In this document: positions 1 to 64,000 of the stretch, in pieces
Position numbering within the stretch: the stretch's first letter is position 1
How the letters are laid out: each line of letters starts with the position of its first letter
DNA from: Mobula hypostoma
Taxonomy: Eukaryota
Reading direction: 5' to 3'
NCBI RefSeq assembly: GCF_963921235.1
Contig: NC_086108.1
Coordinates: 47,308,001 to 47,372,000 of the forward strand
DNA length: 64,000 nucleotides
The notes under the pieces: model-generated
Told to the model about the DNA's origin: nothing
Seen by the model: the letters and a program-made list of their open reading frames with translations, nothing else
Database searches by the model: none
Translations under genes and position numbers: made by a program

Positions 1-261
1 TCAAGCCATACACTTCAAGTTTTAACCTATTTATTTTAAATGATGGAGGGAGTATATTACATATTAAGTAGTGATATCTATTACTTTGTACCATAATTTT
101 AAATCATGCCTGATTAATTGGTTGACAATACTATTTAAGAAAATTAACATTTTGATTACTGATGGTAAAAGAAATTACAGAGAACCGACTTAAGTTTGTT
201 AACTCTGGTGTAACTTAAATGTCTTCTGAAGGTGTAGCAATAAAGTCTGGCATCAGTTCAT

Positions 262-533
262 TTAGTTGAGATACAGTGTGGAATAGGCCCTTCTGGCCCT
301 TCGAGCCACGCTGGCCACCAATCCCCCAATTTATCGGTAGCCTAACAACTGGATAATTTATAAATGACCAATCAACCAACCAATCGGTTCATCTTTGGAC
401 TGTGGGAGGAACCCGGAGCACCCGGATGAAACCCACGCGGTCCCGGGATGAACGTACAAATTCCTTACAGGCGGTGGCGGGAATTGAACCCGGGTCACCT
501 GTACTGTAAAGTGTTGTGCTAGCCACCACGCTA
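262..533 (-). mobile_element. tRNA-derived V-SINE (HE1-like)
   Basis: Minus strand has A/B-box-like head (gggttcaattcc) and V-SINE core gcgtgggtttcatccgggtgctccgggttcctcccacagtccaaaga; same family as 2605-2910. Confidence 0.8.
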
Positions 534-1359
534 AATGTTCTTCATCCCCGTGAACTGTCTGCTTACACATTTCCTTCTCTCTGATTATACTTTCCTTCCT
601 GATGAAGTGCTAGTACTCAGGCTTCTACTTCATAGCGTAACAGTGGTGAACGTGAACAAAAATGAGAATTTTATCAAGTCGTCCCTCCATTTCACTTCTT
701 TACACTGGCTCTTTTCCCTCTACAATCCCAGACTCCACCTGAAGTGTCTACCACTCCTTGTCTCCATGGAAGCTGCTTGGTTTGCCGAGTTCCTCCAGCA
801 GTTTATTTGTTGCTCCTGATTCCAGCATCTGCTGGGATCCTGCATTCCCTCATGGTGTCCAAAGAGCCAGCAGAGTACAGTTAGATTTCCCAGAATTTAC
901 GCTCGGAAATCTCCATACATAGCCTGCTCTTGGTTAGAGCTCTTGGTAAGTAGATCAATTTGTCTGCTTGATCAGAAAGAAAAATATTGCAGAAAGATAG
1001 ACATGTAGAAAGTGATTTACTTTTTATATAAATGAATCCAATGAATTTAAACATTTCTATTTTTAAGTGTGCTAAACATTTAGTGTTTAAATATTTTAAC
1101 ATTTGTGATTTTAATATTTTCACTTTTGTATTGTATTTATGACTTTGAGTATTTGTTAATATCAAAGTTTTTTTTACAGACTTTCAATCTGTGTAGCATC
1201 TGATGAGTGTGGTGGTAAAGGCCTCACGAGTTAGCAATGCAGAGCCTGCCTGTTACTGGACTTCACTACACATCTTTAATCAATTTGCCAGGGACACACT
1301 ACATCCAAGTATAAGAACTAATAGCTCTGGCTGGTTTACGATCAGAATAAATAAGAATA

Positions 1360-1887
1360 AAAGCCTACAAAAAGTAGTGGATACAGCCCTGTCCATCACA
1401 GGTAAAGCCCTCCCCACCATTGAGCACATCTGCACTGAGCCCTATCACAGGAAAGTAGCATCCATCATCAAGGACCCCCACCTCCAGGCCATGCTCTCCT
1501 CCTGCTGCAGGAAGGAGGTTCAGGAGCCCTAGGTTCCCACCTCCAGGTTCAGGAACAGTTATTAGCCCTCAGCCATCAAGCTCCTGAATCAGAGGGGATA
1601 ACCTCACTCACCCCAACCCTAAGCTGAATACCACAGCCTATGGTTCACTTTTAAGGACCCTACGATTCATTCTGAATACTATTTACTTATGTATCTGTTC
1701 TGATTATTTTGTTTTTCTTCTTGTATTTGCACAATTTATTGTCTTTTTCACATTGTTTGTCCATCTTTGTAGATATCCATTGATTCTATTGTGCTTCTTT
1801 GTATTTACTGTGAATGCCTGCAAAAAATGAATCATGGGTATTATGGTGACACATATGTACTTTGATAATAAATTTACTTTGAACTTT
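1360..1887 (+). mobile_element. Rex/Babar-like LINE 3' fragment
   Basis: LQKVVDTALSITGKALPTIEHI...KVASIIKDPH RT C-terminus, then 3' UTR ending aataaatttactttgaacttt; family recurs throughout the window. Confidence 0.7.
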
Positions 1888-2299
1888 AAGACTAAGATCC
1901 AGCTTAACACGATTGGCTGAAACTCTGCACTCTGTTTTTCAAGCAGGGCTTAATTCATGGGGTAATGCCTCTGCCTCATGAAAGCATGAAGTATTGGTAC
2001 AGTGGTACCTCAAAAGGCCCTCTGTTCAAAGATTTTATAAATAGCATTTTAGAAAAACACTTTCTGCAATCCAATTTATCCATTGTGATACTTATACCAG
2101 TATAGAAGCTTACTAGATGGGATTTTCCACTCCAAGAAATTGAGGTCTCGAATGTGGATGTGTTAGCTTCCATATCTCAAATGAAACAATGTCATAAGAT
2201 TGGAGTGTGGGAAAATTACCCTCTTCATATCATAATACTCAATTGTTGTATTTATTATACAAATGTAATGCAATAATTTCAATCTCCTGTGTCACTTAC

Positions 2300-2407
2300 A
2301 CGCTTAAAACTTGGTGCCAATGCTTTCTGCAGCGTTGGCAATGTAATCTGCACCAAAGCTTCCTGGAACAACTTCTTCCTGATCGTGCTGCTGTCGTGGT
2401 CGTATTG
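2300..2407 (-). CDS. NIBAN1: NIBAN1 coding exon ~12
   Basis: tctctctcccag|QYDHDSSTIRKKLFQEALVQITLPTLQKALAPSFKR|gtaagt; 108 nt, phase 0-0. Confidence 0.95.
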
Positions 2408-2604
2408 CTGGGAGAGAGAATATTTGAAATCTTTATTTGACCTCAAAATATGGCACACATAAACCAGGATTATAAACCAACTTAATAATACTCGTTTTAA
2501 ATATTAACACCTAAACTTTCATTCTACGTTAAAGATATCCCATTCTAAACAAAATCAATCACCATTATAAAGATTCTTTTAAAGATCTGTGTGAGGAAAT
2601 AAAG

Positions 2605-2910
2605 ATGGAAGGCAGAAGTAGCATAGTGGTTACCACAACGCTTCACAGTACCAGCAACCTGGTTTCAATTCCCGCTGCTGCCTGTAAGGAGTTTGTACGT
2701 TCTCCCATGACTGCGTGGGTTTCCTCAGGGTGCTCTGGTTTCCTCCCACAGTCCAAAGACATACCAATTGGTAGGTTAATTGGTCATTGTAAATTGTCCT
2801 GTGACTTGGCTAGGATTAAATTGGGAGATTGCTGGGTGGCTGGCTCGAAGGGCCGGCAGAGCCTACCCCGCACTGTATCTCAACAAATAGATAGATAAAT
2901 AAATAGATAA
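2605..2910 (+). mobile_element. tRNA-derived V-SINE (HE1-like)
   Basis: A box tagcatagtgg, B-box-like ggtttcaattccc, V core gagtttgtacgttctcc...gcgtgggtttcctc...cacagtccaaagac, (taga/taaa)n tail. Confidence 0.8.
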
Positions 2911-3357
2911 AATGGCTTGTGTGCCATCTGACACGTGGCATCTCTCCATGGGGTTTCCCTGGGTGAATCGCCCAGGCATTACGACCCCCATCTAGAAAAT
3001 TATGGGCGTAATTAAAATGGTGCAGGGAACAAGAAGATTAATAATTTAGTATTGGTCCCATGAATGTTTAAATGCCACCAGTTATAAATGAAGCAATAAC
3101 TCCGAGAAATCTCAAAACCATCTTAAAAGCCTTTGGTGTTGCAAATTAACCTCTAATTAACTCACTCCAACTTTGGGTACCTGATGTGCAAATAATGTTT
3201 TGCATTTATGATCCTACAGATCTGCATTTCAGGAAACTTTGAGCAAGATGACATTGTCACCATTTACATTCTCTGATTTCATAGATTACTCTGCAAATGA
3301 TTAATACAGGAACACTGGAACACCAACAGACAATTCAGCTCCTTAAGCCCATTCCAA

Positions 3358-3720
3358 TTATTAGATTAGATTTTTTATTAGATTATTAGATTCAACTTTA
3401 TCGTCATTGTGCCAAGTACAGATACAAAGCCAATGAAATGCAATTAGCATCTGACCAGAAGTGCAAAAGGATAGTATAATTTACAAAATAACTGCGAATA
3501 AAAAGTAAGTGCTACAGCACACAAATATAGTACTGAGACAGTACAATATGGGTGCAGTACTGCTTAGCACTGTGATGTGAGGTTCAACAGGGTCACAGCC
3601 TCAGGGAAGAAGCTTTTTCTGAGCCTGCTAGTGCGGGAGCGGAGACTCCTGTAGCGCCTACCGGATGGGAGGACAGTAAAAAGTCCATGATCCTTGATTA
3701 TGCTTTTCGCCCTGCCCAGG
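3358..3720 (-). mobile_element. Rex/Babar-like LINE 3' fragment
   Basis: LFTVLPSGRRYRSLRSRTSRLRKSFFPEAVTLLN C-terminus; (ctaat)n tail. Confidence 0.7.
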
Positions 3721-4273
3721 CAGCATTTATACATTCCATTGAAAATCTTACCCAACAAATATCACTTAGTCTTTTATTAGCCCTGTATCCACAATTCCAG
3801 GTTTCCATTACCCTGTGTTTTGAAAAAGTGCTTCTTGATTTTAGACCGGACCTTAATTTTACACCCAAATCTCGTTATAGATTCACCCACCGAATCACAA
3901 AATGTATCCATTTTTAAACACCTGCAAAGAGTTGCAGATATCGCTCAGCACATCATGGAAACCAACATCCCCTTCATGGACTCTGTTGACACTTCTCACT
4001 GCCTCGGTTAAAGCAGCTAGTGTAATCAAAGATCCCACCAACTGTGTCAGTCTCTCATCACTCCCCACCTCCCCGCCGCCCCATCAGGCAGACAATACGA
4101 AAAGCCTGAAAACACGTTACTACCAGGCTCAAGGACAGCTTCTAACCCACTGTAACAACACCATTGAATGACTCCCTGGTATGATAAAATGGACTTATGT
4201 ACTAACAATCCACCCATTGTGGCCTTGCACATTGCTGTCTACCTGCACTGCACTTCCTCTGTAACTCTATCAC

Positions 4274-4446
4274 AAACATCCCACCTCTCCCGGAAGTCTC
4301 CCGCACATTGATAGTGGCTCCCTGACGCCCGCAAATTATATACAATACCCAGGAAATCAATTTTTTTGAGAGCGAGCGAACAAGAGACGGGGGGGGGCGC
4401 GGGGAGAGAAGAGAGAGAAAGAAAGAGATGGAGAGAGGGAGGGAGA

Positions 4447-4504
<58 letters not shown>

Positions 4505-5078
4505 CAGATGTAGCAAGAAAGTGGCAGAGAGAGCATTCTGATTGGTCTCTCTTTGTGCTAAGTAGACCTATCACTTTTCTCTGTGGGCGGGCTTTACAGT
4601 CGACCTCTCTCTCTCTTTCATTGTCCATCAGTTCAGCTTAGTGTCCTGCAGCGCTATGGCAGTGTTCCAAAAAAAGAAAAGAAAATACGTACTTCACCCC
4701 AGACTACACTAAAGTGTACCCCTGCCTAATAGGGCTAAAAAAAAAGATGCCAAATTCTAATTGTGATGTAGAAAGGGCATTCAGCATGGTAAGTCACATT
4801 AAGACAGAATTCAGAAGTCAGCTGTCTCACAAAATACCTGTGAATCTGATGCCTTGCAAAATTAACAAATTCATTGACATAGACTGCTATGAGGTTTAGC
4901 CTTCCGGCAAAATGCTCAAATCTGCCAAGCAAGCCACATCACAGTGCAAGGAAAGTTTGCAAAAGAAATAGAAAAGCTATTTGCATTAGCATTTAGCTAT
5001 TAGCATTGAGGCTGCGGGGGGGGGGGGCGGGGGGAGCTGGGTGGTGTTAGCTCCCTGAAATGAGTTTTTGCAGGGTGG
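4274..5078 (+). mobile_element. Non-autonomous hAT DNA transposon relic, inserted in a LINE 3' UTR
   Basis: PNSNCDVERAFSMVSHIKTEFRSQL resembles the hAT C-terminal dimerisation motif; ends catcccacc.../...gggtgg; tatcac duplicated at 4268-4273 and 5079-5084. Confidence 0.65.
4404..4501. repeat. (GA)n / purine-rich microsatellite
   Basis: Direct reading of the sequence. Confidence 0.95.
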
Positions 5079-5799
5079 TATCACTTTATTTGGCACTCTG
5101 TTATTATTTACTTTGTACTTACTACCTCAATGCACTGTTGTAATGAATTGATCACTATGGACTGATGCCAAGGTTTACTGTACCTTTGACAATTATGAAC
5201 CAATTTAGTTTACTTAAGCTAATATTTTGAGTTCTGTCATACATCTAGTGATTCAAAACTTTATTTCTTCCATGGGCAAGTTTATTTCCTGAGTAACTGA
5301 TAAGCAGAAAAATATGTTGATTTTCAGCAACCTCTATTTTCTGCAGTTTCACGCTCTTTCTCTTTCCATCTCCCCTTGCTCCACTTATACATCCTCTCGA
5401 CAGATTAGCTCCACAGGTGAGCCTTCACCATTCTGGCCTGAAATATCGACAGCGTTTCTCTTCCACAGCTGCTCCCTGACCTAAGAAGTGAACTCCTTGA
5501 ATTTCTACAGCCCAATGTTTCCATCGGACAACAGCGTGTCGATCCTTCTAGTTTGCTGCCATCTGCAGGCTGGAGATACAATGGTCTACTTAGCAAACCA
5601 TGCACTGGGAGCCACCATTTGTGGCATCCCACCCATCAAAAACATAATCTCAGTGCTAAGCAGTTTACCTGATTAACTTATATTTTAATATAATTACATT
5701 CAATCAAATTTCAAAGTATGGCACAGCAATTGGAATCCATTTTAAACCATCTCTAATATTATTACAATTACAGAATTTGCCTCTTTATAACTGAGTTAC

Positions 5800-5910
5800 C
5801 TTTAAGACTCGCTGCTTAACCTTTTCAATGGAGGTTACGGTTTTTGACGTCTTGCTCGCCAGTGAATCAGACAACAGTTTTTCAAATGTGTAGATGGCAT
5901 TGTCCATCAG
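5800..5910 (-). CDS. NIBAN1: NIBAN1 coding exon ~11
   Basis: ttttcctcag|LMDNAIYTFEKLLSDSLASKTSKTVTSIEKVKQRVLK|gtaact; 111 nt, phase 0-0. Confidence 0.95.
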
Positions 5911-6010
5911 CTGAGGAAAATATTCAAATCAAGGAAAAATTAAATAGGAATCAAAGTTAAGCTGCTCATTTTATAACTACCATGGATATTAGAAACATAA
6001 TATAGTACAT

Positions 6011-6367
6011 AACATAAGAACATAAGAAATAGGAGCAGGAGTAGGCCATCCGGCCCATCGAGCCTGCCCCACCATTCAATAAGATCATGGCTGACCCGTC
6101 TGTAAACTCAGCTTCATCTACCTGCCTTTTCCCCATAACCCAGAATTCCCCTACTATGTAAAAATCTATCTAACTGTATCTTAAATATATTTAGTGAAGA
6201 AGCCTCAACTACTTCCCTGGGCAGAGAATTCCACAGATTCACCACTCTCTGGGAAAAACAGTTTCTCCTCATCTCTGTCCTAAATCTTCTCCCCTGAATC
6301 TTGAGGCAATGTCCCTCGTTCTAGCCTCACCTACCAATGGAAACAACTTTCCTACTTCTATCTTATC
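6011..6367 (-). mobile_element. CR1 LINE 3' fragment
   Basis: (cataagaa)2 8-bp tail, CR1 3' UTR, and FSQRVVNLWNSLP in the reverse frame. Confidence 0.85.
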
Positions 6368-7292
6368 TATTAAATTTTTAGGTGCAAGCAGGAGGCATGG
6401 AACTGTGTAAACTGAAGAATGGCAATATGAAAGTTATTCTTTATTCTCCTGCTAACACCTAGGTGTCTACGCAATTATGAACCACTTCCATGTTTACTTA
6501 CCCTGGCTGAATAAGGGTAACCAGTTTTGAAATTTAGTTCCACCAGGCTAAACTTTCTGCTCTAAATCGTCAAAGCCATGTTCAAAACAATATCGTTTCA
6601 TGGTCTTCTTGCCCTCTATTGCTGAAACTCTGTCTTTCTCCTATCCCCTCCAAATTGACCTTCCATTTATAAATCAAGACAATGCAAAAACCTGCAACCT
6701 AATTACTCTCCTTCAAAAGGACTTATTATTTCCATTCCTTCCCCACTCCCCAGGCCCCTGAAAAGCAAATTCAAGATCCACAATATTCTTCAAAATCCTC
6801 TCCACACCATATTTGTGTAACTTGTACTTCCATCTGTTCTATTTATTCCAGGTTGCCGACTATCTATGGAGGTTCTTCTTTCAAATCAAATTTACTTTGC
6901 CTTGCTATCGCTCTCACTCTGATTACAAAAGTCTCTTAAAAAGTTCTTTTCAATGATGCTGTCTTCACTGAAGTTATGGGGGCAGTAACAGGAATGCTAC
7001 AATGGAGACTTTGATACCTTTTATTATAAAAGGAAATCATAGAATATGATTCTGCTGATGCAGGAAATACCATTGGCAAATGTGTCATGTTCCATAGCAT
7101 GCAGATATCTGAACAGCCCCCAGTATTACTGAAGCTAATACGATGTATCAGAATCAATTTTAAAAGACTTATGTTCTCTTTGGGTTACGGAGAATAATTA
7201 TTGACAGATTTCATACAACTGAAGTAGATTATGAAAGAAACTTTTTGGAAACCTGATAGTGCTCAAGGGTTATAAACCCTTTTGTTACAAAC

Positions 7293-7454
7293 CTCTTGCA
7301 TGAAGTTTTGAGTCGTTTGAACAAGCCACAGTGTATTGGTGAACTTGAAACGGTTTTTCAACTCCTGCAGCTGGTCTTGAAGAGGGCTGACTTTATTATA
7401 GCAAGGCTGCATCTTCACAGCATTGAAAGGAAGTTTCATTATCTGGGCTAGGCC
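7293..7454 (-). CDS. NIBAN1: NIBAN1 coding exon ~10
   Basis: cttttcctcag|GLAQIMKLPFNAVKMQPCYNKVSPLQDQLQELKNRFKFTNTLWLVQTTQNFMQE|gtttgt; 162 nt, phase 0-0. Confidence 0.94.
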
Positions 7455-8983
7455 CTGAGGAAAAGAGAGTCAACCAGTAACTGTACAGGAAGCACCATAA
7501 AAAGATTGAGGCTCTTGATAGTAAACAGAAAGCTTTAGAACAAATGTCAGATAAGCAGGGGGTGACCAATCTGCCCCTCATACCTGCACTGCTAGTCAGT
7601 AAGATCATGACTGATTGTTTACTTTAATATAACTTTATTGTCCAAACCCCGGTCCTTTGATCACTTAATGTCTAAAATCTATTGATCCCTTTCTTGATCA
7701 TCCCATTACTAAGCCTCCACATATGACCCCCTTGGATGGAGAATTCCAGAGACTAATCTCTGGTAAAGAAACTTCATGTCACCTCAGTCCTGATTGACTG
7801 GATTGATTCTGAACAACTATTAAGTTCAAAAGAGCTTGAGTAGTTTTATACTTAACTGTGACCATGCCCATTGTCAAATGTTCCCAACAATCTGAGAATC
7901 TGAATATCAAAATGGCAGGTTAGGAAAACAGAAAGTTTAAAATTAGGAGCAGGGTTAGGAATGGGCCACCTGAGCCTCTTAGACAGTTCAAATGTAAATC
8001 AAAGTTATGTCTGATTTTCTATCTCAGTGCCTCCTACAATAACCTCAGAACTACCAGGAAAATACTCACTAATTGAACCTATAGCAAAAGGATTGTTACA
8101 AAATTAAGGTCCGGTGTAAGGAAGCGCTTTTTCAAAACTCAGGGTAATGGAAGGCTGAAATTGTGGACATAGGGCTAATACAAGACTAAGTGATATTTGT
8201 TGGTTAAGATTTTCAATGGAATGTATACAGAATTCCAAATACCTACTACCCTTTGGATGAAAAAATTTCTTCTCTTTGTCCTAGCTGGCCAATCCTTTAT
8301 TTTCAGACAATGACCCACTGATTCTGGAAACCCTAGCCAAAGAAAACACCATTCCTGCAACTACTCTGTCAAGTGTTGTAAGAAATTTCTATATTTCAAT
8401 GAAATTATTTCTCTTTCTTCTAAACTAGGGGCAGCCAAACACAGAAATGGCATATTTATTCTCACTTTCTGTTTTTGTCCATAACTCACAGTCCAAGCTA
8501 GTACATTATCTACAATGTTGTGAATGGCCCTGTATAGGCTACAGAGTCAGATATACTCTGCTCATTACAGTTTTAAGAAGTGCCAACAGATGTGTAAAAC
8601 AAGATTTCATTTTCATGAATGCAAGTTGACTAATTCTAATCCTAATATCATGTGTCCTTGCATAATAATAGATTCCTGCAATGTCCCTGCTAGTGAGATC
8701 AGGAGAAAGAGTCCATTGTTCCTAGCTTTCTTCAATGGTGGGGTTGCAGCCCTGTGCTACAAGGCTGCCTGGCATGTGAACCAGCCAGGCACAGTTCAGT
8801 ATCCTTCTTTTACATGCAACTGAATTGATAGTTAATGAAACTAGTAACAGTATAGAACAACTTCAGAAGGTGTCTGTGGGAAGTGGGGTGGTGAAAGTGA
8901 TAATGCAGCTGGAAATGCAAGTAAACTTCTATGGAAACCCAGGGCATGGAGGAAATGGGAGAAATTCACATGAAAATGTTTAC

Positions 8984-9171
8984 CTCCTTCAGTTTTTCTT
9001 CATCGTCAGCATTCTGATATTTTGGGCTCAACTCATTGACCTCAGCTTCAAAGAGGGCGCGGACTTCGCTGAACCCTGAACTGATCAGCCCCATCAGCTC
9101 CTCCAGTACAGAAGCCAGGTAGGGTTGGATGTTCTCAACACAGCACTGCTCAGCCGCTTCAGTCACCGTCG
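8984..9171 (-). CDS. NIBAN1: NIBAN1 coding exon ~9
   Basis: ctttgtttcag|(A)TVTEAAEQCCVENIQPYLASVLEELMGLISSGFSEVRALFEAEVNELSPKYQNADDEEKLKE|gtaaac; 188 nt, phase 1-0. Confidence 0.95.
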
Positions 9172-11687
9172 CTGAAACAAAGAGTCTCTCAAATTCAGTA
9201 ACTGTGCACCGTGTTTTGTTCATTTGTAAATATTCTCTCTCTGGGATTTTCAACCCTTTCTCAAAACACACAATGTTACTGGAAACATCTGACTGATAAA
9301 GCATGAGTCATTGCCTGTACAATAATTTCTTTTCTCCAAGACTCTTCCAAAGGAAGAACTCACAATTAGATAATATGAGTTAACACTATTAGATCATTTT
9401 AATGCTAATAGTTATTCCCTGTAGACCTGTACTAATAGAAATATAAATTTACTGTTTTTTTATTTTTTCCCAAGCCCTGCATCAATCCCAACTCATTTTA
9501 TTTCCCCGATCTTTACTCATGGCTCTGATCTGTTCACTGGGAAATAAAGAGAAGTTACTCATTCTTGGATCATCTCTGTCTTTGCACAATCATTTTGTCC
9601 CTGCTCCGCACTTCTTCTGAGCTGGACCACTGTGACCACAGGCTGCTGACTGACTAATCGAAGCTGAATGTGCTGGAACATCATTCTTTGTCACAATAAA
9701 TACCCAAAGAACAGTTATCTTAAAAACCATCAATTATAACTATTGGCTATTTCTGAAATTGCTAAGTAGTCAAGCAAACAGTAAACTATCTCTATGCTGT
9801 TGAGGACGAGACATAAAATTTGGTTTCTATTACTCAGAGTGTAATAATGAAACAGTTTACCTGAGACAATCACAAAACTAAACTTCAATATCGGATTTAA
9901 GGATAAGAAGTATTTTTAATATGAATGAATATTCTATAGCATTTTGATACAGACAAGAGATCAGTCCCAAAATGAAGGTAAGTGTAGACACCTGCCAGTG
10001 GAGCTACGTCAGAGGACGAACAGAAGCACTTAACACCTCAGTTGCCAGGAGAAAGTTCACTGGGTTAATTTTAGGATACTCAGCATTAAACAGTGGAAAC
10101 ATGAAAGCTGACAGGGAAGATACAGCTTTGGACAGCAGCTCCAACACCTACAAGAAGGGTAATGGAGTAATCGCCACTTGACTAGATGAGTCCAGAAAAC
10201 TCATAGCTATCCAGGACAAAGCCAATTCCCTGATTAGCACAGCATCCAATCTGTGACCATAATGATCCACTCTCTAAATCACTGGCAAACTGCAGCTGCA
10301 GCAAATAGCATCAACAAGACTATTTTCAACTACACCCTGCCCCAACCCACAATCTCCACTGCCTGGGGGACATGGACCATTGGCACCGTAGCAAACGTGC
10401 ACCGCCCCCGCTACCCCACCGCACCCTGACTTGGAATCATTTTGTTTATCTGAGTGAAAATAGTGACATTTCAGCAACATGGGAGTGTCCTTGCTAAGTA
10501 GGCTGCAGACATTTTTTGTCATTTTCTTGAGGGTATTAAAGTCCGGATAAAAGAACCTGATAAACCCTACTGAGATTCAATCGAGTTCATTCTGCATTTC
10601 TTACTTCGTTAAAGATGACCATTGCCAACAGGTGAGCTAGAATCCTGCAACCTGTCCTTCTCCACTACATAGAACATTACTGCACAGTGCAGGTCTTACG
10701 GCCCATGATGTTGTGCAAAACTTGTAACGTACTCTAGGATCAATTTAACCCTTCCCTCCTACGTAGCCCTCCATTGATCTATTGTCCATGTGCCTAGCTG
10801 AGAGTTTTTAAAATGCCCCTAATGTATCTGCCTCTACAGTCTGTTGAAAACAGAATATAACCCTACGTTTATCTAACTGGTTTCATTCCAGTATGGTAAG
10901 AAAGCCAACATGAAAATCCAGAGTTTGTTAAGACAGATTCTTCCATCTCTGGGCAGAGCGTGCCAAACTATATAACTAAGTGATATAAACCTCTGTTAAT
11001 CAAATGTAGAATAGTAACAATGGCCATGGGGGAAGAACGTTACTAGATTGCTGAAGTAATCAATATCGAATAGGCTCAAGGGCTGTATGGTTTATTGCTG
11101 TCCTTATATTCCCAAATTATTCCTTCTTTCTTATTTAAGAGGTTAAATTGATAAGAGAATGGAATGAGACCTTCTAGACAGGTTCATATTTGAATCAGAA
11201 TCCTTTATTATTGCCAAGTATGTGGACACATACAGGGAATTTGATGCCAGTTTCCCTGAGCGCTCGCTGTACAGAATCAAAAAGCAAACAAAACAATAGT
11301 GCAAGTAATTGTGAATATATACAGTGAGGTATACCTGAGTATGTACAGGTGGATTTGGTTTATTTGGTGCGAATAGTCATTAAGGTGAGTATAAAACAGG
11401 TGTTCACCAGGCTCAGATTTATCAAAGGTTTTAGTAAAGGTTGCTCCATATGCAATCAGTGCTGAATTAATTAACTACCAATGCAGCAGGTCACAAATCA
11501 GCTTTCAAGGTTTGATTAATGTTTCTGAATTCTGCTTTAGTCAGGGAGAAGTTTCACTTCTTTTTCAGCTTTGCATTTTATTATCAGCTTCCCTCATTAG
11601 AGTGGGTGTGTTGGGAAGATTACATTACCTACAATGATAGGTTGAGTGTCAGGTGGACAGTGTGTGGGTTTGTTTCCCTAGATTCAC

Positions 11688-11850
11688 CTTTAAGTTTTCC
11701 AGCTGTGAATTCCTTTGAAGCAATGATCTGATCCATATCCGAGCGAATTATCCCCTCTAGTTTCTTGCTGGATTTTTGGCATTCGTCATGCAGGGATTGC
11801 AAACGATCAGTCAGATGGGTTTGTACTAAATTGTAAGCATCTTCCACAAT
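11688..11850 (-). CDS. NIBAN1: NIBAN1 coding exon ~8
   Basis: cttattacag|IVEDAYNLVQTHLTDRLQSLHDECQKSSKKLEGIIRSDMDQIIASKEFTAGKLK+g|gtgaat; 163 nt, phase 0-1; IRSDMDQI motif. Confidence 0.95.
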
Positions 11851-12879
11851 CTGTAATAAGAAAAAACACCAAAGCTTTTCCACCAAATTATCAAAAGTGT
11901 CCCTGGAAAATGAGGTACAGTTGAGCATTGCTAATATGTGGGTTGGAAAGATTGGATAAAATGTTTCTTCAGCATGTAGTGGGCTCAGGTTTTTAGACTG
12001 CCAAGAATCAACATGTAAACTTGAATGTTGACAGTCTTCATACAGCTACAACTTTATCACCGTTACTCTTCATCCAAAATTTAAGTTACTGTGGCGTCTT
12101 AAATTTCAGATGCTTTGGGAAAAAATAGCACCCGTGGATGCTAAAGATCTGAAATTAAAACACATAAAATTCTGCAAACACTCAGTGAGTCAGACCAAGT
12201 CTGTGAGAAGAGAAACAGGATTAACATTTCCGGTTCCAGACCCTTCATCATCACCGACTTGGATATGCAGAGTTAACTCTGTTTCTCTTTTCACAGATGC
12301 TGCCCGACCAGATGAACGTTTCTGGCGTTTTCTGTTTTGACTTAAGATGCTTTATAATAGTACTCCATCCACTAACTCAGGACATTTTTGTTTATGAATG
12401 CAGTTCATGTGGACTTCTGGAGATATTTGGCAATGTTCCACACAGAAAGGGATTTCTGCACATTTACTTACAGTTTGGATCTAGAGCTTGATTTAAATGG
12501 TTGTTTAAATGGGGGAAAATGTTAACCTGAAACAAATTAATTCATACAAATAAAACACAGAGATCCATATATTAGAAAAACACATCTGTATAATATATTA
12601 ATTGGCTTCCACACTAAACATGCTTCATCCTGCTCAAAGTGCAAACTAACGTATTTTGAAACACTAAATTCCACTCCGATCACTTCCCTCCTTCCTGATT
12701 TACACTGGTACTTTTTCCCCTCAGCATGCTGAGTTTTAAATGTTCGGGGAAATGAAGCTAATTGAAAAGACCCTTGTCTCCATAACCATGCTGCTCCTGT
12801 GTTCTCCTAAACATTTTGTGAAGAGATCTCCTTCCTTGCATTACTGAGTATTCAGGACTCTGATGATCTTTTTGGGAGT

Positions 12880-13423
12880 GATGACTGTAAACATCACAGA
12901 TAAGCACCCCCTCCCCCCAGCCATTGAGCACAACTGCACAAAACACTATCTCAGGAAAGCAGCATCCATCATCAGGGACCCCCACCACCCAGGACATGCC
13001 CTCTTCTCACTGCTGCCATCAGGAAGAAGTTACAGAGGCCTCAGTATCCATACCACCAGGTTCAGGAACAATAACTGCCCTCAAACACCAGGCTCTTGAA
13101 CCTAGCTTCACTCAACCTCACTCGCTACATCACTGAATGGTTCCCACAACCTACGGGCTCACTTTCAAGGACACTTCATTTCGCATTCTCAATATTTATT
13201 GATTCTTTATTTATTATTGTTGTTTATTGCTTTTTATTTTGTATTTGCACAGTTGTAGAAAGGTGCACTGTCTTTTGCCTCATTGATTGTCTGCCCTATT
13301 GGGAATGTTCTTTCATTGATTCTATTGTATTTCTTATATTTATTGTGTATGCCCACAAGAAAACAAAGCCCAGGGTTGTATTTGGTGACAAATATGTACT
13401 TAGATAGATTTACTTTGAATTTT
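12880..13423 (+). mobile_element. Rex/Babar-like LINE 3' fragment
   Basis: RKAASIIRDPHHPGHALFSLLPSGRSYR motif and the same 3' UTR as 1360-1887. Confidence 0.7.
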
Positions 13424-14029
13424 GATCAGCTGAGTGGCCTAATTCTGCTCCTATGTTTTATAGTCATATGCCATGGCTCACTTTACATTTATTTCATGAA
13501 GCAATGAATTAAATTCCCTGTCAGAAATCTGAGCACAAAATTCTTGGCTGACATTTCAGTATAGCATTTAGGGAATACAAGGCTGTCAAGAGTCATTTTT
13601 AAGACGATACATTAAAGCAAGTTCCTTCTATTCTCTCACGTGAATAATACTGTATTACTTTGAAGAGCAATAGGTTATTGCCAGTGTCAAGGCCAATATA
13701 TATTTATTGCATGATCAACATTATATAAGATAAGCTTGCTCTGCAGAATCTGCTTGTTGCACCTTTTCATTGGTAGTTGGGTGTCATTACGCACTTAATA
13801 AATGCAAATACAGTCACTCATGCAGCAGAAGGTGTTGGACTTATTTGCAGCAGATCCTGCTGCTAGAACAAAAATAACCTCTCATCTTCTGTAGAAAAAT
13901 GAACTGTAATTTTAAGGGTATGCTTAAGGATTTGTTTTTCTGGTTGTTGATACTGTGCTCACACTGCTCACTTGTTGCACTGCATTTAATCCGACTCCAG
14001 TACTGTGAAATTTACAGCTAGGTACGTAC

Positions 14030-14134
14030 ACTGAACCAGACTTTCTTCCTTTCATTCTTTTTCCCCTTCAGTTTTGGCAAGAGATCACTCTGCAGGGTAG
14101 GCAACAATTCTTCCATCACCAGGTTGCTTAGGAT
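14030..14134 (-). CDS. NIBAN1: NIBAN1 coding exon ~7
   Basis: ttcctcttgtag|ILSNLVMEELLPTLQSDLLPKLKGKKNERKKVWFS|gtacgt; 105 nt, phase 0-0. Confidence 0.95.
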
Positions 14135-15459
14135 CTACAAGAGGAAATTACAGGTTCATAGTTCAATTGACAATTTTGTTCATTTTCTGAGCTCATTCCA
14201 TGACAAGAACTATCAGCAGACCCTAGAGAACTATATGAAGAAAGCTGCACTGTCCTTTACTAATTTCATCATATTAGCTATTAAAAATGAGGAGTGGCCT
14301 CTAAAGTCTTATAGTAGCAAGCCTGCAGGTGGTGCCAAGAGCACATTAGATTAATTACAATGACTCAGTACCATGAATTGCCCCAAATGTTGCCTGATAG
14401 GTATTAATAAGACACCATTCCCTTATATTTTTACTCAACAATCATTTGAATTATATTTCATGTTGTGATTGATTTTTGTTTTATTGTTCCCACCACCGTT
14501 CCACTTGAGACACCTGAATAAATTCTTGAAAATAATGGAATAGCACGTCAGTGTTGGTACACAAAGTCCCATCCATGTAGAATCTAACATGATGAACCTT
14601 CCTGCCAAGGCCACCATCTCCATTACAGCTACAGAAGAGGATGTTCTTTTGCATATCCAGATTTTGTTCTCTGATCACAACTTGACTTCCATCACACTGA
14701 GTATATTCACGTCATTGAATACTGTCACCAACTGGCAGCTGAAATTACCCAAGTGCATCAAAAGTCAATCAGCAATTATTCCTCGTGACTCCTAAGTGAA
14801 GCAGCTTAATCCAGTTGAGGCACTTTAAACCTCAACTACTCACCAACCTCAGCCCTACACCAACATTGCTACTATCATCCATTTGTCAGCCCCACTCTCT
14901 CACCAATTCCACTGCACCAGAATGGCAGGTTGGGTACTTCTGTGCTGATGGAAAAATGTTACCTAAAGCCCAGAGAGCCTCGCCATCCACCCAACTTGCA
15001 TAAAGCTGCTCCTCCATTCAGACTCTTCCGAACCAAGACCAAATTCAGGCCTGACCTACCATTAGTTCAACACTACCAAGCTGCAATCAGCTCAATTGCA
15101 TTCACCACCAACCCCACCCCACCCCCTGTCAATGTCAGGCTAGAGAGAGAATAAAAATCAGTTACTTTGTGTAAGTTTGAATTAGAATCTGCACAATTGC
15201 TGATGCCCAGGGTCTGAGTTCTCAGTTATATAACAAGATTTTAAGTCTAAGATTAACTCAACTGATTTTGTAACCCGTTATCCCCTGTACAGTATGTCAT
15301 ATTTACCTCAAACAATAAGATACACCAATCATACTTAATATCTATTCATTGTACTACAAAATGCATCATGGTTTCAATGGGCTGAAGAACATCTGAGAAC
15401 ACAGCTAAAGTTGCAGGAACACAGTAAGTGACATCCTTTAACGCTCATTATTGACTTAC

Positions 15460-15575
15460 CAGCACTTTGTCACCATGATTCATTTCCCAGGACCCATAGT
15501 GACCTTTTTCCTGCCTGAAGAATTGAATAGCTTGTGAAAATACTTGGGCTTCAACTGAATTTTGCTTTGCAAATT
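15460..15575 (-). CDS. NIBAN1: NIBAN1 coding exon ~6
   Basis: tttttattcag|(E)FAKQNSVEAQVFSQAIQFFRQEKGHYGSWEMNHGDKVL|gtaagt; 116 nt, phase 1-0; FFRQEKGHYGSWEM matches NIBAN1. Confidence 0.95.
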
Positions 15576-15719
15576 CTGAATAAAAATAAGAGAGAAAGTT
15601 ATGTAAATTATGTGATCAATGACGTTGGATAAATATTTCTATATTTAGACAACATGAGTTGGCAGGGGCCTGTATATCTGACAACCAGGCAAATCACCAG
15701 CAGATTATATCAGAAGTGG

Positions 15720-15905
15720 ATGGCACAGTAGCTCAGCAGGTAGAGCTGCTACTTCGTAACTATGGTGACCCAGGGTAAATCCTGATCTCCTGCTCTATTT
15801 GTGTGATGTTTACGTGATTTCCCTGTGTCCCCATTGGTTTCCCCAGATCCTTCAGTTTTCTTCAACCTCCTAAAGCCTTGCGGTAAGTATTGGCTACTGC
15901 AAATC
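15720..15905 (+). mobile_element. Decayed V-SINE
   Basis: tggcacagtagctcagcagg head and degenerate V core. Confidence 0.55.
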
Positions 15906-16334
15906 ATCTTTGGCTTGTGCATGGAGGATTGGGGTGGAGGGGGGAGTTGATTGGTGCTCGAGACGGGGTAGTTTACAGGGAAGTAAATGAAGCAAGGGGA
16001 TTGACAGGAATCCCCTCCCCCAGATCATTAGAAAATATGTGGCTTTTCAAAGGGAAGGAATTAACATTTAGGACAGAAGGCAATCTAAAGCTGTACAACC
16101 CACACAAAACGCTGGAGGAACTCAATGGGTCAGGCAACATCTATGGAAGGAAACAAAATGCTTTTCTGAACTTTGGAAGTTGGAAATGGAATTGCCAGAC
16201 AATTGAAACCCATGCCTCTACTGGAGGTAGGGAAAGGACGGTAGGGTAAAAGAACCATGGTGGACAAAGGATGTAGAAAATCTCACTAAGAAGGAAAGTA
16301 AAGCTTACAAAAGGTTCAGAAAACTAGGCACTCC

Positions 16335-18090
16335 TTTGGCTTTGGTATTCACTAATACTGTAATCAAAGATCTCCCTTTTTTCATTTATTCCGTGGCACT
16401 AGGCAGGGTTGCCCTCTTAGTCCACTACTATTTGATATTGCTTTGGAACCGTTAGCTATTGCTATTCGTGACTCTCTTAATATATTTGGTATTACCCGTG
16501 GAAATGAGACACATAAATTATCACTATATGCAGATGATCTACTATTATATATTTCTAACCCGGGGAAATCCATTCCAGCAGTATTAACTCTGCTTGTTCA
16601 GTTCAGTAGTTTTTCTGGTTACAAATTGAATCTGGGTGAGAATGAACTTTTTCAATTAAATATGCAGGTTCCCATTTGTAGATGTTCACCATTCAGATTG
16701 ATTACTGACTATTTTACTTATTTGGGAGTTAAGATTGCTAAGAGACATAAGGACCTATTCAAGCTCAATCTTTTACCATTAATTAGTCAGGTTAAACACC
16801 AGATTACTAAGTGATCCCCATTGTCTCTATCACTGATTGGCTGAACTAATGCTATTAAAATGATTATTCTACCTAAACTTTTATATCTGCTCCAAGCAAT
16901 ACCAATTTTTATTCCTAAATCTTTTTTTGATACTATTGATTCTAAAATTTCCTCCTATATATGGCAGAATAAAAATCCCAGGTTAAGTAAAAAATATTTA
17001 CATAAGTCCAAGAAAGATGGTGGTTTAGCATTGCCAAATCTAAGATTCTATTATTGGGCAATTAATATTCAATATTTAATATTTTGGACACGATTGGAAT
17101 ATAATTCCAAGTCCACATTGGGTAAACCTTGAAGGCCACTCTGTACAAGGGTTCTCTTTGGCTTCCATTTTAGGAACCACTTCCTTTTGTATTATCTAAA
17201 TTGAATAAACAAATAGTTAATACAATAATTAAACATACATTACGAATATAGTTTCAATTTCATAAATTTTTTGGTTTGAACAAATTTATATTATCAAGCC
17301 CTATTATATCTAATTTTTTTTCAACCCTTGGTTATGGACCAAGCCTTTTTGATATGGAAAATGAAAGGTATAACATGTTTCCGTGACTTATTTCTGAATA
17401 ACTGTTTCCTGTCTTTTGAACAGTTATCTAATAAATCTAATTTACCCAGATCCCATTTTTTTAGATATCTACAAATAAGAAACTTTTTAAATACCACGCT
17501 GCCTATCTTCCCGATTTCACACCCTACTGATATCATCGATAAAATTTTAGGGTTAAATCCCTTTCAGAAGGGATTAATAGCAACTATTTATGATATCTGA
17601 TCATAATATACAGGTATATCTGATAAAATTAAAAATGAATGGAAAAGGGAACTTCAACTTTGCCTACCTATAGAGAAATGGGATAACATTTTTCAATTAG
17701 TTAGTTCTTCATCTATATGTGCCAAACATACGCTAATACAATTTAAAGTAGTGCATAGGACCCTATGTCTGAAGATAAATTAGCTCGTTTTTATTCCCAT
17801 ATAAACCCTATTTGTGACAAATGTCACTCTGAGGTGGCTTCCTTGACTCATATGTTTTGGTCCTGCCCTCTCTTGGAAAAATTCTGGAAAGATATTTTTG
17901 ATATTATTTCAACAGTTTTGTGCTTTGTCTTACAACCCCATCCTATTACAGCAATCTTTGGTTTGCCAATAATGGAACATAGATTTTTATCCTCTTCAGC
18001 CTGTCGGATGATCGCATTTGTTACTTTAATGGCCAGAAGATCCATTTTATTGAACTGGAAGGAGACCAGCCCCACTACCACATTTCAATG
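16335..18090 (+). mobile_element. L1-clade LINE ORF2 fragment (RT plus C-terminal zinc finger), decayed
   Basis: RGTRQGCPLSPLLF, KLSLYADDLLLY, FSSFSGYKLN, GGLALPNLRFYYWA and CDKCHSEVASLTHMFWSC motifs, with stops and frameshifts; both ends missing. Confidence 0.9.
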
Positions 18091-18124
18091 GTAAGAATCT
18101 TGGCACTATGCAGGATCAGAGAGA

Positions 18125-19451
18125 TCTTGAGGTCGAACTTCACTCCTGGCTTGGTAGGCTTCACAAGCCCTGAAATGTCAAGCAAAGGGGCCTCCTGCTG
18201 TTCATTAGAGTAAGTGCTTGCTAGGTGATCCTCAAGTTCTTGTTGAGAGATGTTAAGCTGCCCGCTCTTACTTTGTTCAAACAGATTCTTTGTGAACTCG
18301 TGAGGGTTCTCAAAGAACGACTTTCTTGCCTTCTCTCTCTTCTTTCTCTTTTTACGTTGTGACTCTGCACGACGGAGTGATGCTAATTTTATTCGAAAAT
18401 GCTCTCGGAGATCAGCAAGCCCTGGCTTGTCACCCTCACTTGCCACCTTCCACCTCTGTCTCAATTATCTAAGCTCTCTCCTCAACCTAATAATCTCCTT
18501 TTGGCGCCTGCTTGGTTGCTGTGTAGGCTTTGTTTTCTTCAACTTAACCAAACCAAACCTGTACTATCCAACGTCGTAAATCATATCGCACATCACTTCC
18601 AACTTTCTCTTTGATGTTCCCCTGAGCGTGTTCTCCAACATCATACTGATATCCTCAGCAAACACACGCCAAGCCTTCTTATCTGCCATTGCTGGCCACT
18701 TGACCTTCCTCTTCTTCTCTACCTCCTCGCCACCGCCATCATGCGAAGAATCTACCTGGGTACTGTGGTCTGAAACCTGACCTGGGTTATCTCTCGTCTG
18801 ACCTGGAGTATGATGACGCTTTCCAGTGCAAATCGTTGTGGCTTGTGAATCAGTGGTTGAAAAGACCACATCATCTGTGCTTGGTGAAGAAATCTCATCT
18901 TCATCCACTGGGATGGAATAGCACTTCAACTTTGCTTGGTGGACTCGTAAACCTTTAATGCTGGAAAACGCTCTCCCACACCAACACACTGGACACTCAG
19001 AGCCTCTTAGCCTAGCTCTTGGTCGTAGACGTTCCCTGTAATTAACTGTATTTCTCCGATTGGGTCCATCATTCTCCCTCCCTCTCGGAGGACCCCGAGG
19101 GTATGTTTCTCTGTATAAACTAGAAGCTTCAAGAGGTGGGTGCTCTTCTGAGCTGGTGCCCGGACTGCCAATCCTGACACCCCCGGTGCCAGTCTTTCCT
19201 GGCTGTCCGCTGTCTCTCCACGCTGTCACCGGACTATTCCCGGTTGCCAGCCAGACTATTCCTGGTAGTCACTGGTGTCCAGAACAAAAGAGTTACAAAA
19301 TACACATGGACTAAGATGTTAACTGTCCTGTGCTATCACCAGTGGGATCATCAGTTGATCTGCCACCTGTCTTCAGGAGTTTTGGCCCGCTTATGATCAA
19401 GACTTCTTCGAGGTGGTGGGTCAGCAGTGCTAAAGCACCACCTCCCACTGG
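18125..19451 (-). mobile_element. HERO-like (R2-group) non-LTR retrotransposon, N-terminal ORF part plus upstream leader
   Basis: One frame 19229-18125 with two in-frame stops (TAG at 18564-18566, TAA at 18465-18467). N-terminal zinc finger CWCGRAFSSIKGLRVHQAKLKC, then VKWPAM..KKAW, LRRAESQRKKRKKREKARKSFFENP, KSGQL; no RT domain retained. Confidence 0.8.
19339..19451 (-). ncRNA. Candidate permuted hammerhead-like ribozyme (this copy has G12->A)
   Basis: Minus strand order: gaaGTC-ttgatc ... gggcc-aAAA-ctcct ... gatcaa-CTGATGA-tccc; stem I ttgatc/gatcaa perfect, stem III 5 of 6 pairs, 9-bp closing stem ccagtggga/tcccactgg. Confidence 0.55.
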
Positions 19452-19878
19452 ATTGGAGAGTGTGCCTTATGAGAATAGGTTGAGTGAACTTGGCCTTTTC
19501 TCCTTGGAGGATGAGAAGTGACCTGATAGAGTTGTATAAGATGATGAGAGGCACTGATTGTGTGGATAGCCAGAGGCTTTTTCCCAGGGCTGAAATGGCT
19601 AACACGAGGGGGCATAGTTTTAAGGTGTTTGGAAGTAGGTACAGGGGGGATGTCAGAGGTAAGGTTTTCACACAGAGAGTGGTGGGTGTGTGGAATGCAC
19701 TGCCAGTGATGGTGGTGGAAGCAGATACAATAGGGTCTATTAAGAGACTCGTAGATAGGTACACGGAGCTTAGAAAAATTGAGGGCTATGCAGTAGGGAA
19801 ATTCTTGAGTAGGTTTCGTGTTCGGCACAACATTGTGTGCTGTAAAGTGCCATAGATTTCTATGTTTTATGTTCTGTA
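19448..19878 (+). mobile_element. CR1 LINE 3' fragment
   Basis: YENRLSELGLFSL, DLIELYKMMRG, FTQRVVGVWNALP; tttctatg-type tail. Confidence 0.9.
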
Positions 19879-21197
19879 CTTCCTGATCACATTTTCTCGA
19901 ATGAAGTAGAAATGTTCCTTCCTTTTAAATTGCCAATGGGAATAAAAGGCCTTGTTTGTCTGATACATTTATCAGCTGAGTCACACTATGAGTATATATT
20001 CTAAATATTGAAACATATCTTACAATTGTGGATAAGATTGCTAATGCACGCTTATGCCATTTCACTTTTTCATTAGTCGTCCCCTAAATGACAGAAAATC
20101 AGACATTTTTAATATGGTCATAATAATTTGATTGGATGCTCAACTGAAAAGCCCGGGTTCCAAGCATGCTCAGATAAATCTTAAATGATTCACTTATGCA
20201 GCTTAGGCTAATCAAATGTAAGATTACTAAATAGAGGCTGCCCAGAGAAGAAAGTATAATTTATTACTCAGGATATCAGTTACCATTGTAACTCAAAGAC
20301 AGTGTCGTGCATGACCCATGAATATCGTATATGCATATCTCTTTTGACTAATACACTTAACTTCAGAATGTCATCAATTTGAAACCTAAAATACAACATA
20401 AAGTAAACATTTTAAAGTACTTACATTTCTTACATACGTAACACCCTCAACAATCCATACAACACAAAACTTCCGTCATGGCAAAAATAATCCAACTAGA
20501 TTTTAAGATGAAAACAATATGATGCTTTCAGCTATATTTCTTCACAAATTGTGAGCCTTCACCTTTCAATATTCATTGACTGCTCAAAATAGGAAGAGGA
20601 ATGGGTATCCCAAATTAGAATGAGTGACATTCCTCTCATCCTAACCCGCTGCATATTCACAACTGTACACCCACAGTACTTGGCTCAACTCAACCTCACT
20701 CATGTTTATACCTATCCTCATCTCATCTCATGTCATCAGCAGGACTATTTATCATAAGACCATCTCAACTTTTCTCAGAAGCAATTTATTCATTAAACGA
20801 CATCACATTATTCCCATTTGGCTTGGATCAGCAAAACAAAAATATAATTGAGATATTCCATAATGGACAGGAAACGGTGTTAAAAGTGGAATTGGCACAC
20901 ACGCACACAGCAATTACTTCAGCCACAGCTTACTGCACACACACTCGTCATTCATGGGTGGTATCATCTCAATGTCAAAAATGTGCAATTCTTTCTCAGT
21001 TGTGCTTAACACCTTGCACAAAACTTGTAGCAGTGGCCCTGGGACCATACCAGTCATATTGGCGTTCCATGACCACACCGTCCCAGCAAACCCATTCGAG
21101 TGCACAAGAAGTTCTAACCATGTATATATGAAGATCTCTGACTCAGGCAACCCGTAGATTCACTACCCTATAGAATTAATATCTCCATTAGACCCAG

Positions 21198-21786
21198 TTT
21201 AAGATGGTGCTGGTGCAGCTCAGTGACTAATTATCAGTGGCGAACAAAACAAAGGAAACAACTAAATACTTTATTAATAACACTTTTCCTGGTAAACAAG
21301 CACCACAAATAACAGCCTGTACTTCCCTTTGGACTTGAAAGTGAAGCAAGCAGAGGCGCGGCAGCAGCGAGGCAGAGCCTGGGCCCGTCTCCGAGAGTGA
21401 GGAAAGACCAGAAACTCAATCGATTTAAGCACTGGCCCGAATTGGAAAAGTTAGGCACAGGCCCCCCCCCCAGAGCCCGGATCCGAGAGTGAGGAACGAC
21501 TCGATGCTTGGACGATTCAAGGCGGATTGAAAAGGTCAGGGCGTTGGGGCTGAAGGCAAGGGACAGGCCGATTCAGCTCACTGCTCTGTGACATTTGCTT
21601 GGCTCTGCGCTGAACTGAGGCTTCATGTCTGTGGCTGGACTTTCTTTAGTCAACTTTACTTCTGAAAGCTATTTGCTTGCTTTTATTGTTTGCACGAATC
21701 TTTTTTTCTGTGCACATTGGATGTTTGATGGTCTTTTTTTTCAACGGGTTCTTTTTTGGGTTTCTTTATTTTGTGGCTGCATGTCT
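21198..21786 (+). mobile_element. Probable non-autonomous retroposon with CpG-rich body
   Basis: Starts aagatggtgc; internal repeat ccgagagtgaggaa x2; 3' part resembles the Rex/Babar-type 3' UTR seen elsewhere. Confidence 0.45.
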
Positions 21787-22296
21787 ATGTCATACTACAG
21801 GAGTGTCTGCTGCAGTCACTGAGGGAAGGAGGGAGAAGGCATCTTGTTTCCACCCCATTTTTATGGGGTCTGGGATTGCTAGTGAGCCCATTGTGGAGGC
21901 CACCAACTCTCCACAGATGGGCCGGGCTAGAAGACGGCTCATGGTTGGTTGCCGTGTGCCCAGCTCCTTCCACCAACACTCATGCAGAACATCTGTGTGT
22001 TTCTGATGCTGTGAGATCAGGGCTCTCAGCAACGTGTGCTGCTCCACCTTGGCCAGTCATGGGCCAGAGGTCCCCAGAAGTCAAGGGGAAATGGATTTCC
22101 TCAGGGAGGATGGAAGATACCCTTGAATGTTCCACCTGCTAACAGGGCTCGGCATGTCTGTTTGCAGCACTGTGGCAAAAAAGAATGGAGCAAGTGTCAT
22201 GTTTGATACCAGTTTTCACTCAGAGTGGTTCAGTTGTCAATCCATTTTCTATCCCACTATTATCAGACCTTCTGTACAATAAGATGGACTACTGAC

Positions 22297-23101
22297 CAAC
22301 GTTCCCCCTGAGGTGTGCACGTGCACACAGCTTTTGCTACTAGCACACAAAGGAATTTAAACTGAGCACAAAAGGTTGTCACCCTCTACCTCGTTGGCAT
22401 GTTAAGTATATTTCATGATCATACACAATCACATTTCCTTTTCCGGTTTCTGATGCGGACAGTGTTGACAATGTGGAGTTTCTGATGATTTGTCTGCAGA
22501 TTTTAGAACTGGCTTATTTATACTGTTTTTATTGAAGAAATTATTGATTCACTATGGTGAATTCCAAAGAAGCAAAGAGCGTGGTGCGCAAAAGAACTGC
22601 TAGTTCATTTAAAGTGAATGGCTTAATAAAACAGTAGAAACTGCTACACCGAAAGCTCATGAGGTCAGGAACATGCAGCTACGAGAAATATTTATGTACA
22701 ATACAAAAACTGGTGTTACCTGCATGTATTGCTGCAATGCAAAAGTTGCTGGAGAACTTGCAAATAGGAAGAAATGTAGCGATATTTGGGAACTTGACTT
22801 TTTAAAGTGTCATTTAACATGCAAATCACATATGGACAATGTGCAAAAGCTCTGGCGAGGAAATCCTTCATTACCCGCTACAAGCCTGCTGCATATGTTT
22901 TGTGAGAGTGCAGATGAATGAGAGTGAGAACGATTAAACCCAGAGGAGATTAAAGTTCATATTGACAGTGTTTTGCCAGCTGTTAAAATTAACACCTCTA
23001 TACATAAAGTTCATTGTGCACATGTTCTTGTCACTTGGCAACAAATTACACAACACAAGATTTTTGTGCACACTGATGATTACAAATTAGAGAGAACATT
23101 G
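22297..23101 (+). mobile_element. Non-autonomous hAT DNA transposon, 805 bp
   Basis: Terminal inverted repeats caacgttccccctga / ttagagagaacattg; 8-bp TSD ctactgac (22289-22296) / ctcctgac (23102-23109); zinc-finger-like remnant CMYCC...LKCHLTCKSH. Confidence 0.85.
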
Positions 23102-23639
23102 CTCCTGACCTCACACTCCACTGTATCTCGTTATGATCTTGCACTTTATTGATTACCTGCATTGCACTTTCTCTGCAGCTGTTACTCTTTATTCTGCATT
23201 GTTACTGCTCTACTTTGTTCTACCTCAATGCACTGTGTAATGATTTGATCTGCGTGAACAGTACACAAGATTTCCACTGTATCTTGGTACACATGAGAAT
23301 AAATAACCAATACCAGTAGCACATGATTTTCCCGATGTGAAAACTCCCAAACAACATGGCCTTTATCAATCTAACCAGAGCCGTTAACTCCATAAATTAG
23401 GAGGCACTGTAGGAATCCCTCCTCGAATTCTTGCTCCATCAAAGTGGAGCAGTAGTACTGTAAACGCAGCGGCCAACCATCGTTACTGAGTGGAGACCAA
23501 ACGCAGAAAGTAAATCCACTTTCAGAAGGACCAAAGCAGTTTGAGCACAAGGTCTCACCTTCACACTTCTGACCAAGTGATGAAATTTCTATGAGCACTA
23601 ATCCGCACATGTTAAAAGTGGACAGTATGCAGATAATTC

Positions 23640-23978
23640 ACCTGTACCACATCCCAATTACTTCTGGGTGTGGCTCCGGTGGACTGCCTGTCTCACAATA
23701 GATCTACTCTTCATTCTGGTGGCCCTTTCACCTCTTCTCTTCCCATCCTCATGACGTACCCATCAACTCCCTCTGGTTCCCCACCTCCTTCCCTTTATTC
23801 CATGGAACACTGACATCTCCATTATTCCAATAAGATTCCTTCTTATTCATCCCTTTACTTCTTCCACCTATCACCTCCCAGCTTCTCACATCATCCCCCC
23901 TCCCGTATCTATCCACCTTCCCCCTCACCAATCACCTGCCAGCCCTTGCTCTGTCCCCTACCACCACCTTCTTATTCA
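23640..23978 (+). mobile_element. Penelope-like terminal region, first part (continues at 25555-25680)
   Basis: Pyrimidine-rich tract similar to the reverse complement of 32290-32500; split by Rex/Babar-like copies. Confidence 0.6.
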
Positions 23979-24900
23979 AAGTTCAAAGGGAAGTTATTAT
24001 CAAAGAACATATATGTCACCATATAATAACCTGAGATTCATTTTGCTGCGGGCATTCACAGTAAATACAAAGAAACACAACAGAATCAATGAAAAACACA
24101 CACAAGATGGAGAAACAACCAATGTGCAAAAGACAATAAACTGTGGACTGTAAATACAAATAGGAAAAAAAGTAATAATAATAAATAGAAGGAGGAAGCC
24201 CTTAACTCCGAGTGGAGTCACCAGGACGCCGTCATGACTGTGTTTTTTTAGCCGGCTTTCTTATTTTTGCGAGGCTGAGTTGCTAGCTCGACGCTCAACC
24301 CAGCACGGATGGAAAGCATGCAAGGGAGCTGGTGGATTCGAACTCGGGAGCCTTTGCTCCGAAGTCTGGCGCTGATGCCACTACGCCACCAGCCGGCAAT
24401 AATAATAAATAAGTAAGCAGTAAATATCAAGAGCACAAGATGAAGAGACCTTGAAAGTGAGTCCATAGGTTGTTGGAACAGTTAAGTTTGGGGTGAGTGA
24501 AGTTGAGTGAAACTATTCATCTAGTTCGAGAGCCTGATGGTTGAAGGGTAGTAACTGTTCCTGAACCTGGTGATGTGAGTCCTGAGGCTCCTGTACCTCT
24601 TTCCTGATGGCAGCAGTGAGAAGAGAGCAGGTCCTGGATGTTGGGGTCCTTGATGATGATGGACGCTGCTTTCCTACAACAGTACTCCTTGTAGATGTGC
24701 TCAATGGCGGGTAAGGCTTTACCCCTGATGGACTGGGCCTTATCCACTACTTTTTGGGGGCTTTTCTGTTCAAGGGCATTGGTGGTTTCATAGCAGGCCA
24801 CGATGCAACCAGTCAATATACTCTTTAACACCCATCTATAGAAATTAGTCAAAGTTTTAGTCTACATGCTAAATCATTGGAAACTTCAAAGAAAGTAGAG
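23979..24900 (-). mobile_element. Rex/Babar-like LINE 3' portion, carrying a SINE insertion
   Basis: TNFYRWVLKSILTGCIVACY...QKVVDKAQSIRGKALPAIEHIY...KAASIIIKDP; 3' UTR with tttgaact tail. Confidence 0.75.
24188..24397 (-). mobile_element. Young tRNA-derived SINE, 210 bp
   Basis: A box TGGCGTAGTGG, B box GAGTTCGAATCC; perfect 14-bp TSD aataataataaata at 24174-24187 and 24398-24411. Confidence 0.88.
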
Positions 24901-25554
24901 GTGGACCTCTAATCCCCTGATTAGGTCTGCTTCATGGACCTCCAGTTTCTTCATCCTGGAGTCAATATCAGCTCTTTAGTTTTGTTGATATTGAATGAGA
25001 GATTATTGTTGTGGCACCATTCAACCAGATTTTCAATCTTCTTCCTGATTCTTCACCACCTTTGCATAGCAGGATCTCCACTTCCTGAGGAGATTGAGGA
25101 GAAGGAGATCCCTCCCCCCCACACACAACATTTTAACCAATTTTTACAGAAGCATCATCAAGGTATCCTGGTCAGCTGTATCATCATCTAGTATGGGAAT
25201 GGCAAGGTATTTGACCACAAATCCCTACAAAGGATTATGAGGATTTCAGAGAAGATCAACAATCTCTTTGACCCTCCTACCCTCAGGCAAGAGGTACTGT
25301 AGTGTTAGAATAAGAACTGTTAGGATGGGAAACAGCTTCTAACCCCCTGGCTGTAAGACTACTGAACTTCTTGCTACCACCAAGGTCTTACCATGTATGA
25401 AACACCAGTAGTGTTATACTGCTTACTTTTTAACTTCTATTGTATATGCAGCTTATTATTTGTGATAATATTACTTTATCACAGTGGACTTGAGTGCTAC
25501 TGGATGATAGTCATAGAGGCAGGCTACCATATTCTTTATGCAAACTGCCATAAA

Positions 25555-25680
25555 GTGTTCTAACCCCTTCCTTTCCAATTCTGATGAAGGGTCTTGGCCC
25601 AAAACATTGAATGATTATTTTCCAACATTGATGCTGCCTGATTTGCTAAGTTCCTCCAGCATCTTGTGGGTATTACTGTT
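25555..25680 (+). mobile_element. Penelope-like terminal repeat with decayed minimal hammerhead
   Basis: CTGATGA-agggtcttggccc-aAAAc at 25581-25605, followed by gatgctgcctga...gttcctccagca. Confidence 0.7.
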
Positions 25681-25724
25681 CCTTCCTGCAGGACTACCAC
25701 CTCTCTCTGAAAACCTTGACTCGT

Positions 25725-26400
25725 GCTCCCTACAGGAGAAGGTGGCAGCGCGTGCAGCCTCACCGGTGAATGATATCTGTAATCTATCAAGTAGGGGACC
25801 GTGCACAATTCTGATTTGATGGAGACGGACGTGAGAGTACGGAGGAACATTTGGAAAACTTCTGAAATACCTGCTTCACTGCCGCTGCTACTGTGTGGTA
25901 ACCGGAATCTCTGGAGCAGAAGGCCCCGAATCATCGGCTTTGCGTGTTTCAGCGGCTGGGGAGAGGTCGAAGGCGCTCGGCAGAGGATGGCGCTCGGGAG
26001 GCTGTATCGGAGGGGCTGGTCGGAGGCTTGAAGTTTTCGAACGGACGGACTCAGTGTAGGCTGTGGTCAGCTGCTTCCAAGGCATCGGCAAGTTGACGGT
26101 GCCTGGAGGTTTATGGCAGGGAGTTTCTCCCTTTTGCCGCCTGCTATCGGGGACTTGAGAGTCGATCGACTCGGGGACTTTGAGACTTCTTTTACCATGC
26201 CCATGGTTTGTTCTTCATCAAATTATGGTATTGCTTTGCACTGTTGTAACTATATGTTATAATTATGTGGTTCTGTCAGTGTTAGTCTTTGGTTTGTCCT
26301 GCTTTCTGTGATATCACTCCGGAGAAACATTGTATCATTTCTTAATGCATGTATGCATTTCTAAATGACAATAAAAGAGCACTGAGTGTTCTCATAATCT
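25725..26400 (+). mobile_element. CpG-rich non-autonomous retroposon (LINE-type 3' end)
   Basis: gaaggtggcagcgcg head, CpG-rich body unlike the flanks, AT-rich 3' UTR with aataaa; no coding capacity recognised. Confidence 0.5.
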
Positions 26401-27914
26401 ACTGCCAGAATCCTCTCTGTGATGCATTGTCAAAACATCCCATTTGCTGCAAGTATTTGTTTGGTGATGTAGGAGCAGACTGCTTAAGGGCTGAAAACCG
26501 TGGTGCTTGTCTGCTGGAGAGAGGTTTGACATTAAAAGGTGGTGCTGTTCCACACCACTATATGTAAATAAGGTATTGTTTAGCATTTTAAATAGGATTG
26601 TAATTTTTTAAATACTGCCATCACAATGGAAAAGACAACTTCATAACTGGTGGACATTAAACACGATGCTACGTTTCAACAATGTATTTTCATCTGTATT
26701 CCTTTAATTCTCCTTAATGGAAATTGTCAGGCTGAAAAACTGAGTGACATAATCACTTGACAACAGCCCTCTTACAATTTGCCTTCAGCCTAGAGATAAA
26801 GAAGTCCTGTGGCTTATTCCAACATAAGCAAATACTACCATCGTTTGCTCCAGCACAAGTAATGTTTTATGTAGAGAAGCAACAGAATAACAAAATTTGC
26901 CACTACAACTAGATCTCACCATCACGTTTAAAGTCAAATGCCATCTCCCAACTATAGACAATATGGGTTAGAAGTTACTAATAGTTTGTTGATGAGGACT
27001 CAATGGCTGTACTAATGGGAATGGAGGTTGTGAGCCCCATGTTGGCAAACTGGCATTTCCAAAGCATGAGCATTTTTGCTTCACCTGATGGAATGGTTTT
27101 GCAAATACTGAAGGTCATTGGAAAATCCCCCCAGTAAATCTAATTCAGAGACAGAGTTCATTCAAAAAGGGAAATGAAGGGAAGGAAACAAAAAGGGAAC
27201 TGAGCACCCACACCCGCACACCCACAGGACTGTGTAGATTACAATAATTTACAAGACTCAAGGTAATCTACTTACACATGAATAAACTTAATTTAGATTT
27301 AGAAGTTGTTTCAAATTTAATTCCTCACATTTTGCCCTTCCTGTAAGATGATCAGTGACAAAAAAAATCTCTGACCGCACTCTGTATCAAATTGTGAATA
27401 TAAAGAAGGCATTTAGGATTTTATTTGGAAAAAAAGAAGAGAACAGAGAAAACCTTCAAATGAGTGCCCAAACCAGTCCCTGGCAGCCAGTGTAAAAATG
27501 CAGGCAGCAATGCTGTGACTAATTGTGGGACATCAACCAATAATGAGGAAGTGAAAGTAAGTCTTTGTAATAGAGAGGAAATGGGGGTCAGAAACATAGC
27601 TTGGGGGTTAAGATGGAACGCTAAAGTTGCAAATGGTTCCATTCAGACTGAGAATGGAGAGAGTGAATTTTCCAGACTGGGTTCAAGGGTTTTGGTTTAA
27701 ACACTGCCAACATTTAACAGGATGTTCAACACTCAACCAGAAACAAAGGAAGTTATTGAGAGAGATAATGAGGATAGAGAGCTTCCAAAACCACTGCATC
27801 AGAAATGATCTAAGTATCATACAATTCAGATGATTATACAATCGATCTTTTGGTGTACATTCTCATTTTCAAATAACATTATTAATTTTACATATATGCA
27901 TTAGCAAACTTGTC

Positions 27915-28878
27915 ACATTTCAGGACAGGCTCCCAAGTAATCACGTTGTCAAGTTCGCCAATGATATGACAGTGTTGGGGCCCAGCACCAACAATGATGA
28001 CAGACTACAGAGAGAGCTGGAAGAGCTCAAGGCCTGGTGCCAAGCAAATAACCTCTTCCTCTGTGTTAACAAGACAAAATGAGATGGTTATCAACTTCAG
28101 GAGAATTTGCTGCACTCACACCCCTCTTTACTTTGGTGGCTCAGCCGTGGAAACTGCAAGCAGTTTCAATCTCTTGGGAGCACCATCTCGCACAAACTCT
28201 CATGATCCCAGAACACATCCTACATAATCAGGAAAGCTCACCCATGCCTCTACGTTCTGAGGAGGCTGAGGAGAGCTGGACTATACACATCTATACTCAC
28301 ATTCTTCTATAGATGTGCAGTGGAGAGTATCCTAACATGCTGCGTCACTGCACGGTACAGAAACTGCACCTGCAGCGGACAGGAAGGCTCTGCAATGGGT
28401 AGTCAAAACTGTCCAATACATCACCGGCACCAGCCTATCCACCATCAAGAACATTTATACTGAAAGGTACCAGAAAATAACCAGTAACATCATGAATGAT
28501 CCCACCCACCCTGTCCCACTCCCATCAGGGAGGAGGACGCACAGCATCCACACCAGGACCACCAGACCCAAAAACAATTACTGTCCCCAAGCAGTAAGGC
28601 TGATCAACTCCTCCACCTATGAACGGGCTCCTCCACATCCCCCACCACTACTACTTTATTATTTCCTGTCAGAGTCCTCTTATTTACAGGCATGCCTGTG
28701 CCTGCATTGCTTTATGGACATACAATCAATCTATTTATATAAGCTATCTTATGTATTTATATTTATTGTGTTTCTTAATTATTGTGATCCTTATCCTATT
28801 GTGTTTTTTAATGCTGCATCGCATATGAAGTAACAATCATTTCCTTCTCCTTTACACATGTGTATTGCAAATGACATT
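27915..28878 (+). mobile_element. Rex/Babar-like LINE RT 3' fragment
   Basis: Degenerate VKFAND, EMVINFRR, FYRCAVESILT, PLPSGRR motifs; (tcttgaa)n tail. Confidence 0.75.
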
Positions 28879-29259
28879 AAAGCTTTTTGAATCTTGAATA
28901 TACGGTAGTGGTCACAGTAGTTAAAGACTAATTACTCGTCAGTGACTAATATTGAACAGAAATAGGTATCAAAGTTTCAAGAGCGTGTGAAGTGGAAGTT
29001 ACCTCTTACTGACAATAGAACAAAATTAATCATAGTTCTTGCTTGGTAATAACATTATAAGAATTGTATTTAGAGTCAGAAAATACGGCCAAGGAGAAGA
29101 CTGGCCTCAAGTTCGTGAGTATACGACAAAGGCCTCTTATTGACAAAGATGGACTTGGAGGAAATCAATTGCAGGATGAATGGAGTAATGGAAAAAGGAA
29201 TTCCTTTTCTTTATCAAGTTGGCAACAGCCACAGTAATAGAGGAGAAAACAGTAATTGA

Positions 29260-30910
29260 GCTTCTATTGTGTCTGTTTAGTCGCTGAGGCAAAAATTACA
29301 ACTTGACTATTTAAGATGATACCGGTAAACCACGGTGATCTTCAGCAGGCTATGTACAAAACTTCTAAATATACGTCCTTTGAATTACTCTCACTGCAAT
29401 CTGCAGTGTGTAATTTCTCATGAAGCAACATACCTTTGAACCTACTTAATGCACTAGAGATTTCACGATCTTCTGAAGGACAGGGTGGACTTAACTCTGA
29501 AGCAAGCAGGTACGGCACCTTTAGATGGATGAAGGTTCATCACCATGGCCAGAAGAGAGACAGGGGTGGACTCCAAGCCAGGCTGAAATGCAGAGGAGTG
29601 AGACCCCCCTCTACCCAGCATCTTGTTAGCAAATGGTGCTACGGGCAAAGGTGCTATATTCCAGGGAAATGAAGAATTGTTCTGTTCTGTGCATTACTCA
29701 GAGTACACCAGATATGGTGATCAGACTCAAAGCGTTCATCATACACAGGTTGCACCAAGCTGCTGATTTGGAAAAGGCAAAAGGTGGCGGTCAGTGTTTC
29801 ATGATAAACTCTCTGTGGTGCTCTGATGTGGCAGTTCTGTCATACTCGTGTTCCCCTGACTTTGAACCGCTAACAATCAAATACTGGCCATTCTATTTAC
29901 CAAGACAGTTCTCCTCGATGATCCTGACTGCAGAATACATATCATCGGCATCCGACTCTAATCAAGAGCTTGGGATACTGCATGATGCTGTCACAAAATA
30001 CGAATAGTCCACCCCAGTGCATTCCATATCACTGTCAGAGATTTCAACAAGGTTTGTTTGAAGAAATCCCTGCCCAATTACCAGCAGCATATAACCTGTA
30101 GCACCAGAGGTCCCAAGAAATTATATATAGGCATCCATTAGTCTCGTGAGACCATGGATTTGCGCCTTGGAAGGTTTCCAGTGCGCAGGCCTGGGCGAGG
30201 TTGAATGGAAGACCGGCAGTTGCCTATGCTGCAAGTCTCCCCTCTTCACACCACCGATGCTGTCCAAGGGAAGGGTATTAGGATCCATACAGCTTGGCAC
30301 TGGTGTCATCGCAGAGCAATGTGTGGTTAAGTGCCTTGCTGAAGGACACAACACGCTGCCTCAGCTGAGGCTCAAATTAGCAACCTTCAGATCACTAGAT
30401 GAATGCCTTAACCACTTGGTCACGCGCCAACATCAAAAAATTACACCACTGATTATGCTAAGATAAGGAATGTCTATCGTTCCATGCCCAGACCCCATTT
30501 TGGGAAATCTGATCATTTGCTGTCCTTCTCCGACCTGCATACAGGCAGAGGCTAAATGGCAAGGCTCCAGTGATGAGGACAACAAAGAGGTGGGCGTGTG
30601 AGGCAGAGGAACGGCTATGGGATTGCTTTGAGTCAGTAGCCTGGGCTATATGCAAGGATTCACCAGTGGGTCTGAATGAATACACCACGGTTGTCACAGA
30701 CTTTATATAAAAAAAAGTCATAGACAAGTGTGTCCCCACAAATTTATTCAGAGTCTTCCCCAACCAAAAGCCCTGGATGAACCATGAGATCTGCAATCTG
30801 CTGCGGGCCAAATCTAAGACATTCAGGTCTGGCAACCAAGAAAGTCACAAGAGTGCCAGGTACGATCTCCGGAAAGCCATCTCATGGGTGAAGTGGCTAT
30901 TCTGGACTAA
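29260..30910 (+). mobile_element. Rex/Babar-like LINE 5' part (APE endonuclease), decayed
   Basis: KGGGQCFMINSLWCS...SCSPDFEPLTIKYWPFYLPRQFS, HFGKSDH, RVFPNQKPWMN motifs. Confidence 0.8.
30125..30432 (-). mobile_element. tRNA-derived SINE inserted into the Rex/Babar copy
   Basis: Head tggcgcgtgaccaagtggttaaggc; core gtgtccttcagcaaggcacttaacc; host LINE resumes on both sides. Confidence 0.7.
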
Positions 30911-31266
30911 AAAGAAAGAGAAAAAAAGAAATAATAATAATAATAATAATAATAAGCAATAAATATCGAGAACATGAGATGAAGGGTCCTTGAAAATGAG
31001 TTCATTTCAGTTGGAACAGTTCAGTGATGGGGGGAGTGATGTTATCCCTTCTGGTTCAAGAGCCTGATGGCTGAGGGGTAATAACTGTTCCTGAATCTGG
31101 TGATATGGGTCCTGAGGCTCCTGTACCTTCTTCCTGATGACAGCCGCAAGAAAGGAGCATGATCTGGATGGTGGGGGTCCCTGATGATGGATGCTGCTTT
31201 CCTGAAACAGAAAATATGCTCATGGTTTTACCTGTGATGGCCTGGACCGTATCCACTACTTTTCAC

Positions 31267-31618
31267 ATGTCAGCTAATTTCATTGTGATAGTACTTAACT
31301 CCATTCATTCCATCGTAGTATTTGTCGAGACTTGGACACAGTAACACTTCGCTGCCTGCATTCTGCCTTGCCTGAGAAATTGGACTGTTGAGCCAACTGA
31401 CTCTGAAGACTAGCAGTATTCGTTTATTCTTAGTTATTCTTTTCAGCCACAGTGTAGGCTTCGTTTTCCATTTGAGAGTTTTAGTTAACGGCCCTGTCTG
31501 GCCGAGAGTTTATTGTTTTCTTTTCCTTTTAACTCTATTTGCATTAAAGTCTGTGAACTATCGACCTGCTTCAGTGTCTCTCACTCCGCACTTGGGCCAT
31601 ATCCGAACCTGGTGACAT
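31267..31618 (+). mobile_element. LTR fragment (3' part)
   Basis: attaaa signal, ends ...gaacctggtgaca; lies between two oppositely oriented Rex/Babar fragments; no TSD seen. Confidence 0.45.
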
Positions 31619-32204
31619 CTTCTCATTACTACCATCAGGGAGGAGGTACAGGAGTCTGAAGACCCACACTCAACATTTTAGGAACAGCTTTTTCCCTTCT
31701 GCTATCATAATCCTGAATTGTCTATGATTCCACAAATACTACCTCACTATTCCTCTTTAATTAAAATTATTTATGTATTTATTTATTGTATTTATAATAA
31801 TATTTTATGTCTTGCGTTGAATTGATGCCACAAACCAAAGGTGAAAATAAACGATTCCGATTCCGATGTAATCTCTAAGTTCATTATGCAGTCACAGTGG
31901 ACTGAAAGAGGATAAACCAGCTGAAAAGATGAAGCAAGTGCTAACAATGCTCAACTATAACGATATATAGTTACCGGATAAAAAGAAAACTCCAAGGAAT
32001 TAAATTAATCCAAAGCAGAGTTTGTTTTAATTGGACTAATGATGGTCAATCTCTGGTAAATGAAAGTCAAAAATCCTGCAGATGGTGAAAATAAAGAACT
32101 GAACATGCTGGAAATACTCGGCAGGTCAAGCAGCATCCATGGAAAGAGAAACAATCATTGAGGCAAGTCTATGTGCCTTTGCTCTGAAGAAACATTGTTT
32201 CTAA

Positions 32205-33385
32205 AGCAACACACACACAATATGCTGGAGGAACTCAGCAGGTCAGGCAGCATCTATGTTTTGGACTGAGACCCTTCTTCAGGACTGTAAAGGAAGGGGG
32301 AGATGTCAGAATTAAAAGGTGGGGGAGAGGGGAAGGAGGCTAGCTGGCAGGTGATAGGGGAAGTCAGGTGGGTGGGAAAGATAAAGGGCTGGAGAAGAAG
32401 GAATCTGATACGAGAGGAGAGTGGACCATAGGAGAAACAGAAGGAGGAGGGGACCCAGGGGGGAGCAATAAGCAGGTGAGAAGAGGTAAAAGGCCAGAGT
32501 GGGAAACAGAAGAGGGGGGGAATTTTTTTTACTGGAAGAAGTCGATATTCATATCATCAACTTGGAGGCTACCCAGATGGAATATAAGGCATTTCTCCTC
32601 CACCCTGAGGGTGGCCTCATCTTGGCACAAGAGGGGACCATGGGCTACATGTCAGAACAGCAACGGGAACTGGAATTAAAATGTTTGGCCACTGGGAAGT
32701 TTGGCTTTTGGCAGATGGAGCAGAGGTGTTCGATGAAGTGGTCTGCCAATTTTCAACAGGTCTCACCAGTGTAGAGAAGGCTGCATCAAGAGCACTGGAC
32801 ACAATAGACGACCCCAGCAGATTCACAGCTGAAGTGTTGCCTCACCTGGAAGGACTCTTTCGAGATAGGGGTGAGGAAGGAGGTGTAGGGGCAGTTGTGT
32901 CACTTGGGACCGCTTGCACGGGTAAGTGCCAGGAGGGAGATTAGTGGGGAAGGACAAATGGACAAGGGAATCAGGGAGGGAGTGATCCCTGAGTAAAGTG
33001 AGGGGGGGTAGATAAAGATATGTTTAGTGGTAGGATCCCTTGGAGATGGCGGAAGTTGTAGAGGTTGATGTGTTGAATGTGGAGGCTGATGGCGTGGTAA
33101 GTGAGGGCAACAGGAACTTCATCACTATTCAGATGGCAGGAAGATGGAGTGAGTGTGGATGTTCAGGAAGTGGAAAAGATACAGGTGAGAGCAGCATTAG
33201 TAGTGGAGGGAGGGAAACCCCGTTCTTTGAAGAAAGAGAAAAAAAATTAGCTTTGAAGAAATATCTCTAAAGTCCTTGAATGGAGAAAATGTCCCGGGAA
33301 CAGGTGCGGCAGAGGCGAAGGAGTTGAGAAAAAGGAATAGATTTTTACAGGAGATAGGGTGGAAAGAGAAATGGTAGAACGAAGG
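32205..33385 (-). mobile_element. Penelope-like element, 3' part: GIY-YIG endonuclease and terminal repeat
   Basis: Reverse frame FQVRQHFSCESAGVVYCVQCS*CSLLYTGETC*KLADHFIEHL...PVAKHFNS; hammerhead remnant CTGAAGA-agggtctcagtcc-aaaac near 32257-32286. Confidence 0.85.
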
Positions 33386-33780
33386 AACACAAACCAATCC
33401 TCATAGAGGGATCAGAAGTGGAGAGAGTGAGCAGTTTCAAGTGTCTTGGTGTCAATATCTCTGAATAATCTGGTCACAACATATTGATGCAGCTATAAAG
33501 AAGGCAAGACAGCAGCTATATTTCATTGGGAGTTTGAGGAGATTCAGTTTATCACCTAAAGCTCAGAAACTTCTACAGATGTACCATGGAGAGCATTCTG
33601 TCTGGCTGCATCACCGTCTGGTATTGGTAGGGGGGTGGGGGTTTTACTGCACGCTTGAAGTAAGTTACCGTAAATTGTAAAGTTAGTCAGCTCCTTCATG
33701 GGCTTACCTCTGTAGTACCCAAGACACCTTCAAGGAGTGGTGCCTCGGAAAAGCAGCGTCCATCATTAACGACCCCCACA
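33385..33780 (+). mobile_element. Rex/Babar-like RT fragment nested in the Penelope element
   Basis: EVERVSSFKCLGVNISE, KKARQQLYF, NFYRCTMESILSGCITVWY. Confidence 0.75.
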
Positions 33781-33931
33781 CAAGAAAGAACAACATCCCG
33801 CTCATTGGCTAACATGCCCCGTTATCCCTAGTCATAACCCAAACATTGCTGCTACAGGGAAACCATTACCTCAGCAGTGGAACATTACAGAGAAGCCATT
33901 GCATCAGCAGTGAAACCTTATAGCATGTTAC

Positions 33932-34654
33932 ATCAAGATAACCATGGTAATTGGTAAGTTTATAAAAGATGTTGGATGACAGTTTGTCTCCAGAGATGGA
34001 GACAGAGATATCAAGAAAGAGGAGGGAGGTGTCAGAGATGGACCAAGTGAATTTAAGGGCAGGGTGAAAGTTAGAGGTAAAGTTGATTAAATTGACGAGC
34101 TCAGCACAGGTGGTTGAAAAAGCACCAACACATTTGGCAATGTAGCAGAGAAAGAGTTGGGGAGTATTGCTGGGGAAGGCTTGGAACATGGACTGTTTTA
34201 TGTAGTCAATGAAGAGGCAGGCATAGCCAGGCCTATGGCTACCCCTCGAGTTTGGAGAAAAATAGAAAACCGACAGCACAATACAGGCCTTTCGGCCCAC
34301 AAAGCCGTGCTGAACATGTCCTTACCATAGAAGCATAGAACCATAGAAACTACAGCACAGAAACAACCTAGAACTACCTAGGCTTACCCATAGCCCTCTA
34401 TTTTTCTAAGCTCCATGTAGTGGGAGGAGCCGAAGGAAAAACTTTTGAGGGTGAGAACCAGTTGTGCCAGACAGAGGAGAGTGGTGGTGAAGGGGAATTG
34501 GTTGATTCTTTTGTCAAGAAAGACTCTGTTGATGGCTTTGCTGATGGGGGATGGAAGTGCATAGGGACTGAACATCCGTGGTGAAGATATGGTGGTCAGG
34601 GCTAGGGAGCTGAAAGTTACTGAGGAGATCGAGGGCTTGAGAAGTGCCATAGAT
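33932..34654 (-). mobile_element. Penelope-like RT fragment, interrupted by CR1 3' ends at about 34261-34419
   Basis: GYACLFIDYIKQSMF...QLFLCYI...NFHPALKFTWSISDTSLLFLDISVSISGDKLSSNIFYK and FTTDVQSLCTSIPH motifs of Penelope RT. Confidence 0.85.
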
Positions 34655-37600
34655 AGAAACATAGAAACATAGAAAATAGGTGCAGGAGTAGGCCATTCGG
34701 CCCTTTGAGCCTGCACCGCCATTTATTATGATCATGGCTGATCATCCAACTCAGAACCCCGCCCCAGCCTTCCCTCCATACCCCCTGACCCCCGTAGCCA
34801 CAAGGGCCATATCTAACTCCCTCTTAAATATAGCCAATGAACTGGCCTCAACAGTTTCCTGTGGCAGAGAATTCCACAGATTCACCACTCTCTGTGTGAA
34901 GAAGTTTTTCCTAATCTCGGTCCTAAAAGGCTTCCCCTTTATCCTCAAGCTGTGACCCCTCGTTCTGGACCTCCCCAACATCGGGAACAATTTTCCTGCA
35001 TCTAGCCTGTCCAATCCCTTTAGGATCTTATACGTTTCAATCAGATCCCCCCTCAATCTTCTAAATTCCAACGAGTAAAAGCCCAATTCATCCAGTCTTT
35101 CTTCATATGAAAGTCCTGCCATCCCAGGAATCAATCTGGTGAACCTTCTTTGTACTCCCTCTATGGCAAAGATGTCTTTCCTCAGATTAGGGGACCAAAA
35201 CTGCACACAATACTCCAGGTGTGGTCTCACCAAGGCCTTGTACAACTGCAGTAGTACCTCCCTGCTCCTGTACTCGAATCCTCTCGCTATAAATGCCAGC
35301 ATACCATTCGCCTTTTTCACCGCCTGCTGTACCTGCATGCCCACTTTCAATGACTGGTGTATAATGACACCCAGGTCTCGTTGCACCTCCCCTTTTCCTA
35401 ATCGGCCACCATTCAGATAATAATCTGTTTTCCTATTTTTGCCACCAAAGTGGATAACTTCACATTTATCCACATTAAATTGCATCTGCCATGAATTTGC
35501 CCACTCACCCAACCTATCCAAGTCACCCTGCATCCTCTTAGCATCCTCCTCACAGCTAACACTGCCACCCAGCTTCGTGTGATCCGCAAACTTGGAGATG
35601 CTGCATTTAACTCCCTCATCCAAGTCATTAATATATATTGTAAACAACTGGGGTCCCAGCACTGAGCCTTGCGGTACCCCACTAGTCACCGCCTGCCATT
35701 CTGAAAAGGTTCCGTTTATTCCCACTCTTTGCTTCCTGTCTGCTAACCAATTCTCCACCCACACTAATACCTTACCCCCAATACCGTGTGCTTTAAGTTT
35801 GCACACTAATCTCCTGTGTGGGACCTTGTCAAAAGCCTTTTGAAAATCCAAATATACCACATCCACTGGTTCTCCCCTATCCACTCTACTAGTTACATCC
35901 TCAAAAAATTCTATGAGATTCGTCAGACATGATTTTCCTTTCACAAATCCATGCTGACTTTGTCCGATCATTTCACCGCTTTCCAAATGTGCTGTTATCA
36001 CATCCTTGATAACTGACTCCAGCAGTTTCCCCACCACCGACGTTAGGCTAACCGGTCTATAATTCCCCGGTTTCTCTCTCCCACCTTTTTTAAAAAGTGG
36101 GGTTACATTAGCCACCCTCCAATCCTCAGGAACTAGTCCAGAATCTAACGAGTTTTGAAAAATTATCACTAATGCATCCACTATTTCTTGGGCTACTTCT
36201 TTAAGCACTCTAGGATGCAGACCATCTGGCCCTGGGGATTTATCTGCCTTCAATCCCTTCAATTTACCTAACACCACTTCCCTACTAACATGTATTTCGC
36301 TCAGTTCCTCCATCTCACTGGACCCTCTGTGCCTTACTATTTCTGGAAGATTATTTATGTCCTCCTTAGTGAAGACAGAACCAAAGTAATTATTCAATTG
36401 GTCTGCCATGTCCTTGCTCCCCATAATCAATTCACCTGTTTCTGTCTGTAGGGGACCTACATTTGTCTTTACCAGTCTTTTCCTTTTTACATATCTATAA
36501 AAGCTTTTACAGTCCGTTTTTATGTTCCCTGCCAGTTTTCTCTCATAATCTTTTTTCCCCTTCCTAATTAAGCCCTTTGTCCTCCTCTGCTGAACTCTGA
36601 ATTTTTCCCAGTCCTCAGATGAGCTGGCTAATTTGTATGCTTCTTCTTTGGAATTGATACTATCCCTAATTTCTCTTGTCAGCCACGGGTGCACTACCTT
36701 CCTTGATTTATTCTTTTGCCAAACTGGGATGAACAATTGTTGTAGTTCATCCATGCAACCTTTAAATGCTTGCCATTGCATATCCACCGTCAATCCTTTA
36801 AGTGTCATTTGCCAGTCTATCTTAGCTAATTCACGTCTCATACCTTCAAAGTTACCCCTCTTTAAGTTCAGAACCTTTGTTTCTGAATTAACTATGTCAC
36901 TCTCCATCTTAATGAAGAATTCCACCATATTATGGTCACTCTTACCCAAGGGGCCTCTCACGACAAGATCGCTAATTAACCCTTCCTCATTGCTCAGAAC
37001 CCAGTCCAGAATAGCCTGCTCTCTAGCTGGTTCCTCGACATGTTGGTTCAAAAAACCATCCCGCATACATTCCAAGAAATCCTCTTCCTCAGCACCTTTA
37101 TCAATTTGGTTCACCCAGTCTACATGTAGATTGAAGTCACCCATTATAACTGCTGTTCCTTTATTGCACACATTTCTAATTTCCTGTTTAATACTATCTC
37201 CGACCTCACTACTACTGTTAGGTGGCCTGTACACAACTCCCACCAGCGTCTTCTGCCCCTTGGTGTTACGCAGCTCTACCCATATCGATTCCACATCTTC
37301 CCAGCTTATGTCCTTCCTTTCTATTGCATTAATCTCTTCTTTAACCAGCAACGCCACCCCACCTCCCCTTCCTTCATGTCTATCCCTCCTGAATATTGAA
37401 TATCCCTGAACGTTGAGCTCCCATCCCTGGTCACCCTGGAGCCATGTCTCTGTGATCCCAACTATATCATAATCATTAATAACAATCTGCACTTTCAATT
37501 CATCCACCTTATTACGAATGCTCCTTGCATTGACACATAAAGCCTTCAGGCGCTCTTTTACAACTCTTTTAGCCCTTTTTAATGCTTGCCCTGGATTTGT

Positions 37601-37796
37601 CGGCCTGCCACTTTTACTTTTCTCCTTTGTACTTTTTGCTTCTACCCTCACTTTACACCCCTCTGTCTCTCTGCACTGGTTCCCATCCCTCTGTTGTGAA
37701 CTAACCTCCTCACACCTAGCCTCTTTAATTTGATTCCCACCCCCCAACCATTCTAGTTTAAAGTCACCTCAGTAGCCCCCGCTAATCTCCCTGCCA
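34655..37796 (-). mobile_element. Young CR1 LINE, 5'-truncated within ORF1
   Basis: (tttctatg)n 8-bp tail, 3' UTR, full ORF2, and the last ~14 codons of ORF1 (AGRLAGATEVTLN*); Penelope host resumes at 37797. Confidence 0.95.
34751..37762 (-). CDS. CR1 ORF2: APE endonuclease plus reverse transcriptase; open, no AUG start, RT motif FADD changed to FADH
   Basis: About 1000 stop-free codons with NARSIRNK, GITETW, VVYRPP, MGDFN, SDH, NYRPVSLTS, YLDFQKAFD, GVPQGSVLGP, KFADHTKL. Confidence 0.93.
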   Translation of the reverse strand, partial: FKLEWLGGGNQIKEARCEEVSSQQRDGNQCRETEGCKVRVEAKSTKEKSKSGRPTNPGQALKRAKRVVKERLKALCVNARSIRNKVDELKVQIVINDYDIVGITETWLQGDQGWELNVQGYSIFRRDRHEGRGGGVALLVKEEINAIERKDISWEDVESIWVELRNTKGQKTLVGVVYRPPNSSSEVGDSIKQEIRNVCNKGTAVIMGDFNLHVDWVNQIDKGAEEEDFLECMRDGFLNQHVEEPAREQAILDWVLSNEEGLISDLVVRGPLGKSDHNMVEFFIKMESDIVNSETKVLNLKRGNFEGMRRELAKIDWQMTLKGLTVDMQWQAFKGCMDELQQLFIPVWQKNKSRKVVHPWLTREIRDSINSKEEAYKLASSSEDWEKFRVQQRRTKGLIRKGKKDYERKLAGNIKTDCKSFYRYVKRKRLVKTNVGPLQTETGELIMGSKDMADQLNNYFGSVFTKEDINNLPEIVRHRGSSEMEELSEIHVSREVVLGKLKGLKADKSPGPDGLHPRVLKEVAQEIVDALVIIFQNSLDSGLVPEDWRVANVTPLFKKGGREKPGNYRPVSLTSVVGKLLESVIKDVITAHLESGEMIGQSQHGFVKGKSCLTNLIEFFEDVTSRVDRGEPVDVVYLDFQKAFDKVPHRRLVCKLKAHGIGGKVLVWVENWLADRKQRVGINGTFSEWQAVTSGVPQGSVLGPQLFTIYINDLDEGVKCSISKFADHTKLGGSVSCEEDAKRMQGDLDRLGEWANSWQMQFNVDKCEVIHFGGKNRKTDYYLNGGRLGKGEVQRDLGVIIHQSLKVGMQVQQAVKKANGMLAFIARGFEYRSREVLLQLYKALVRPHLEYCVQFWSPNLRKDIFAIEGVQRRFTRLIPGMAGLSYEERLDELGFYSLEFRRLRGDLIETYKILKGLDRLDAGKLFPMLGRSRTRGHSLRIKGKPFRTEIRKNFFTQRVVNLWNSLPQETVEASSLAIFKRELDMALVATGVRGYGGKAGAGF

Positions 37797-37955
37797 TGTA
37801 GGGGGAAGGGACTAAACTAAGGGGGTTAGAATGGAATCGAAGTATGAGGACATGACTTCAGTGGGACAGAAGCAAGTAGAGACAATAAGCCTATCCGGAC
37901 AGTGCAGTTGTGGATCTTGGGTCGGAGGTAGAAGTGCGCAGTACAGGGTTTCTAT
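37797..37955 (-). mobile_element. Penelope-like RT upstream fragment (continuation of 33932-34654)
   Basis: Removing the CR1 joins gaagtgccatagat to gtagggggaagggact; reverse frame contains FYLRPKIHN...RLIVSTC. Confidence 0.75.
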
Positions 37956-38069
37956 ATCCAGAGATGTTGCAGCAATCCTCAGCACCTTTGTAACTCACTA
38001 GCTATTAGCAGTAAAATAATTGAGAAAACCCGAGCAAATGCAGACATCAGTAAATGCAGGTTCTACACT

Positions 38070-38624
<555 letters not shown>

Positions 38625-40173
38625 TGTCACAATGGCGGGGCATTGGGAGCAAGGGTGGACCCAAATGCAAGACACATCTTGTGAGGTTACTTAGATTTAG
38701 TTTATTTTTCGATACCAGGAGAGCAAGGCAGGAGCAGGAGTAGCGAACTGGACAAGGACTGAGGACTACGACTAGGCTGGGACCAAGGGTCTGGGCTAGG
38801 ACTCGGAATCGACTCCCAGAACTAGAGGAGACATGAAGAGACTAGAGTATGGACTCCGAGCCCGAGACTGGGCAAGGACCCAGTACCTGGATCTTGCCTC
38901 GGGCTCAGACCCCAGAACCAGGCATGGACATAACACGGGCTAAGGAGAGGAGGAACATGGAAAACAGAGCCTCGGTCTCGGGAGAGCAGGTACATGGAAC
39001 CATAGACACATACACAGAACGCAGAGCCGGGACCCCTCCTTGGGTACAGGACATAGGGCCGGGACTCATGACCCTCCCCGGGGCAACGGCAAGATGGCCT
39101 GACTTACCCCATGGAGGCGAGGACAGGACAAGACATGACTCCCCGCGGGGCAACAGCAAGAAGGCCAGACTTATCCCCACGGAGGCGGGGACCAGACAAG
39201 ACAAAACATGACCCCCCCGGAGCAACAGCAAGACAGCCTGACACCCCACGGAGGCGTGGGCAAGACAAGACAAGACCAACACGAATGAACACCAGACAGT
39301 ACCTATCTAGCTCCGGCAATGGAACTAGACCGAAGTGCAGGCGGGGGCTGCAGACGAGGGCTAGAGGCGAGAGGGGCAGAGAAGGGATTCAGACAAGGGA
39401 GTAGGACAGGAATCACAGACCACCAGGGCCAGGACTTGACTCAGAACTGGGAAGCCGCCAGGGAAAGGACTTGACTTGGTGCTTGAATGCCGCTAGGGAC
39501 AGGACTTGACTTGGTGCTTGAATGCCACCAGGGCCCAACTTGACTTGGTGCTTGAATGCCGCCAGGGCCCAACTTGACTTGGTGCTTGAATGCCGCCAGG
39601 GCCAGGACTTGACTTGGTGCTTGAATGCCGCCAGGGCCAGGACTTGACTTGGTGCTTGAATGCCGCCAGGGTCAGGACTTGACTTGGTGCTTGAATGCCG
39701 CCGGAGCAAGGACTTGACTTGGTGCTTGAATGCCGCTGGAGCGAGGACTTGACTTGGAGCCTCCGGGTTGTGGCGAGCTCGCGACTCGGCCCGGAAACAG
39801 TAGACAGCGGTTCTTGATTCCCTCCGGCGGGTTAACTGACAGACCCACCTCGGTGAGGAAACTTTGCAGGCTTGCTTTGGCGAGGTAACTGGACAGGGTT
39901 GCTCCGGTGAGGAGAGGCGAATTACCGGCACTCACTTCCGCAGAGACTAGGCTTGCTCCGGCCGGATGACATCGACACACCGTACCTTGGATGACTTTGC
40001 AGACGCTCCCGCCCCGAACGGCTGAAAGCTGGAGACTATAAACTACCGGTTCAGCCGAATGTTAATTGCCTCTAATCACCAAAGTCGAGGGACACGGGAA
40101 AACAGGGAATCAACGGTCCGGATCATAACATAAACAAACTAAATTTAAAGGGACCCCGATCCGGACCATGACA
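38625..40173 (-). mobile_element. Solo LTR, 1549 bp (Gypsy-type)
   Basis: TGTCA...TGACA termini; perfect 5-bp TSD agagg at 38620-38624 and 40174-40178; AATAAA on the minus strand at 38701-38706; CpG-rich. Confidence 0.9.
39423..39760. repeat. 34-35-bp minisatellite, about 10 units, inside the solo LTR
   Basis: Unit ccagggccaggacttgacttggtgcttgaatgccg in tandem. Confidence 0.95.
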
Positions 40174-42644
40174 AGAGGTTGTTTGGAGTGGTTTTTTGGT
40201 ATATATAGTGCTAAAATGCTGCACATTAAGCTGGTAAAGAGAGTAAAGGGTACTGCCTAACAAGGAGCTTCTGATTCCTGCCAAATCTCACAGTTCCTCC
40301 AGATTCAAGCAGAGGAGAATATGTATAATTTGTATAATTTCAAGCAGAGGAGACTGTATAATTTGCTGAGTCCACGGGAGTCTGCAGTGCAGGTGAGGAG
40401 ATTTGCAGTTTTCCCCAAAGTGCAGGTATCATAGATTACACTCGTGTGGTATTACTCTTCACAGACACCCCCACCCCCACCTCCCTGTGGCAACCTTCTG
40501 TCAGGAGCACCTAGACGTAGCCCCAGAGGGTTTTTGTGGCTCCTTTGCACCAAGTGTCCCTCCTACTGGAACTTCTCTCAATTCATCAGCCTCTTCAGCC
40601 TTCCAATAAGCAAGAACATAAACTTAAAGAATGCTGGTTGTTTATGATATGTTCATTAGATGTGTGCTGACACTGGGAACCACTAGACATGTGAAGGTGA
40701 ATTAAACGCATAAGTGCCTTGGCTGATTTTGCAAGGACCTGTTTTCAACAATAAATGATTACTTGCACATCTGTCTTGGGTTAAATTGCTTTCATGTGCT
40801 TTTTTGTGAAAATCGAATGCCAATGGATTCGTTTATCAGCCTAAGATCTTCAAATGGAGAAATGCAAGGTTCAATGAGCATGATTATCAGATTCTCCTTT
40901 GTGATTGGTCACTGTGTCAAGTTCCAAGCAAATGACTCATAATCTATTATTAGTTCTTGTGGCCGTCAGCATTTAATCTCATGGCTGCGGTCTCGGCAGC
41001 TGGCTCTTCTACTCTCCTTGTGTGTGGAAATTGCAAGGCTTTCCTCATGCAGGAGTGAGCTGCACTGATCAGTGCGGGCAGTGACCAGAAGTTCCAGCCT
41101 GGAGAGGTCAGGAACTAGGATGCCAAGAGTGACTGCTGTGTGCTGACCTTCCAGGGCAGACCAGTTCAGTGAGCTGTATGGGATTGTATTTGAAGTCACA
41201 GCAGATCACAAATCTCACTGAAGCCACAGAGTTTCATGTCAACTGTGGGCCCTATAGTTCTAGGGAAATTTGGTTACTGAAACCTAGTTGCTCTCTGGGT
41301 AAGAAAGCATCTGTGAGTTTTCAGACCAATGAGGTTTAAGTTCACCCAGGAAGAGAAATTGTTATTGACATTACTTGGAAGTATTTATGGCAGAAGAAAG
41401 GTATTCCGCAAAAGAAAATTCTAAAAAGTGAAGAGTCAAATGTCCTGGCCAGTCATCAGGATGTTACTCTTACACCGGGTTAAACTGACTTTTAACAATC
41501 TTGCAGCACTTCTTTTTGAATTGTTGAGAAGTGTTTTTGAAGGGGACATCTCTTTGCAGTGGTGTTAAAGTTCTGCAGGAAACCTGACTCCTTCCTTGCA
41601 TTTGGTGTACAACTCAGCTTCATATAACAGGTTCGGCTGAATGACTCCATTTATAAAATTCCTTTCAGGGAAGGACAACAGTTAACTTGCTGTTTATTAC
41701 ATACAACAGTCACTTGGCTCCTGAAACATTTATTTGGGGGTAAATTCCCCTGAATGGATTTGACATAATTATTTGCAATGTAAGTGAGAAGACTGGAAAC
41801 AGCTGAGAAATTAATATTTTAGTAGTATGTTTTCTCAAAACATTTCTTTCACCAATACATAGAGGAAGGATTTTTGAACAAAAGTTTTTTTTTGGAATTT
41901 CTCCAACCTCCACCCCTTTCCTTCTCCTCTGTTTCACCTCGGCCCCTGAGCTTCTCCTCTATCCCATACCAAGACCAGTAGTGGTTCTGGTCAGTCAGTG
42001 GGTGAGTGTAAAAATGCAGAAGGCTGCAGAAAAAATAAATAGCAAATGATAAATTTCAAGATTAGACAAGCATAAGGGAAAACTCTTGTGCATCCTTCTT
42101 TGGTTCATTGTCACGCCGTTTACCACAAGCTGACATTAAGTGAGGAAATGATGTCACACAGGATGCATGCTTGATCTATCACCCTGGTATTCATGTATTA
42201 ACTGTGTGTAATGGATTATATATAACTACTTAACTTACTTTGCCTAACTACAAGTTACTTACTTATTATCAACAAAAGCTATTCATGCCTCTTCCTGTCA
42301 CAATCAGAATTTCATTTTGTTCTTCTTGATTTGTAGTTAAAGCCCTAACGTTCACCCGCAACACATTGCAAGCTTTTCTCTCCTCTTTTCTTCCTCTGGA
42401 TTCCTACTCAGTTTCTCCAGATTACGTATCATGTCTTGGCCCTCTCTCCTTGATTAGGATGGGAAAACTTGAAATGATCCTTCTACAGACTTGTCCTTTT
42501 TTTTTATTATTAAATGCTTTCTCAGTCTTTAAGAGATCATGATCATGAAGCCATGTCCTAGTGAGTTATATTATATACAACATATCCAGTGTTATCTTCT
42601 GGGTTCTCTTGTTCCATGTGTTCAAAATGAACCCAGGAGATTTC

Positions 42645-42790
42645 AGCATCCCAAACAAAATGTTGGAAGAACTCAGCAGGTCAGGCAGCATCTATGGAGA
42701 GGAATAAACAGTCGATGTTTTGTGCTGAGAGCCTTAACCAGGTCTTGACATGTCAATTGTTTATTCTTCTCCATAGATGCTGCCTGAGAT
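42645..42790. mobile_element. Palindromic Penelope terminal-repeat derivative
   Basis: Arms tcaggcagcatctatggagaggaataaaca / tgtttattcttctccatagatgctgcctga flank a decayed hammerhead. Confidence 0.7.
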
Positions 42791-42878
42791 TTCAGCTTCC
42801 CTCAGAGGTATTCTACTTCTGTTCATCTATGAGCTGATCCTTGATTTTTTTGATTTATTACCAAGTTTGTTTTATGTA

Positions 42879-43385
42879 CAATCATTGGGCACTTTATCAG
42901 GTACAAGAATGGAACCTGGTGTGGTCTTCTGACGCTGTGGGCCATCCTCTTCAAGGTCTGGTGCATTCAGAGATGCTCTTCTGTACATCACTGTTGTAAT
43001 GTGCGGTTATTTGAGTCACTATCAGCTTGAACCAGTCTGGCCATTTACCTTCTCCCTCTCTCATTAGCAACACATTTTCACCCACAGAACTGCAGCTCAC
43101 TGGATCTTTTTTTTTTGTTTTCACACCATTCTCTGTAGAGGCTGTGTCACAGGAAATCAGCAGTCTCTGAGATACTCAGATCACCATGTCTGGCACCAAC
43201 AGTCATTCCATGGGTAAAGTCACTCAGATCACATATCTTCCCCATTCTAATGTTTAGTCTGAAGAACTACTGAATCTCTTGACCATGTCTGCATGCTTTT
43301 ATGCATTGAGTTGCTGCCTGGTGGATTAGATATTTGTATCATCAAGCAGCCATACAGGTGTACCTAATAAAGTGGCCACTGCGTG
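42879..43385. mobile_element. Non-autonomous Tc1/mariner element
   Basis: Terminal inverted repeats caatcattgggcactttatcaggtaca / tgtacctaataaagtggccactgcgtg, flanked by TA on both sides. Confidence 0.8.
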
Positions 43386-44594
43386 TATACAGAAGTTTTA
43401 CAATAGATTTACTGTATGACAATACTGTCATCCTTTATGTAGCTGTTATCCTCTTCTGGAAGCCAGATTTGGTGATCCGCAGGAAGCCAGAGGCTCCGGA
43501 AAAGCATTACATTCTACATGAAATCCCTGTGTTTACAGTAAGTCCCACTTTTGTTTCAGTAACTGACAGACTCTGTTGGCACACAAACAGAAAATACTAA
43601 AGCTTCCTTTATGCTAATCAGAATAACAATGGCACATGGAGTGTGCGAGGGAGTGTCTATTTATGCTACCCAGTGCTAGAAATGGGTGATTACTGCGTAT
43701 GTCTAAGCACATTTAGTATCACTCAGTCATTTTCCACTGAATGAAGATAAATATCAGCTCTTTTCTATCACGGTTAAACAGTAGCCGGTCTTTAGAAAAA
43801 GAGCATGATGTTGGCTTTGACCAGTCCTTAGAGAAAATTATGTCTCTCTGACGATGAGTTACTCATTCTCAACTTATGACAGACTTCTGGTCTTTGACTT
43901 ATCCACAAATGGGAACAGCCCCCAAAATCCACTCCTACCCCTGGTGCTCATAAAATATGAATTTCTATAACATCAACACTCAACCTTCTACATTCCAGTG
44001 AAATAAACCAGCCTATGCAATCTCTCCTTATAATACAGACCTCCATTCCAGGCAACATCCTGGTAAGTCTCTTTAGCACACCTTTTCTCCAATGACCCAG
44101 AATTGAGCACACTAATCAACTTTTATAAAGGGTCAACATCACTTCCCTGCTTTCGTACTTTATGCCAAGATGGAAAAATCCCTAAATTGTGCATGCCTTA
44201 TTAACTACTTTCTTAACTGACCTTGCCACTTTCACTGATTTCTATACACACACACCTTCACTCTCTTCATGGACCCTATTAGAAAAGCCTTTATTCTGCT
44301 GCCTCTCCATATTCTGCTGACCAAGATGTATCCACCTCACACTTCTGCACATTAAACTTCACCTGCCATGCCAGCATTCTACCATACTGTATATACCCTG
44401 CTGCAGACTTTCATTACCCTCTTTGTAGTTCCTGATACTGCCAAGCTTTGTGTCATTCACAAATATTGAAACAGTGGCTGGCACCTCCAAAACTAACTTT
44501 TTAACAAAGATCAAAAAGACAGCAATGAACTCCCCATCAGTGACCCCTGGCAAAAATCCCTATTCGCCTTTGTCATCTGACGAACAGATGTTGC

Positions 44595-46102
44595 ATAAGA
44601 TGATAAGACCACTTGATACAGGAGCAGACTTAGGCCAATTGGCCCATCTCATCTGCTCCACCGTTCCATCGTAGTTGATTCATTACCCTGCTCAAACCCA
44701 GTCTCCTGCCATATCCCCATAACCTTTGACACTCTTACTAATCAAGAACCTATCAACCTCTACTTTAAATATACCCAACGACCTGGCCTCCACAGCTGTC
44801 TGCGGCAATGAATTCCACAGATTCACCACCCTCTGGCTAAAGAAGTTCTTCCTCAACTCTGTTCTAAGTGGGCCCTCTGGTCCTAGATTCCCACACTATA
44901 GGAAACAACTTCCACACATCTACTCTATCTAGCCCTTTAAATATTTGATATGTTTCAATGAAGACTCCCCACCACCACCCCCATTCTTCTAAATTCCAGT
45001 AAGTACAGGCCCAGAGGCATCAAATGCTCCTCGTATATTAACCTTTCCACTTTTGGAATCGTTCTTGTGAACCTCCTCTGGACCATCTCCAGTGCCAGCA
45101 CATCCTTTCTTGGATAAGGGGGTCAAAACCGTTCATAGTACTCCAAATGTGGTCTGACAGATGCCTTATTAAGTTTCAGCATTACTTCCTTGCTTTTATA
45201 TTCTTGTTCTCTCGAAATGAATGCTAACATTGCATTAGCCTTTCTTATAAGTAACTCAGCCTGCAAGTTAGCCTTTAGGGCAGCCCACACAAGGGCTCCC
45301 AAGTCCCTTTGCACTTCTAATTTTTGAATTGTCTCTCCATTTAGAAGATGGTCTATGCCTTTACTCCTTCAACCAACATGCATGATCATACAATTCCCTA
45401 CACTACCTTTCATCTGCCACTTCTTTGCCTATTCTACCAATCTGTCTCAGCCTTTCTGCAGACCCTATACTTCTCAGCACTATCTAACTGCTCCTCCGCC
45501 TATCTTTGTACTGTCCACAAACATGGCCACAAAGCCATTAATTCCATCATCCAAATCATTGACATATGAGAAAAAGCAGTCCAAATATTGACCTGTGTGG
45601 AACACCACCAGTCACTAGCAGTCAACCCGAAAAGGCCCCCTTTTTTCTCACTCCTTGCCCCCTGCCGCTTAGCCAGTCTTCTACCACATCAGCATCTTTC
45701 CTGTAGCATCATGGGTTTTTATCTTGTTAAGCAGCCTCTTGTCAAAGGCCTTCTGAAAATCCAAGTAAACAACATCTATTGACTCTACTTTGTCAATCTT
45801 GCCAGTTATTTCCTCAAATGATTCCGACAGGTTTCTCATGTAAGATTTCCCCTTAAGGAAACACACTGACTTTGGCGTATTTTATCATGTGTCCCCAAGT
45901 ACCTTGAAACCTCATCCTTAATAATGGACTCCAACATCTTCCCAACCACTACGGTCAGGCTTAATGGCCAATAATTTCTTTTTTTTACTGTTTCCCTCCC
46001 TTCTTAAAGTATGGAATGACATTTGCAATTTTCCAGTCTTCTGGAACTATTCCAGAATCTAATGATTCTTGAAAGATCATTACTAATGCCTCCACAACCT
46101 CT
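44595..46102 (-). mobile_element. CR1 LINE RT/3' portion, decayed
   Basis: DVVYLDFQKAFDK, KANAMLAFISR, VRPHLEY, QRVVNLWNSLPQ; multiple stops. Confidence 0.9.
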
Positions 46103-46114
46103 TCGCCTTAGAAG

Positions 46115-46662
46115 GTGCATCAAGGCCTGGTATGGGAACACCAATGGCCTTGAACAAAAAACCCTACAAAAAAGTAGTGGCTACAACCATCAGAGGTAAA
46201 TCACCGCTGAGGACATTTACAAGAAGCGCTGTCGTAGGAAAGCAGATTCCATCATCAGAGACTCTCACCATCAAGGCTCTCTCTCTCTTCACTGCAGTTA
46301 TCAGGAACCTCAAGTCCCACACCACCAGGTTCAGGAATAGTTATTAGCCCTCAACCATCAGGCTCTGGAAGCAGAGGGGATATCTTCACTCACCCCAACA
46401 CTGAAATGATTCCACAATCTATGGACACACTCTTGAGGACTCATGTTCTTGATATTTGTTGCTTAGTTATTTATTTTTTTTTTGTATTTGAGCAGCTTGT
46501 TGTCTTTTGCACATTGGTTGTTTGTACGTCCCAATGGTGTCCAGTTTTTCATTGACTCTATTGTGTTTCTTTGTAATTCTGTGAATGCCTGCAAGTAAAT
46601 ACATCTTCCAGGTTGTATATGAAGTATATGCACTTTGACAATAAATTTACTTTGAACTTTGA
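46115..46662 (+). mobile_element. Rex/Babar-like LINE 3' fragment
   Basis: SHTTRFRNSY motif; 3' UTR ending aataaatttactttgaactttga. Confidence 0.7.
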
Positions 46663-47606
46663 ACCATTCACTATGACTTTTTGTTGCCTTACATGGACAA
46701 CCATGTATCTATGTCTCTTTAACTCCTTTATAGGTCCTCTGCAGGTTACAGTCCTTAAACCGTTTGTTACTGGAACAGATTGCAAGTCAGAGAATTTGCA
46801 CATTAATTGTTTGTTAATCTTTGTCTGATTATGTATAGATCTTTGTAAGTCCTAACATATTTTTTTCCTGTAAACACCTACAAGAAAATGAATCTCACGG
46901 TAGTATATGGTAACATATACATACTTTGATAATAAATTTACTTTGATCTTTGAAGAAACTAACAGAAACAGTGTATGGGAGAGGACCACATACACAGCTG
47001 TAACGGGAGAGAGAGCAGGCACAGGAAGAGTGGCCTCCAGCCCGCCTCACTGACTCAGTGAGTGAGCAAGTTCGAATGTTGCGGCTCGGTGAAGAGGGGA
47101 GAGTTGGGAGGATAAAGCATGTGGACGTGCCCTGATTCTATTGGACAGAAAACGTCTGCAGCTACATCCCTTCGCACTCTAAAATGATCATCGTATGTAA
47201 GGCCTACAAGTCTGCCACTGGTAATCTGGTGAGGATCTATACTCCCCATGTGCCTCGTTAACAAAAGCCTTCCGGAAGTCCATGTACATACATTACACTA
47301 ACTACATTTCCCACATCAACTCTATCCTTTGCATCATCTAAAAAGGCTTTCAGATTATTTAATCTCAATTGTCCTGAACAGACCTATTGCTGATTTGCCT
47401 TAATTAATCCATTTCCTCGAGGTGACGATTAATCCTATCCCAGATCAATGTTTCATAAAGCTTTCCCACAACTGGTTTTAAACAGACTGGCCTATAGTTG
47501 TCTGGCTTATCTCCACTCTGTTTTTGAAGAAGGGAGTAACATTTGCTACTCTTGTGAAAATTCAACCCCCTGAAGATCATAAACTAGAATTTCATGAGAA
47601 CCTCTC

Positions 47607-50363
47607 TGTTGTGTCTTCAATATTTCAGTAATACTTGAGTAATATTGTAAATATATTGTTTGAGTAAGCATTCTTTATTGTTTAAATAATTCATTATGCA
47701 TTATATGTAAAAATAAATTGCATACATCATGACACTAACACTTGATACACGTGTGCCTCGCTTAAAGTAAAAACAAAGTACACACGTTTATTTTCCAGCT
47801 CCTTGTTTTGCTTTCAATTAGTTTTAATGTTTCGGAGTTATAAAACATAACGGTGGCAACAAGGAAGTTTCAAATGAACCCGAGACAGCTACCTACTCCT
47901 AGCAGTGAGGAGTTCAAGCAAAAAAACACAGCAAGAAAGGTTTGAGTAAAAAAACAGCACAGCATGTGCTTCTTTGGGAAAGACAGAGATTATTGAGTTA
48001 AAAGATGGAAGAAAACAGAAGAATTCACGGGTTCATAAACAGTGAGTACAGGTGATGATCATTATTAAAAAAGAACAGAAATGGCTGGCTATATCAGAAA
48101 GATTTACTCACTTGATTACACAACAGGTAACTCGCTCATGTATACTGAACTGACTGGATACTGAATATTTTGAAACAAATGAAATAGCCAATGAGAAGTG
48201 AGTGCCAATTTTGCTGAGTGTTTTGGGTTTAAAGGCATGCAGTTTGCTTTGAAAATCAGCTGCCAAAATAACCTTTACTGATATCACAAAAGTAATACAG
48301 AAACATTTAGAACCAAAACCATTGTTGATGCCAGAATGCTTTAGGTTTCATAAGCAGAATCAAAAGGAAGGGGAGTCCACTTCATCTTACCTGGATGAAT
48401 TAAGGAAATTGTCTGAGCATTTCCAGTTCAGTGATGGGCTTAATGATGCACAGACAGACTGTTTACTTTGTGGAATCTTACAAGAATATATCCTTACAAG
48501 GAACAGCAGACAGGGACACAATTGAGTTGCAGTCAGGAATGAAAGTAAGCATAATCAAAATTGCAATGTCTAAACAGAAACCAGCCTGGCCGAACAAATT
48601 GTTTTGCAATTGTAGTAGTGGCTCGCACACACACCAGACCAATGCAGATTTAAAGACAAAATTTGTAGAAAATGCAACAAAGTAGGACACATTCAAAGAG
48701 CATGTTGGGTAGACAGAAATAAATGGACTGCCCTGGGAAGAGATAAAAATTAAAAGTCAAGTTGTAGTTTTAAAAAAAAGAGCACCAATCTGCATGCTAT
48801 TGATGAAAATCTGATAATAATGAGAGTGACACAGGATTGTGTAGCCTTGAGATTTACAATGTGACAACTAGCAATAAACAAGCAATACGGTTTACACCAG
48901 AAGTAAATGACAAATTGATTAAAAAATGGATTTGGACACTGGCTCGCCTGCTTCAGGCATTCCACAAAATGAGTCTGAGTGGTACTTCAAAGATACTTTA
49001 CTGAAGTCTGCAGACATCCAACTAAGAACACACTGGAGAAGAGGTAACTCCTGTGGGAATGACATTTGTAGCAATGAAATACAACAACTAACAGGACACA
49101 TGGAGCTTGTGTGTGGTAAAAACAGGAGGGCCAGCACTGTGGGGATGTGGTTGTCTGAGACAACCACAACTTGTTTGGAGAGCCATTCGCCAGATGCATG
49201 CCACAACCCCTGCGATAGAGTCAACTGTAAGTGGGTTAGGAAAGATACTGGATGATGCCACACCCGTGCTCAAAGGCAGAATTGGGAAACTCAGAAAATC
49301 AGGGGTAAAACAGTGTAAATGAAAATGTGGTACCCAAGTTTTGAAAAGCCCATTCCATTCCTTATCCCATCAGTGAGCTAAATCACACGGGGACTGAAGG
49401 AATTCTTTCCAAGGTTAAGTGGAGACCATGGACAATGCTGGTGGTTCCAGCAGCCAAGAGGGATGGGTCTGACAGGATCTGTGGTGACTTTAAGGTCAAC
49501 ATCAAGCCAGTACTGAAAGTAGATCAATACCCTCCACTCAAGATAAAGGGTATCTTTGCAAACCTTTCTGGAGAGAAACAGTTCAGCAAAGTGGACTTAG
49601 CTGAGGCCTACCCACAGATGGAAATGGAAGAAGATTCCAAAGTGTTTCTCACCATAAACACTCACAAAAAGCTTTATCTCTGTAATAGTAACACACACAA
49701 AATGTTGGAGGAACTCAGCAGCATCTATGGAAAAGAGTACAGGCAACATTTTGGAGCGAGACCCTTTGGCAGGACTGGAGTAAAAAAGATGAGGAGTCAG
49801 AGTAAGAGGGTGGGGGGAGGGGAGAGAGGAAACTGGGAAGGGGGGAGTAGTGAAGTAAAGAGTTAGGAAGTTGATTGGTGAAAGCTGGAGAATGCCAAGG
49901 AAGAAACAAAAAGGGGGGAGGAACATTGGAGGGAGACGATGGGCAGGCAGGGACATAGATGAGACTGGGTTGCTGCCTGGCCTGCTGAGTTCCTCCAGCA
50001 TTTTGTGTGTGTTACTTGGATTTCCAACATCTGTAGATTTTCACTTGATTGTGATTGAATCACTATAATAGGCTTATTTTTGGAGTGGCATTCTGGCAGA
50101 TAGCTATGGATTAGGTGGTTCAAGGCCGTCCGGGTAGTCAATGTTATCTGAATAACATCATTGTTACTGTTAAGGATGACAAGGAACATCTCCAAAATTG
50201 TAAGACAGTGTTAAAAAGATTAGAAGATTATGGGTTTAGAGCACAATGCAACGTGTGAATTCTTTAAACCAAGCATCACCTACTGTGGTCACACCATTGA
50301 TGCACAAGGTTCTTTGTTTCGCTTTCAAATAGACTTAATGTTTAGGAGTTACAAAACAAAACA
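47607..50363 (+). mobile_element. Gypsy LTR retrotransposon, decayed, internally deleted
   Basis: 5' LTR about 47607-47852, PBS-like tggcaacaagg, gag remnants (FRFHKQNQKEGES), protease-like DLDTGS, RT RICGDFKV..DQYPP..FSKVDLAEAY; jumps near 50310 into the last ~55 bp of the 3' LTR; near-TSD ctctc/ctatc; Penelope repeat inserted at about 49690-50045. Confidence 0.85.
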
Positions 50364-50679
50364 CTATCTGTGATCCAAATGAGCTTATTTCTTTTTGTTT
50401 TGTAATTGTGAATTAGTATTACTCTCGTCATTGGGGATTGCCAGACCCACTTTAAACTGTTTAATAATGCTACCCATCTTTGTTAAAATGCGTTATTACT
50501 GAGTATCTTGTAACGTGGTAGCGGTTAATACATAGTGAGAAGCAGAGACTGAACAGTTTCAGGGTTGTTGCAAAGTCCCTTGTAGGATCATTGCCTAGTT
50601 TCATGGGCATGTTCCCAGAAATATTATACAAGTCTGGTATTGGCAAGGAGAAAAAGTCAGCACTCTAAATAGGTGTGAA

Positions 50680-51275
50680 TTTTTGAAGAGCTGTGATGCA
50701 ATGCTGAGGCTTAATAAGGCATTAGTCAGACCGTATTTGGAATATTGTGAGCAATTTTGGTCCCCTTAACTTTGAAAGGATGTGCTGGCATTGGAGATGG
50801 CCCAGAGGAGGTTCACGAGAAAATGATCCCAAGAATGAAAGGGTTAATGAGGAGCATTTGATGGCTCTAGGCCTGCACTCACTAGAGCTCAGAGAGAGGG
50901 GATTTCACTAAAATCTGAAAGGCCTAGATAGAGTGGATGCAGAGAGGATGTTTTCTATAGTAGGGGAGCCTAGGACCAGAGAGCACAGCCTCAGAATAGG
51001 ACGTCCCTTTAGAACAAAGATGAAGAAAAATGTATTTAACCAGAGAGTAGTGAATCTGTGGAATTCATTACCACAGATAGCTGTGGAGGCTAAGTCATTG
51101 GGTGTATTTAAGGCTGTGGTTGATAGGTTCTTGATTAGTAAGGGTCTCAAAATACGGGGAGACCCAGAAGAATGGGGTTGAGAGGGGTAATAAGTCGACC
51201 ATGATGGAATGATGGAGCAAACTTGATGGGTCAAACAGCCTAATCCTGCTTCTATGTCTGATGGCCTTAAGATCT
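50680..51275 (+). mobile_element. CR1 LINE 3' fragment
   Basis: LVRPYLEYCEQFWSP, TREHSLRI, NQRVVNLWNSLPQ. Confidence 0.85.
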
Positions 51276-51314
51276 TATAAATGTAACAGATTCAAGCGTA
51301 CAAGATGCGAGAGA

Positions 51315-51475
51315 TTTTGCAGATGCTCGGAATTTTGAGTTAGACAGCCGCTGTGTTGGAGGAATTTAGCAGGTCAGGCAGTATGTATGGAGGGAAATGC
51401 ACAGTCAACACAAAGAGTCTTTTCCCTCCATAGATGCTGTCTGACCTGCTGAGCTCCTCCAGCAATTTGAGTGCT
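51315..51475. mobile_element. Palindromic Penelope terminal-repeat derivative
   Basis: 44-nt inverted arms 51354-51397 / 51421-51464 (37 of 44 complementary), 23-nt loop. Confidence 0.75.
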
Positions 51476-52605
51476 GGGTTTTAATGACTCCTTTCTCGTT
51501 GATATTGCCTTTAACAAATACGGGGGATTATGTTTATCATGCCGATCCTGCTGTTTCTGTTTTCAGCAGATCAAAACCCTGCAGCTCATTACCTAATCCC
51601 AAGGCTTGTCTGTTTTACAATGTTTCCAGTTCTTACAGAAATATATTGTCAGTTTGAGATTAGTCAACTGAAACCATGCTATTTTAGTGTCTAAACAACA
51701 CTACATTGTAACTTGGTCAAGGTTATCGACACGGTATAACTGAAATTACATTTTTACCAAGCAGTTCCAGCTTGAATGGGCGGGGAACAAGATTTCATGC
51801 AGTAGACATCTTTTTAAACTGCAGCATCGTCATTTTGAATATTAGACAAGCTTTCTTCTTCTCTGCTATGTAAACATGCAATATAATTATTCCAATCTTG
51901 TTGAAAATATGCTGTTATTACAAACAGGTTTGTTACTGAAAAAAAAAGCTAGGAGAAGTTGATGGCACAGCTTCACTGCCAAAGATTGAGAAATTGTGAA
52001 TTAGTATTACTCTCATCATTAGGGATTGCCAGCCCCACTTTCAACTGCTTAATAATGCTACCCATCTTTGTTAAAATGCACTGTTTAAATATATTATCTT
52101 CCTGAAAGGTTTGAATTGGAATCCTGCACTTCCTTGGCATTACCGGCATTCAGAGAGTAGTCATTAGTGTTACTAGTGTTTTGATTTGTTTTCCGACATT
52201 CCTTACAAGATAGAATTATCAACAATTATCCATAATTGCCTCTATATCTTACATGTCCTGATCTGTATTGCCTTGCTTGCTCAGTTGTAGATCAGTAAGT
52301 TCGCTCACTAAGCTATAACTTAGTGCTGCCACTGCAGAATCAGTTATGGTGCAGGGGGGAAAATATATCAGTTGCAGAATGCAGTCCCTCAGAAACAGAC
52401 AACCAGATAAGCTCAGCGAAGTAGAATCTGTCCAGTTTGTCATGATCCTGCATTTTCCGTTTTTCAAAAAACATTTCGGCCAAGATACCTATTTCTGTAG
52501 TGCACTAAGACCATTTACTTTCGGTAATAGTGGAATTAAGAAGCCTACAAGAATGACCACACAGCATAGCTCACATACAGTTTGATTTTGGTTCATCAAA
52601 CCTAC

Positions 52606-52773
52606 CATAATTAAGGTGACGGATACAGTCATTAAGTACAGCACCAAATCCCCGTTGCTCCTCCTCACTCTCAAAACAGAAGTAGTTGTGTTTTCGAAAT
52701 GGATGCCACAGATACACTGGATATTGGGTGTGGTTAACAACAAGGCACTGATTACCATCTTTCCCATTGGTCC
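52606..52773 (-). CDS. NIBAN1: NIBAN1 coding exon ~5
   Basis: acatttcag|(G)TNGKDGNQCLVVNHTQYPVYLWHPFRKHNYFCFESEEEQRGFGAVLNDCIRHLNY+g|gtaggt; 168 nt, phase 1-1. Confidence 0.94.
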
Positions 52774-52959
52774 CTGAAATGTAAACACAGACTTGATGTT
52801 ACTCAGACAAGGAGAATAAGTATGGAACTATGTATAAAAAAACCCTTCAATTACAGTTAACTTCTCCATGCATATATGTGAGGACAACATTAGATAGATT
52901 CATGGCCTAAAAATTCAAACACTCAGTCACCTCTGAAAATGCATTATTTTGTACAGGAT

Positions 52960-53470
52960 CAGGATGTGGGCCCCCAGATACTAAGAACTTTCTACAGGGG
53001 CACGATTGAGAGCATCCTGACTGGCTGCATCACTGCCTGGAATGGGAACTGTACTTCCCTCAATCGCAGGTCTCTGCAGAGAGTGGTGCGGACAGCCCAG
53101 CGCATCTGTAGATGTGAACTTCCCACTGTTCAGGACATTTACAAAGACAGGTGTATATAAAGGGCCTGAAGGATCATTGGGAACCCAACTCACCCCAACC
53201 ACAAACTGTTCCAGCTGCTACCATCTGGGAAACGGTACGACAGCATTAAAGCCAGGACCTAAAGACAGCTTCCTCCACCAGGCCATCAGACTGATTAATT
53301 CATGCTGACACAACTGTATTTCTATGTTATATTGACTATCCTGTTGTACATACTAATTATTATAAATTACTATAAATTACACATTGCACATATAGACGGA
53401 GACATAACATAAAGGTTTTTACTCCTCATGTACATGAGGGATGGAAATAACAAAGTCAATTCAATTCAAT
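52960..53470 (+). mobile_element. Rex/Babar-like LINE 3' fragment
   Basis: ILRTFYRGTIESILTGCITAWNGNCT...LQRVVRTAQRI; (caatt)n tail. Confidence 0.8.
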
Positions 53471-54112
53471 ACTTCAGAAAGTCAATCAGTATTCCTGATT
53501 GTAGTTCAGCCTGACATGCCTTTGGTGATTTCCATGTCAGTTGTTCATGGGATGGTATCAGTTCTCACACTGTACCCCTTTTAGAGAATTATGAACAAAT
53601 TTAGATCACATTGTCTCAGGAGTGATCATCATTGGCCAGTTCCTGGCAATCAGGTCTTCACAGCACTTCAGAGGACCTCCACTAAGGGCATTTCCTTTAT
53701 CTGATTGGTATACCTTTGCCCAATCCGACAATGACACACGAGCCATCACACCTCCCCACTATCAATTACCTTCCATGTTCATCTCCTGAACCTCCCTGCC
53801 GGACCTTCTAACCACCATCAATCTCTTCTTAGGTTTTTGCAATAAGAGTGCACCCATTTATGTGACATTGTCCACGTCTAGTATATAGTAACATCATTCT
53901 GCAAACCAAGATATAAAAATAGGACCTCTTCATAAACGCAGCTGAAAATTGTGTAAATCCTACTCTTTAGTAGGAGAAAGGGTAGATTTCTCCTTGCCAT
54001 CTGTAAGTAAAACTAGCAATGCTACATTCTAGAAGTTGAATGTCTGCCTTAAACTGAAAGCCCTTCTCATGAATACAAAGACTAATAAGCCTCATCTACC
54101 AATTCTGGGTTA

Positions 54113-55215
54113 TAGAACGTAGAATTGTACAGCACAGGAGCTGAAACTTTGGTCTATGACACCTGTGCTGAACAAAGTGCCAAATTAAACTACATCACTT
54201 CAGCCTACACACATTCCGTATCCCTCCAATTCTTGCATTTTCATGACTGCAATAACTGCAATGTGACTCTTATACTCAGTGCCCTGGCCAGTAAAGGCAA
54301 GCATGCCACACACTTTCCTCACCATCTTATCTACTTGTGTGGCCACTTTCAGAGAGCTATGGACATCCCCAAGATCCCTCGATACATCAATGCTGATAAC
54401 AGCCCATTAAGTGTATATGTTCCTCTTACACTTGATCTCCCAAAGTGCAGCTCTCATATTTGCCTGGATTAAACTCCATTTGCCATTTCTCCACCCATAA
54501 CTGTAACTGATCAATATTCTGCCTATCCTTTGACAGCTTTCTCCACTGTTTACAACTCTACCAATCTTTGTGTCACCTGCAAGCTTACTAATCCCCTTAT
54601 TTACATTTTCAACAGTCATTTATATATTTCACAAACTACAGACTTTGCAGCAATGATCCTTGCAGAACACCACTCATCATGGACCTCCAGCAGGATTGAC
54701 ATTCTTTCACCTCTACATTTTGCCTTCTGAATCCTAACTACTAAGTCACCATGTGTCCCATGCATCGTAGTCTTCTGGATCAAACCTACTGATAGTAATC
54801 AAGTTATCTTTTATCAAACGTGCATGTATCCTTGCCCTAAGAATCCTCTTCAATTGCCTCCTTCTACTGATGTGAGGCTCACCAGCCTATAATTCCTTGG
54901 ATTATCCCTGCTTCCTTTCTTAAACAAAGGAACAACATTAGCTACTCTCCAGTCATCCAGGACTTTGCCTGTGGTGAAGATAATTCCCATAAGGCTCTGG
55001 AGATTTATCCACATTCGTTCTCTTCCAAAGACCCAACACCACCTCCATCTTAATCCCCAATTAGCACATTAGCATCTCCACACTGCTCTCACTGTGCCCC
55101 ATGTCTTTTTCCTTGGTGAATACTGACATAAAGTACTTGCTTACTACTTTGTCCATATCGTCTGACTTCAAACATAAATTTCCTCCTTTATCATTGAGTG
55201 GTCCTACTCTCTCTT
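54113..55215 (-). mobile_element. Old CR1 RT fragment
   Basis: ISKLAGDTKIGRVVNS and degenerate VPLFKKGSRDNPRNYRLVSLTS. Confidence 0.75.
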
Positions 55216-55311
55216 ATTTTTAATGCAAGTATACAATTATAGGTTGATAAATATTATTTTGAATCTTTCTAGCTTTGATAGGCTTCCAGATGCTTGGTCC
55301 CTCCAGCCTTT

Positions 55312-58230
55312 TAGAATATAGAACATTACAGCACATTACAGGTCCTTCGCCCACAATGTTCTACCAACCACGTAACCTACTCTAGAAACTGCCTTGAATT
55401 TCCGTACCGCATAACCTTCTATTTTTCTCGTCTCCATGTACCCATCTCCTCTGCACCCTTTCTATGGTTTCCACGTCCTTCCTATAGTGAGGTGGCCAAA
55501 ACTGAACACAGTACTCCAAGTGGGGTCTGACCAAGGTCTAATATAGCTGCAACATTACCTCACGGTTCTTGAACTCAGTCCCATGGTTAATAAAGGCCAA
55601 CACACCATGCGCCTTCTTAACAACACTGTCAACCTGCGTAGCAGCTTTGAGTGTCCTATGGACATGAACTCCAAGATCTCTCTGATCCTCCAGACTACCA
55701 AAAACCTTACCATTATTATTATGTCCTGTCTTCAAATTTGACCTCCCAAAATGAACCACTTCACACTTATCTGGGTTGAACTCCATATGCCACTTCTCAG
55801 CCCAGTTCTGCATCCTATCAATGTCCTGCTGTAACCTCTGACAGCCCTCCACACTATCCACAACACCTCCAACCTTTGTGTCATCAGCAAACTGAGTAAC
55901 CCACCCCCTACCTCCTCATCCAGATCATTTATAAAAATCACAAAGAGGAGGGGTCCCAGAACAGATGCGGAACACCACTGGTCACCAACCTCCATGCAGA
56001 ATATGAACCATCTACAACCACCCTTTGCCTTCTGTGAGAAAGCCAATTCTGGATCCACAAAGCAATGTCTTTTTTGATCCCATCCCTCCTTACTTTCTGA
56101 ATGAGCCTTGCATGGGGAACCTAATCAAATGCCGTACTGAAATTCTTATACACTACATCCACTGCTCTACCTTCATCAATGTGTCTTGTTACATCCTCAA
56201 AAAATTCAATCAGGTTCGTAAGGAATGTCCTGTTCTTGACAAAGCCATGCTGACTATCCCTAATCAGATTATGTCTCTCCAAATGCTCATAAATCCTGCC
56301 TCCAACAACTTGCCCACCACTGATCTATACTGGTCTATAATTTCCTGGGCTATCTCTACTCCTTTTCATGAACAAGGGAACAACATCCGCAACCCTCCAA
56401 TCCTCCGGAACCTCTCTCGTCCCTATTGATGATGCAAAGATCATCGCCAGAGGCTCAGCAATCTCCACCCTCACTTCCCACAGTAGCCTGGTGTATACCC
56501 TATCCAGACCCGGTGACTTATCCAAATTAATTCTTTTCAAAAGCTCCAGCACATCTTCTTTCTTAATGTCTATATGGTCAAGCTTTTCAGTCCACCGTAA
56601 TTCATCTCCACAATTGCCAAGGTCCTTTTTCCGGTGAATACTGAAGCAAAGTATTCATTAAGTACCTCCACTACCTCCTCCAACTCCATGCACATGTTTC
56701 CACTATCGCACCTGATTGATCTTATTCTCACACGGCTCATCCTTTTGCTCTTCACACACTTGCAGAATGCCTTGGAGTTTTCCTTAATCTTGCTCACCAA
56801 GGCCTTCTCATGGCCCCTTCTGGCTCTCCTAATTCCATTCTTAAGCTCCTTCCTGGCAACCTTGTAATTTTCTAGAGCACTTATAGTATGTAGGTTCTTG
56901 AATCTTTTATAAGCTTTTATTTTCTTTTTAGCCAGGTATTCTACATCCTTTGTACACCATGTTTTTTTTTTACCCTACCATCCTTTCCCTGCCTCAATGG
57001 AACATACCTACACAGAACTCCATGCAAACGTTCCCTGAACATTTGCCACATTTCTGCTGTGCATTTCCCTGAGAACATCTGCTCCCAATTAATGCTCCCG
57101 AGTTCCTGCCTAATAGCATCATATTTCCCCCTTCCCTAATTAAATGTTTTCCCAGATTGTCTGCTCCTATCCCTCTCTAGCACGATGGTAAAGGTGACTG
57201 AGTTGTGATCACTACCTCCAAATTGCTTTCCCACCTAGAAATCTGACACCTGACCAGGTTCATTTCCCAATACCAGATCAAGTACAGCCTCTCTTCTAGT
57301 TGACTTATCTATACATTGCGTCAGGAAACCTTCCTGAACACACCTAATAAACTCCACCCGAACCAAGCTCCTTGCTCTAAGGAGATGCCAGTCAATATTG
57401 GGAAAGTTAAAATCAACCATCACAACAGCCCTATTATTTTTGTACCGTTCCAGAATCTGCCTCTCTATCTGCTCCTTGATGTCTCTGTTACTATTGGGGG
57501 GGGGGTCTATAAAAATACCCAGTAGAGTTATTGCTCCCTTCCTGTTTTTGGCTTCCACCCACACTGACTCAGTCGACAATCCCTCCATGACTTCCTCCTT
57601 TTCTGCTGCCGTGATACTATCCCTGATTAGCAATGCCACTCCCCCACCTCTTTTGCCTCCCTTCCTGTCCTTCTTGAAACATCTAAACCCCGGCACACTA
57701 ATCAGCCATTCCTGCTCCTGGGACATCCAAATCACTGTAATGGTCACAGCATCATAGTTCCATATATTGATCCATGCTCCAAGCTCATACACCTTGTTTA
57801 TGATACTCCTTGCATTAAAATAGACACATCTCAAACTATCTGGCTGAGTGCATCTTTGCTCTATCATTCCTCACAAACTCCCTACAAGCTGTCTCTACTT
57901 GTGCGCCAACTGCCCCATCCTCTGCCTCTTCATTTCGGTTTCTACACCCCTGAAAATCCAGTTTAAACCCTCCCCAATACCATCAGCAAACTTCCCTTCC
58001 AGGATATTTGTTCCTGTCCAGTTCAGGTGCAACCTGCCCCACTTGTACAGGTCACCCCTTCCCCAGAATATTCTGCACCTGCTCAGAGATATCCTGGATC
58101 CTAACACCTGGGTAGTAACACATTATCTTGGTGTCTCTTTTTCTGCTACAGAAGCTCCTATCCATCCCCCCAACTATCGCGTCGCCGATGACTATTGCTC
58201 CACCTGACTTCATCCTACCTTCCTGAGGCT
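55312..58230 (-). mobile_element. CR1 LINE, near full length, decayed (ORF1 esterase end, endonuclease, RT, tail)
   Basis: ORF1 AIVIGDAIV...LHLNWTGTNIL (SGNH-esterase-like); ORF2 CVYFNARSI, KSPGLD, NYRPV, KWHMEFNPDKCEV; ttctat tail; internal deletion near 55447. Confidence 0.9.
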
Positions 58231-58357
58231 CAGAACTTTTACTGAGAAGTTGCTCTGAACAAAAATACCCATTTTTCCAGAATAACATGAAGGAAATACA
58301 AACATATACTAAGGCAGCTGTGCAAATCAAAATGCCATCAAAATGTCAACAACTCAC

Positions 58358-58472
58358 CGCTTGGGTCAGGGAAATATTTATCCACCAGCAGGGTGTACTC
58401 AGCCATGGATGTTAACACCCTGCAGCCAGTGGGATGCAGTTTACATTTTGGGCCACCTCCTTTACGATAGGC
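58358..58472 (-). CDS. NIBAN1: NIBAN1 coding exon ~4
   Basis: ctctacgtcag|AYRKGGGPKCKLHPTGCRVLTSMAEYTLLVDKYFPDPS+g|gtgagt; 115 nt, phase 0-1. Confidence 0.92.
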
Positions 58473-59049
58473 CTGACGTAGAGAAGCAACAGACAAAAAA
58501 TAATCAGTGCCCACAGCAAACCAACTGCAAGTTTAATGTAGTATTAAAAAGCCCGAAAGTATGTACCATGAGTCTCCAGGACGGCCTCTATTCCGCCATT
58601 ATATGACTACTGAACAGCCCCTTTGCATAAAAATAATTACCTCGACTTCACAATCTAACTTGAAATGATTTTGCATCTTAATATTCACCTGAACTGCACT
58701 TTCTCTGTAATTGTAACACTTGATTCTGCATTCTGTTACTCAATGTGTTGATATGATAACGTGATCTATATGGATAAGACAAAGTTTGTAATTGTACTTT
58801 TTGGTACATGTGACAATAATAAACCAATTTACCAATGTTTTGTTTTTTTTTCTGTGACAAAATCTCTAGAATTAGGTTCTCCGTTACAGGGGTGAAGTTC
58901 TGGTTGAATGTTAACCAGGCAGCAACCCGGTGATGAGCTACCATTGAAAGGCATCTGGGCTCAGGCCACAATTGAGCCTGTAGTGAACAAGCATTCTCCT
59001 AAGGCTTGCTGTTCTTCTAGAGGGAGAGTGTTGCCAGGGACTGTGACAA

Positions 59050-59220
59050 ACTAACCTACTAACCCATAAGTCTTTGGAACGAGGGTGGAAATTAGAGCGC
59101 CCAGAGAAAGCTCATGCGGGCAAGAGGGGAACGTACAAACTTTTTACAGACAGCAGCTGAATTGAACCTGGATCACTAGCACTGTAATAGCATTACACTA
59201 ACTGCAATGCTACCATACTG
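59050..59220 (-). mobile_element. Decayed V-SINE
   Basis: ggtagcattgcag head, caggttcaattc B-box-like, agtttgtacgttc core. Confidence 0.6.
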
Positions 59221-60407
59221 AAGGTTGAGCAGTAGATGTGGTGTATATGGATTTCAGCAAGGCATTTGATAAGGTATCCCATGCAAGGCTTATTGAGAAA
59301 GTAAGGAGGCATGGGATCCAAGGGGACCTTGCTTTGTGGATCCGGAACTGGCTTGTCCACAGAAGGCAAAGAGTGGTTGTAGACAGATCATATTCTGCAT
59401 GGAGGTCAGGGACCAGTGGTGTGCCTCAGGGATCTGTTCTCGGACCCCTACTCTTTGTGATTTTTATAAACGACCTGGATGAGGAAGTGAAGGGATGTGT
59501 TAGTAAATTTACTGATGACACAAAGGCTGGGGGTGTTGTGGATAGTGTGGAGGGCTGTCAGAGGTTACAGCAGGACATTGATAAGATGCAAAACAGGGCT
59601 GAGAAGTGGCAAATGGAGATTATCCCAGATAAGTGTGAAGTGGTTCATTTTGGTAGGTCAAGTATGATGGCAGAATATAGCATTAATGGTAAGACTCTTG
59701 GCAGTGTGGAGGATCAGAAGGATCTTGGGGTCTGAGTCCATAGGACACTCAAAGTTGCTACGCAGGTTGATTCTGTGGTTAAGAAGGCATACGATGCATT
59801 GGCCTTCATCAATCTTGGGATTGAGTTTAGGAGCCGAGAGGTAATGTTGCAGCTATATAGGACCCTGGTCAGACCCCACTTGCTCAATTCTGGTCGCCTC
59901 ACCACAGGAAGGATGTGGAAACCATAGAAAGAGTGCAGAGGAGATTTACAAGGATGCTGCCTGGATTGGGAGCATGCCTTTTGAGAAAAGGTTGAGCAAA
60001 CTCGGCTTTTTCTCCTTGGAGTGACGGAGGATGAGAGGTGATCTGATAGAGCTGTATAAGATGATGAGAGGCATTGATCGTGTGGGTAGTCAGAGGCTTT
60101 TTCCCAGGGCTGAAATGCTAGCACGAGAGGGCACAGTTTTAAGGTGTTTGGAAGTAGGTACAGAGGAGATGTCAGGGGTAAGTATTTTTTTACACAGAGG
60201 GTGGTGAATGCATAGAATGGGCTGCCAGCGACGGTGGAGGAGGCGGATACGATAGGGTTTTTTTAAGAGACTCCTGGATAGGTACATGGAGCTTAGAAAA
60301 ATAGAGGGCTATGGGTAACCCTAGGTAATTTCTAAGGTAAGGATATGTTCGGCACAGCTTTGTGGGCCAAAGGGCATGTATTGTGCTGTAGGTTTTCTAC
60401 GTTTCTA
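59220..60407 (+). mobile_element. CR1 LINE RT/3' portion
   Basis: VYMDFSKAFDKV, SGVPQGSVLGPLLF, SKFTDDTK; tttctacgtttctat tail. Confidence 0.92.
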
Positions 60408-61359
60408 TACTGCCACAATTGTGGTTGACAATTTCAAAGTCACAGTTAATATTCTCACTTTATAGAAATGTATTGTTGAATGCCAAGCTTTCTTTTCAAT
60501 TTTGTCTGTTAATTCCTCGCCAAGTTTTATATAAAGTAAACAGGCTGACAGGAAGTTCTAAAAACCACTACCAATGGTATTTTAAATACAAATAAAATGA
60601 TATGGATCTATTCAAGAATATCAGTCACCTCAAATGAAGGCCATTGCATGCTAATAAAGATGAAGTCATTAATTTGATCATCATTGTCACTGTCATTCCA
60701 TCACAAGTAATCTGCAAAAACTAATTCACACTTAGATATTTATAAAATTCTCTTGAACTGCAGTTGGCCATGTCACTAAGAAACCTCTCTCCTCTTACCA
60801 TACCAGGGAGGAAAATGACATGAGCAGGACCAATACATGTAATTTATGATCAGTGACTTCCTGCTGACTTCTCTTCCAATTTCAGGAGGAAAAAATAGCG
60901 GTGCTGATGCAAAGCATGAAAAGTTATTGAACAGATGCCATAATGATGGTAAAGAAAGCCAACTATCTATTGTATTTACTGTATGTATTATGAATAATAC
61001 ATATTTTTGAAATAAGACATCCAGTGACACTATCATGGAGAATATTAGCTGGGTACCACACGCTATTAGATCACAAAACTCATTGCAAATTTTGCTGATC
61101 ATAGTGACAATCTTGCTGTGGAGATCAAAGAGAAGCCTGCAAACTGTGCTAAGAATCTACATTCAGTTGTTGCTACTTACAGGGAAGGTGTTCAACCTTC
61201 TATTTGTTAATTTTGAGCTTTATAGTCTAATGTAGCACTAGTGCATTTTATTTTGTTTTGGCTTTGATAGCAGTGTCAAACCTGCAGAGACTGGGCAGGT
61301 TGTGGAAGGATCACTGTGGGAAGCTTTAGGGACAGTAACTCTGTAAATTATAAGTTAGT

Positions 61360-63420
61360 TGGGACGAGGCTGGTCTTCAGTTTATGGTTTTGAACTGGGG
61401 GAAAGCTGATTTCAATAACACAGAACCTGGTGAAAGTTAGTTGATACGTGAGAATTTTCTAAAAGAGAGTTATTATGAATTCAGAGCCAACGTATTCTAT
61501 AAGTGAAAGGCAAAGATGGCAAGAATAAGAAATCTTTGACTACAGAACATTTTGATCCAGAGAGGGAAAAACAAAGGAAAGCTATGGGAGGGAAAGGAAA
61601 CTAGGTTTCAAGGAGCTTCTTGAGAAATGTTGAGCATGTAGATTACAATTTAGGGTGTCCAAAGAGCAGCCATGAATACCCTTGGCAAATAAGATTTAAG
61701 CAGAATCCCAGTATATTCTGCAAGTATACTAAGAACAAGAGGATAGCCAGGGAAAGAGTAAATTCCCCAAAGGACCAAAGGGTTAAACTATGTTAGGAGC
61801 CAGGTGATGTGGACAAGTCTTAAACAAGTACATACTTTTCATCTGTATTCACCAAAAGGAAAGACATGGAAATTAGTCAGTTCAGAGAGAGGTACAAGGA
61901 CATTCTGGAGCAGATCTTTATCAAGAAGGAGAAGGTGCTAGATGTCATGGAACGCTTTAGAATTGACGCGTTCCCAAGGCTGGCTGAGATCTATCCCAAG
62001 TTGCTATTAGAAGCAAGGGAGGAGACACTTGGAACCCTGACAGAGATTTTTGTATCTTCTCTAGCCATGGGTAAGGTACAAGAAGACAGCAGAAATGCTA
62101 ATGATTTTCCTGTATTTAAGGGGGGCAGCGGGGATTAACTATTTAACTATAGGCCAGCCTATAATTCAGTGGAAAGGAAATTATTGGAGAAAATCCTAAG
62201 GAATGGGATGTATGTACATTTGGAAGGGCAGCAGCTCATCAGGCATGGCCAGCATGGCTTTGTGCAGGAGAAATCAGAAATCCCGACTTGACTCACTAAC
62301 TTGATTGAGCTTTTAGAGAAAACAACTAAGAAAACTGATGGGGAGAAAGGATGGCAGATGTTGTCTATGTGGACTTCAGTAAGGTATTTGCCAATGCCTG
62401 GCATGGTAGGCTGGTCCAGAGAGGTCAAGGCAAATTGGTTAACTGAATCCAGATTGCTTATGGAAGGCAGAGGGGAGTAGTGGAAGGAAGAATTTGTGAC
62501 CAGTGGTACCTCACAAAAGATTGGTGTTGAGACCCTTTTTGTTTGTAATATATATTAATATTCTGGATGAGAATATAGGAAGTATGAATAATAAATTTGT
62601 GGCTGACATGCATGTTGTTGGTGTTGTGGATATCGAGGACGGTTGTCTAAGCTTTCAGCAGAATACAGATAGAAGGCAAGCCAGAGTGTTGAATGGAATT
62701 TAACCCTGACAAATGTGAGATGATGCATTTTGGGAATTCAGATAGATGTAGGACATATGCATAAATAACAAGGCTCGAGGAAATGATGATGACCAGAGGC
62801 TCCTTGGGACTCAGGTCCATAATTCCCTGAAAGTAGCTGTACAGCGAGGTGCTTGGTGTAGAAGGCATACAGCATGCTTGTTTTCACCGGCAAGGGCAAA
62901 TAATATGAAAGTTGGTGCATTTTGTTGCAAATTCAGAAAATACAGATTAGAGCATACCTAAGTGCAACTCTGTTTACCACGTTATTGAAATGATGTGGTT
63001 TTACTTGAGAAGTGCAAAGGAAATTCACCAGGCTGTTGTCTGGACTAGAGAACTGCAGCGATAAGGAGAAATTTAATAGACTGATTTTGTGTTCTCTGGA
63101 GCAGATTTTGGTCGGGGATGATCAAATGGATGTATATAAAATCATGTGAGGCACAGGGAGGAGCGAGAGTAGAATATTTACTCCTAAGATAAGGGTATGA
63201 AAAACAAGATGCATGGGTTTAAAGTTAGAGGAAGGGCTTCTGAAGGGGATTTGAGGGGAAAGTTTATTTCATTCAGAGAGCGATTGATATCTAGAACTTG
63301 CCACATCATTACATTCATGAAACAGTTACACAGGCACGCGAATAAGCATGGTGTAGATGGATATGGACTTAAAAGTCAGCATCAACATGTTGGGCCAAAA
63401 TGGCCCATATTTGTGCTATG
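61360..63420 (+). mobile_element. Old CR1 ORF2 fragment
   Basis: FSSVFTK, IYPKLLLEAREE, QHGFVQEKS, NKFVADM, FNPDKCEMMHFG; many disablements. Confidence 0.8.
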
Positions 63421-63438
63421 ACATTGAGAACTACTTAC

Positions 63439-63570
63439 ATCCTTGTTTTCATAGCATTCAATGCTGTTGTCATTTTTTACAACGAGGTATCGATCTCTCC
63501 ATTTCTTCAATTCTTCCACATATTGTATCACGACTTGTTCATATACCACTGTCCCAGTGTCTACTGGCTC
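63439..63570 (-). CDS. NIBAN1: NIBAN1 coding exon ~3 (PH-like domain start)
   Basis: tttctttcag|EPVDTGTVVYEQVVIQYVEELKKWRDRYLVVKNDNSIECYENKD|gtaagt; 132 nt, phase 0-0; resembles Niban KKWKERYVVVKND. Confidence 0.93.
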
Positions 63571-64000
63571 CTGAAAGAAAGCATTTCAGATCTAAAGCAT
63601 AGTTCAGAGAAAACCAATTACTTCATTTTAAGTTATTTGAGTGAGAGATTTGGTATCTCACCATAAAACGCAATTAGAAACATGTCAAGCACCAATAAAA
63701 CAATGCTTGGTGCTGAGCATCAGGGATGTGTGTAGACTCTGACTTTGATTCATGCCTTTCCCAGAACAAATCAGTCCAGACAAGGGGCTGTACATGACAC
63801 CATAGGAAACTTCAGTGGGAAGTGGGGAAAAGCAGCACTCTTACAGAGTGTGTCAAATCTTGAGACTACTGAGTATCAGAGGAGGAAGGACATTCAATCG
63901 TTTGATACAGATTTCCTGGCTCCACTTTTCACCAAGGTTAACAGGCCATTAAAAAAAACAGGAGCTAGAAGCAAAATATTTTTTAAAAAAAAAGAACGAG

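Follow-up and report, generated by a model that had tools for sequence, protein, structure and literature searches.

CR1 retrotransposons of the kind found in this window (64,000 nucleotides of Mobula hypostoma contig NC_086108.1) probably use programmed −1 ribosomal frameshifting to make an ORF1-ORF2 fusion carrying the endonuclease and the reverse transcriptase (RT), as judged from sequence comparison. We favor this reading for the family because a slippery heptamer at the ORF1/ORF2 junction is under synonymous constraint, because canonical heptamers have been exchanged for one another, and because the −1 frame opens just 5′ of the heptamer. The sequence-only reading had proposed such a fusion for the window element itself. 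This proposal is supported for the family but does not hold for the window copy, and as that copy is 5′-truncated and has an altered RT motif, the frameshift claim concerns the CR1 family.

The junction in the window and the state of the element

The element lies on the minus strand, and we take it to be a CR1. Its slippery heptamer, T_TTA_AAC, occupies 37756..37762; it reads Leu-Asn in the ORF1 frame, where these are the last two residues, and Phe-Lys in the −1 frame. The ORF1 stop TAG (37753..37755) follows directly, and both coordinates, first given by the sequence-only reading, were verified on the minus strand. Equally correct was its description of a −1 frame running from the heptamer into ORF2 and shut by the TGA at 37769..37771, two sense codons 5′ of the heptamer. 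This frame is open over 1005 codons (34751..37768), 1003 of them 3′ of the heptamer, and encodes an APE-type endonuclease followed by an RT (Pfam PF03372, PF14529, and PF00078), with no AUG 5′ of the endonuclease motifs. The start in the open-reading-frame track is a TTG at 37745..37747. The first Met, within MGDFN, is residue 209 of the stop-to-stop frame, or residue 202 counted from the TTG as the earlier reading had it, and it does lie behind most of the endonuclease motifs: NARS, ITETW, GGGVAL, and VYRPP all precede it. A G-rich tract at 37736..37749 has a G4Hunter-like score of 1.44, at the 98th percentile of ORF2 windows. The GGG at +11 to +13 past the heptamer (37743..37745, a 10-nt spacer) opens a G run and is a candidate stimulator. 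The ten-letter junction motif alone is not above chance in the 64-kb window (6 matches at ≤1 mismatch, 6.79 expected); it is the position and conservation of the heptamer, rather than its mere presence, that exceed chance.

Only 41 nt (13 codons) of ORF1 remain in this copy, as a remnant that includes the stop (37753..37796), and the element starts at 37796. That this is a 5′ truncation point is indicated by depth and by loose ends in four of four runs. Comparison of the four runs over 37300-38100 reveals a high-copy repeat with depth collapsing at 37796, and contigs from every run (45, 65, 1, and 5 contigs) exit the window at this position and continue into the end of an esterase domain. Past 37796, those contigs encode the terminal block (His-Leu-Asn) of the ORF1 esterase. 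Run X9, an RNA run by guess, consists of contigs only and informs on neither transcription nor strand. The earlier statement that ORF1 ends at the heptamer in the proper phase is thus right for the family, as judged from other copies, but the window itself holds only 13 codons of this ORF. In addition, codon 35581-35579 encodes His where all 79 relatives with the motif have Asp (the second RT Asp). The window copy is most likely inactive and, because its ORF1 is missing, it cannot itself frameshift ORF1 into ORF2.

A short 3′ UTR (34653..34750) ends in the TTTCTATG octamer repeat, presumably a typical CR1 end. No exact target-site duplication of ≥6 nt was found around the element. Its best named relatives are stingray proteins, which points to a cartilaginous fish as probable host, no relative was seen in the viral contigs scanned, and a quick RT tree without curated CR1 references groups it with stork and shark-type proteins. 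None of the 21 variants listed within the element falls in 37721-37796; this interval was picked afterwards and the result is not counted as evidence. The flanks at 37797-37990 and 34400-34652 (minus strand) look like adjoining pieces of one older RT-like repeat split by the CR1. They have no Pfam match, and we take their motifs to recall Penelope-like elements. By depth, the upstream flank is itself a repeat. Farther 5′ of the element are a long CA dinucleotide run (38280-38500) and a GC-rich tandem-like repeat with a recurring unit in translation (39400-39900).

The window also contains a second, decayed CR1 lineage (55370..58231, minus strand; tblastn and Pfam), with ORF1 esterase remnants at 58231-57961, a broken ORF2 from about 57846, and an endonuclease 41% identical to that of the first element. 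Motif search and alignment place its junction at 57948..57967. The esterase remnants finish in Gly-Leu-Asn on an identical heptamer (57967-57961), and an identical GGG lies at +11 to +13. Truncated CR1-like RT fragments, none with a junction-motif match, are found at 44740-46104, 50686-51136, 59223-60263, and 61662-63227, and a 234-codon open frame at 18567-19268 (minus strand) has a weak C2H2 zinc-finger match (E 0.04).

Esterase-type junctions and the candidate stimulator

Relatives were fetched by endonuclease patterns alone and were therefore not selected for the heptamer. They comprise 86 loci, 80 from metagenomes (the best 80 of 208) and six from genome contigs. Twelve of the 86 were dropped, five being open to the contig end and seven lacking the endonuclease N-terminus. 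Endonuclease and RT trees built by quick methods separate several groups, whose lineages are related, so that junction and locus counts are not independent. CR1-type ORF2 sequences also occur in records labelled bacterial or archaeal (L081, L082, L083, and P0007), which are most likely animal contamination of those assemblies; a search of one contaminated bacterial assembly found no junction.

An SGNH esterase ORF1 of the window's kind is seen in the loose ends past 37796, in the second window copy, and in relatives (PF13472). All nine junctions of this type (group A: seven loci and the two window copies) carry TTTAAAC in the −1 phase; the group A endonucleases are 36-45% identical to that of the window element and 30-85% identical to each other. 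Four more members of the group are 5′-truncated and have no junction. When the nine junctions are aligned, without gaps, 10 of 97 columns are invariant, namely the heptamer and the GGG at +11 to +13, and nothing else. A stop follows the heptamer directly in seven of the nine (TAG in six, TGA in one), and two decayed copies read TGG and AGA there. In eight junctions, a T always precedes Leu-Asn, whereas the codon that this T completes encodes Thr, Ala, Ser, Val, His, or Gly; the chance of NNT-TTA-AAC given Leu-Asn is about 0.008-0.011 per lineage. The sequence-only reading had suggested looking for conservation of the heptamer beyond amino-acid need, and the fixed synonymous positions bear this out across CR1 junctions. 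In the −1 frame, the G at +11 ends a TTG (Leu), CAG (Gln), or AAG (Lys) codon and, because these codons differ, is not explained by one amino acid.

The −1 frame shuts 1-14 codons 5′ of the heptamer in eight esterase-type junctions, and no conserved start codon was found at or just past the ORF1 stop, where the candidate positions read TGG, ATG, TCG, GAC, AGG, TTT and TTG, AAG, CAG. Among the seven intact junctions, an AUG lies two bases past the stop in two (L001 and L002) and 22 codons on in a third (L019); in the other four, the first catalytic Asn comes before any AUG. A consensus AUG 5′ of the endonuclease, which the sequence-only reading had not seen in the window, is likewise missing from the group, only two of the seven having one beside the stop.

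Protein records extend the comparison. Leu-Asn is the C-terminal end of 59 of 84 esterase ORF1 proteins, although 49 of these 59 come from one cluster, and it is the majority ending in eight of 18 esterase clusters (65% identity) and not in the other ten. In the large Leu-Asn cluster, FKLVGQGG is found in one frameshifted member, and two members whose stop is mutated continue with x-x-G-R-G. Together, these readings imply a putative TTTAAAC heptamer and GGG in that cluster too. The −1 frame of stork and stingray gene models gives FKL-x-x-[KQ]-G. A large ORF1-like family (P0132-P0192) has an SH3 domain before the SGNH esterase and mostly ends in Tyr-Leu-Asn.

What would stimulate a shift is less clear. 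At the window junction, a region very poor in C, no local stem was found (z −0.24 and −0.01, pseudoknots not being modelled explicitly) and no Rfam match. RNAalifold gave a consensus of 0 pairs for the junctions, group mean fold z scores were −0.6 and −0.8, and a two-tier G4 pattern fits only four of the nine. The G run has potential pairing partners at long range (best −15.5 kcal/mol), which we do not claim as structure. The earlier reading had taken the G tract for a stimulator at the coronavirus-like distance of 5-9 nt. The tract is where that reading placed it, but the conserved GGG lies at +11 to +13 and forms no fold, so the likeness to coronaviruses does not hold. According to passages in PMC3919603, U3A3C without a stimulator shifts at 0.4% in vitro, and G-quadruplexes can stimulate −1 shifts on U3A3C with an optimum at 6-8 nt. 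We regard the stimulator as the weakest link of the frameshift reading. It is possible that a structure-free site shifts rarely, and this could suffice for a LINE; the ORF2 proteins of L1 and SART1 are made in small amounts.

Heptamers of other clades

A second clade (group B) has an ORF1 that differs from the esterase type, with a weak PHD match in one of two members scanned. Across 15 distinct members, the amino acid is conserved at 35 ORF1 columns, of which just three use a single codon: these are the codons of an A_AAA_AAC heptamer, Ala GCA, Lys AAA, and Asn AAC, with two members having Ser TCA and so retaining the A. As these 15 had been chosen by having the heptamer, the whole clade was rechecked, and A_AAA_AAC is present in all 20 rows that hold the region (of 22 rows, two lack the region; two are duplicates). 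One further locus outside the tree has A_AAA_AAU. In group B, 54-72 codons separate the heptamer from the ORF1 stop. No stop interrupts the −1 frame over this overlap, for which the median chance is 0.02 per locus; the frame shuts 1-29 codons 5′ of the heptamer. An AUG precedes the first catalytic Asn in six of the 15 loci, and in many loci of the group the ORF1 stop is at the endonuclease start.

Other heptamers are found elsewhere. In L003 and L083, U_UUU_UUA precedes the stop by one codon, and these are the only loci with a candidate stimulatory hairpin downstream, 8-9 nt away (z −4.0 and −2.3). L016 has A_AAA_AAU. In group C, eight loci (L005, L009, L013, L017, L028, L030, L032, and L051) share a non-canonical G_GGG_GA(C/A). 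The −1 frame opens 2-10 codons ahead of it, and the ORF1 stop follows at a distance of 66-99 nt. A further member, L018, has the canonical G_GGA_AAC at the matching position. G_GGG_GA(C/A) is possibly a single-tRNA slip site. In a third clade, a Lys-Asn pair outside the overlap uses mixed codons (6 AAA and 3 AAG; 3 AAC and 6 AAT). Most of a distant clade has an AUG well 5′ of the endonuclease and lacks a long ORF1 overlapping in the −1 frame; we use this clade as an approximate negative group.

For an overall tally, four duplicates were dropped and only loci with an ORF1 of ≥100 codons in the −1 overlap were kept. An in-phase heptamer falls within the first 30 codons of the overlap in 20 of 29 loci, compared with 3 and 3 off-phase and 27 of 244 control windows. 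Of the nine remaining loci, eight carry G_GGG_GA(C/A) at the corresponding position and the ninth has no such sequence.

ORF1 is in frame with the endonuclease in a few single copies or gene models: L022 (about 700-1000), L011 (about 2200-2500), P0002, and P0121. We rejected these as proof of a working fusion, since they are single decayed copies or gene-model effects. No long in-frame esterase-endonuclease-RT protein was present among 492 candidates, which is weak evidence.

Proposed mechanism, alternatives, and known systems

In the mechanism that we propose, translation would in most cases end at the UAG, with ORF1p set free. On a small fraction of ribosomes, held up while UUA and AAC occupy the P and A sites, the tRNAs would pair anew with UUU AAA and translation would continue into Leu-Glu-Trp-Leu-Gly, giving a minority ORF1-ORF2 fusion. 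The predicted stimulator is the G run at its fixed distance, bound by a protein or forming a weak quadruplex, rather than a local stem or pseudoknot, and slow termination may assist the shift. Part of PMC5009743 counts U_UUA_AAC, A_AAA_AAC, and G_GGA_AAC among the heptamers most prone to shifting on mammalian ribosomes. A bolder extension is conceivable, although we are inclined to doubt it as a whole: a large animal branch of CR1 would make its RT only as a fusion by −1 shift, at least four heptamers would have been swapped while ORF1 types were replaced, and the esterase lineage would use a structure-free GGG stimulator exactly 11 nt downstream, beside the stop, read by a host or element protein.

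The main rival is termination-reinitiation as in L1 and SART1, in which ribosomes would restart near the ORF1 stop, on AUG or another codon, and the conserved bases would serve the restart. According to part of PMC2881922, reinitiation is established for both LINEs tested, and L1 ORF2 initiation is described as AUG-independent in a passage of PMC5009743, so that a missing AUG proves little alone. The AUGs just past the stop in L001 and L002, together with that of L019, would allow three of the seven intact junctions to reinitiate, and ORF1 stops at the endonuclease start in many second-clade loci fit a restart as well. However, reinitiation leaves four kinds of X_XXY_YYZ heptamer in the −1 phase unexplained and gives no reason for an A_AAA_AAC fixed so far from the ORF1 stop while the −1 frame between the two is open; nor do the intact junctions share a start codon, four of them lacking any AUG before the first catalytic Asn. 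We consider it unlikely as the explanation of these sites, and it may coexist with frameshifting where an AUG follows the stop.

Three further explanations fit poorly. If the conserved bases were a splice acceptor or another RNA or DNA signal, for example a CTAG 3′ splice site joining an upstream AUG exon, the YAG with which TTTAAAC-TAG ends in six of nine junctions would be accounted for, and so might the G runs, which are known splicing elements. Yet L041 has TGA, the A_AAA_AAC, U_UUU_UUA, and G_GGA_AAC sites have no AG there, no polypyrimidine tract is present, and none of the rows listed has a joint or loose end at 37752-37753; we give this explanation very little credence. It is about as improbable that the constraint is on amino acids only, with ORF1 needing its terminal Leu-Asn and ORF2 starting internally and independently of ORF1. 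Leu-Asn plausibly ends a helix of the esterase fold, and the 59 of 84 proteins ending in it agree with such a need, but this would not fix synonymous positions at the heptamer, and the Lys-Asn pair of the third clade, outside the overlap, is free to use mixed codons. Slippage of the transcribing polymerase, adding a base so that some RNAs have both ORFs in frame, seems hardly credible. The run of six A in the second clade and the single copies reading from ORF1 into the endonuclease are what it would produce or need, but TTTAAAC has no run longer than three, the conservation of phase points to tRNA re-pairing, and slipped RNAs would have left many genomic copies, whereas no heptamer indel is listed (in contigs only).

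If −1 frameshifting is indeed used, a gag-pol-like fusion would shift the annotated start of CR1 ORF2, would link the RT physically to an ORF1 particle with a membrane-binding esterase, and would leave the ORF1p:ORF2p ratio to be set by a recoding signal. It would also explain why intact CR1 copies appear to lack a start codon. The candidate recoding element is 30 nt long. Its heptamer is kept in jumping genes of sharks, birds, and other animals, whose way of making the RT would then differ from that of mammalian LINE-1. Chromosomal −1 frameshifting would gain an example of very high copy number, and the stimulator may be of a new type. No other repeat is as abundant in the chicken genome as CR1 (11.8%) according to PMC11835228, which in the part examined mentions frameshifting only for retroviruses.

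The vertebrate esterase-type CR1 elements (ORF1 type IVB, subgroup CR1_7) described in parts of PMC4120745 and PMC3905857 have, as here, an SGNH esterase ORF1 and an ORF2 with APE and RT; the word "frameshift" is absent from the main text of both papers, and "CR1" was not found in the examined part of the broad frameshifting review PMC5009743. We found no report of CR1 frameshifting in the literature searched, which covers few subscription or older CR1 papers, and a prior suggestion is possible. Three older CR1 papers reportedly describe closely spaced or overlapping ORFs and may already suggest it. As an idea, frameshifting is not new to LINEs, given that a passage of the review PMC5911963 states that Dictyostelium TRE5-A and TRE3-A, which are APE-type non-LTR elements, need a −1 frameshift for ORF2; the examined part of a second review, PMC5633606, has no occurrence of "frameshift". 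Unlike CR1, the TRE elements are amoebal and belong to another lineage with another ORF1. The present comparison adds that clades have swapped one heptamer for another and that the GGG keeps a constant distance.

The closest likeness in layout is to retroviral gag-pol of the Rous sarcoma virus type and to the U_UUA_AAC of IBV, described in passages of PMC5009743. As in CR1, an X_XXY_YYZ heptamer is in phase, at the end of a structural ORF it opens a −1 ORF bearing the RT, and ribosomes that do not shift stop soon after. However, CR1 is a non-LTR element, no pseudoknot or stem was found at the window site, and Pfam detects no protease domain in its ORF2 to cut the fusion. Mammalian L1 and silkworm SART1 (part of PMC2881922) share with CR1 a bicistronic LINE RNA in which ORF2 depends on translation of ORF1, but their reinitiation yields a separate ORF2p, whereas for CR1, whose ORFs overlap in the −1 frame, we predict a fusion. 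Finally, PRRSV, in a passage of PMC5009743, has CCCANCUCC 11 nt 3′ of its shift site, bound by nsp1-beta and PCBP. It resembles the esterase-type junctions, by analogy only, in that a short motif without structure sits at a constant spacing, about 11 nt past the shift site, and differs in that the CR1 motif is G-rich and the protein that would read it is only hypothetical.
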